DNA from: Octopus vulgaris
Taxonomy: Eukaryota
Direction: 5' to 3'
DNA: 64,000 bases
NCBI GenBank assembly: GCA_951406725.2
Contig: OX597819.1
Location: forward strand, 42,408,001 to 42,472,000
The notes under the pieces are model-generated. The model was not told where the DNA came from, ran no database searches, and was given only the letters and a program-made list of their open reading frames with translations. The position numbers and the translations under genes are program-made. Shown here in pieces: positions 1 to 64,000 of this stretch; position 1 is the stretch's first letter, and each line of letters begins with the position of its first letter.

Positions 1-879
1 TGTGCTAACGTTTCTGCCGGCTCGCCACCTCGTATGGTGTAATATATCAAAATATGAAATAATATATTGTAATATAATTTAGTCATGACAAATAATGAGG
101 CAGTTTATCTCTGGATATTTGCAGACTCTCTGTGTGTATGTGCGTGTGTTTGTGAGTGTATGTGTGTGTGTGTGACTGTGTGTCATGTGTGTGTGTGTTT
201 GCGAGTGTGTGTGTGAGTGTGTGTTATGTGTGTGTGTGTGTATGTGTAGTTTTAAAGTGCTTCCTGGCTCATATCCAGTGATCAGTGCTCAATTTGTGAC
301 AATAAATGACAAAAGTCCGTTACTATACTAATTGTCTACTAAGGAAGTACTAACAGGCATCTAATACACTTCATGTTTGATTGGTTCAAGTATGAACCAA
401 CAAAGAAAGAAAGAAAAAGAAAGAGAGAAAGTAGGAATGAAAGAAAGAAAGAAAATATGTAAAAAAAAACACATACAAAAATATCAACAAAAATATCTAT
501 TCAGAAACGTGTTTGTTTGTCTCGTCTTTGGAAGTGTCAGAGTCTTTGAATCTTGGCAAAGAACCGAAGTGCTCCCCCCCTCTCTCTCTGTTTATCTGTT
601 TGTCTCTTTCCCTCGTTTCTGTATCTTTCTCTCTCATACACACAAACCAACAAGAGAACCTCTAAACCAGACCTTTTCAACCATTCTGACGCCAAACACT
701 TATGTATTCATATTTCGAACACTAATTCTTTATTCAGTGTATTGGTAATGAAATTAAAAGAAAAAGAAAAAAATGTAACCCTGTTGCCAATGCTTACCTC
801 AAAAATACCAGAAGTTTCTTGCCTCAAAAGTTCCGAAACGAACTTAAAATATTCTGTCGAGTCAAACGTTTTGGTAATT

Positions 880-1110
880 TAGTTACCAAGTTACAACAAA
901 AGCCTTGTTGCATTTAAAGTAGAGGCCATCGTGTTGCACCGTCTGAAACCATTTTTCTACCAGTTCTTTGATCCCACGCTGAGACCCGTTCTTGTCCTTC
1001 GAGGTAAAGAACTCCTTCACTGAAACTTCCACTCCTCTTGGTTGATGAAGCGTGACGAGTGCAGGAAGTAAGTCATGGATCGGAACAAATAATAATCCGA
1101 GGGATAGAGT
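880..1110 (-). pseudogene. mariner transposase C-terminal fragment
   Basis: Minus strand reads PSDYYLFRSM...EVSVKEFFTSKDKN..RGIKELVEKW..VQHDGLYF, a typical mariner C-terminus, frameshifted. Confidence 0.75.
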
Positions 1111-1129
1111 TTCCCGCAATCCTAACATG

Positions 1130-1510
1130 CATAAGAAGTGGTTAAACAAGGAGCAGCTTCCGGAACCTGTCGCCAAGCATGGACGTTTCGAACACAAGGG
1201 GATGTTCAGGGTTTGGTGGAATTATGAGGGGGATAATTCACTACGAGTACATATTGAATGGTCGAGCCATCGATGCCAACTTGTACTCCGAACAGTTGGA
1301 GAAGATGTATGCCATTGTGCGACAATAAATACCCGGAATTGTGCAACAAAAAATACCCGGAAGACCTCTTCTACAGCAAGACAAAGCGAGGCTTCATATC
1401 GTTCGAACGGCCCGGAATAAACTCCAGGAACTTGAGGGAATGGAACTAATGCAACACCTAGCATTTACTCTTAAATCAACTCCCTCGGATTATTACTTGT
1501 TCTAATCCAA
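1130..1510 (+). pseudogene. mariner transposase catalytic-domain fragment
   Basis: KKWLNKEQLPEPVAK..KGMFRVWWNYEG, then IDANLYSEQL, ending in ccctcggattattacttgttc (PSDYYLF); several frameshifts. Confidence 0.7.
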
Positions 1511-2115
1511 GAATCGGAACAAGTATACTCCTTGGTGATAGAATGTAATGTATGCGTAAAAATCTATTTCAAAACGTGTTTAATACCCGTTAATCATATA
1601 ACTTGATTGTTATTCATCATATGAGTGATATTGTTGGGAACGTGCTTTTCCTGATGTGGGTAATACAAGATGATGTTACACAAATGTAGTAATTATAAGT
1701 TTTACAATTATCCTTTTTTTTTCAAATTTCATTATGCTTATACAAAATAATAATACAAACACTAATTTTTCAAATAAAATAATGTATTAGCTTAAGATAT
1801 AATTTGTATTTGATGGCATATAAAACTCAGTTTTTATGAGACATTCCATCCACCCAACTCCCACACCCGCCACAACCCAGGTCTTGTATTACATGCTTTA
1901 TAGTTGCCTATGTTACATGCTTTAATATAATAAAAACTTCATTTCCTGAATATGCGCTGTTGAAATTGGGGTACATCTAATATACTTGTTTATCTTCAAT
2001 GCTGTCAAATATGGTAAAACAAATTTCTCATTTGCATAAATAAATATATGTTATAAAAAAACAATAATACTTTTTAACCAGCAATTACAGTTTTCCTGAA
2101 ATATTCAGTTAATAA

Positions 2116-2510
2116 AGCGGCGAGCTGGCAGAAACGTTAGCACGCCGGACGAAATGCTTAGCGGTATTTCGTCTGCCGCTACGTTCTGTGTTCAAATTCC
2201 GCCGAGGTCGACTTTGCCTTTCATCCTTTCGGGGTCGATTAAATAAGTACCAGTTACGCACTGGGGTCGATGTGATCGACTTAATCCTTTTGCCTGTCCT
2301 TGTTTGTCCCCTCTGTGTTTAGCCCCTTGTGGGTAGTAAAGACATAGGTATTTCGTCTGTCTCTACGTTCTGAGTTCAAATTCCGCCGAGGTCGACTCAT
2401 ACTTTCGGGATCGATTAAATAAGTACCAGCTACGCACTGGGGTCGATGTAATCGACTTAATCCCTTTGCTTGTCCACTCTATGTTTAGCCCCCTGTGGGC
2501 AATAAAGAAA
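2116..2510 (+). mobile_element. tRNA-derived SINE family A (Meta/Sauria-like central domain), internally duplicated
   Basis: Head gcggcgagctggcagaaacgttagc, B-box gttcaaattcc, core ggtcgactttgcctttcatcctttcggggtcgat..aagtaccag present twice; many copies in window. Confidence 0.85.
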
Positions 2511-2620
2511 TATATATGGTAAAACAAATTTCTCATTTGCATAAATAAATATATGTTATAAAGAACAATAATACTGTTTAACCAGCAATTACAGTTTTCC
2601 TGAAATATTCACTTAATAAA

Positions 2621-2830
2621 GCGGCGAGCTGGCAGAAAAGTTAGCACGCTGGACGAAATGCTTAGCAGTATTTCGCCTGTCTCTTCGTTCTGAGTTCAAA
2701 TTCAGCCGAGGTGACTTTGCCTTTCATCCTTTCGGGATCGATAAATTAAGTAGCAGTTGCACACTGGGGTCAATCTAATCGACTGGCCTCCTCCCCCAAA
2801 ATTTCGGGCCTTGTGCCCAGAGTAGAAATG
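2621..2830 (+). mobile_element. SINE family A
   Basis: Same head and core as 2116; tail cttgtgcccagagtagaaa. Confidence 0.85.
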
Positions 2831-3267
2831 AATATTTACTTAATATCATTCTCTTACAACTTTGTTATACGTTTGAATTAGTTCTATGTAACAAACACAT
2901 TATTATTATCATTATTGTATCCACGTAACATTCCTTGATAATATCCAGTGGCCGAAGTATATTCCTAACGTTAACCCTCACGTGATGGAAAACACCTTGG
3001 CGTTCAAAATAAAGACCATTATACACCGATGAGAAAATGTATCATACTAGAGTAAATTTTGAAAATTTTTGAAAATGGAAGAAGGGGAGGATGAGTTAGG
3101 GAAGTTGTAATAGTAGAAGGCGAAGTAGAGAAGGTGAAATATTAGTTGTAATTGTACAGGATGTGGTATAGTAATAATAATAGTGGGTGAAAGATGGAAA
3201 GAAGGGATATAGTAACAGTAGTAGAGAGTGACTGAGGGAGTGGGGCAAGTTGTGTAACATATATCGA

Positions 3268-3497
3268 GGCGGCGAGCTGGCAGAAACGTTAGCACGCCCG
3301 GCGACATGCGTAGCCGTATTTCGTCTGTCGTTACGTTCCGAGTTCAAATTCTGCAGAGGTCGACTTTGCCTTTCATCCTTTCGGGGTCGATAAATTAAGT
3401 ACCAGTTACGCACTGGGGTCGATGTAATCGACTTAATCCCTTTGTCTGTCCTTGTTTGTCCCCTCTGTGTTTAGCCCCTTGTAGGTAGTAAAGAAAT
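3268..3497 (+). mobile_element. SINE family A with TSD atatatcgag
   Basis: Same head/core; atatatcgag on both sides. Confidence 0.85.
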
Positions 3498-3521
3498 ATA
3501 TATCGAGTGTTATTAGTAATA

Positions 3522-4795
3522 CGAGGGACGTTCAATAAGTAATGCCTCTGACCCACTTGCTGAAATTTTGCATGTGCAATCATTTATATTTCTATAGAGT
3601 AAGTGGTAAATTACAGCTCTGAATTAATTGTGGTTTCTGATTTACAGGTGTTTGAACCGAGTCAAGTGTGAAATGGAGCCTGTTGAGTGTCGAGCAGTGA
3701 TCCGGTTTTTGTATTTGAAAGGACGCACACCACGGGAGACTTTTGATGAAATGAAAGTAACTTATGGTGATGATGCCCCATCATATGACCTTGTAAAATG
3801 CTGGCATCGTGAATTCAAACATGGTCGGAACTCTGTAGAAACAGCTCACAGATCTGGTCGCCCCTTCTGTCATTGATGAGGCATCTGTCCGTCAAGTTGA
3901 GGCTGCCATTTTGGAAGATCGACGCATAATTATTCGCCAAATAGCCCATGAGGTAAAGATTAGTACCGGGTCTGTGGAAACTATCATTCATGACCATTTG
4001 CATATGCAAAAGTTGTCTGCCAGATGGATTCCCAGGTTGCTCACGCCTTTCCAGAAGCAAGAACGCGTCGAGTGCTCGAGGGTGAATTTGAAGATGTGCC
4101 AAGAAGATGGGTCAAAATTTTTCAAAAGACTGATTACACAGGATGAAACCTGGGTCCATCACGATGATCCAGAGACCAAAGCCCAGTCAATGCAGTGGAA
4201 GCACCGTGACTCACCCCCTCCAAAGAAGGCAAGGGTGCAGCCCTCCGCTGACAAGGTCATGCTCACAGTCTTCTGGGACCAGGACGGAGTAGTGATGACA
4301 GATTTCCTGGCAAAGGGTACCACAATTGCAGGAGCCTATTATGCTTCACTTTTGAGGAAATTAAGAGAAGTTATCAAAATCAAGAGGCGGGGCAAGATCA
4401 GCAAAGGCATCCTCCTCCTGCAGGACAACGCTCCGGTCCACAACTCGCTTGTCGCCAGATCAGAAGCACAGGCGTATGGCTATGAACTCCTCCCCCATCC
4501 CCCTACTTTCCTGACCTTGCACCCTCTGATTTTCACCTCTTCCCAGTCATGAAGTTGTTTTTGAAAGGAAAGCGTTTCCCAGATGATGCAGCCTTGATTT
4601 CTGAAGTCACGTTCAGGTTGGAGGACCAAGCTGAGGTCTTCTACAAAAACGGTCTCCAGAGCTGCATCAAGCAATGGGAGAAATGCGTAACTCTGGGTGG
4701 TTCCTATGTAGAAAAAGACTAATAACTATGCCAAGTTTCGTTGCTCTACTGCTATGGGAAGTGGGTCAGGGGCATTACTTATTGAACGCCCCTCG
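3522..4795 (+). mobile_element. mariner DD34D DNA transposon, copy 1 (frameshifted transposase 3673-4722)
   Basis: TIRs cgagggacgttcaataagtaatgcc / ggcattacttattgaacgcccctcg, TA on both sides; WIPRLL, TQDETW, QDNAPVH motifs. Confidence 0.97.
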
Positions 4796-5819
4796 TAGGC
4801 GTGTTCTTTGAGAGAGCATTGTTTTAGCATTTGTTTTTGTTTAGGATTGATTTCTCAGAAGGCGAATTTATAATTTCAATTACTTTTTCGAATTATTGAC
4901 ATGATTTGAGATTGACATAACAATTAGTATGTTTGTGTCTAATTATCCTTTTTTTTTTTCAATGTTTTTCTAAGAATTCTTTTCTTCGGTTACATATCAT
5001 TAATTGCTACTTCTCCCTAACCATAATTAATGTTATATAAATCACATCATATTATAATTAAAATATTAAAAAAATATTAATTACATCTAATTACATCGAA
5101 ACATCTGACAAAAAGGATAATTGGTTGATAACTGTTTTCAGCAGCGAAAGACAATTGCAGATACGTTTTTCTTTAGATGAGGCTCGTCAGGGAAGTGCAG
5201 CCGTACCAACATTAGCATAAAGACTTCTTCGGGAAGCAAATGAAGGAGCCTCCATGTAATCATCCAATCTGCTAGAAACAGCAGTCAAATATCATTCAAA
5301 TTACATCCCACCATTTTGATGTATTATGTTGGAATAGTCAATTCAGGCGGGCTTTGATGCCAGTTTGATCAAAGCTAACTTGCGCTAAAATACAAGCTCG
5401 GCAACTAAATAATACGATTTCTGGATAATAGATATTTATAATTACCAGGTCTGTTTGTGTTTTTGTTGCTGTTTATCGTTGTTGTATATATCTGTTAATG
5501 CCTCCATTGTTACTTATACCATTGCCTCCATTGTTACTCCATTGTTATAAAATCTTGGAATCTTCGTAAGTGGTTGCTTTCAGAATAGGATTTTATGGCA
5601 CAGAAATATTCTTTTAAGTATTTTCTATTGTATCGTTTTCTTTAACTAATGGAGAAACCAAATTAATCGGAGCTATGATAAATGGCGTTCTAATTGTGAC
5701 CAAGCCATTTTTATCGAATGTATCATCTCATTTTTTCAGATGTATGATGTGATTTGGGGCGATTTGACTATTATTTACAGCAGGTCCAATGACCTTGTTG
5801 ATTTGAGAAGGAATGTATT

Positions 5820-6790
5820 TTCTTTCCAGCTGTCACATTTCAGCTGGTGCTCTTCTTTTGAGCTGTCACAGTTGAGCTGGTGCGCTTCTTTTGAGCTGTC
5901 ACAGTTGAGCTGGTGCGCTTCTTTTGAGCTGTCACTCTTCTTTTGAGATGCCACAGTTGAGCTTGTGCGCTTCTTCTGAGCTGTCACTCTTCTTTTGAGC
6001 TGTCACAGTTGAGCCAGTGCGCTTATTTTGAGCTGTCACAGTTGAGCTTGTGCGCTTCTTTTGAGCTGTCACTCTTCTTTTGAGCTGTCACAGTTGAGCT
6101 GGTGCGCTTCTTTTGAGCTCTCTTCTTTTGAGCTGTCACAGTTGAGCTGGTGCTCTTCTTTTGAGCTGTCACATTTTAGATGGTGCTCTTCTTTTAAGCT
6201 GTCACTCTCCTTTTGAGCTGTCAGATTTGAGCTGGTGCTCTTCTCTTGAGCTGTCACTCTTCTTTTGAGCTGTCACTCTTCTTTTGAGCTATCACATTTG
6301 AGCTGGTGTTCTTATTTTGAGCTGTCACAATTGAGCTGGTGCTCTTTTTTTGAGCTGTCAGTCTTCTTTTGAGCTGTCACAGTTGAGCTGCATCTCTTAT
6401 TTTGAACTATCACTCTTCTTTTGGGATGTCACATTTGAGCTGGTGCTCTTCTTTTGAGCTGTCACTTTTGAGCTGGTGCTCTTCCTTTGAGCTGGTGTTC
6501 TTATTTTGAGCTGTCACAATTGAGCTGGTGCTCTTATTTTGAGCTGTCACTCTTCTTTTGGGATGTCACATTTGAGCTGGTGCTCTTCTTTTGAGCTGTC
6601 ACTCTTCTTTTGAGCTATCACATTTGAGCTGATGCTCCTATTTTGAGCTGTCTCTTTTGAGCTAGTCCTCTTCCCTTGAGCTGTCACTTTTGAGCTGGTG
6701 TTCTTATTTTGAGCTGTCACAATTGAGCTGGTGCTCTTCTTTTGAGCTGTCAATCTTCTTTTGAGCTGTCACATTTGAGCTGGTTCTCTC
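5820..6790. repeat. minisatellite, mosaic of ~33-bp (ttttgagctgtcacagttgagctggtgctcttc) and ~19-bp (ttttgagctgtcactcttc) units
   Basis: Direct reading of tandem units. Confidence 0.9.
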
Positions 6791-7084
6791 CTTACTCTTC
6801 AGAAGCGAGTTTATACCAATTTTGATCCTCTCTTAACAACTTCAACGTTTTTCTCCTTTTCTCTCTCTCTATCCTCACTCTTATTCTCTCCTTCTCCACT
6901 CACTCTTATCCTCATTCTTTCTCTCTTACTCTTATTCTCTCTTTCTCCGTTCATTCTTTGTCTCTCTCTCTCTCTCTTTCTCTCTCTCCCTTTCTCTCTC
7001 TCTCTCTCTCCTTCCCTCACTCTCTCCTTGTTCTACAAATACTGCAATGACAATAATGACAATCATTCTACGAAACTGTTATGG

Positions 7085-7295
7085 TGACGATCTGACAGAA
7101 ATGTTAGCACGCCGGGCGATATGCATAGCGGTATTTCGTCTGTCATTACGTTCTGAGTTCAAATTCCGCCGAGGTCGACTTTGCTTTTCATCCTTTCGGG
7201 ATCGATAAATTAAGTACCAGTGAAACACTAGGTTCGATGTGATCAACTAGTCCCCTCCCCACAAATTTGAGGCTTTGTGCCTAAAGTAGAAAGTA
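7085..7295 (+). mobile_element. SINE family A
   Basis: Head and core match 2116 copy. Confidence 0.8.
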
Positions 7296-8028
7296 AAAGA
7301 ATCTGGTCTTTTTTGAAATTTCATATTTTGAATAATTTTACATTTCCGTAAAACTCATTCAAAAGTTTGCCGTAGCAGGGCCGAGAAAGTGCCCCATTTT
7401 TTTTTACTTTCGATTTTGTATTTGGCTTTGCAAAATTCTTGATGTGAACTTGTGTATTGAAACAGATTTTATTGTATTTTGGTGGGGTCATTATGCCAAT
7501 AAGAACCACATGCGCTGGTTCTATTTCACTTATTTCATTATTAGTCAGTTGGCTAATTATTTGAGTGATGAACTAATCGATCGTTTGATTAACGTTCGAT
7601 CAATCAATCAACTCGATTCGTCAAAGTCCTTTCCCCGCCACCCGCGACCTCACCAGTGACATGCCCTCTCTACTCCAGGTCTCTTTCAGGTCTGTCTTTT
7701 ATATTTTCATTTAAGAAATATTGGGAAAAGGTCATTTTTAGTATATGTGGTAGAAATTGTTAAGGGTTGTTTTGTGTTATGGTAGTATTAATGCCGGGTG
7801 TGGTGAGTTTTATACAAAAATTTGTTGATCTCATCATTTCTATTAGTATATTTACTCGAATAATTGTATACCATACAATGGATGTATATACTGCTAATTT
7901 GGTTTTCCATCTTCATTTATTTAATTTATCATTATATCATTAAACACACATTCATACATACACACATATTTATATATATACAAAGATGCAAACAAATTGA
8001 GCAAAATATGCTTACAGACACATATTGA

Positions 8029-8116
<88 letters not shown>

Positions 8117-8245
8117 TCCTCCAGTTAGCTATCTATCTATTTATCTATCTATTAATATATATATATACCTCTCTCTTTATCTATCTATCTCTATCTATTT
8201 CTATCTCTATCTATCTATCTATCTTTCTATCTGTCTATCTGCCTG

Positions 8246-8296
<51 letters not shown>

Positions 8297-8589
8297 TTGT
8301 TTATTTGTCTAACTGTTTATTTATCTTTGTGTCAATCAATATAGTTTTATTAATGTATATTGAAAGAACAAACCAACCGATAAACTATAGATAAGTCTCC
8401 GCCTTCTTAAGTGAAGTAGATTATATAATATCTGCCCATCAAAAGTTTAATTGCTGCCCACGTACACATATTTTACTCATCACTGTCGTCAGAGCGTATC
8501 AGTCCTGTAAATTTAAGTCATTGCCAATCACACTTAATTAATCAACCAATTATTTAATATTTCCTTATTTACATATTTCAGCTGATGAG

Positions 8590-10710
<2,121 letters not shown>

Positions 10711-10830
10711 ATAGATGTATGCTTGTATACATATTTTTTCACGAGCCCTAGGACGCATAAGGCTGGATCTTAATCCAGGTTCCCTGTCGAATAAGGGACT
10801 GACATTACAACACTAACTCCTGAACGGGAC

Positions 10831-11325
10831 GCAAAATTTTTGTTTCTACATACAGCCAATCAGAGCTCAACTATCAGACTAATTTATAAGCGAATAACAA
10901 GAGATGGGGGATAAGATAAGGTCACTTGGGTAAGGAATGACCATGCTTCTTATCTCTTTTGATAATGCTTGTTGTTCTTGTTCTTGTTCCAACCATGGCT
11001 GTTGCCTCTGTGTAGTTATTTGTGTTGTTGTTTACTTTGTAAAACAGTAAGGGGTTGCTAGCACATCACCCTCTACTCACATTTTTCCCATCCACATCTT
11101 TACCATATGGGGCCCTAACAAAATCCGATAACAGGTAAAGATGCAAATCTATCTAATTACTTGTCTCCTGAAATCAGGCACAACTTGGCGACCGGTCGAC
11201 TTACAACACCGTTCTTCGTCTTGAGCTTACTTGGTGAAGTGTGTTTGTTAAGGTGATCTCTGATTGGCTGTATGCAAATGAGCTCGTTACTGGGGTCCGG
11301 AACTCTCGTGGGGAAAAAATTTCGC
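10831..11325. mobile_element. MULE/Mutator-like MITE with 9-bp TSD, inserted in a SINE
   Basis: gaacgggac duplicated at 10822-10830 and 11326-11334; ends gcaaaatttt / aaaatttcgc; subterminal IR catacagccaatcagag / ctctgattggctgtatg. Confidence 0.7.
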
Positions 11326-11334
11326 GAACGGGAC

Positions 11335-11480
11335 GCCAGTCCATAGCAGGGTTAGTTAACTTCCCAGCTATTGCCGGAACTCAAGAAGCAACGTGAAATG
11401 AAGTGTTTTGCTCAAGAACACAACGCGTCGCTTGGTCTGGGAATCGAAACCACGATTTTACGATTGTGAGTACAACACCA
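11335..11480 (-). mobile_element. tRNA-derived SINE family C (5' part)
   Basis: Minus strand ggtttcgattccc B-box then gtgttcttgagcaaaacacttcatttcacgttgc; related copy near 55990-56120. Confidence 0.65.
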
Positions 11481-12468
11481 ACTTAATTTTGGGTTGTCTG
11501 CAGATTCCCATCCCCCCCCAAAAAAAAATATGAATGTCATGGTGAGAATACCTTTGAAAATAAGTCTTCTGGATCACAACTGACCTTGGGTTAAAAGATA
11601 ACGACCTCCCAACATCTAACACTCAAGCAACATCGAAACGATTATAGCTACCATCATTGTCACCTCACCACTACCACACAAACTGTAACACTATACTCTA
11701 ACCACTTGCACTATACTACCACACTACTACATCACCACTAACACCTCTTTCACCACCACCTAAACATCAGGGTCACTACATGTAACCATACCTCTTACGT
11801 TACCTACTGACACCATCCCAAGTAACAACGAAACCACCACCAGCGCCCCTACCGCCACCACCATCACAGTTACCATTATAACAGCAGCAACAGCCGCAAT
11901 CCCCACTATCATTACTACAACCTCCATATCCACCACCCCCGTCATCACTATACTACTACTAAACACTACCACCGCCGCCAGTACCAAGACGACCACAAAT
12001 ACCACCACCTCAACAACAAAATCAGCAGCCTCACGAGAACCACCACCACAACGACCAATTCCGACAACCAACCAATTTAATTACAATCACAGACAAACTA
12101 TTTACCCACACCATGACCACACCCCCTGAAATATCCAAGATGGAGTGGGTTGTTATTATTTTCATTATGTTTTTGCAGAGTTTATTTCACTTCAATATCC
12201 TTTGATCTTGTTTTTTAATCTTTATCTTATAAGCAACAAAAACTATAGCAAATGTTTAAACAGGCAAGTTATGGCTAGAATTGAACCCGTGGGAACTGCG
12301 TATAGAACGCACAGCGTGGCTGATCCAGTTTTTTTCCCCGTTTTTCTATTCTTCTCCGCTACAATAAAACTCTCTGATCGTGTTGTGTTAACCCCGATAG
12401 GAAATCTTACAACGTTACAAATTCCTTCAGAGAGCTAAAGTGGTCCATTGTTTTACTGATATAACTGA

Positions 12469-12516
<48 letters not shown>

Positions 12517-12677
12517 CAGATGGAGTACTTTTTTTTTTGTTGATCTTACCATCACGGAACAGTACATTATATATGTAGATATAGTGTGTGTATATATATG
12601 TGTGTGTGTGTCTGTGTATGTATGTGTATAAATATATGTATGTATAACACATACATTCATATATGTATGTGTGTGTG

Positions 12678-12729
<52 letters not shown>

Positions 12730-12818
12730 CATCCATACATCCATACATACACACACACACACACATATATATATATGTATGTATACATGCATGCATATAT
12801 AAATACATACATACACAC

Positions 12819-12871
<53 letters not shown>

Positions 12872-13495
12872 AATAATAAATCTCTGAGTGAGACAGTAGC
12901 AGCACGGAATCTTGAAGTATATTTGCCACCTAAATGTGGCGGACCCATAGGGGACGATGCTACTGTTGCTTATAGCCCCAGGAAGACATCTCCTCCATAT
13001 ATACATATACATGTAAAGATATATAATGTGTGTGTATGTATGTATATGTACACACTTACACAAGCATTCTGTGTATTTAAAATGTCTGTATAAGTATAGC
13101 GAGGCTAATAAATAAATATTACACCACAACCATATAGTTTGAAATTCGATATCAATGCGTGATATTTTAGGCGAACTTTGTTGACCAATAACATTTTTAA
13201 TGGTAATCGGTTGACATAAAAAAGAAAAGAAAAGAAGAAAAAATAAACGTCCGAATGCGAGACTAGAACCCTTGTTGTTTGTTATCCCCCCATGTTTCCT
13301 CTACAGGCGTTTAATTGCATTGTCCTCTAATTCAGTGATGGTTCTCTTCACACGAATTACACGTGAGAGAAATGCGCCAATACAACATTGAATCGGGTTC
13401 AAAGAGCAAATAAGAAGTTTTACATACTTTCCCATTGTCCAGTTTTCTTGTCTCCCTTTTACTTACGCACACATTTTTAGTGCATGGTATCCTTC

Positions 13496-13536
<41 letters not shown>

Positions 13537-13586
13537 CGAAAAAAGTGAAAGAGGTACAGTGAACTTGCCGTGAGGAGTGGAATATC

Positions 13587-13618
13587 CAACGTTTCGGATT
13601 CAATCCTTCGTCAGCGGG
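13587..13618 (-). ncRNA. hammerhead ribozyme motif (Penelope type), stem I weak
   Basis: Minus strand CTGACGA-A-GGAT tga ATCC-GAAACGTT. Confidence 0.6.
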
Positions 13619-13844
13619 CAGAGAAAAAGAGAAGAATAGGAGAAAAAAGTCAGAGTTTATATCCTCTCAGCTTGAAAAACCTGACTGCAACTGATAACGG
13701 GCGCAGAATAACACGGTCTGCTAACGTGAAAGAGATGTTATAGGAGAAGGCGTGCAGGAAAGTGGGAGAAAAAGGGTGATGGAGAGTGTGAAGGTAAGTA
13801 AATACGGAAATGTTGCAGGGAGAGAGAGAGAGGGTGGAAGTAGG

Positions 13845-14709
<865 letters not shown>

Positions 14710-14740
14710 ACATACATATGCACACATCTCTGTGTATTTT

Positions 14741-15290
<550 letters not shown>

Positions 15291-15694
15291 AGCCGAAACT
15301 GCAAAGATAATCTGGAACTCGACTGACGAAAGGAAACTCCGAATGACCTTCCTTGTTTTTTCTTGTCCCTTATTGTATCATCTAACTATCTGGATGACTT
15401 GTTGTCGCCTGTTGCGTTCTTGTCCCATTTTCTTGCATTCTTTTATATATAGAGCTCACCATTCTTTCTTCCTGTTTCTGTAGTACCTGTATTTCAAAGC
15501 CTTGTCACACTCTGTGTCACACTGAATCTCCCCGAGAACTACGTTAAGGGTACACATATCTGTGGAGAGCTCAGCCACTTGCACGTTAATTTCCCAAGCA
15601 GGCTGTTCCGTTGGCTGGATCAACTTGAACCCTCGCCGTCGTAACTGACAGAGTGCCACGATATATATATATATTTATTTATTCATTTATTTAT

Positions 15695-15734
<40 letters not shown>

Positions 15735-16154
15735 GCATACATATATATACGTACATATATGTATGCACGTGTGTATCTGTATGAATGTATGCATGTATGT
15801 TAAGGATATGTCATCATGGTTGGCCAAGTTAAGTAAATAAAGCAAATGATTTCCAATTTACTGTAAAGAATAAATATTGAATTTTAAAATTAAATATTTC
15901 ATTACAATTTATATAAAACCCTAATCTTTCGACGACCCTTTCACGGTGGCAAAAAGTATATTTAGATACATCCGGTAAATGTAAACACCGACAAGGTCAT
16001 ATGATGTTACTAATGTTAGCCACATACAAAAAAAATTTAATGCTAATATAGACGCGAAATTTTAGAATATGTGTCTAACTTTATTATTTTTTTCATTCTC
16101 ATTTTCTATTATTTACTTCTGCTTTTTATTAAAGTTTCTTATGGAATAAAATAA

Positions 16155-16710
16155 ACCTTTCTACTACAGGCACAGGCACAGGCCTGATATTTGGTGGGAA
16201 GGGACTAGTCGATTACTTAGACCCAAGTGTTTCACTGGCACTTAATTTATCGATCCCGAAAGGATGAAAGGCAAAGTCGAACTCGACGGAGTTTGTACTG
16301 AGAATGTGGCGACAGACGAAATACCTATTTCTTTACTACCCACAAGGGGCTAAACACAGAGAGGACAAACAAGGACAGACAAACGGATCAAGTCGATTAT
16401 ATCGACCCCAGTGCGTAACTGGTACTTATTTAATCGACCCCGAAAGGATGAAAGGCAAAGTCGAGCTCGGCGGAGTTTGTACTGAAAATGTGGCGACAGA
16501 CGAAATACCTATTTCTTTACTACCCACAAGGGGCTAAACACAGAGAGGACAAACAAGGACAGACAAACGGATCAAGTCGATTATATCGACCCTGAAAGGA
16601 TGAAAGGCAAAGTCGACCTCGGCGGAATTTGAACTCAAAACGTAACGGCAGACGAAATAGTGCTACGCATTTCGCCCGTGTGCTAACGTTTCTGCCAGCT
16701 CACCGCCTTT
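16155..16710 (-). mobile_element. SINE family A, multimeric, TSD tttcttatggaata
   Basis: Reverse complement of family A with three core copies; TSD on both sides. Confidence 0.85.
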
Positions 16711-16977
16711 CTTATGGAATAGAGTAATATTCACTCTTTGTCCAACCTTTGTCAATGGATTTTTAGTTAATTCACAAGTTTTCTTTTTAAGAAATAAGAT
16801 TTATTTTACCAGATTAAACGAAACGAAAATGAAGAGTAGGCTCTTTGTTTCCAGAATTCATCTTTTAGTTGACGACCACAACTGCTCAGGTAACAAAACT
16901 TTTGCTGATCATAATTACTCAACCCCTTTGAATAAATGTGACACAGAATGATAAAACTTCTATGATTATATAAAATA

Positions 16978-17783
16978 CTAGCAGCATAGCCCGGCGTTGC
17001 CCGGGTATGTAAGAGGCCCTAGTAGGCAACGACTAATCCCAATCTAGTCCTTTCCCTCTAGGGAACGAAGGCGCATGTGTAGGTTGTAATGTCTTCTCTT
17101 CACTCCCAAATAACTATCAAACAGCTATCGATAATTCAACCCAACCAATTCCTACCAGGAAGAAATTACATTCGAGACTTTACCCCCAACACCGCCACTT
17201 CTGCTAATAGCTGCTGCAGCCGCAAGTTATTCGAATACTTTTTTGTTTAAAATTTCTTTATAACTACCACCCCAAACGTTTTACCTTAAATTTTTGACGT
17301 ACCCTAAGGGTCCTCAGACGCTACTTGCAAACTCTTGGTTTATTATAAACCGCTTTTGTCGTGTGCATCAAAAAACCTTTTCCATTCGTTTGTTCAGTTA
17401 GGTCACTTTTGACTTTTTCGTTGTTGTCACTCACATTGCTGCCCGCTTTTTTGCCGTTTTTGTACATTTTTATACATTTTGGGATACTTACCCCACGTGG
17501 TCCGAAAGTTAAAAAGGTCGAGTTGCGTCCCCTAGACAGTCTGTAGAAAACGTGTTGCAAATAAAAAGCTTAGATTCTCGACCCATGTCGAATTTATCGA
17601 TTTTTTTTCAGAACTGGGGGAACTTTTCAAAATTTTCGCTGCGTTAGTTTTGAATTATGACATTGGGCTATGTGTGCGTCAAGTTTCATCAGAATAGGTT
17701 GAAAGCCGTGGTCAGGGTGAGGGTACAACCTGACAGACACACAGACACACACACAGACAAACTGCCGTTTATATATAGAGAGA
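16978..17783 (-). mobile_element. non-autonomous Helitron
   Basis: Minus strand starts TC(tctctatatataaacggcag), ends with hairpin cccgg-gcaacg-ccggg and CTAG, inserted between A and T; shares sequence with 50225-50608. Confidence 0.85.
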
Positions 17784-18044
17784 TATAGATTAACGCATTT
17801 GCTTATACTTATATTCATTAAATTGAGAGTTCTTTTAGTGAGCATGTGCATATAATTTGTAGTAGGAGATGGTGTCTGACTATGTTTGATTTATTTGATG
17901 GTAGCGAATGTAGTGATGGTTGGGGTACGGGAGTCAAACATTTGCACACACACAAATTTATGACCAAAATATTAAGAAGACAAAGTGAATACAAAGTGCG
18001 TTCATTAGTTTAAGACACAGTAACAGATTAAAGAAATGGAAGTG

Positions 18045-18080
18045 TCTGACGTTTCGAACTCTAGGTTCTTCTTCATAAAG
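18045..18080 (-). ncRNA. degenerate hammerhead ribozyme motif
   Basis: Minus strand aTGAAGA-A-GAAC ctaga GTTC-GAAAC-GTC-aga; C3 mutated to A. Confidence 0.55.
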
Positions 18081-19035
18081 AAGATAGAAGATAGGAGAAG
18101 TGACGAAGAAACAAAGAAAAATTAGTGTTTTGCCTTGTCATACTAATAGCTTATTTCTTCAAACCACTGATCTCTGGAACTTACTATCATCCTTTTGTTT
18201 TCCTTTGGTCTATGATATTCAGTTCTTTAAACTTCCTCTCAATCGATATCTTTTCAATTTGTGGGCTCCTTTTTTCCATTTTTGTGGTCTCTTACTCTGC
18301 AGTGGAGACGGGCCTTGTTTGGGGAAACATCGCGCAAAAATATTATTTTCCCTTTTAATATTATACAACTTCACTTTGGAAAGGGTTTCTGTAAGGTATT
18401 TTATTTTTGAAATGATCACTGGTGTTAACTGAGAGAAAGCAGTAGATATATGTTAAGTTAGCATCGAGATTTCATCACATTTTTTCTTACCAAAACTTTG
18501 GTAAAAAGAAAAGAATTATATTAAATATCGCTTCAATCATGTACTTATAATTTGACTGTGGTTTACAAACATAGAATATTTTGTCATGACGTCACATCTA
18601 CAAATATATTTTAGACGGATCAGCAACGACTTCACATAACCATTTACCAAATATTGGCTCCTTTAGGAATCTCTGTCGCTACATTTCGTAGCTCCTCTGT
18701 TCATTAGCGAGAAGAGTAAAAGTAGAAAAAACACAACTTTAAATTGACATTGTTTAAAAGAACAAAAAAAAAGACTATGTTGACAACTTCAATTGCAAAA
18801 TAATTTACTGAAAAAAATTACATCACGTAACAACAAAAAATAACTGGCAAAGATGAATGACCGAGTTTGACGCATTATATTTTTATTAATCATCTCTCTC
18901 TCCCACTGTCTCTCTCCTCTTGTTATATAAGAATAGTAGCTATGCTTCCACTTATGACTTACCAATTTTGTTTGTTGAAATTTGGCCGAAAAATGAAATC
19001 ATAATACATATCTCTCTCTCTCTGTATATATATAT

Positions 19036-19067
<32 letters not shown>

Positions 19068-19094
19068 ATGTATGTATATATATATATATATATA

Positions 19095-19375
<281 letters not shown>

Positions 19376-19693
19376 CTTGCTAAGCCATTACATATGTTCT
19401 CATCCAAGATGGAGGCGAGTATCAACGTCCGATATGGCAGGATTGATAGTTGCTGAGAATTCTTTGCATGAAACCAATGGTAGCCTTTTTAAACCATAAA
19501 TAAATAATATTTATCAATCAATGCGTTGTTGAGCACACATTCTCACTGTTCGATATTAAAGTATGCATTCCTATACGTATGTATGTATGTATGTATGTAT
19601 GTATGTATGTATGTATGTATGTATGTATGTATGTATGCGTATATATATGTATATATATATATATATGTATGTATACATATATATGTTTACATG

Positions 19694-19750
<57 letters not shown>

Positions 19751-19815
19751 ATGTATATATATGTATTTATATGTATCTGTTTATGTATGTATGTGTGTGT
19801 CTGCGAGCGTATGTG

Positions 19816-19906
<91 letters not shown>

Positions 19907-20879
19907 ATGTGAATATGTGTGAATGTGTATGTGTCTATAGCCTTCACATTGAATGAAAGTCACATAAGCACAGCGCTGGCTTATACAAGTTGAAGATCTT
20001 GCCCTGAAACCGATGTCGCGGCTCCTCTGTCTTGGATGATGCAATGGTGCTGTTGAAGTATAAATAAGTCCTGTGTAGTCGTAGAGTGGTTTTAATGATA
20101 TAGAGTTTAATGGTAGTATTGGTGGTGGTGGTGTGGAGTGGGATGAGGTGGTATCGTTGCGGTGTGGAATATTATGGTGGCGTATGGAGTGTGGGATGTG
20201 GTGTGATAGTGGTGACGGTGGTTTTGATGAGATTGGTGTTAGTGTGATGGCCATGGTAATTGTAGTAGTGTGTTGGTGGTTGTGGTTTGTGGTGTTGGTG
20301 ATGTGTATTGATGTAGTATATAATGCTATCTGTGTAGTTAGTGCCATGTAGGTTACACTTTGGAATCAAACTGTGACAAAGGCCTGAATTCTTCCATGCT
20401 CCTTTTGGGGATGTCTTCAGATAGTACCCAACATAGTCTGGTGCGGGGAGTATCATGCATTTGTTGTTGAAGAGTTTGTTTTTTCTTGTATCTTCATGTG
20501 TTTGTTTCTTATTAATGTTTAAAATCGGAGCAACCTTTCTGCCGCACTCTGAATAATTCGGTCACACACGACAAAACGGTTGTGATGGTGTGGGTGAGGA
20601 CCGCAACACTGTGCTACATTCAATCATGTGAGAATTTTTCTATTATACTGAGGCATATTAATCTCAAGATTCTATGGAAGCCCTTAATCATGAAATGGCA
20701 CAGTGACGCCGGGTGCATGTTTGATTATATGAGATTTTGGGGTTCTGCTCTGTTAACGCTGCATTGGAAAATGCTAGAAAAGGGTACTTTATATACGAAA
20801 AAAGCATTACAAGATAAAATTCATTCCAACTTTCAAATTTTTATTGATAAACCGAGCAACCTTTGATCAGAACGGTGTA

Positions 20880-21620
20880 CGGTACTCATCTCTAGTGAAG
20901 TGGCTCACTTTAGTATCGACATTGCAGTTCCTAGTGAAATAAGACTTTGCCAATGAGGGAGAGCTGAGGTCATACATATGCCTTATGACGTTATGCTTAA
21001 AGTTTGCTGGCATGAAGGCAGTCATGGACAAACTGCTGTCCGCAGGCTATATGCTGCTGCGGAACTTTCTGGATAGTATGACTAACGAAAAATTACCTTA
21101 AGTGTTTTTAACAGTGCCACCAGCTTGATGAGCCATGTGTCACCCGACCTTCCCGAAAAATGTTGATCATGCCTATTCTAAGAGACATACGACATTCATC
21201 AGTGGGTGTACGTCCACACTTAAGGCAGGTATGGAAGTTAAAAAGGAATTTCTCTGCATTCTGTTCCAGAATACCGAAGCAAAACAAAATTATCTTGTTA
21301 GGGAACCTCACTGCTAGAATTGATAACAATTCGAACCTTCCGTAAAGCAAATATGGCAAACATCGCATGAATAGGTTTAGCTCAACTTAGTTTCCTAACC
21401 AAAAATGAAGCGCACTACTTATTTATCATAAGAACACAATTCTAATAAACAAGGAAATACAAGAATGGTAGCATCCACCATTGAAGCAGTGGCATATTGT
21501 TGACTGACATTGTGTTAATAATTACAATGATGTGTACCATGATAAGAGACGAGAATTACTGGACGGATCACTGCCTGGTAGGATCTAACAAGGCAGAAGA
21601 GAATTAACACCGAGTCATAG
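20880..21620 (+). pseudogene. RTE-clade LINE APE-endonuclease remnant
   Basis: Degenerate IDIA..SE.R, IILLGNLTARI (LLGDFNARVG-like), W.HP..KQWHI.D and WTDH.LV motifs in order. Confidence 0.7.
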
Positions 21621-22475
21621 AGTCAGATCTAAGATTTAGCAGCATCTGAAGGGTACAGTCTTATCCAACAGCTCGGAATGGCGTATTTGAAAATTTTTTT
21701 AAACGTGCATGGGTGTGAATCGTTGGTGTCTAATCAATGCAAGCGGAGGGAAACCGCCCATGATGGAGCACTGAACTTTGACATTGCACGAACTGACCAT
21801 CTCACTAGTGGACACAAACGTAGAAAGCAAACCGATGAAGCCCAAAATAGTGTTACTTCTCCTGTGAGACAAGAAATACTTGATCTGCAACTAAACATTT
21901 GGATTCTGCAGTGAACCGCTTTCTTTGTTTCCCTTCCATCACCAGAACTTTAAAACAGTTGTTTTGGGTTACTCCATCAAAGCTGATCTCACGTGGTCTT
22001 GGTTTCGTATCGGCTTGCTCCAACACGTTACCGTTCCATTAGTAGTTCTGCCATTGGATCCACTTTGTTTTCCTCTAAGATCTCAGATGCTATATTCCCA
22101 TCTTAACCAGCCTCAATGTCAAGAAATTGCCGACCATTACGAGTGCATAGTGTGTAAAAATGGAGATGTGTAAAGTATTTTGGCGTAAAGTGTATTGTAT
22201 GAGGTTGTGTGTAGAGTGTGTCAGTGATGCCGCGGAGAGGGTGGAGTGCGTAGTTTGCACACAGTCAGTCTTGTTAAAATATTGTTCTGACAGTTGAATG
22301 GAGGCGAAAATAAAACGAGGAGAAAAGAATAGACCCACCCCACCCCGCTACCACTACTATTACTGCAATAACCACCTAACCACCAGCACAACCAACACCA
22401 CCTCCTCCTCTACCACCACCACCACACACCACCACCACCAACAACAACAACAACAACATCAATCCGTCAAGTACT

Positions 22476-22540
<65 letters not shown>

Positions 22541-22690
22541 TAAGATTACAGACGCAATTAAGTCATCTATTACATAACCACCTCACATCTCGTCTTTACA
22601 AATGTCTAAGATCTGATTATTTAGCTTGACTTATGTACATTCAGGGAATTTATATAAGCTTATAAATAAACACACACACACACACATACG

Positions 22691-22721
<31 letters not shown>

Positions 22722-23245
22722 CATATGTATGTATACGTATCTATATATGTATGCATGTTTGTGTGTGTATACATATGTATATGTATGTATATATACATAT
22801 ATATACATATATATACATATATATATACATGCAAATGCATATTAACATGTAAATACATCGTGGATATACATATACATGTATATATGCGCATATGTATGCA
22901 TACCCACACACACATATATACATATATACACGCATACCCATATGTTCGTGCACACACATGTATGATTGTATGCGTTTGTGTGCGTGTGTATACGTCTAAA
23001 ATCTTTCGCACACACACACACACATGTTAGGGCTGCACGTATTTGATATGATTTATCACTCGTAATCTCTTATGTATAATTTAACATTATACCCAAACGT
23101 GCATACATGCATTCAAACATACACACATATATACGTCTGTATAACTTAGAAATAAGAACTGCTGCATATCACATAAATAGCAAATATTTTTGATACGCGC
23201 ACACACATTAGTATACATATATGCATACGTATATATACATACATA

Positions 23246-23327
<82 letters not shown>

Positions 23328-23399
23328 CATAATATACATATATATATACATATATACACACAAACATACATACATTCATACACGTATGTATATATTTAT

Positions 23400-23408
23400 G
23401 TTTGAATG

Positions 23409-23503
<95 letters not shown>

Positions 23504-23639
23504 TCATACATATATGTATATATATATATATGCATACATTCATACATATATATATACATACATATATGCATATATATACATACATTTATACATTCATACA
23601 TATATACATACATACATTCATACATATATATATATATAT

Positions 23640-23701
<62 letters not shown>

Positions 23702-23840
23702 TCATACATATATGTATATATATATATATGCATACATTCATACATATATATATACATACATATATGCATATATATACATACATTTATACATTCATACATA
23801 TATACATACATACATTCATACATATATATATATATATATA

Positions 23841-23903
<63 letters not shown>

Positions 23904-24016
23904 TCATACATATATGTATATATATATATGCATACATTCATACATATATATATACATACATATGTGCATATATATACATACATTTATACATTCATACATA
24001 TATACATACATACATT

Positions 24017-24060
<44 letters not shown>
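23400..24060. repeat. higher-order tandem repeat (~198-bp unit, ~3 copies) built of TA/TACA microsatellites
   Basis: The landmark catacatttatacattcatac recurs at ~198-bp spacing. Confidence 0.8.
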
Positions 24061-24061
<1 letters not shown>

Positions 24062-24374
24062 TATGAGTGTGGGGTGTGTGGGTGTATGTATGTATGTTTG
24101 TATGTATGTATGTATGTAAGCATATGCATATATTCGTAGACACATACATACACAGGCAGACATGCCAACATGTATACCTCCGTACATGTATGAACACACT
24201 TTTATAGGAAGACTGACACATTCTCAAGAGATCTAATTAATATGGCGCCACACTAGGCCCATTCACGAAGTTTGATTTGTATTTCTCTGAATTTACGCCG
24301 ATTTTTCATTCACTTTTTGCATGCCTATGTACATGCATACATTATCACTCCGACCATATCGTTATACTTGTGTG

Positions 24375-24413
<39 letters not shown>

Positions 24414-25203
24414 ATGTATGTATGTATGTATGTATGTATATATAAAGACAATGATATAGAGCAGGGGAACACGTTACGCGATGGAGATGATGAGAAATCT
24501 CAAGTTTCATGTAGAACCCTCTTTTATGGAGAAAGGGAGAGATAGTGATAGAGAGGAAGAAGAGAATGAAAGATAGATAGATAGAGAGAAAGAGATAGAG
24601 AGGAAGGGAGGGAGAGAGAGAGGGATGGAGGAGTGAGAGATTTATTACACTTCTCTTCTTCGTGGCATAATAGTCATTCCACTGTCTACATTATTTGTGT
24701 ATGTTTACAATACCGATACAGAGAGGCCATTACTAGTTATCCGGATGCCCACACACACAGACCACCACTTATTGGATTCTACCACTTTATCTTGTAATCA
24801 AGCAGGAAGGCAGTACTTTTGTGACCCGTTTAAAGGGTCTTGAAGACTAGTGGGAAGGAGGGAGATGTCTTCAAACCGGAAATCTGGTCCGAATGCTTGC
24901 AACAAAATTGATTCCTCAAAAGATACCCCCAAATGCTAGTCGGTGGTGGTTAAACTGGGTCGTGTATTTTCCTCCTCCTCCTCCTCCTCTTTGTCGTCGT
25001 CCTCGCCGTAGTCATCATTATTATTAATGCGTCGTAAGCAAGCATCTGGTATTAAACCAGTTCTGACTCCACGTACAAAGACGTCCAAAAGATATTCAAA
25101 CGGTTGCATCACAATCTTGTCTCTTTTCGAAAAAATATAGACACAGTTCTTCATATCTACTAACCACTCTCTAGTCTTGGAGAATATGCATCTGTAAAGA
25201 CTA

Positions 25204-26496
25204 CGAGGGACGCTCAATAAGTAATGCCCTTGACCCACTTGCAATTGTTTGATCTAGCTGAAATTTTGCATGTGCAATTATTCATATCTCTACAGATTAA
25301 GTAGTAAATTACAGCTCTGTACTAATTGTGGTTTCCGATTTACAGGTGTTTGAACTGAGTCAAGTGTGAAATGGAGCCTGTTGAGTGTCGAGCAGTGATC
25401 CAGTTTTTGTATTTGAAAGAACGCACACCACGGGAATCTTTTGATGAAATGAAAGTAACTTTTGGTGATGATGCCCCATCATATGACCTTGTAAAACGCT
25501 GGCATCATGAATTCAAACATGGTCGGAACTCTGTGGAAACAGCTCCCAGATCTGGTCGCCTCCCTTCTGCCATTGATGAGGCATTTGTTCGTCAAGTTGA
25601 GGCTGCCATTTTGGAAGATCGTCGCATAACTATTCGCCAAATAGCCTATGAGGTCAAGATTAGTACCGGGTCTGTGGAAACTATCATTCATGACCATTTG
25701 CATATGCAAAAGGTGTCTGCCAGATGGATTCCCAGGTTGCTCACACCTTTCCAGAAGCAAGAACGCGTCGAGTGCTCGAGGATGAATTTGGAGATGTGCC
25801 AAGAAGATGAGTCAAAATTTTTCAAAAGACTAATTACACAGGATGAAACCTGGATCCATCACTATGATCCATAGACCAAAGCCCAGTCAATGCAGTGGAA
25901 GCACCGTGACTCACCTCCTCCAAAGAAGGCAAGGGTGCAGCCCTCCGCTGGCAAGGTCATGCTCACAGTCTTCTGGGACCAGGACGGAGTCGTGATGACA
26001 GATTTTCTGGCAAAGGGTACCACAATTACAGGAGCCTATTATGCTTCACTTTTGAGGAAATTAAGAGAAGCTATCAAAATCAAAAGGCGGGGCAAGATCA
26101 GCAAAGGCATCCTCCTCCCTCAGGACAACGCTCCGGTGCACAACTCGTGTGTAGCCAGATCAGAAGCACAGGCGTGCGGCTATGAACTCCTCCCCCATCC
26201 CCCCTACTCTCCTGACCTTGCACCCTCTGATTTTCACCTCTTCCCAGCCATGAAGTTGTTTTTGAAAGGAAAGCGTTTCCCAGATGATGCAGCCTTGATT
26301 TCTGAAGTCACGTCGTGGTTGGAGGACCAAGCTGGGGTCTTCTACAAATACGGTCTCCAGAGCTGCATCAAACGATGGGAGAAATGCGTAACTCTGGGTG
26401 CTTCTTATGTAGAAAAGGACTAATAACTGTGCCAAGTGTCGTTGCTCTACTGTTATGGGAAGTGCGTCAGGGGCATTACTTATTGAATGCCCCTCG
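25204..26496 (+). mobile_element. mariner DD34D DNA transposon, copy 2 (transposase 25371-26423 with a single premature TAG)
   Basis: TIRs and TA TSD as in copy 1; ORFs 25371-25874 and 25890-26423 are in frame; YSPDLAPSD intact, 34 residues between 2nd and 3rd D. Confidence 0.97.
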
Positions 26497-26603
26497 TAAC
26501 GCTGATTAATTTCTATGGCAATCCATTTACATAACACCTAAAACTGGAGCCCCAAAACTTGCGTAGCTCTTCCAGAATCAGAAAATATTTTTCTGATTTT
26601 CTA

Positions 26604-27169
26604 TTAGGTTGTTCGGAAAGTTCATGCCTATTTATAGTAGCTTACCTTTCGACTTATTTTAGAACATGATTGTGTCCATAAAATAGGATTTGACTACACC
26701 TCCATTTAGAGCACAGTTTAAGCTATCTTTTCGTGGAAGAAGGTTTATGTTCCTACAACCTGTGTTAATTCTGTAAACCTTTAAAATGGAAGATAAAAAA
26801 GTTCACTTTCGGCACTTGATGCCTTGGGAACCAGACAAAAATTGCTGCAGCTCGCCTGGGGTGTGTTACCCCACCCTCCATATTCACCAGATATTGCTCC
26901 TTCGGATTTCCACTTATTCAGGTCTCTGCAGAATAGTCTTAATGGTAAAAATTTCAATTCCTTGGATGACATAAAAAGATACCTTGATGAATTCTTTGCC
27001 ATGAAATCACCTCAGTTCTGAGAAGAGGGCATTTTCAAGTTAAAGGAAAGATGGAGGCGCATTGTGCAACAAAATGGTTCATATTTGGTTGATTAAAAAT
27101 GTAATGGCAAGTATTTATTGACCTTTTTCTTTCCTTTAAATATCGGCACGAACTTTCCGGACAACCCAA
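26604..27169 (+). mobile_element. internally deleted mariner (second family)
   Basis: TIRs ttaggttgttcggaaagttc / gaactttccggacaacccaa, TA TSD; residual LPHPPYSPDIAPSDFHLFRSL. Confidence 0.9.
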
Positions 27170-27940
27170 TACAAAGCTCAAATCAGCCCAAAAATAAAGC
27201 ATGAAGTTTGACTCAAATAAGGACCGTGTGACGGTTACATCCCAATCCTTCAGAGTTTATATCCAAAACAAGGCAAACTGACTGGCTGCTGTATACATCA
27301 TGGACACACAATAACTTGTTATTCACGACACACTGTGTCTTCTCTCTTCTTGATGTATAGCTATTACAACAGCCTCTGCTTCTCTGGACTAGTTAACTGT
27401 ATAGCACCTCCACCCGAACACACCAACGCTTTCGTCTCTCCTACCGTGACTGACCAAAGCACTAAATTATACACGCAATCAAGCTCTCCCCAAAAAATCA
27501 ATTCTATTATTTCCATCGCACCCACGTTTCTCTTGCAGACGACGGCAACGACGACGACTTAGCCCATGTATTAGAGGAGATGAACTGAATATTAACCGTA
27601 CACCATATTATCTCTGACCCAGTCTGGGGAGCGGAGAGGGCATGTGGGGTTCATAATCAGTTCCTTTTCTTCCAGGTTATATATACGCACGTACACGCAC
27701 AAAAATGTACGCACACACAAAACGCACTCACACTATCTATCTATCTACCTACTCACCTATCTACATATATAACTATCTGTCTGTCTGTCTGTCTGTCTAT
27801 CTGTCTGTGAGTGTGTTTATCTATCTATCTACCTACCTAGCTATCTATCTGTCTCTTTATTTGTCTGTGTGTCTGTCTGTCAGTATGTTTATCTACCTAC
27901 CTACCTACATCATACCTACCTAAATACCTATCTATTTATC

Positions 27941-27979
<39 letters not shown>

Positions 27980-28739
27980 GCATATATATATATATATATA
28001 CATGCATACCTACCTATCTATCTATCTATATTATAGATATATATTGTTTGAATAAAACCAGTTTTTTTATTTATAAACATAAAAATAAAACTACAAAATC
28101 TTTTTGCACAACAGTTTTACTGCATAAATTTTGTATGTTTCTCACAAGGTGACTTTTACGCACACATACACACACATTCGCATACACACATACGCACACA
28201 GACATACACAGATGTATATCCGACAGACTTTCATACAGTTTCCGTCTACCAAATCCACTTACAAGTTATTAGTATGAAAAGGGCCAAGGGCCCGGGAACA
28301 GGGGGTGCAGCGGGTGCACTTGCACCCTTGGAATTTTCAGGTGGTGCAAGATCAAAATTTGCAGCCCATACATAATTTTACCAGTTTCAGAAAATAGTGT
28401 CTAAAAAATTATCTGTATAAGATGCTTGAAGCTAGATTTCTTTTCAAAGCAAAATCAAAGAACAAAAATAAATAAATAAAAGTGATGAAGCTGAGCTTAA
28501 AATTCCCATGGGAATTTATGACTAACCAACTTCTGAAGCAAAGTAGCGTCAAAATAAAAAGTATGTGACAACAACAGTAGCAGCAAACAACAAGAACAAC
28601 AACATGACCAGCATCTACGGCTACTCTTCAATACATGGCATTACTTGGATTCTTGAAAACAGCTCTATTCTAACAAAAATAACTCCAAAATCTTGCACTG
28701 CTGAAAATGTGTGAAGGTTCTTGTCCTCTCTCAGTCTGG

Positions 28740-29930
28740 TCCGAGGATTTTATAACTTCCTGAAATTTGGTCGAAAACTGCCTGGGAAGTTCCGAGGATT
28801 TCCTAACATCGTGGAACTTTGGTCGAAAACTTCATGGGACGTTCCGAGGATTTTCTAACTTCCTGGTAATTTGGTCGAAAACTTCCTGGTAAGTTCCGAT
28901 GATTTTCTAACATCCGGCAAATTTGGTCGAAAACTTCCTAGGAAGTTCCGAGGGTTTCCTAACTTCCGAGACCTTTGGTCGAAAATTTCATGGGAAGTTC
29001 CGAGGATTTTCTAACTTACTGAAAATTTGGTGGAAAAGTTTCTAGAAAGTTTCGAAGATTTTCTAACTTCCGGGAAATTTGGTCGAAAACTTCCTGGGAA
29101 GTTCCGAGGAATTATAACTTCCGATAAATTTGGATGAAAACTTCCTGGGAAGTTCCGAGGATTTTATAACTTCCGGAAGTTCGGTCGAAACTTCCCGGGA
29201 AGTTCCGAGGATTTCTAACTTCCGGGAAATTTGTTCGAAAAATTCCTGGAAAGTTCCGACCATTTTCTAACTTCCGGGAAAATTGGTCGAAAACTTCTTG
29301 GGAAGTTCCGAGGATTTTCTCACTTCCGGGAAATTTGGTCGTAAATTTCCTGGAAAGTTCCGCACATTTTCTAACTTCCTGGTAATTTGGTTGAAAACTT
29401 CCTGGGAAGTTCCGAGGATTTTCGAACTTCCGAGAAATTTGGTCGGAAAATTCCTGGAAAGTTCCGATGATTTTTATCTTCCGGGAAGTTTGGTCGAAAA
29501 CTTCCTGGGAAGTTCCGGGGGGTTTCTAACTTCCAGGAAATTTGGTTGAAAACTTCTTGGGAAGTTCCGAGGATTTTCTAACTCCCGGGAAATTTGGTCG
29601 GAAATTTCCTGGAAAGTTCTGCAGATTTTCTATCTTCCGGGAAGTTTGGTCGAAACTCCTGTGAAGTTCCGAGGATTTTCTAACTTCCATGAAATTTGGT
29701 TGAAAACTTCCTGGGAAGTTCCGCGGATTTTCTCACTTCCTGGAAATTTGGTCAAAATCTTCCTGGGAAGTTCCGATGATGTTCTAACTTCCGGGATCTT
29801 TGATCGAAAACTTCCTGGGAAGTTCCGTGGAATTTCTTACTTCCGGGAACTTTGGTCGAAAACTTCCTGGAAAGTTCCGAGGATTTTCTAACTTCCGTGA
29901 AATTTGGTCGAAAACGTCCTGGGAAGTTCA
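28740..29930. repeat. 52-bp satellite, ~23 copies
   Basis: Unit aacttccgggaaatttggtcgaaaacttcctgggaagttccgaggattttct. Confidence 0.95.
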
Positions 29931-29934
29931 GTGT

Positions 29935-30730
29935 TGAAATATGCAGATGATACCAAGCTGTACCTTGAAATAAAAAGAACAGATCCTATCCTGCAATCAT
30001 ATCTGGATACAATGCAGTAGTGGACTGGCATCTCAAGCTATCTGTAGACAAGTGTGTCACCATGCATTTTGGGTGGAAAAATCCAGCTTTTATATACTCC
30101 CTCAGCAACACCAATCTCAAGAAGTCTTCTGGTGAACATGTTCTGGGTATTATTGTAAACAACAATCTGCATTGGACAAACCATATATCTAAGATTGTCA
30201 AAAAGGCTGTGGTGGTGCTAGCATCTCTCAGTAAGACCTTTGTCAGCCACTCTCCAATTATCTATTTAAAATTGTATACAACAATGGTATGTCCACACTT
30301 GGTATTTGCATCACCAGTCTCGAACCCCTCTCTTTCTGAGCATATAAATCTCCTGGAAACTGTTCAGAAATGTGCAACAAAGCGAATACCCACCGTCAGA
30401 CATCTACCATACTCTGAACGTCTTACATTCCTGGGCATGGATACATTGAAGCCCAGACGTCTGGCAACTGACTTGATTGACACCCACAAGATTATCCACC
30501 ATATTTCCAGCAACAACTTTGGGTAACTTTTTGAATTCCATATGACAATCACTCACGGACATGCTTATAAAATCAAAAAACAACACAGCACCCATGACTT
30601 TCGGAAACAATTTTTCATGCTCAGAATTGCAGAAGCATGGAATAAACCACCTGCATCAGTTGTTAGCTGTCAATACAATAAATCCTTCAAAACTTCCATG
30701 TGTCCTGAAATCCGCCAACAGTACACCTGA
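29935..30730 (+). pseudogene. CR1/L2-group LINE 3' RT fragment
   Basis: YADDTKLY, W.LKLSVDKC..MHFG, LGIIV..NL.W..HI..IVKKA, LETVQK.ATK, FF..RI..AWN motifs. Confidence 0.9.
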
Positions 30731-30834
30731 TGGCCATTTTTTCTTTTTAGTTGTAGTGCACCTGAGCACAGTATACAACAATTTCCTTTATCATTATATA
30801 TGTGTGTGTGTTGACTTTCTGTGCAACATTTTAT

Positions 30835-31100
30835 GCAGTGTTTCGTTTGCCACTACGTTCGGAGTTCAAATTCCGCCGAGGTCGATTTTGCCTTTCATCC
30901 TTTCGGGGGTCGATTAAATAAGTACCAGTCACGCACTGGAGTCGATATAATCGACTTAATCCGTTTGTCTGTCCTTGTTTGTCCTCTCTGTGTTTAGCCC
31001 CTTGTGGGTAGTAAAGAAATAGGCATTTCGTCTGCTGCTTCGTTCTAAGTTCAAATTCTGCTGAGGTCGACTTTGCCTTTCGAGGTCGATAAATTAAGGA
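30835..31100 (+). mobile_element. SINE family A
   Basis: Core matches other copies. Confidence 0.75.
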
Positions 31101-31237
31101 CAGTGCGACCCAAGCACTGCAACTACTAATGGAAGTGTGTGGACAGTAAGAGGAACTGTGTTAGAAAATGAACTTCATTTGGTCACATTCCATTGAGAAG
31201 GTCTTGCTCAGATTATGAACATTTCAGTGGACCCTCA
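31100..31237 (+). mobile_element. mariner 3' end fragment (related to 56890-58079)
   Basis: aatggaagtgtgtg...catttggtcacattcc...tatgaac resembles 57968-58065. Confidence 0.6.
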
Positions 31238-31559
31238 TAATAATAATAATTATTATACCTGCATTTGTTTTAATGTTAACATTGGAAAAATCACATTTTT
31301 CATTAAAAAATTAGGACCTGGGTTTGTACCCCCTTAAGAAATTTTGTTGCTGGGCCACTGAAAAGGGCTATAATAAAAGGATACTTGGCAAATGTTCTAC
31401 ACAATGGGATCGAACCCGAAATTACGTGGATGCGAAGTGAGTTTCTTAAATCCAGTGATAAAACCCGAGGTAAAGGGAGATCGAAATCGCCATCTTATGA
31501 TTGTAAATTCAACTTGTTTACCAATCGGCCATGCCGGCGTCTAACAAGCACACAGACGC

Positions 31560-31975
31560 GGGAGCGGCTGTGTGGTAAGAAGCTTGCTTCCAAGCACATG
31601 GTCCCGGGTTCAGTTCCACTGCGTGGCTTGTTGGGCGAGTGTCTTCAGCTATAGCCACGGGCCGACCAAATACTTGTGAGTTGATTTGATAGGCGGAAAC
31701 TGAAAGAAGCCCGCCATATATATATATATATAAGTGTGTGTGTGCGTGCGTGTGTGTGTGTATGTATGTATATGTGTATATATATATATGTTTGTGTGTC
31801 TGTGCTTTCCCTCTCCACACCACCGCTTCACAACCGATGCAGTTCGGCAAAATAACCCGATGAAATAAGTACTAAGCTTACAAAGAATTAGTCCTGGGGG
31901 TTGATTTGTTTGACTAACGGCGGTGCTCTAGTATGGTCGCAGTCAAATGACGGAAACGAATAAAAGAATAAAAGA
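31560..31975 (+). mobile_element. SINE family B
   Basis: gcggctgtgtggtaag A-box, gggttcagttcc B-box, internal microsatellite, tail ggcggtgctctagtatggtcgcagtcaaatgac. Confidence 0.85.
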
Positions 31976-32001
31976 ATGGAGATGTCAACATGCGTATAGA
32001 T

Positions 32002-32032
<31 letters not shown>

Positions 32033-32064
32033 ACCTGTATATCCAAATAATAGATTCACAAATA

Positions 32065-32270
32065 ACCGTTTCTACTCTAGGCACAAGGCACAAAATTTTG
32101 GGGGAGGGGGCCAATCGATTAGATCGACCCAGTTCGCAACTGGTACTTAATTTATCGACCTCCAAAGGCAAAATCGACCTCGGCGGAATTTGAACTCAAA
32201 ACGTAAAGACAAACGATATACCACTAAGCAATTCGCCCGGCCTGCTAACTTTTCTACCAGATTGCCGCCT
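32065..32270 (-). mobile_element. SINE family A
   Basis: Reverse-complement match to head and core. Confidence 0.75.
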
Positions 32271-33089
32271 TATAAATTCACAAATAATACAAATAATAAT
32301 TGGTGCACTTGGTTTCGTGAGTAAATGCCGAAGTGACAAGCTGGATAAGCGAGGGTTTTCAGAAAAAGAAATCAACCAGTTAATACGCAGATTAGAAATG
32401 CATTCTGTAAGTGGAACAATAAAAATATGCAAGACATTTTTCAAGTTTAAAACACGAATTTGCTTTTATTGTCAACATTCCACCAATGAAGCTGTGTACG
32501 TTTGTTAGAAACCAGCTCCTTCTTTACAGGAAAGTAGGCGGAAACATACATACATGCATACAGACAGTCAGAAAGACAGACAGACTTGTTAACAATGTAG
32601 CCTGCAGTAAGAAATATCAGCAACCGCAGCCCATATTGAACTCCTCCCCACCCCACCGTCTCCCAAAAGACGCTCCACTAAACATATAACATGTGACATC
32701 TCTCTATTCCACCCCACGCATACAATGACCTCTGACCTTTATTCAAATGACGTCACACACATGCTGACATTGCCGATTTCTTATTGACGTTTAACCACGT
32801 GGAAATAGCGACTTGATTATATTTGGGGTGGTGTCGCTGATGGAGTAGGGCGTGTAACGGCGTGTTGAGGATGATGCTGGTGGTGGTGGTGAGGCGGCGG
32901 GGCAGTAGTATCGTGTTATAACAATGATGATGCATGAATGGGGGTGGTATGCTAGGAGTGGTAGAGTAGAGTGGTGAGTGTGTGATGTAGTGTTGTAGTG
33001 GTGGTGTAATGTTGTAGTGGCAGCTTGAGTGATGGTGGAGTGAAGGTGGATTGGGAGTGGAGTGATAGTGGAGTGAAGCTGGAGTGAAG

Positions 33090-33350
33090 CTATAGTGGCA
33101 ATGTAGTGTTGCAGTGGTGGTGTAGTGTTGCAGTGGCGGTGTAGTGTTGCAGTGACGGTGTAGTGTTGCAGTGGCGGTGTAGTGTTGCAGTGGCGGTGTA
33201 GTGTTGCTGTAGTGTTGTAGTGTTGCAGTGGTGGTGTAGTGTTGTAGTGTAGTGTTGTAGTGGCGGTGTAGTGTTGCAGTGACGGTGTAGTGTTGTAGTG
33301 CCTGTATAGTGTTGTAGTGGCGGTGGAGTGTTGTAGTGGCGGTGTAGCGT
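33090..33350. repeat. ~20-bp minisatellite (gtagtgttgcagtggcggt)
   Basis: Direct reading. Confidence 0.85.
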
Positions 33351-33679
33351 TGTGATGTGATAGAGGTGGTGTTGGGATTTAGTCTTGGTGGTGGCGGTGG
33401 TAGTAGTGTAGCAAAGCGGCAGAGTCATTTAAAATACCTTGTGGTAGTTATTTTGATTTTCTATGCTTTGAGTTCAAATTCGATCGAGGTTAATTATGCT
33501 TTTCATAATTTTGTGGTCGATAAATAAAATATCGGCCCAGGGTGATACACTGGAGGAATTACTAGAAGTCTTCTCGGGTACCTTGCGGTATTTGTTTAGC
33601 CCTTTGTGTTTTGTACTGGGTGGGCGAGGATGGCATTTATGGACGTTGGGTTTTGTTGTCCAACGATGATGTTGATGAT

Positions 33680-34130
33680 CATGGTGGAGTGGGGCTGGAG
33701 TGATGGTGGAGTGGTACTGGAGTGGTGGTGGATTGAGACTGGAGTGATGATGGATTGGGATTGAAGTGATGGTGGAGTGGGGCTGGAGCGAAGGTCGAGT
33801 GGGGCTTCATTGATGGTGGAATGGAGCTAGAGTGATGGTAGAGAGGGACTGGAGCGATTAGGAATGGGGCTGGAGTGATGATGGATTGGGTGGAGTGGTG
33901 GTGGATTGGTACTGGAGTGATGGGGGAGTGGAGATGGAGTGAAGGTGGAGTGGAACTTGAGTGATGATGTAGTGAGACCGAAGTGATGGTGGATTGGGAC
34001 TGAAGTGATGGTAGAGTGGGGCTGGAGTGATAGTGTATTGGGACTGGAGTGATGATGGATTGGGACCGGATTAATGGTGAAGTGGGGCTGGAGTGAAGGT
34101 GGATTGGGACTGGAATGATGGGGCTGGAGT
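33680..34130. repeat. degenerate ~22-bp minisatellite (ggagtgatggtggattgggact)
   Basis: Direct reading. Confidence 0.75.
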
Positions 34131-34672
34131 TGTCTAAGATAAGGCACTGACCGAATCGACTGGCTATTGATTACAGTACATTGTCGTATTTTGCTACATC
34201 CTTCTACGTTCTGTGTTCCAATCTTACCGATGTCAACTTGATCTTTCATTCCTCTGAGGTCGATAAAATAAACTAACACGAATATACTAAGGGCAATATT
34301 CTCAATGCGTGTATATTGTGTGTATATGTGAGAAGTCCATAAATATAAGAGGAAATGACTTTAGTTACTTTTCTGAATGTTCTGAGTTCAAATCCTGGTG
34401 AAGAATTTTCACCCTTCCATTGATGTCCAAATGAAGTACCAGTAATAAACTGTGATGCTTACGTCAGTCGACTGTACGACTACTTCATAAATGTGCCATG
34501 CTGGTAATAGTATAAATGCTTATTAAATACAATGTCATCACCGAATGCTGTATCCATGGGTTTGCATATGCCATGTTCCTGACAATGTCCTTTTAAGCCT
34601 TTCAAATGCCCCCTTTTTAAAAGCAGTATGAAGCGTCAACCGGATCTCAATTCATTATCATTAGAACGAGAA

Positions 34673-35251
34673 GGCAGCGAGTTGGCCCAGTCGTTAGCAC
34701 GCCGAGCGAAATGATTAGCAGTGTTTCGTCTGCCGCTACGTTCAGAGTTCAAACTTCGCCGAGGTCGATTTTGCCTTTCATCCTTTCGGGGTCGATTAAA
34801 TAAGTACCAGTTACGCACTGGGGTCGATATAATCGACTTAATCCGTTTGTCTGTCCTTGTTTGTCCTCTCTGTGTTTAGCCCCTTGTGGGTAATAAAGAA
34901 ATAGGTATTTCGTCTGCCGCTACGTTCTGAGTTCAAATTCCGCCGAGGTCGACTTTGCCCTTTATCCTTTCGGGGTCGATTAAATAAGTACCAGTTACGC
35001 ACTGGAGTCGATATAATCGACTTAATCCGTTTGTCTGTCCTTGTTTGTCCTCTCTGTGTTTAGCCCCTTGTGGGTAGTAAAGAAATAGGCATTTCGTCTG
35101 CCGCTTCGTTCTAAGTTCAAATTCTGCCGAGGTCGACTTTGTCTTTCATCCTTTCGAGGTCGATAAATTAAGAACAGTGAAATACTGGGGTCGATGTAAT
35201 CGACTGGCCCCCTCCCCAAGATTTCAGGCCTTTTGCCTATAGTAGAAAAGA
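34673..35251 (+). mobile_element. SINE family A trimer, TSD attatcattagaa
   Basis: One head then three tandem core copies; TSD both sides. Confidence 0.87.
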
Positions 35252-35349
35252 GATGATTATCATTAGAATGCACCCACGAGTCAACCTGCGCCCAGTATTT
35301 TCTTGAGATTGTTCAAATTGTAGGAAACTGTTTAACCATTATCCCTCTA

Positions 35350-36073
35350 CAGTAATCCCTTGACTATCGCGGGTCTTACGTTCCAAAACCTCCTGCGTAG
35401 GTGAAAATCCGCGAAGTAGAAGCAGTGCTGTATTGTATATATTTTTTATTATTGTTATAATTTCTATATATTTATTGCAAAACCACGGCACACTCTCGCC
35501 TCCCGAGTTTCGTTTTCCTTACAGTGTGTGCGATTCTGTTTACTCATCTACAGTACAATACGTATTTTCTTTTAATATATTCTAATTGTGTTATACAGTG
35601 CAGTACTATACTGTAGTTTTGTTCATCAACTTTTAGGCGTGAAGATGCTTATTTTACCACAGAAATAATTAAAATCTAAAAAACTATAAATACTTATCGG
35701 CCGCAGAAACCCGTGATATACTGAGGAGTCCGCAATATAAATTTACAAATAAGCCCTCGATAGAAAAAAGAAAGCTTTCCTGGTCGCGTTAACAAAGGGA
35801 TGTGGGTTCGTCTCCCACGCCGATAGAAAAATTTTTTTTCTGTCGAGGGCTTATATGCCTCTTCTTTACACTATTTTCCTTAGTTATTGCAAGGTGATCG
35901 CCATAAGCTTTAAGCTTATATAAAAATACCATTATTATTCTTATTTACAGGATTGTAAATCACAACGCCGTAATGAAAACACATTAGCACCGAAATTTAC
36001 ATACATTTGCCAGAAAAATCCTCGATGTACTGAGGGTGCGATAGGTGAACCGCGATATTGCGAGTGATTACTG
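35350..36073. mobile_element. pogo/Tigger-like MITE
   Basis: TA-flanked TIRs cagtaatcccttgactatcgcgg / ccgcgatattgcgagtgattactg. Confidence 0.8.
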
Positions 36074-36230
36074 TATAGCCCTGGGCTAATTGAGAGTATG
36101 CTTCTTTTAGCATGTCTAGGATGCTTAGATCGACTAATCGAGATACTTCTACATCATCCAAGATCCCCAAAGATACTTTGACGAACCCATTACTGAAATC
36201 AAAGACATCATAAAATATGACAGACTGCTT

Positions 36231-36457
36231 TATACAGCTGTATATTTAAGAGAGGAGGAATTATCTACATTATTTATATTCTTTACATTTGATGGATATT
36301 TGTCCTCATCTTGTTTGTTGTTAACACAACGTTTCGGCTGATATACCTTCCAGTCTTCATCAGGTGTCTTGGGGAAATTTTGAGCCTGGGTTCTCATTCC
36401 TAAGGTACATTTTCGATGTTGTTATTATTATCATTATTATTGTTATTGTTATTATTA

Positions 36458-36523
<66 letters not shown>

Positions 36524-36716
36524 ATCACTGCCTAGAATCGAACTCGGAATCTTGGGGTTAGTAGCCCGCACTCTTAACCACTATCCAGGTTCGAAATTTC
36601 CCTTAGGAATGAGAACCCAGGTTCAAAATTTCCCTAAGACACCTGGAGAGTACATCAGCCGAAACATTGTGTTAACAACAAACAAGACGAGGACAAATAT
36701 CCGTCAAATGTAAATA
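36231..36716 (-). mobile_element. non-autonomous Penelope-like fold-back element with tRNA-like head and hammerhead ribozyme
   Basis: TSD agactgctt (36222-36230, 36717-36725); inverted arms 36282-36405 / 36601-36714; tRNA-like 36524-36584; HHR 36323-36368. Confidence 0.75.
36323..36368 (-). ncRNA. type I hammerhead ribozyme (Penelope dimeric type)
   Basis: GACAC-CTGATGA-A-GACTG gaaggtatat CAGCC-GAAAC-GTT-GTGTT; stem I GACAC/GTGTT, palindromic ACGT stem III. Confidence 0.8.
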
Positions 36717-37024
36717 AGACTGCTTCATGCCCATCGTTTCACTACTCCTATGTCGGCATCGGTTATGGTGGTGGATGGTTTTTCTCGTTGGCTGTTGGCT
36801 GAAGATATGGTTACTCGGCTCCAGATCATCCTACATCCAGTAAATGTTTGGTTAAAGACATTCCAACAATAACTGTCCTATCTTATATTCAGACTTCTTG
36901 ATGAAGAGGAGATAACCGTATCGAAATGCATGCACCCAACAGTCTGGTTAGGGGGCGCTGTGAACTGATTTGGTGAACTTGCATCTATTTGCCTACGGCT
37001 AGATATTTTATCCACGACAAAACA

Positions 37025-37255
37025 TTGGGTTGGTGCATAATTATTGCGGCTTGTTTTGGAACAAATTTTATTCAACAAAAACATATTTAAATGACGGTCT
37101 GACCGTCTGCCAAGCAAATGGGAAGCAGTAATTGAAGTAGATCGTGAATATGCTCCGAAATAATCATTTGAAGATGTTTTTGTTACATGTTGTTATTTTT
37201 GTTGACTAAGATTTGTTGAAAAAAAAAAAGCCGCAATAATTATGCACCAACCCAA
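37025..37255. mobile_element. mariner-derived MITE
   Basis: TIRs ttgggttggtgcataattattgcggctt / aagccgcaataattatgcaccaacccaa; residual RLPSKWEAVI. Confidence 0.88.
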
Positions 37256-37935
37256 TAGAATCAATGGATTTCTTACGGGTTCTAATATAGTTCAAGCATA
37301 TTTAAACTGGTAACGAGTTTGTATTTAAGCATAGCATTGCTTAGCGCTGCCAATCCACATTCTAGGACTACAGTATCTGGCCATCACTACATATTCCATC
37401 ACCACTACAACCCGCACCAACACAGCACACACACACACACACACAGCGATTGCCATTAGCATTAGACACAACCATCTACACCATTATCAACATCACCACC
37501 ACAACCATAACAACCACCACCTACACCTACACCATAACCACCACCACCACCACCAAAACCATCACCACCAAAACCACAAGCAACAACACCATTGTCACAT
37601 GTAATCACACAACAGATGTTGTACTCAATAACATTCAAAAACCAACACATTGATGTTACATTGAGCTCAGGTTACACACACGCATTCAGTTCACCCTCAC
37701 ACACACACACATACATAGACATACACAAACACACACACACAGTCATACACACATAACAATTCACATCATCACACACATAGGCTCACACGCATTTTTACAC
37801 ATACTTCTCTGTTCACAAGCACATGTTCACTCACACGCATCAATATATTTCATTTTCACACACATTTCTACCCACAAACACACCAACACACTCTGCTCTT
37901 ACACACACACAAGCACACACACAAGCACACACACA

Positions 37936-37968
<33 letters not shown>

Positions 37969-39099
37969 CAATATAATTCACTGATACACGTTTCTTCTCC
38001 GATATTCTTTCGCAGTGTGTTGTATATGTAGACATTCCTAACAATATTACAAGCAACCAGCCAAGGACCACCACCACCAACAACAACAACAACCCCACCA
38101 CCACCGACAACAACAATGCCAAAAGCAACAACAAGAATTTCAGTAACACCAATATTTCCACCACCACCATCACCACCGCCACAGCAACAAACAATAAGAA
38201 CAACAACAACAAATGCAACAACAACAACAACAATAACAACAATGCCGAAGACTACAACAAGAATTTCAGCAACATCACCATTGCCTCCACCACTACCACC
38301 ACCATCCGCAACCACCATCCACAACCACCACCACCATCCACAACCACCACCACCATCCACAACCACCACCACCATCCACATCCACCACCACCATCTACAA
38401 TACCACCAACACCACATCCACCACCACCATCCGCAACCACCACCACCACATCCACCACCATCCACCACCGCCACCACCTTCACAAACACCACCTTCACAA
38501 ACACCACCTTCACAAACACCACCATCCTCAACTACCACTATCCACAACCATCACCACCATCCACAACAACCACCACCACCACATCCACCTCCACCACCAC
38601 CACCACCAACAACAACAACAATAACGACGATGACGACGGCAATAGTAGCAACAAGAAGAAGAAAGGCAAGTGAACAACAGGCAAGCAAGCAATAACAATT
38701 ACGGCAACAACAACCTCAACAACAAATAATGTCAGACTTGATTATTCCGCGACAATTATACAACTTAGTTTAATCTGAATGGACGGCTAAATCCATCTTG
38801 GTAATCGTACACTTGCCTTGTGTAATATGGTTCCTGGTTTGTCCTTGGGTACCTTATTACGGTTACATCAAAACATATCTGTTCGTTTTCCTTTTAATTG
38901 ATTTATTTTAATTTATTTTTTATGGAGTTTAGAGAAATCAGCGGTGATTGTGTTGGATGTAAAATGGCCACCTTTGTCATCGTGTTGACATGTCTGAGAG
39001 CATGTGTGGTCCTGTAATACTCGTGGGTACACACTCGATACCCTGCACGTAAAATATCGAGCACGGAAACTAGTGTTGCTGCCGGGCAAAAACAACGCA

Positions 39100-39570
39100 C
39101 GTGTGTGCGTGTGTATGTATGTATGCATGTATGTATGATGTATGTATGTATGTGTGTATGTACGTATGTATGTATGCATGTATGCATGTATGTATGCATG
39201 TATGCATGCATGCATGTATGTATGCATACATGTATGTATGTATGTATGTATGTATGTATGTATGTATGTATGTATGTATGTATGATGTATGTATGTGTGT
39301 ATGTACGTATGTATGTATGCATGTATGCATACATGTATGTATGTATGCATGCATGTATGTATGCATGCATGTATGTATGTATGCATGTATGTATGCATGT
39401 ATGTATGCATGTATGCATGCATGTATGTATGCATGCATGCATGCATGTATGTATGTATGCATTATGTATGCATGTATGTATGCATGCATGTATGTATGTA
39501 TGCATGTATGTATGCATGCATGTATGTATGCATGCATGTATGTATGCATGCATGTATGTATGCATGTCAT
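39100..39570. repeat. (ATGT/ATGC)n compound microsatellite
   Basis: Direct reading. Confidence 0.93.
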
Positions 39571-39803
39571 TCAGTTTATTTCAAGATTTCTTGCCAATAG
39601 AGAAAGAACCGGTTTCTAACCTAGATCCAAGGTTCCTTAGTTGGAATTTCAACATCAACAACAGGATATTTTTGTATGTATGTTTGTATGTATGTATGTA
39701 TGTATGTATGTATGTATGTATGTATGTATGTATGTATGTATGTATGTATGTATGTATGTATGTATGTATGTATGTATGTATTTATGTATTATTGTATGTA
39801 TGT

Positions 39804-40036
39804 ATTGCTATAAGCCTCCACGTGCTAAAAAAAATAGACGCCTAAAGACGCTATTACCACCTTTAAAAACTTACCTTAAGCTTGAAACAAGATCTTGTAC
39901 ACGGTTAACCAAAAGTTTAATTCATTATCTTTCTTTTGCCCAACTACAGCCCGTGTTTTACTTCCGGAGTTTTTAGGGTGGTAATAGCGTCTTTAGGCGT
40001 CTATTTTTCTAGCGCGTGGGGAGGTTTATAGTCAAT
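39804..40036. mobile_element. fold-back/MITE-like element with ~68-bp inverted arms
   Basis: aatagacgcctaaagacgctattaccacc / ggtggtaatagcgtctttaggcgtctatt. Confidence 0.7.
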
Positions 40037-40174
40037 CCCTTGTTATAATTATGTATATAATTATTAAAATATTTGTAAGGTTTTTATTTCCGCATTGACC
40101 CCTTAGTAAAATCATTAATGATTTTTATCCTTTATTATAATTAATATGCATGTACGTATGTATATATGTATGTA

Positions 40175-40205
<31 letters not shown>

Positions 40206-40760
40206 ATGTATGTATGTATGTATGTATGTATGTATGTATGTATGTATGTGAATGTATATAAATTTATAAGTTTCCTTTCCTCTTTTTTAGAGTTAATTTT
40301 GACCAGCCACCTGTCTGGTAGCAAGTAGAAGGAAAACATCTTCCGTTGTTCAGCATCCTTTAAATCTTAAGAAAATCTTGCAGATTTTTATTGCTCCAGA
40401 TATTGTGATCGTTTGTAGCGTGTGAATTAAGGATTTACAAATCTTACCATTCTTTGCAACTTGCAAGTTTTCATGTTTAACTTCCACCAATATTCTTTTG
40501 ACTCACCAGCCTTAGTATAGTCAATGCTTTCTGTTGATATTTCCTTATTCCCCACCCCACCTCTTAATCTGTTCCAGATTGTTCTGGCTTTCGTACCATG
40601 CCTTGTGGGAAGATATATCTATGAATATACGTAGCAAAAATTTAGATTCTGATGAATTATGCACTTAAGTTGAGGCACCAGAATTTAGAACGGTATTATC
40701 CATACAGTTTCAAAGTAAGGTGATTAAAATCAAATTAAGCAATAAGGATATCCAGAGGTA

Positions 40761-40848
40761 ATGCAGTACGATCGTTTCAAGCAACCCTATTTAATTGAAC
40801 AATGCAATCATTACATCAATTTAAACGCAGAGCAATCCTCAGCTGCAT
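40761..40848 (-). ncRNA. hammerhead ribozyme motif with long stem II
   Basis: ATGCAG-CTGAGGA-[~60 nt imperfect hairpin]-GAAAC-GATC-GTA-CTGCAT; 6-bp stem I, palindromic ACGATCGT. Confidence 0.75.
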
Positions 40849-41559
40849 AAAGACATAGAATTAAATTAGATTAAAACAGATGGACACATTAGTATAATTT
40901 TACCTAAAACCTCCAAGAAGGTAAGGAAATACACAAAGAACATGCTGTCTTCACTTCAGCTTCGAAGCTACTAAGGTATTAGGAAGAAAGACTTGTTAGA
41001 GATCTAGCTTCTCACTGCTTTTTGGGATCAGTTTTAATTTATAGTCTTGTTTATCAAATCTTTGTATATCAAAATCTAAGGCCAAGGAACAAGGAGCAGT
41101 GTCTATAAGGAAAGGAGCTGAGGGAGTAGACAGAAATCATAGTGGGTATAGCCATAAACTATCAAGATTAATTTGAAGCAATATAATGAGATTTGGTAAA
41201 GGAAGATCTTTAATCAAGATCTTAGTTATCAGATAAAGGGGCAAGACTAGTAAAACCAATGGTGATAATACAGGGAAATTTTATCATGGAGTACTATAGT
41301 TGAATGATTTAAACAATATTGCTATATTGTATAAAGTTAAAATTTAGGGTTATCAAGAAGATTATTAAGAAGAATATTATAACCAAAAAGGATAAAATTT
41401 TTGAATACTGTTGAGTATATACCAAAATTTGCTACAATGAATGTACGTATAACTTCAGTCTAGATCGTTCATCATGAAGAAAAGCAGTGTATGATACGAG
41501 GAGGGAATTCAAACAAAACCAAGAGATAAGTTTTGATGTTAATTTACCTGAGTATTCTG

Positions 41560-41830
41560 GCGCATAATTCGATTTCACATGTAACGATTGTGGTCATGTT
41601 TGTCGAAATAAGGCAAAAATTTAGAAATCAGCAGAGAATCCACAGAAACAGGAAAGTTACCAAGTACGCATTATATGGCATCTTTACTTATAGAGTTTGT
41701 GGCAAAACCGTGCTTATGATATATATTTATCCTTCGAATCCTATACACAATTTCTTTTGTATTTTTCCATTTTCGGTGGTGATCTTTCTCGTATATGTAA
41801 AGGATCTCCCAAATAAGCTTGCACTTCATT
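41560..41830 (+). pseudogene. Penelope-like GIY-YIG endonuclease remnant
   Basis: TCNDCG, QKFRNQQRIHRNR, VCG and IFPF resemble the CxxC..R...H..C..IFPF layout of PLE endonucleases; directly followed by an HHR. Confidence 0.5.
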
Positions 41831-41835
41831 TTAGA

Positions 41836-41917
41836 AGATCTGATGAAGCTGTAAGATGATGCACAAACACTCAGCTCTGACTGCGCAACATTTTGTAGCA
41901 GAAACAGCAGTAAGCTC
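41836..41917 (+). ncRNA. hammerhead ribozyme motif with long stem II
   Basis: CTGATGA-A-GCTGTAAGATG...CATTTTGTAGC-A-GAAACAGCAGTA (near-palindrome ACAGC[T]GT, GUA site). Confidence 0.72.
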
Positions 41918-42039
41918 ATGAAGTCCATTACATAATCCCCTCCTCCCTTCTCATTTATTTAATTTCAGATATATATGTGTATGAGTATGTGTGTATGCGT
42001 GTGTGTGTGTGTATGTGTATATGTGTGTGTGCGTGTGTG

Positions 42040-42245
42040 CCTTTGTTTGCATGTCTTGATCCCTTCACCACTTAACAACCGGTATCGGTTTTTTACGTTT
42101 CCATAACTTAGCGGTTTGACAAAAGTAATCGACAGAATAAGTACTAGACTTAAAAATATAGTATCGATGTCAATGTGTTAGACTAAGCTCTTCAAGTCAG
42201 TGCCCCAGCATGGCCGCAAACCAATGCATGAGATAAGTAAAAGGA
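42040..42245 (+). mobile_element. SINE family B 3' portion
   Basis: cataacttagcggttt...cagaataagtactag...gtgccccagcatggccgca. Confidence 0.65.
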
Positions 42246-43073
42246 CGTAATACACACACTCACGTACACATACACACACACACGTACACATACAAACATA
42301 TACATACACACGTATATATACACGTCTACACATATATATATGTCGAAACACATACATGGTTTGTTTTACGGTAAACACATTAATTTTTGTCAAGACATTC
42401 CATGAGAAATTTTGTATGAAGACGAACGTAGTATTTTCGGTTAATCATATGAAATGGAATGAGTTAGCGAAAATTAAGAAGTGCGCGTGTTTAATAAAGG
42501 GACGATATGACTCTATCGTAACACCAATAAGAAGAAAATACATTTAAAACAGCAGCGAGAATATTTCTATTTTATCACCTGTTTGTCTACCCCTGAGATA
42601 CAAATATCCCATTCTTCCTCCTCCTCCCCCCTCCTCTTCCTCGTCATCATCATCATCATCATCATCATCCTTACTACCACAAATCCCACAGCTACCACCG
42701 TCGCCAAAACCATCATCATAAGCATCGTTACCATCTCCTTAATCACCACCATCACCCACCACCACTATCATCATCACCTGTCTCTGCATCATCCTCATCC
42801 TCCTCCCTCATCTTCTCCCCTTCTCTTTCTCCCCTTCTCTTTCTCCCCTTCTCTTTCTCCCCTTCTCTTTCTCCCCTTCTCTTTCTCCCCTCCTCTTTCT
42901 TCCCTCTCCTCCTCCTCCTCCTCGTCTTTAGCTCTGTCTCCGGAAGTGTGACTTATAATGTCACTGACTTTTAACCCCTCAGACGAACAGTATTATATGA
43001 AGCATCCGGTATGAGATGACCTTTAGTACACATATACACGTATATATAGCACATATATAGTATATAATATATA

Positions 43074-43117
<44 letters not shown>

Positions 43118-43405
43118 ATTTCAACAATTGAGGGTAAAATTAATTAATTATTAATCAATTTCACCAAGTGTTCAGTATGCAAAGGGACCATTTAAGGCGA
43201 ATTCAAATTATTACATTATATAAAAGGGCTTAGTAAAATAAATTACTTTGCCGCATACTGAACTCATTAGAAATAGCAGCTAAAAAACTTTTTTAAAGCT
43301 ATTTCTAATACTTAAAGAAAATCTCTCTCATATATAGTGTTTGCTTAATTCAACTCACAAAAGTTTGGGGGTAAGGACATTAAAAAATCAAATGCTAAGG
43401 TTATT

Positions 43406-43457
43406 TGAGAACGTACGTTTCAAGATTAGTCAAAACAACACTTCTATCATCAGCTCA
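43406..43457 (-). ncRNA. hammerhead ribozyme motif
   Basis: TGAG-CTGATGA-tAGA...TCTt-GAAAC-GTAC-GTT-CTCA; stem I TGAG/CTCA, palindrome ACGTACGT. Confidence 0.72.
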
Positions 43458-43666
43458 GAAACTCCTTGGTTTGGATTTGGAAACACTGAAAGTAAGAACA
43501 TACCCTTTCGAAGATCCGCTCGTAACTAACAGTGCCAACAAACCCAAATAAGCAAGCGAAGAATTTCTGTTCTCCCCTTTCCACCAGCGTGGGTTAAAAT
43601 CATCAAACGCTATGCTTATTTCGGTAAAATCCGAAGCATTAATTATATATATATATATATATATTA

Positions 43667-43701
<35 letters not shown>

Positions 43702-44063
43702 TTCATATAGTATGTGTATGTATATAGTATACATACAGCGTGTATGTATATATATATTGAGAAAAAATGTCGTCAGAATTTTAGAAAAAAAAATCTTTTT
43801 ATTTCTTCATCATTATTAGCGTTTTCGTTCGTTTCTCGAACTTGTCAAATGCAATTTTGTGAATGTACAAACAGCTCGTTCATTTATATAAAACAGATGT
43901 TTTTTTTTTTGGGTGGGGGTGGAGAAGAGAACGTTGTTTTTGGTTCTTGAGGTGAGGTTCCACGACAATGAAGATAGATAGAAATATAGGTAGGTAGATA
44001 AGCTGATAGATATAGGTAGATAAATAGGTAGTTAGATTGATAGATCGACAGATAGGTAGAGAG

Positions 44064-44159
<96 letters not shown>

Positions 44160-45204
44160 ATTTGCATTCACGTATGCATACAGTATTGTAGATACAATAA
44201 TTGCCGATTTTGTCAGCGGAGATATATCTAGACAAAAATTCTGTCTCAGAGATGCAGTAAATGACTTCTAGAGTGCTCGTAAGGGTTAGGTTTTTTAAAT
44301 GTAATAAATAAATAAATAAATAACAAAAAAGTGAAAGTGAGACGCCTGTACATCACATGACACATCTTAATTTGTCTAAACGTTCACCACGGCAGTTTGA
44401 TTTCAAGAACAATAGCCCAAAAGGCAAAAACGGCCGTATTAAATGAATCAGTAATAAATGAAAAACAGGGAAAAACACCAAATTGTCCTGAGCATTGTGG
44501 AGCATCACCGGAGAGCATCTGTACGGTCCGAGCGGAATATTCGGTTGAGCACTGACCTCTGTTAACGCACATCGATTTCTGACAAGCTTTCATGGTTCGC
44601 TATTAGAGCACCGTGTTATTTCGGATCAGCGATGAGTGAATCAGTGATAAACAGGATAGATGCATAATATACTGATACAAAGAAATTATTACGCACAAAA
44701 TATACACACACAGACACACAAGCGTACGCCCACAAACATTTATATAAATTAAACTTAATATTAATTCCGTGACCAGGATGGCAAAAAGAATGTTTATAAT
44801 ATTGCGCTTGCTACTCTAATTTATTTTTAAAGAACTCATTATTAAACGACCTGAACACTTTACAAGTTTAAATTGTCCTCTAAAGGAAAGTTATTCTAGA
44901 CGGCCATATTTCACAACAGCTTCATCTGCTCTTTTCGTTCTGTTGAAGTTGAGAGGAATACTAACTCGATTATATCTTCCAATATAAGCGTGGCTAGCTG
45001 AAAAAATATTATTTCCGTACTTTGGATGATGAGGTAATAAAGTAACTCCTCGAAACAGGCGTAGGCAGGGAATGTAAGGTGGTATGCACAATATCTGTTT
45101 TGTATGAATAATTCTAGTTTCTCCAAACCGTTTAATTTCTATCTCCGAGATGATAGATGTAGTAGTTGTAGTTCCGAGACTGTTAGATATTGCATGGAGC
45201 AGTT

Positions 45205-45360
45205 CGGAATGTGGTAAGGAGTTGCTTCCCAGCCACAGGGTTCCGGATTCAGTCCCATTGCATGGAATCTTGGGTAAGTGTCTTCTGCTATAGCCTCGGG
45301 CCGACCAAAGCTTTGTGAGTAGATTTTGGTAGATGGTAACTGAAAAAAGCCTGTCGTATA
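45205..45360 (+). mobile_element. SINE family B 5' portion
   Basis: tgtggtaagga...gattcagtcccattgc...gccgaccaaagctttgtgag. Confidence 0.7.
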
Positions 45361-45645
45361 TATTTATATATATATACAAAATTAAGAGGAAGATGCGACG
45401 AAAGCTTTTCACATTTTATGGGGGATGTTACTACGACACACAAATAAACGAAAGTGACTACAATACATACATACATGCATACATACATAATTATGTTTAT
45501 TTGTTTGTTTGTTTGTGGGGGTGGATATGGTCATAAACAGCAGATCGTCCACGATGATATTATTTCAGTTTGATAACGCTGTTCGAAATGAAGTCGCTTG
45601 CAAACAAAAACTACCACCGGTACACACACACGCTCTCTCTCTATC

Positions 45646-45721
<76 letters not shown>

Positions 45722-45778
45722 TTGTATGTATGTGTATGTATATATGTGTGCTCGTGCACACACACGCATATATGTATG

Positions 45779-45851
<73 letters not shown>

Positions 45852-46229
45852 AACGCACACACACAAACATATATATATATATATACAGACATACGCACAT
45901 ACATACATTCATATATATATCTTGTATATGTGTATGTATGTGAGTATCATATATATATATATATGTGTGTGAATTACACACACACACACACACACACACA
46001 CATGTCCTACGTACAGACATTCTGTACAAGTTTTACAAATATATATACATACATGCGCATCTCCAACACCCATCTTATAAGCAACGAGGAAACAGTTAAG
46101 TCGACATTCTTTCTTAGAAAACAATAGAATATTTCTAACAGTCATGTGGATATAATTAGCATGGTTCCATTGTTGTTGTTGCTGCTGTTGCTATTTCTGA
46201 AGTTGTTGTTGTTTCTGTTGTTGTTGTTG

Positions 46230-46277
<48 letters not shown>

Positions 46278-46543
46278 ATGCTACGGCTTCCACTACTACT
46301 ATTACTATATATCAAAGTCCCTTCCGGACTTAACTACAAATAGGTATCCTCCTTTTAAATCGGTTACTTTTTGGTTATCTCAACCCATTAAAAAATTGCC
46401 ATTAAAAAACTGAGTTATCTCCCCACTAAAAAATTGAGTTTATGTTGCGACATGAGATTGGATTAAAAGAATTAGATCCTTTTGATTCAATACTTCAACA
46501 CATTGTTGACTTTTGACCTCCTCAATAGGCATGGTGTGATTTG

Positions 46544-46586
<43 letters not shown>

Positions 46587-46588
46587 TG

Positions 46589-46848
46589 CAGCGTGGAAGG
46601 TGTTTATAAGCCATCTAAAAACACACGAAAACTGTTCGATTCACTTCAACATTTGAGTTTAATTTGTCAAAATATTTTCGTCGCTTTCAAACTGCGACCT
46701 GTTCACTGATACAGCACGGAATTTTATCAGTGAACAGGTCGCGGTTTCAAAGCGACGAAAATATTTTGACAAATTAAATTTAAATGCTGAAGTGAATCTA
46801 ATGGTTTTTGTGTGTTTCTTAAATGGCTTATAAACACCTTCCACGCTG
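46589..46848. mobile_element. fold-back element (arms 46589-46711 / 46725-46848), each arm with a G3:C8 variant hammerhead motif
   Basis: Near-perfect ~123-bp inverted arms, 13-bp spacer; TCA-GTGAACA-G-GTCGC..GCGAC-GAAA-ATATT-T-TGA in both arms. Confidence 0.75.
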
Positions 46849-46919
46849 GAACAATTGTTTTTGTTTCAGCACACGATTTCAGATCAAGTCACTTGCTATG
46901 CAAGTATATCTCCGTAAAG

Positions 46920-47029
<110 letters not shown>

Positions 47030-47147
47030 TTAGAGGATATGCTAACCTCGTGAAGGGATGGTTGCATCCAAGGAAATACTGGTTCAATAACTAATATTTT
47101 CGGGGAATGAAATTCCCTTAAAACAATACGTATATATAAAACATATA

Positions 47148-48427
47148 CGAGGGACGTTCAATAAGTAATGCCTCTGACCCACTTGCAATTGTTTGATTTT
47201 GCATGTGCACTTATTTATATCTCTATAGATGAAGTGGAAAATTACAGCTCTGAACTAATTGTGGTTTCTGATTTACAGATGTTTGAACTGAGTCAAGTGT
47301 GAAATGGAGCCTGTTGAATTTCGAGCAGTGATCCAGTTTTTAATTTGAAAGGACACACACCACGGGAGACTTTTGATTAAATGAAAGTAACTTATGGTGA
47401 TGATGCCCCATCATATGACCTTGTAAAACGCTGGCATCGTAAATTCAGACATGGTCGGAACTCTGTAGAAACAGCTCCCAGATCTGGTCGCCCCCCTTCT
47501 GCCATTGATGAAGCATCTGTCCGTCAAGTTGAGGCTGCCATTTTGGAAGATCGACGCATAACTATTCGCCAAATAGTCCATGAGGTCAAGATTAGTACCG
47601 GGTCTGTGGAAACTATCATTCATGACCATTTGCATATGCAAAAGGTGTCTGCCAGATGGAATCCCAGGTTGCTTACACCTTTCCAGAAGCAAGAACGCGT
47701 CGAGTGCTCGAGGATGAATTTGGAGATATGCCAAGACGATGAGTCAAAATTTTTCAAAAGACTGATTACACAGGATGAAACCTGGGTCCATCACTATGAT
47801 CCAGAGACCAAAGCCCAGCCAATGCAGTGGAAGCACCGTGACTCACCTCCTCCAAAGAAGGCAAGGGTGCAGCCCTCCGCTGGCAAGGTCATCCTCACAG
47901 TCTTCTGGGACCAGGATGGAGTAGTGATGACAGATTTCCTGGCAAAGGGTACCACAATTACAGGAGCCTATTATGCTTCACTTTTGAGGAAATTAAGAGA
48001 AGCTATCAAAATCAAGAGGCGGGGCAAGATCAGCAAAGGCATCCTCCTCCTGCAGGACAACGCTCCGGTCCACAACTCGCGTGTCGCCAGATCAGAAGCA
48101 CAGGCGTGCGGCTATGAACTCCTCTCCCATCCCCCTGCTCTTATGACCTTGCACCCTCTGATTTTCATCTCTTCCCAGCCACGAAGTTATTTTTGAAAGG
48201 AAAGCGTTTCCCAGATGATGCAGCCTTGATTTCTGAAGTTACGTCGTGGTTGGAGGACCAAGCTAGGGTCTTCTAAAAAATCGGTCTCCAGAGCTGCATC
48301 AAACGATTGGAGAAACGTGTAACTCTGGGTGGTTCATATGTAGAAAAAGACTAATAACTGTGCCAAGTTTCGTTGCTCTACTGCTATGGGAAGTGGGTCA
48401 GGGGCATTATTTATTGAACGCCCCTCG
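47148..48427 (+). mobile_element. mariner DD34D DNA transposon, copy 3 (disrupted)
   Basis: Same TIRs and TA TSD; ORF 47381-48196 near identical to copies 1 and 2; stops and frameshifts at both ends. Confidence 0.97.
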
Positions 48428-48489
48428 TAGTTTAAATCCATTTTAAAGAAGGAAAGAAAATTGATATAAGGAAGTTAATAATTGTTTAT

Positions 48490-48770
48490 TATTGGTCATC
48501 TTCGCTTCTTACAGCCGTTTCAGTTAATATTCAATAATTTAATTGCAAGTTTGTACATTAAATTTACATTAATATGACATGAGTATAATTTCATCAGTAG
48601 ACTCTGCTGAAAAGAAGTGATAGGCCCACATATAACATCCAAAGGGGCATCTGTTATATCTCTAAGGAAATTATACTCATGTCACACAAATGTAAAGTTA
48701 ATGTACAAATTTGTAATTAAATGATTGAGTATTAATTGAAACGGCTGTAGGAAGCGAAGATGACCAATAT
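48490..48770. mobile_element. Penelope-like fold-back element with hammerhead motifs in both arms
   Basis: Arms ~48490-48592 / 48667-48770; minus CTGATGA-aattatactca...tgaatattaact-GAAACGGCTGTA; plus CTAAGGA-aattatactca...tgagtattaatt-GAAACGGCTGTA. Confidence 0.72.
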
Positions 48771-48774
48771 ATAT

Positions 48775-49177
48775 ACTCTTTTACTCTCTTTTACTTGTTT
48801 CAGTCATTTGACTGCGGCCATGCTGGAGCACCGCCTTTAGTCGAGCAAATCGACCCCGGGACTTATTCTTTGTAAGCCCAGTACTTATTCTATCGGTCTC
48901 TTTATTTTTGCCGAACGGGGACGTAAACACACCAGCATCGGTTGTCAAGCAATGCTAGGGGGACAAACACAGACACACAAACACACACACACATATATAT
49001 ATATACATATATACGACAGGCTTCTTTCAGTTTCCGTCTACCAAATCCACTCACAAGGCATTGCTCGGCCCGGGGCTATAGCAGAAGACACTCGCCCAAG
49101 ATGCCACGCAGTGGGACTGAACCCGGAACCATGTGGTTGGTTAGCAAGCTACTTACCACACAGCCACTCCTGCGCCT
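48775..49177 (-). mobile_element. SINE family B, full length
   Basis: Reverse complement of the family B head, body and tail. Confidence 0.87.
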
Positions 49178-49209
49178 GTATATATGTATATATATATACA
49201 TATATATAC

Positions 49210-49255
<46 letters not shown>

Positions 49256-49265
49256 TATACATACA

Positions 49266-49305
<40 letters not shown>

Positions 49306-49322
49306 GAGAGATATATTTTTAT

Positions 49323-49369
<47 letters not shown>

Positions 49370-49372
<3 letters not shown>

Positions 49373-49500
49373 GACGGGCTTTTTCAGTTTCCGTTTCCCA
49401 AATCTGCTCACCAGGCATTGGTCGTCCGGGGCTGTAGTAGAAGATACTTACCCGAGTTGCTGCGCACTGGGATTGAACCTCACGCCATATGATTGCGAAC
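49370..49500 (-). mobile_element. SINE family B 5' fragment
   Basis: acgacgggctttttcagtttccg...ctgggattgaacc. Confidence 0.65.
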
Positions 49501-49828
49501 TATATTATTCTTAACCAGACAGCCAAAGTTGTTCTCCGGTTATTTAGTATTTTATATTCGTCTGACAGAAAGGAAAGCACGCAAGAAAGAAATCCAGATA
49601 GGGAGGAGAAGAAAGAGGAGGAGGAGGAGGGAAAGGGGAAACTAGAGGAGGAAGAGGGCGACGAGGGGCGGGGAGATGCCATTAAATGATTGGTTGAGGA
49701 TGATAACTATGTGAGAAAAGACTAGCGGTATTTGCTAATTAAATTCATGTAAACATGAATACATAATTAAGACAAGTCTGTTTGTCCAATTATCGCATAT
49801 ATATACATACATACGTACGTACATACAT

Positions 49829-49886
<58 letters not shown>

Positions 49887-50224
49887 ATAGATAGATAAAT
49901 AGATAGATATATAGGTATACGTACATACATATAAAATATATAATGGAACTGACAAACGAACCTGTATCTGGTGAATTAACCTGCTAAAAATAGCAACAAA
50001 ACTTCTCTCAAACTATACCCTGCTGTTTAAAAAGTGAAGGACATATTAAATAACGTAGTTTTTGATACTCTGTTACAACAGAAGACGTGCATAGTCACTA
50101 CTGCACGAATATTTTTAATCAAAAATGATCTGAGATTAAATAGTTACTACTACTACTACTACTACTTACGTGAACACTAAACAAAAGCATTAAACCGAAT
50201 AATTTTTGTGCCTTTTATTTTCTA

Positions 50225-50608
50225 CTAGCAGTATCGCCCGGCGTTGCTCGGGTTTGTAAGGGAAATAACTATAAAGCATTTTTAGAGAGTTGTAGCCAAA
50301 AAATAGCAAAAAAATGGGAAAAGAAATGATGGTAAATTTTTTTGATAGTTAAAAAGGTCGAGTTGCGTCCCCTAGACCATCTGTGGTTTGTGTTTCTGAT
50401 TGTCGACCCCATGTCGAATTTATCGATCTTTTTCAGAACTGGGGGAACTTTTCAAAATTTTCGCTGCGTTAGTTTTGAATTATGACATTGGGCTATGTGT
50501 GTGTCAAGTTTTATCAGAATCGGTTGAAAGCCGTGGTCAGAGTGAGGGTACAACCAAACAGACACACAGAAACACACACAGACAAACTGTCGTTTATATA
50601 GAGAGAGA
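50225..50608 (-). mobile_element. non-autonomous Helitron (same family as 16978-17783)
   Basis: 5' TC, 3' hairpin cccgagcaacgccggg and CTAG, A|T target; shared body aaaaggtcgagttgcgtcccctagac. Confidence 0.85.
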
Positions 50609-50692
50609 TAAATGAGAATTCTTCTTCTTCTTCTTCTCCTCCTCCTCCTCCTCCCCCTCCCCCTTCTTCTAATAATAATAATTATTATTATC

Positions 50693-50736
<44 letters not shown>

Positions 50737-50754
50737 TAGTATTATTATTATACC

Positions 50755-51650
50755 AGCATTCTCTGAGTGGCGGATTAGGTATGCCATGGCTCCTAATAAT
50801 CAGACACGCTTTCAGGTTACGCCACTTGGAACGATTTCCGGATGGTGAGCGTGTGTGTGCTCCGTTTGTGAGGCTCGTCTTTCCGCAGCTCGTCTCCTTG
50901 ACGGAGTTGCAATCCTGGGTGAGGAAAAGACCGAAACTGGGTGCCTGGAACCTAGAATACCGTCAGGCGTTAACAACCCTCAACCAGTTGGGCAATAGGA
51001 TCGGTGGATGTTCCGCTTTAGAAATTTATAGAGGATTAGTGGCGGGAAAGTTCGAGGACGTTCTCGGAGAGACTCTGGGCGTCAACGAGAACGAACTGGC
51101 GAGTCTGTTCCAGAGGACTTTCCGGTCGGGAACTATCATGGATAATTTCCAGATGTCCTTGGCCTGACAGTGCTACCAGGGGGCGTTACCGGTTCGAGAT
51201 AAACTCTACAGTCAGCGATGTGCTGTCAGACGAACTTGTCCAAAACAGTTGACGAAACTGTTCTGCACGCCCTCGTTTAGTGTCCGGGCATTGCTGACTT
51301 GTGGAGTTATGATGAACAGCTGCTGTCACGTGTGAGACGGATGCGTCTGTCGGCCGAGTCTGTAGTGATGATTACACCGCCGCCCTCCTTCAATCGGGCA
51401 AGCAAAGCAGTTTTCCTTTTCCTGGTGGCTGTGGCGAAAGAAACTGTTTGGTGGACAAGGCTGAAAAGTATGAGGACAGATGCATTCCTAAATGGTAGAT
51501 CTATCATTGATTTTTTCAAGTTTCACTTGAAAAGGAAATTGAGAGTGGAGAGAGAAGTGCTGTCCTCGAGTGAGTTTATTGAAAGGTGGGTGTAAGTTAC
51601 GAAAATACCAAGAATGGATGGTACCTCTCTAAGTGTAGACCTGTGAGTCG
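50755..51650 (+). pseudogene. L1/Tx1-type LINE ORF2 C-terminal fragment
   Basis: GALPVRDKL, ETVLHAL..CP....LWSY, AKETVWWTR motifs of the Tx1/L1 zinc-knuckle region; stops and frameshifts. Confidence 0.75.
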
Positions 51651-51866
51651 AAGAGAGGGAATTTCTCTTTAAAACTTTGTATGCCATGCATTTGTCCCTT
51701 CTTTTTCAGTGTATACCGTGTATACTTTCTTTTATTTTTTAAATATCATTTTATTATATGTAAACTCCCAAACTATGCCTGTCTTTGTATTGTCCTCCTC
51801 ATCCTTCGCCCTTGTGGCAACTAAATGAAAACATTATTATTATAATTATTATTATAATTATTATTA

Positions 51867-51900
<34 letters not shown>

Positions 51901-54372
51901 CCTTTCTAATGTTTGGCCCAAGGCCAGCAACTTTGAAAGATGCTGGTCTTGTGTCCAAAATTAGTAAGGATTATTTTCTATCTTTCAAAATTGCTGTCCC
52001 AGAAGAACTCCATTGATAAATTTGTCTAACTATATTTTCTTTCTAAAGTTATCAGTAACAGAAATTATAAAAGCAGCAGGAATGTGTGGTTGTGATAATT
52101 GTATTTCTAAAAACATGAATTCCATAACGTTTCTGGTGTAACACTAATTAGAGCAAATGTTTTTTGCCATCATAAATCGAAATATCGAAATAGTTATTGA
52201 AATATTTGAAAAATACCAAACAATCGAACGCCAAGTATTTTTGTTCAACGCTGTTAAATGTTTCAAATAGTTTGCTTCTTTTATTTATGAAATTCCCATA
52301 TTTAATCGTTCTTTATTTAGTTAATAAATGGTTGCAACATATTTGTTATTGCTTGAGTATGGACAGTGTGAAACTCTTAGTGATAATTTGTGAGCTTTCC
52401 ACTTAAAATAAATTAGAATATTCCTAAATCCAAAATTTTCTTCTCACATTTCTATATATAACGCTCCTCATTTTTATATATATACTCGATATATACTTAA
52501 ATTATATTTACATTTAAATTTGTGTGTATATATATATACTTAAATTTGCATAATGTACTGAATTGAACGTAGAGAACCGTTTCCCCCCCAAACCTAAAAC
52601 CCCTGCATCAATGGTCCCTCTATCTCTCCTTTTCCATCCAGTGAGTGCACTATTTTAGTGAAGAATACATTATCATACAAAGATGCTGTGCAGGATAACA
52701 GAATGACCAAAGAATATAATACGAAACTAAAAAGTTAATCGAAGCTTGTCTTTTGCAACAACTCATAACGCATTTTCAGTTCCAGTGCTGATTGCAACGT
52801 ACGGGATACTCGGCTGGTCTCTCTAGAAAATCCCGATCCATAGATATTCAAACCTACAAGGTCCTGACATCACCACCTCCGCCTATAGAAACAGGGATAT
52901 TGATAGGCTGTCTCTCAGAAGTAAAGCCAGAGGAAGAGACTTAAGTTCCGTGCAGACGACCTTTGAATGTCATATGACATCACTCAGACAGTATCTGCCG
53001 GACAAAGGCAGCAAAATTAAATCCATCAACTAAGAAGGTCGCTTGTGAATTCCTTAAAAGTTACTCACTTCCCGATGCGATTCCAAAATTCCTGGCTCAG
53101 CGTTTCTCAGCAAAAACCTGAAAAGTAAAGAACAAAAATCACTCTGCAGACCACAAAAAGGTTACATCAGGGTATGTCTCCTGTCAACTTGAAGTTAAAG
53201 CTAATATTAACATGAAGTGTATCTTTTGTTTGACTCGTGACTGTTATGTCGAGTCACATTTCGGTTGCTTTTGCAATCCAAGTGCTAAAGATAACAACTA
53301 AATACCCTAAATAAGTACAAGCGGCAGCGAATTCCCTAAATCCCCAAGATGCAACAAAAATGTTGATGAAGTCGCATGTCTGAGGATGTTATTACACATG
53401 TGGTTAATAGATGTTTAAAAATGTCATCCAAGTACTGCTTCTTGATGCAGCATATGTTTGTGGTTGTTAAAACAATATACAATACTCTCGGATAAACATA
53501 GAAAATAACCCAGTTATTGAAAACATACATATTAACCCAAAGATTATTGGTGGAACATTCTCATAAAAATTTACACCAAGTGCAGACTTAACAGGCTTGG
53601 TATAGTTAATCGGGACAGAAAAGGAAAACGAGGTGCAGTTATAGACGTCAGCTGCTCTGCAGATGTGAGCATTTCTTACAAAATCAGTGAGAGAGAGAGA
53701 GAATATTTATGGACATCTGCTTTGAAACCTGCAGTTTCTCTACTCAGATTATTAATTTACATAAAACTTGGCTGTGTTAGTAAAAGCTGAAGCGACTATC
53801 ACGAAAAGCTAATATTTTCAGATAAAGAAATTGATCAGTTTATACAAACCACAGATACAATTCGAGAGCAGAATAATTAAAATATGCAAGTTCAACATTT
53901 AACTTTAATAGTTTTTGTTGTCCAAATTCCAGCGACGAAGACTTTGCTTTTTGTTGAAAAATAGTTCCTAATGAGAGTAAGAATTTACATGGATTAAGAA
54001 ACACATGCACACACATATATTTATATATACTAATTCTCTGGCATTTATTCGGTCTCTCAGTTTGTGTGTGTGTCCGTGTGTGAGTATGATACATAGGGTC
54101 TACGTACGTATTTGAGTGTATGTGACGAATGCATTGGACGCGTCATAAAGCGAGGTCGATGTATGAACGTGTGTAGTGGCTGTGTTGGAGAAAAGAGAAG
54201 ATAATGTTTACGTGTATGGACGGATTATGTGTAATTGTATGTGTGTGTGCGTGTGTAAGTAGTTTGTGAGGTGTGTTTGTGTGTGATGTGTGGAGAGAGG
54301 TTATGTGAAGATGTGCGTGTTGGTATAAGTTGAACTGGTGTGTGTATCAGTATTTGTATGTGTGTACGTAGG

Positions 54373-54449
<77 letters not shown>

Positions 54450-54539
54450 CACAGTCCAGTAAACTTATACTCCATTCTGTCTGCTGACCACTTTTTCTTA
54501 TTCGTTATAAACAATATATGTAACTTATACACAAACAGA

Positions 54540-54610
<71 letters not shown>

Positions 54611-56329
54611 CTGTATATCAAACTGAAAGCACACATTGCTGAAAGCCTGCTAAACTGCATTATTTATCTCTAGGAAGTATCCCTTGTAAACGCAAAGTGT
54701 TAAAAAACATTAAAAAATATATGAAAATCCTCCGATGTCTCTCAATTAGGCGCCAGAGCAATGGTTTAGTAATCATATTCTTACTATGTCATTAGCGGTT
54801 GATTTGGTCTTAGCATGCAGTTGCCAATGGATAACTGTTTCTGACGAAGCCCAAAAGCCCAAAAGAACGTGTATTTAGCAATGCCACCACAGCCGCTGTA
54901 CGATTTTCGCCTGCTTTTGGGTATATTTTTATGTTTGTCGAAACGAATACAACTGTTTATCTAGCATTCAATGACATATCTTCTTTAAATAGAAGACACA
55001 AATTGCAATTTTCAACTTTTGAATTAATAACCCTGTCGCTGAGGACGATACACACACACACACACACACACACATACAGATAAACGAACATACACACACA
55101 TACATGCACGCACACACACACACCATGCCATAAAAGTAAGTGCTTAAATCTGCTGACGTCACCGACTTGCTATAAAACCTCGATCACGATATATTGCCTT
55201 TCATTTTTCTTGTAAATAAACTTTTCAACTTACCACACCCTCACTAAAATACAACAATGCAACTCAATAAAACTGAAAATAGTTTTCTCTAATTTCTGCT
55301 GCATGAACGAATTGTTACTATGATTGACACCGCAACAATAACCCACACTGCAAAACTTGTACCTGAAACAACGACACCAAAAGCATAACAATCTAAACTG
55401 CGTCTCAGCTATTTCCATACAAGCTGAACACCTTACGATCTCTGGTTAGGTTTTATGCAATCAATTGTGAATTCTTCTGTCGTGGACGACAGATGGGAGT
55501 TTTGCAACTTCTTTATTTCATTATATTTGCCATAAAGGCAGTACATAGAATAAACTAGCTTTGCAGGCTGGACAAGGACATTAATGAAATGAATGATAAT
55601 GAAACAAGGATAATAAGGATGGAAGAAGACAAAAAGCGCCCGCCGACTTCTGCTTCTCTAAAACATTGTTCTTTAAAACCAAACATAAAACGAGGTATTG
55701 AACCTCTTACAACTTTTACAACTTTTCAATTTTTGGACTTAACAGTCCATGAAAAACAACAACATAGTTCAATAATTACATATATATAAATACTATACAC
55801 AAAGCCCCTCCTCCAAGACCAGGCTGTACGCTTCCCTTAGGCAATGCTCCAGCTCTAGGTCTGGCCCAGTTCGGCAACTTCTTGCCCAACGACCTGCACA
55901 AAAGGTTTGTTTATAGGGATCAAATGTATGTGTTGTCCATGAGCTCACTCCCTGCGTCAAACCGACATTGTACAGGTGCACCGTGTGTCAAACGTCAGAT
56001 GTCAAAGTGATCGCAGAGCAAGAGGAAATAAGATGTTTTGGTCAAGAACACAGTGCACCGCCCGGCCCGCAAATCGAAACTACGAACTTACAATCGTGAG
56101 TGCAACAAGCCATACTCTGAGCCGACTATAGTGCTCTAATACCTTTCCTCCACGAAAAACTGCAGCGAAGAACCTTTACGCGTTCAACTGTCTCTCAAGC
56201 CTTTTTAAATTGGTTTGAACTTTCTTTTACTTTGTCACTGCTTCGCACACCTCTTCATGATTATGTCCTTGATTTCTATTTTGGTGCATAAATTCAGAGA
56301 TTTTGGCAGCATTATATTATTATTCTCTT

Positions 56330-56760
56330 TTTTACTCTTTACTCTTTTACTTGTTTCAGTCATGTGATTGTGGCCATGCTGGAGCACCGCCTTTAGTCGA
56401 GCAAATCTACCCCAGGACTTATTCTTTGTAAGCTTAGTACTTATTCTGTCAGTCTCTTTTGCAGAACCGCTAAGTTACGAGGACGTAAACACACCAGCAT
56501 CGGTTGTCAAGCGATGTTGGGGGGACAAACACAGACACACAAACACATACATATATATACACACATATATATACGACGGGCTTCTTTCAGTTTCCGTCTA
56601 CCAAATCCGCTCATAAAGCTTTGGTCGGCCAGCGGCTATAGTAGAAGACACTTGCCCAAGGTGCCACGCAGTGGGACTGAACCCGGAACCATGTGGTTCG
56701 TAAGCAAGCTACTTACCACACTTACCACACAGTGGCAAGCTACTTACCACACAGCCACCA
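56330..56760 (-). mobile_element. SINE family B
   Basis: Near identical to 48775-49177; small duplication at the head. Confidence 0.87.
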
Positions 56761-56889
56761 TGTTAAAGATTTTGATTCTGTCTTCGATTTTGTCCGACAA
56801 TTAAGGTTGTTTGTTACAAGAGCAACACAAGAACACACGCCCAGACAGGCAGATTAATATTATAGAATTCTTGAAGTTAATTCCCTTTA

Positions 56890-58079
56890 CGAGGGTGGGC
56901 CGAAATGTTCATAGGCTGATCATGAAGGAGTGGTGCTAGAGCTGTGGAATCTTGCCTGCATTAATTTCAGGTCTTCTTCTTAATTAGATGCAATGTTTTC
57001 TTTCCAGATAAACAGACATATAACTGTTCAAAGAATATTTCAAAAGTAACTAGTAGCGACCTCTCTTAAAAATGGACAAAATTGGGTATAGCGGTGTTAT
57101 CAAATACCTGCAGAAAAAAGGTTTAGCCCCCAAGGGTATTCAGCTTTATCAAGAGTGCAAAAGTGGGGAACTAAATTAAGGCATGGAAGGGAGAATCTTG
57201 GAGATCACCCAAGGCGTGAACGTTCTTCAACTACCACCACCAAGGAAAAAACTGACCGTGTTCAGCACATGGTGATGGATGACCAGCGATTTACTATAAA
57301 TCAAGTAGTCAATACTATTAGCATATCTGATGTGGGAGTTGATGTGCACAATGAACTTGGTATGACGAAGGTTTATTGCTCGGTAGGTGCCACATCTTTT
57401 AGCACTTGATCAAAACCGCACCAGGTTGGTCATACTACGGGAATATCTGACATTATTTCAGGCAGGTCCAGCTGGTTTCCTTGAACGTTTCCTAAGGCAG
57501 GATGCCTGTTTGACTTCACCACTTTGAGTGAAAGACAAAGAGACAATCTATGCGGTGAAAACAGCTCTTCTAACCTGTTCCGATGGTTTATTGACGATCT
57601 TCAAAAGAGACCACATCATCAATGGAAAGTATAATGCCAACTTGCTCAGACAGTAATTTAAAAGCTATCAAGACCAAACGCCCAGGAAAACTGACAAAAG
57701 GGGTCTCGTTTCATCAGGACAATACTCTAGCACATAAGTCCTTAGTTTCGGTGACTGGTACGCAATACTATGGCTTCGAACTTGTTAATCATCTTCCCTA
57801 TTCTCCTGATTTGGCCCTATCTGACTATCATCTGTTCCCCTATATGAAAGAAACACTTCGCTGAAAACCAGCTTCACAGTGACGATGACGTCATAACTGC
57901 AGTTGAGGACCTTCTTGAACAACAGGATGAAAGCTTCTTCATACATGGGGTCAAAACACTGCAACACAAATGGAAGAAGTGTGTGAACCGCAAGGGCGAG
58001 TAGGTTAAAAATAAACTCCATTTGGTCACATTCCCTGAGAAAATCTTAGTCAGCCTATGAACTTCTAAGTCGAAACATG
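56890..58079 (+). mobile_element. old degenerate mariner (third family)
   Basis: TIR cgagggtgggccgaaatgttcataggctga / tcagcctatgaactt; HQDNTLAH and PYSPDLALSDYHLF motifs. Confidence 0.88.
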
Positions 58080-58314
58080 TATCCTATGACCTTCCACAAC
58101 AAATTACTGCTGAACGTGTTGCTGTTTTTCTTCAACTTTGTGAGAAATTTCAGATAAATTCAGAGTGAGTGGCATTTACTGTGTCCATTCAGCTAAATTT
58201 AAATTCTTTTCAAACTCTTGCCAAGGTCATTTTGGCCGTTATTTTCCTTAGTTATGTGTATGTATGTATGTATGTAATAATATAAATAATACATACACAC
58301 ACACACACACAAAA

Positions 58315-58399
<85 letters not shown>

Positions 58400-58426
58400 C
58401 GTATATGTACGTACTTATATCTATAC

Positions 58427-58467
<41 letters not shown>

Positions 58468-58570
58468 TATGCATATGTGGGCACAGGACGTCATGAAACG
58501 TGTACAACAAAACAACTATGGAATATGAACTATTTTTTCGAACAACGGAAAGCAAAAATGAGAAACAAAA

Positions 58571-58663
58571 GGGTTAGGGTTAGGGGTTAGGGTTAGGGTG
58601 AGGGTGAGGGTTAGGGCTAGGGGTTAGGGTTAGGGTTAGGTTTAGGGTTAGGGTTAGGGTTAG

Positions 58664-58700
<37 letters not shown>

Positions 58701-58936
58701 AGAGTTAGGGCTAGGGTTAGGGTTAGGGGTTGGGGTTAGGATTAGGGTTAGGTTAGGGTTAGGGTTAGGGTTAGGGTTAGGGGTTAGGGTTAGGGGTAAG
58801 GGTTAGGGGTTAGGGTTAGGGTCAGGGTTAGGGTTAGGGTTAGGGGTTAGGGTTAGGGTTAGGGTTAGGGTTAGGGGTTAGGGTTAGGGGTTAGGGTTAG
58901 GGGTTAGGGTTAGGGTTAGGGTTAGGGTTAGGGTTT
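58571..58936 (+). repeat. interstitial telomeric repeat (TTAGGG)n, ~60 units with variants
   Basis: Direct reading; variants TTAGGGG, TGAGGG, CTAGGG, TCAGGG. Confidence 0.95.
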
Positions 58937-58949
58937 AATAGGGTTTAAT

Positions 58950-59195
58950 ATTCTCCCAAAGAGTCTGAGAAACTTGCACAAAGTAGATGTAGCGGTTTTT
59001 AAATCAAACCTGGGCATCTTCCTGTCAAGAGTCCCAGATGAACCTACCTCACGGCAAGAGGTGCAAATGAGGGTAGCTATATCAAACTCCATTCTTCACC
59101 GAGTGACACATATTAGAGGAGGCTCTTATTAATAACAGTGTAGCACAAAATGGCGGTGCATCAGCATGGCCGCAGCTCTGAGCTGAAATAAGAAA
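58950..59195 (+). mobile_element. CR1/L2-group LINE extreme 3' end
   Basis: FKSNLGIFLSRVPDEP C-terminal motif followed by tail ggcggtgcatcagcatggccgcagc..ctgaaa. Confidence 0.65.
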
Positions 59196-59244
59196 AACAA
59201 AAAACCAAAAACGATATATATATATGTATGTATGTATGTGTGTG

Positions 59245-59450
59245 TATATGTTTGTGTGTCTGTGCTTGTCCCCCCAACATCGCTTGACAACCGATGCTGG
59301 TGTGTTTACGTCCCTGGAACTTAGCGGTTCGGCACAAGAGACTGATAGAATAAGTACTAGGCTTACAAAGAATAAGTCCTGGGATCGATTTGCTTGATTA
59401 AAGGCGGTGCTCCAGCATGGCTGCAGTCAAATGACTGAAACAAGTGAAGA
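59245..59450 (+). mobile_element. SINE family B 3' half
   Basis: cccccaacatcgcttgacaaccgatgc...ggcggtgctccagcatggctgcagtcaaatgactgaaac. Confidence 0.8.
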
Positions 59451-60544
59451 GAGAGAGAGAGAGATTCATACTCTCATGCCTAGAAGCAGGCTGTTCACAT
59501 GCTAGAAATAACAGCCAAATCTCACAAAACTGCATTAACATAATGTAATTAATCTACTCACCTTTCTGCAAAGGTTTCTTTCAGAGTCATTTCTTGTAGT
59601 AATATGACAAAGTAATTCATGTGAAATTAAAGTGGGTATTTTTTTTTTACTTTTTCCAATTCCTTTTTTTCCATCAATTTACATGGGAAAATACGGAGAT
59701 TAAGAATATGTATAAAAAAAAAAAAAAAAGCACAAATTTAAATCTAATTTTTTCAGAATTGTAATCTTCATATTTTTCTATGTGTTTTGAAAAAAAAATA
59801 TATTTCCGGCAAAAGTGAAAAATGAAGGGGAAGGGTATGGGGGGTAATAGATAGAAAGATAGTGAAACAGGTAGATAGAGAGATAGGCAAACAGATAGAT
59901 AGATAGATGAGGAGAGAGAAGATGAAACGGTTAACAAATAGGTAAGGAGGTAGGTAGTTAGAAGGACAAAGAGATAGGTAGATAGACACATACTTTGCTG
60001 GCAAAATTATGGGGAGATAGAAATCCAGAGAAACACATAGAAAGGGAGAGAGAGAGAGAAAGAGATAGATAGATAGAGAAATACATAGATGGATATGTAT
60101 TTGAGATTATGGATAATTATATATATATATATATAACAATTACCAAATAGCTAGTTTATGAGACAGATTGATTAATATAGAGATAGACAGTGAACCAGAA
60201 AAACAGATAAATGGAAAGAAAGGTAGGCAGAATGATAGACAGACAGAGATGAAGGGAAACAGAGATAGAAGACAGACAGACTCTTTTAAGAGATAGGCAG
60301 ACAAACATAAAAAAGATAAATGCATAGGTAGATGATTAGGGATAGAGATGAGGACAGGAATTCCGAAATACCCAGATAAAGAAACAGCATGATAACCTGA
60401 TATCTCAACAGTTAGATGGACAAATAATTAGATTGATTGACTGATAAATAGATAGACAGAAAAAAGATAGATAGATAGATAGAGAATGATCAATATATAT
60501 ATATAGGTAGATAGGTCGATTAGTAGCAAGATATATAGATAAAC

Positions 60545-60616
<72 letters not shown>

Positions 60617-61199
60617 GGCCAGAGAGAGAGAGAGACATACAGAGATATATAGAGAGGAGCAGATAGGAAAACAGGCAAATGATTAGATAGATAAATAGAT
60701 AGTGCCAGGAGGATAGGAATAGAGATAAGGAGAACAGTAGATATACATACTACCAAATATTTAGAACTGGAAATAAAATGATTTCCAGATAGATAGACTG
60801 ATAGATAGCACAGAACTGTAAGTTGAATTCTCCTTTCCATTTCTCTCTTACCCTTCTTTATGTATTGTTCTTATTGTTTCTCATTCCTGTTTGTTATTTT
60901 GTACACAAATATTTTGACTGATTCTTCTATTGTTCATTGTATTATTTCTGCTACTCATCACTCATCTTGTCCATTTTATGTTTCTCACCTGTACTGCTCT
61001 TTGTAACGAAATAGCAAACTGAGCTGTTTTCTTACTGTCTATCTGTACAGTAATAAAAATATTTTAAAGGTGGCAACTTTCGAGTCTAATGTTCACAATT
61101 TTGAGAATTCTTCTTTTAATGTCAATTAGAATTTTATTTGTAGTTCTGCCATCCTTTCACCTGCACTCCATCTTTAAAACTCGATTATATCAGGGACAT

Positions 61200-61690
61200 A
61201 TTGATATCCATCGAGAAAAGGAAGCAGTCTTGTTAACTTTCTTGTGATTGCCCTGCACGTCTTGTGTGTCCATAGCTTCTACTGGGTATACCTTAAGGAA
61301 TTCTTGTCTACACTGTTTGCACATGGTGTTTTACTTTGGTCATTGCTAAGTGAACTTGAAGGCTCTTCAATTCCATGTTTTGCTTCCACACTTGGAATTT
61401 CTTTTGCACTGTGTTATAGATTCCACTACTGGAGTGAGACCATCAGCATATAGTAGCTCTTAGGGCAGGCAGTTTTGAAGTCCTCTGTTATGGCCTGCAG
61501 AATGATGATGAATGAGATGAGACTGAGAGCTAAGCCCTGATGAATACCTACCTGTACACTAAATTTGTCATTGTACTCATGGTGAAATGTCTTGTTACTG
61601 ATAGTACCCTTGTACATAGCCCGTGCAGATTTCAAAAACTATTTGTCTATATTTAGCTTCCTCAAAAACCACCATATCTCTGAGTATGGT
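61200..61690 (-). pseudogene. RTE-clade LINE reverse-transcriptase fragment
   Basis: FSVQVGIHQGLALS...IILQAITEDFKTACP then tatgctgatg (YAD). Confidence 0.8.
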
Positions 61691-63699
61691 CTGTAGTATC
61701 ACTATCATCATTTAACGTCTGCTTTCCATGCTGGAAAGGGTTAGACTGTTTGACAGGAGCTGCAAATTCAGAACACTGTGCTAAGCTCTATTGTCTGCCT
61801 TGGCATGCTTTCTACCATTCCTGATTCCAATCACTTTATAGTGTGTACCCTATTGAGTGCTTTGCATGTGGCACCAGCAATGAGGTTACAAAGAAATTTG
61901 TAAGACAAGAACCTTCATCTGAGTGGGGAGTAACACTGAGGGAAGTGGGTTTCTGCCAAGTGATGAGGAATTAAAACTGTGGTCTTCAAATGAGGTCTAT
62001 ATGACGTTTGTGGTTGTATAAAAGGGTTTGTTGTTGAAAATCATGTGAATAAAAGTGATTATACTTCTATGAAACAAACTATTTCAGCACCTCTTTTTAC
62101 AATTACTAATAAATTCAATTATAAAAATATAATAATGATTTTTTAAAACACTGATTGGCCATGAGAGCCCTCCTGAGTAAAACAGGGATTAAGGTGGTTC
62201 ATAGGTGAGACATGGTTGAGTAGCACTGGGTTAGATTATGAATAGAGGGATAGACATAGGTGATATAGTGATTTCATGCAGGCATGGCATGAATTTGATT
62301 GTTGATCGCCAAATTTCACTTAACAGTTCAACAGCACTTTTCTCACGCTAAAACAATAGTTTTTTTCTGTGAGTGACAGTAGTTACATTTACCAGAGTCC
62401 TTATATAAGCAGAATAATGTCTTTTTCACTTGACCCTCCTGCCCTCTTCTCAGCCACCAAAAGTTAGAATTGAGATAACAGGTACCACCAACGAAATCTA
62501 TTGTTCTCAAGAGAGAGATACATGTGCTTGCTTATCCACACACACACAAGCACACATAATTTCTGTTTGGAATCATTGAACATAAACTGATGACTATTGA
62601 CCTTTCAATAAGGGCTTGAATGGATTGAGAGGCATATGATAAACTGGAGAAGGAAGCAAGGAGTTAAACTCTGCCTTATTAGTTGCTCATTGGTGAAATA
62701 GCATAAAAAATATTGGTTATGGTTAAGATTTCTTAATTAATGAAATTTTTCATATAGAAAGCCAATTTGTCAATATCAGTTTCTATATTACTGTATGCAT
62801 CTTTAGTGAAATGATGATGAAATCTCCTACAATATGACTATGTGAATTGCTGAAATTATGATATATTGTAAATTTCACGAATATTTGAATGACAGGAAAG
62901 CTATCCTGTTTCATAACATGCAGATTATTTTTCCAAAAACATTTGATTAATTGGTTGTGTTTGTTTGTAAAACAGGGGAATGCCTCAAATTTTAGAGGAA
63001 GTGGTTAATTGATTAAATTGATCTTATTACTTGGCCGGCACTTTTTATCAACCATGAAAGGAAGAGAAACAAAGTTAGCCTCAACAGGATTTGAAACTAG
63101 AATATAAAGAGATGGTGGAAATATTGGAAAGTATTTTTCCAACACTCTAACAATGTGCCTCTCTACCATCTTAAGTTTAATAGAATGAAATCTGTGAATG
63201 AATTTTGATGAATTTCTTGTGTAGTTTTAATGAAATTGGTCTTACATTGCCTGCATTTATATCTTTCCTGAGTCATGTAAAAGTTTCCATTTGCATAATA
63301 CTTGGCTGTAATATAAATGGTTCACAGAAAGAATTGCTACTTGTTACTTCAAATAAAGAGTAGTGAACTGATATTAAAACCAAAATTTTCCTTTTGCTAC
63401 TATTAGGATATTTATAATTTTTACTTTCAGGGTTAAAAAATGAATGGTTATACTTATGGGTTTACATGTGGACTTTTGTTTATTTTATATCCTTCTATAT
63501 GTTGGATATACAAATTTCACGAAGCGGGGATAGACGCAACTGTCTTCAGACAATCTACTTCAGATTACTCCACTAAACACAATATTCCAATAAATATAAA
63601 CTCTGAACATCGAGATCTCCCAGGAAAAAAAATTTGCTTTTATTTTGATGCAACAGGCCCCCAATATTTAGTAAAAGTATTGGGGTGACAACTGTGCAG

Positions 63700-64000
63700 G
63701 CTTTAGGGGAGGCCATCCCATGTCTGTTGACTGTGGCGGTCTTGCATAGTGGTGGGCAAGGTTACTTCTTTGTGCCTGGCGCAGCCAGGTTAGCTGCTGG
63801 ACAATCCTTTGCACTATGCACAAAAAAGACTCTTGCTCAGCTGCTGCATTGCGCAGAACATCTGAGGAGCACACTTCTTTTCTGAATGTTTTCCTGGGAG
63901 ACATTTCTTGCCTTAGTAAAGTTCTTCTCTTTAAGGCCCCTGTAGTTCTGGTGGGGTGTCGGGTGGACAAACCAGCAGTTTTTGCCGTTCTCCCCATGCC
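63700..64000 (-). pseudogene. possible LINE ORF1 remnant (CCCH-type fingers)
   Basis: One minus frame reads HGENGKNCWFVHP, like C-x-HG..G..C.F.HP fingers of some LINE ORF1s; frames are broken. Confidence 0.35.

Follow-up and report, generated by a model that had tools for sequence, protein, structure and literature searches.

The 486-bp unit at positions 36,231 to 36,716 of the window, i.e. the whole stretch of 64,000 nucleotides of Octopus vulgaris contig OX597819.1 analysed here, consists of two head-to-head copies of the pseudo-LTR (pLTR) of an autonomous Penelope-like element (PLE) of the Penelope/Poseidon type, the parent being abundant and protein-coding. As judged from sequence, such pLTR copies were probably (at roughly 70%) made by the element's own reverse transcriptase (RT)-endonuclease from an uncut RNA begun at the tRNA-derived segment, likely a polymerase III transcript.

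The unit and its 9-bp target-site duplication (TSD) are real, as are the hammerhead with intact CUGAUGA/GAAA core and GUU site, whose cleavage is predicted, and the (AAT)n spacer without any run of four T (T4) on the minus strand, all of which had been spotted in a previous sequence-only reading (Table 1). The window copy of the head lacks about the first 8 nt of the family head, and the element runs about 95 nt beyond the predicted cut site. Regarding the inverted arm, its presence and its 10-nt core deletion stand, the latter lying between two CTG repeats and having removed part of the core together with the 5' half of stem II. What had been overlooked is the extra arm fragment at the inversion junction as well as the restriction of the deletion to the window copy, which is deduced from the core being intact in most arms of other copies (38/62 short arms and 40/62 long arms). 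Besides, two nested inverted repeats of MITE-like appearance flank the neighbourhood of the element (37024-37256 and 35746-35857), and decayed mariner/Tc1-type transposase ORFs are present in the window at 3839-4552, 25359-26423, 47381-48196 and 8821-9528.

Table 1. Features of the Penelope-type unit and its borders, in window coordinates.
Feature	Positions	Strand	Basis
Target-site duplication, left copy, 9 bp AGACTGCTT	36222..36230	+	direct repeat
Target-site duplication, right copy, 9 bp AGACTGCTT	36717..36725	+	direct repeat
Optional Penelope 'tail', ~36 nt, on one arm only; ~codons 44-55 of the ORF	36231..36267	-	arm-end comparison
First 55 codons of the PLE ORF, ATG at 36397	36233..36397	-	frame open in window copy
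Minimal type I hammerhead inside the ORF start; predicted cut 36328/36327 (GUU)	36323..36368	-	sequence and motif alignment
(AAT)n spacer, length differing between copies	36421..36520	-	
tRNA-derived head with A and B boxes; family positions ~+9 to +74	36522..36584	-	covariance model, box scores
Extra 16-nt arm fragment at the inversion junction; inferred template jump	36585..36600	+	
Inverted, 5'-truncated second pLTR copy without tail	36601..36716	+	91-92% complementary
10-nt deletion through the hammerhead core in the inverted arm	36645/36646	+	

The parent element can be recognised from both ends of the unit. On the side of the head, hammerhead-seeded loci L156, L159 and L160 carry an endonuclease-type ORF whose stop codon lies ~30 nt upstream of the head, and the head is found at most ~50 nt from the ORF end in 25/30 ORF-seeded loci. 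On the other side, arm and tail together encode the first 55 codons, namely the N-terminus, of the RT ORF; this frame, open in the window, runs on into the RT in L209, L273, L275 and most of 30 further loci, and the N-terminal motif of the arm also starts P0004, an 847-aa relative. Since the head follows the ORF stop and since arm and tail form the ORF start, head, spacer, ribozyme and tail all belong to the pLTR, in the order ORF stop, ~30 nt, tRNA head, (AAT)n, ATG, hammerhead and tail, then the RT ORF in long copies. In other words, the correspondence with an autonomous pLTR that had been suspected for the ribozyme arm extends to the whole unit, head included. As in EN+ PLEs, a single ORF combines an RT with a C-terminal GIY-YIG domain, and the pLTR comprises the ORF start and a minimal hammerhead. 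L196, at 569 aa the longest frame, exhibits a YVDD-type RT (RVT_1 at E 2.7e-6, which is under the cut-off), and 2,923 homologues were retrieved with it at E<=1e-20; the endonuclease of L196 was assigned from motifs and homologues, Pfam GIY-YIG scoring nothing on this decayed copy.

In a quick tree built without named Repbase references, the family stands apart from the CxxC-linker (Neptune-like) elements of the genome. The latter, 781-aa elements retrieved by Pfam GIY-YIG search, were considered as a partner and rejected, the arm being absent from 30 loci and 12 extended loci. In this Neptune-like family (L121, L122 and more), intact 781-aa ORFs are numerous, a 330-360-aa frame lies upstream and the 3' region is long and rich in repeats; a loose scan of the family found no hammerhead. 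With the 55-aa arm peptide as query, neither a longer protein turned up in the protein database nor a long frame in the 150 genome hits that were scored; a guessed pattern for the continuation of its frame gave 0 matches, and no relative was found in phage and viral collections. Copies are 5-7% diverged from the majority sequence and no intact full-length ORF was seen among those examined, which indicates that the family is probably old and the window copy probably inert.

In the genome surveyed (2.8 Gb in about 30 large contigs), a 33-nt hammerhead pattern has 2,702 exact matches (0 for the control) and the arm peptide 35,618 first-look candidates. The arm lies downstream of the head, on the same strand, in 25/29 head-seeded loci, which argues for one unit rather than chance nesting; the co-occurrence of head, spacer and hammerhead is thus recurrent, in thousands of copies. 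Taking the two least biased locus sets, head-to-head (fold-back) pairs make up 56/88 hammerhead-seeded and 15/28 head-seeded loci. The arms were compared in the 62 pairs where both reach the tail region, 9/71 with shorter arms having been dropped: 55/62 combine one long and one short arm and 0/62 have two long ones, the median length difference being 36 nt, with long arms stopping at body position 165-182 and short arms at 123-154. A shared flank (TSD) of at least 7 nt is found in 36/62 pairs vs. 4.9% of shuffled pairs. An inverted truncated copy and an optional 30-40-nt tail are described for PLE insertions (PMC8557442, PMC3846280, PMC8969392), and the window family displays the inverted truncated copy, the one-sided optional tail and the TSD expected of Penelope/Poseidon. 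With a matching RT and GIY-YIG element in the genome and Penelope's own insertion signature, the mobilisation by Penelope machinery put forward earlier is supported.

Some loci depart from this layout. In L044/L045 (G000 C17:37.11 Mb), the unit is inside a ~1,030-bp tandem repeat with its arm truncated. Five others, L421, L424, L425 and L426 (G000 C8, C29) together with L423, are internally deleted, ~100-130 nt of ORF start being joined to a new arm; four of them look near-identical in layout and possibly represent a younger non-autonomous subfamily.

As for the promoter, the tRNA-like head is confirmed on the minus strand with 25.5 bits (E ~3e-7, on a rough calibration) using a covariance model derived from 12 host tRNAs, and it is the best of 19 hits of this model in 12 kb, far above the next. 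Two tRNA-Arg are its best aligners among 25 distinct host tRNAs, an incomplete set covering five or six isotypes. Its cloverleaf is degenerate, and neither ARAGORN nor Rfam called it as a tRNA in the window, where the hammerhead was left uncalled too. The unit shares with SINEs a tRNA-derived head with A and B boxes at its 5' end. Of note, both loop bases of a hairpin at -7 to +7 of the family head are found in either strand's version among short copies, a pattern that fold-back of the cDNA at the 5' end could produce.

Beyond the spacer, the T4 terminator is avoided throughout the element. Taken over 44 long copies, the majority sequence (2,641 nt, 21.8% T) has 0 T4 and 31 A4, and a second one, from 30 5' copies (1,794 nt, 597 open codons), has 0 T4. 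Individual copies contain 0.33 and 0.49 T4 per kb, in agreement with the 0.41-0.73 obtained by simulating the neutral decay of a T4-free ancestor. In the same genome, controls give 3.8 and 4.6 per kb for Neptune-like ORFs (1.4 in the 3' 790 nt), 4.6, 0.9 and 1.0 per kb for LINE stretches, and 4-9 per 0.7-1.1 kb for the first three mariner ORFs of the window listed above. The probability of having no T4 is 0.011 by base shuffle, 0.029 with the codon usage of other elements (605 codons) and 0.18 with the family's own codon usage; this absence is a test of moderate strength, two of the LINE stretches being likewise down to ~1 T4 per kb. The association of a tRNA-like promoter with T4 avoidance over the whole element suggests that it was likely copied from polymerase III RNA.

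A like layout is encountered in a distant, 38%-identical tandem PLE of metagenomic origin, L278 (JGI1357J11328_10009043, 1919-2190 and 4710-4980), which has an 855-aa ORF (P0120). There, the stop precedes A and B boxes with a terminal CCA; AAT repeats come next, and a hammerhead sits at the ATG. The boxes score 21.2 bits (0/100 shuffles), the window family reaching 21.6 and 15.3, and were missed by Rfam and by the host-built class I tRNA model. The 2,791-nt unit has 2 T4 and 0 T5, vs. 17-29 T4 and 6-11 T5 in the box-less L276, L277 and L279, and L278 is alone among 29 metagenomic relatives with long matches in having no T4 in the matched ORF stretch. An equal box score was obtained for L333, one of 11 other regions tested, through an apparently unrelated insert, and 1 T4 is present in L285, which lacks boxes. 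The quick tree places L278 and the window family in a 20-row clade (SH-aLRT 98) that also holds the box-less L279; as L278 and the window family are not sisters, the boxes may have been either gained twice or lost. Relaxed ARAGORN searches of 79 metagenomic loci returned 145 calls, judged to be noise, and a tRNA-Glu call near L285/L286 was discarded on inspection.

Where copies start bears directly on the template. Followed from the hammerhead towards the 5' end, 93 hammerhead-seeded copies (90 loci, first 105 Mb of contig C1) stop short of the head in 35 cases, inside it in 11, at -19 to +12 of its first base in 35 and in the ORF in 12, the end calls at -14 to -19 corresponding to palindromic fold-backs at about -7. 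Of 47 copies reaching the start of the head, 35 stop there, with a stop rate of 0.043 per nt at this boundary vs. 0.0018-0.0035 elsewhere (P ~1e-24 with the in-head rate). Exact genome-wide 18-mer counts, each of a single motif and with mutability adding noise, go from 611 (ORF, -400) and 1,136 (ORF end) to 6,097 (head) and 9,309 (arm), i.e. a 1.9-fold rise across 350 nt of ORF vs. 5.4-fold across 70 nt spanning the boundary. Polymerase III starts 10-15 nt before the A box (PMC8969392), and an RNA end ~15 nt before it fits such a start. Together with the lack of T4, this pile-up of 5' ends makes the polymerase III template of the sequence-only reading probable. Three RNA-seq runs from a related organism covered both strands at equal depth, tracking copy number, and displayed no start or cut site. 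Among those of the 30 near-full-length loci that have the head in sense before the ORF, L406 alone has its start at the boundary and L408 begins inside the head; L397 and L413 extend upstream of the head, which implies that some templates began upstream.

The same pile-up could arise in plain 5'-truncated PLE copies, the tRNA segment being a SINE relic passively captured in a pLTR transcribed by polymerase II, if a hairpin at the start of the head arrests the RT or allows fold-back of the cDNA; the probability of this explanation is low without being negligible. A 5-bp hairpin does lie at -7 to +5 of the head, some copies are perfect palindromes centred there, RNA-seq reads from the related organism depart from the reference at -7 with inverted head sequence, and palindromes with self-priming have already been described at pLTR 5' ends (PMC3846280). 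Yet an inverted piece adjoins 24/35 boundary copies but is lacking in the other 11/35, and many others join pieces unrelated to the head. Some full-length copies reaching upstream of the head suit this explanation, but the autonomous parent's leader beyond -8 is retained in 0/35 boundary copies, and it leaves unexplained both the lack of T4 over 2.6 kb and the like layout of L278.

Slightly less probable again is a true SINE that arose from the PLE pLTR, possesses master copies of its own and is mobilised in trans. Head-starting copies outnumber ORF-attached ones by ~3-5 to 1 and base frequencies are shifted at six positions (p<0.01) between 100 short and 38 ORF-attached units, but the majority base is identical at 202/203 positions, the single difference being a near tie (A16/G14). 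Short copies are slightly less diverged (5.2% vs. 6.8%), a gap biased through the way they were chosen, and the long tail requires ORF sequence to +165, which is available from the 5' pLTR of the coding element. No diagnostic lineage of short copies emerged, and thus no non-coding SINE lineage of their own. The idea of a SINE borrowing a tail is not supported either, head, spacer, ribozyme and tail all lying within the pLTR of the autonomous element. The short form is SINE-like in its working, yet it failed the test of a separate lineage.

The hammerhead itself aligns with motifs located 3' of the ORF in six metagenomic PLEs, the core being invariant; over 8 PLE-linked motifs, 88.9% of the cells are paired, 6/9 pairs are changed on both sides, and covariation amounts to 0.675 vs. 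0.04-0.16 in slid controls. The window version has an A-C mismatch in stem II, where the family majority has G, and its monomer adopts no hammerhead fold in the MFE structure (z -0.28). The claim that the unit is terminated by the ribozyme, with the 3' end cut, is not supported: in 62/71 fold-back loci both arms reach at least ~35 nt past the cut site, and family copies continue 50-95 nt beyond it. As the arms reach that far, the RNA template was not cut at the ribozyme site. In the anole element, ribozyme-dead RNA inserts equally well in vitro (PMC11167929), and the cut would play no part in producing the copies found here. A retrozyme-like element, with both RNA ends cut by the ribozyme and the RNA circularised before being copied, is very improbable and already largely refuted by these 3' ends: PLE mobilisation of non-LTR retrozymes has been proposed (PMC7761336; 10.64898/2026.07.22.740005) and the fold shows the covariation just mentioned, but the copies do not end at the cut site, they are mostly dispersed head-to-head pairs instead of the head-to-tail arrays of cut-bounded units that characterise retrozymes, and among them the core is conserved no better than the neighbouring sequence.

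The production of pLTR copies from uncut RNA by the element's own enzyme could proceed as follows. Polymerase III would start ~7 nt before the head; the PLE protein would bind the RNA at the ORF start and nick both target strands. Synthesis of cDNA would then begin internally on the RNA, from two positions of the ORF (~+120-140 and ~+165), in the manner of the anole element, where in vitro the RT starts at two sites within the first 172 nt of the ORF and both target strands are cut and extended (PMC11167929). One cDNA would be made per nicked strand and the two joined head to head, in some cases by folding back on the terminal hairpin and in others with template jumps like the one suspected at 36585-36600. 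SINE-sized copies would result from copying to the 5' end, whether the start lay in the 5' pLTR of a long RNA or on a short RNA transcribed from any of the pLTRs, and a start at the downstream pLTR would give ORF-bearing ones; read-through of tandem units or host transcription may also have supplied templates, as for L397 and L413. The same pLTR promoter may possibly yield the coding RNA too. A bolder view, which we hold only tentatively and at somewhat below even odds, is that of a coding PLE lineage transcribed end to end by polymerase III, with T-runs purged from its 2.5-kb ORF, which would shed tens of thousands of SINE-like promoter copies because its RT starts inside the 5' end of the ORF; one element would be at once LINE-like parent and SINE, with this layout in at least two distant PLEs.

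The octopus SINEs OK, OR1 and OR2 are of tRNA-Arg origin and were reportedly described by Ohshima and Okada in 1994. By description only, they resemble the window unit through their tRNA-derived head; OR1 and OR2 are cited as CORE-SINEs (PMC4758252, PMC4824008). Among PLEs, Poseidon_Ac of the green anole (PMC11167929) and Pen2a_Av (PMC3846280) have in common with the window family a single RT and GIY-YIG ORF, a pLTR overlapping the ORF start with a hammerhead there, an inverted truncated pLTR and an optional 30-40-nt tail, as well as an 8-10-bp TSD in Pen2a. The Pen2a pLTR promoter is described as TATA/Inr-like and that of Poseidon_Ac is unspecified; unlike the window family, neither is described with a tRNA head or T4 avoidance in the available parts of these papers. 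The schistosome Sm-alpha/Sj-alpha repeats (PMC2770079) likewise associate a tRNA-related repeat with a hammerhead in tens of thousands of copies, but the hammerhead is canonical and the accessible text describes no coding parent sharing the head, which in the window family is part of an autonomous PLE. Small-RNA-derived polymerase III promoters also reside in the terminal repeats of the TRIMp3 elements Cassandra, Helenus and Ajax, which are non-autonomous LTR elements with autonomous partners argued to require polymerase II (PMC10886601), whereas here the repeat is part of a coding PLE. Non-LTR retrozymes and non-autonomous PLEs, e.g. MRC1 (PMC7229834, PMC7761336, PMC8557442, 10.64898/2026.07.22.740005), resemble the window unit in being short, non-coding and linked to PLE pLTRs and hammerheads; they differ in that retrozymes form tandem arrays or circles bounded by the cut site, and for neither group is a tRNA promoter mentioned in the portions available. 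A literature search, with Repbase/Dfam, SINEBase and supplement entries outside its reach, found no PLE with a tRNA promoter. Repeats combining tRNA and hammerhead, and polymerase III promoters in terminal repeats, were known before in non-autonomous elements. The window family belongs to the EN+ PLEs and operates as these do.

To our knowledge, the products ascribed to polymerase III are confined to short non-coding RNAs. For autonomous retrotransposons, dependence on polymerase II is assumed, as they have to be long and translated (PMC10886601). If the present reading is true, a protein-coding PLE driven by a polymerase III promoter and devoid of terminators would be a natural test of a long, uncapped and translated polymerase III RNA, and it would provide a direct route for the birth of a SINE from its own partner. 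Besides, its thousands of copies map both internal RT start sites and the RNA 5' end in vivo, a matter so far covered by one in vitro study. Finally, some of the 'unclassified SINE' annotations in such genomes may correspond to PLE end repeats.
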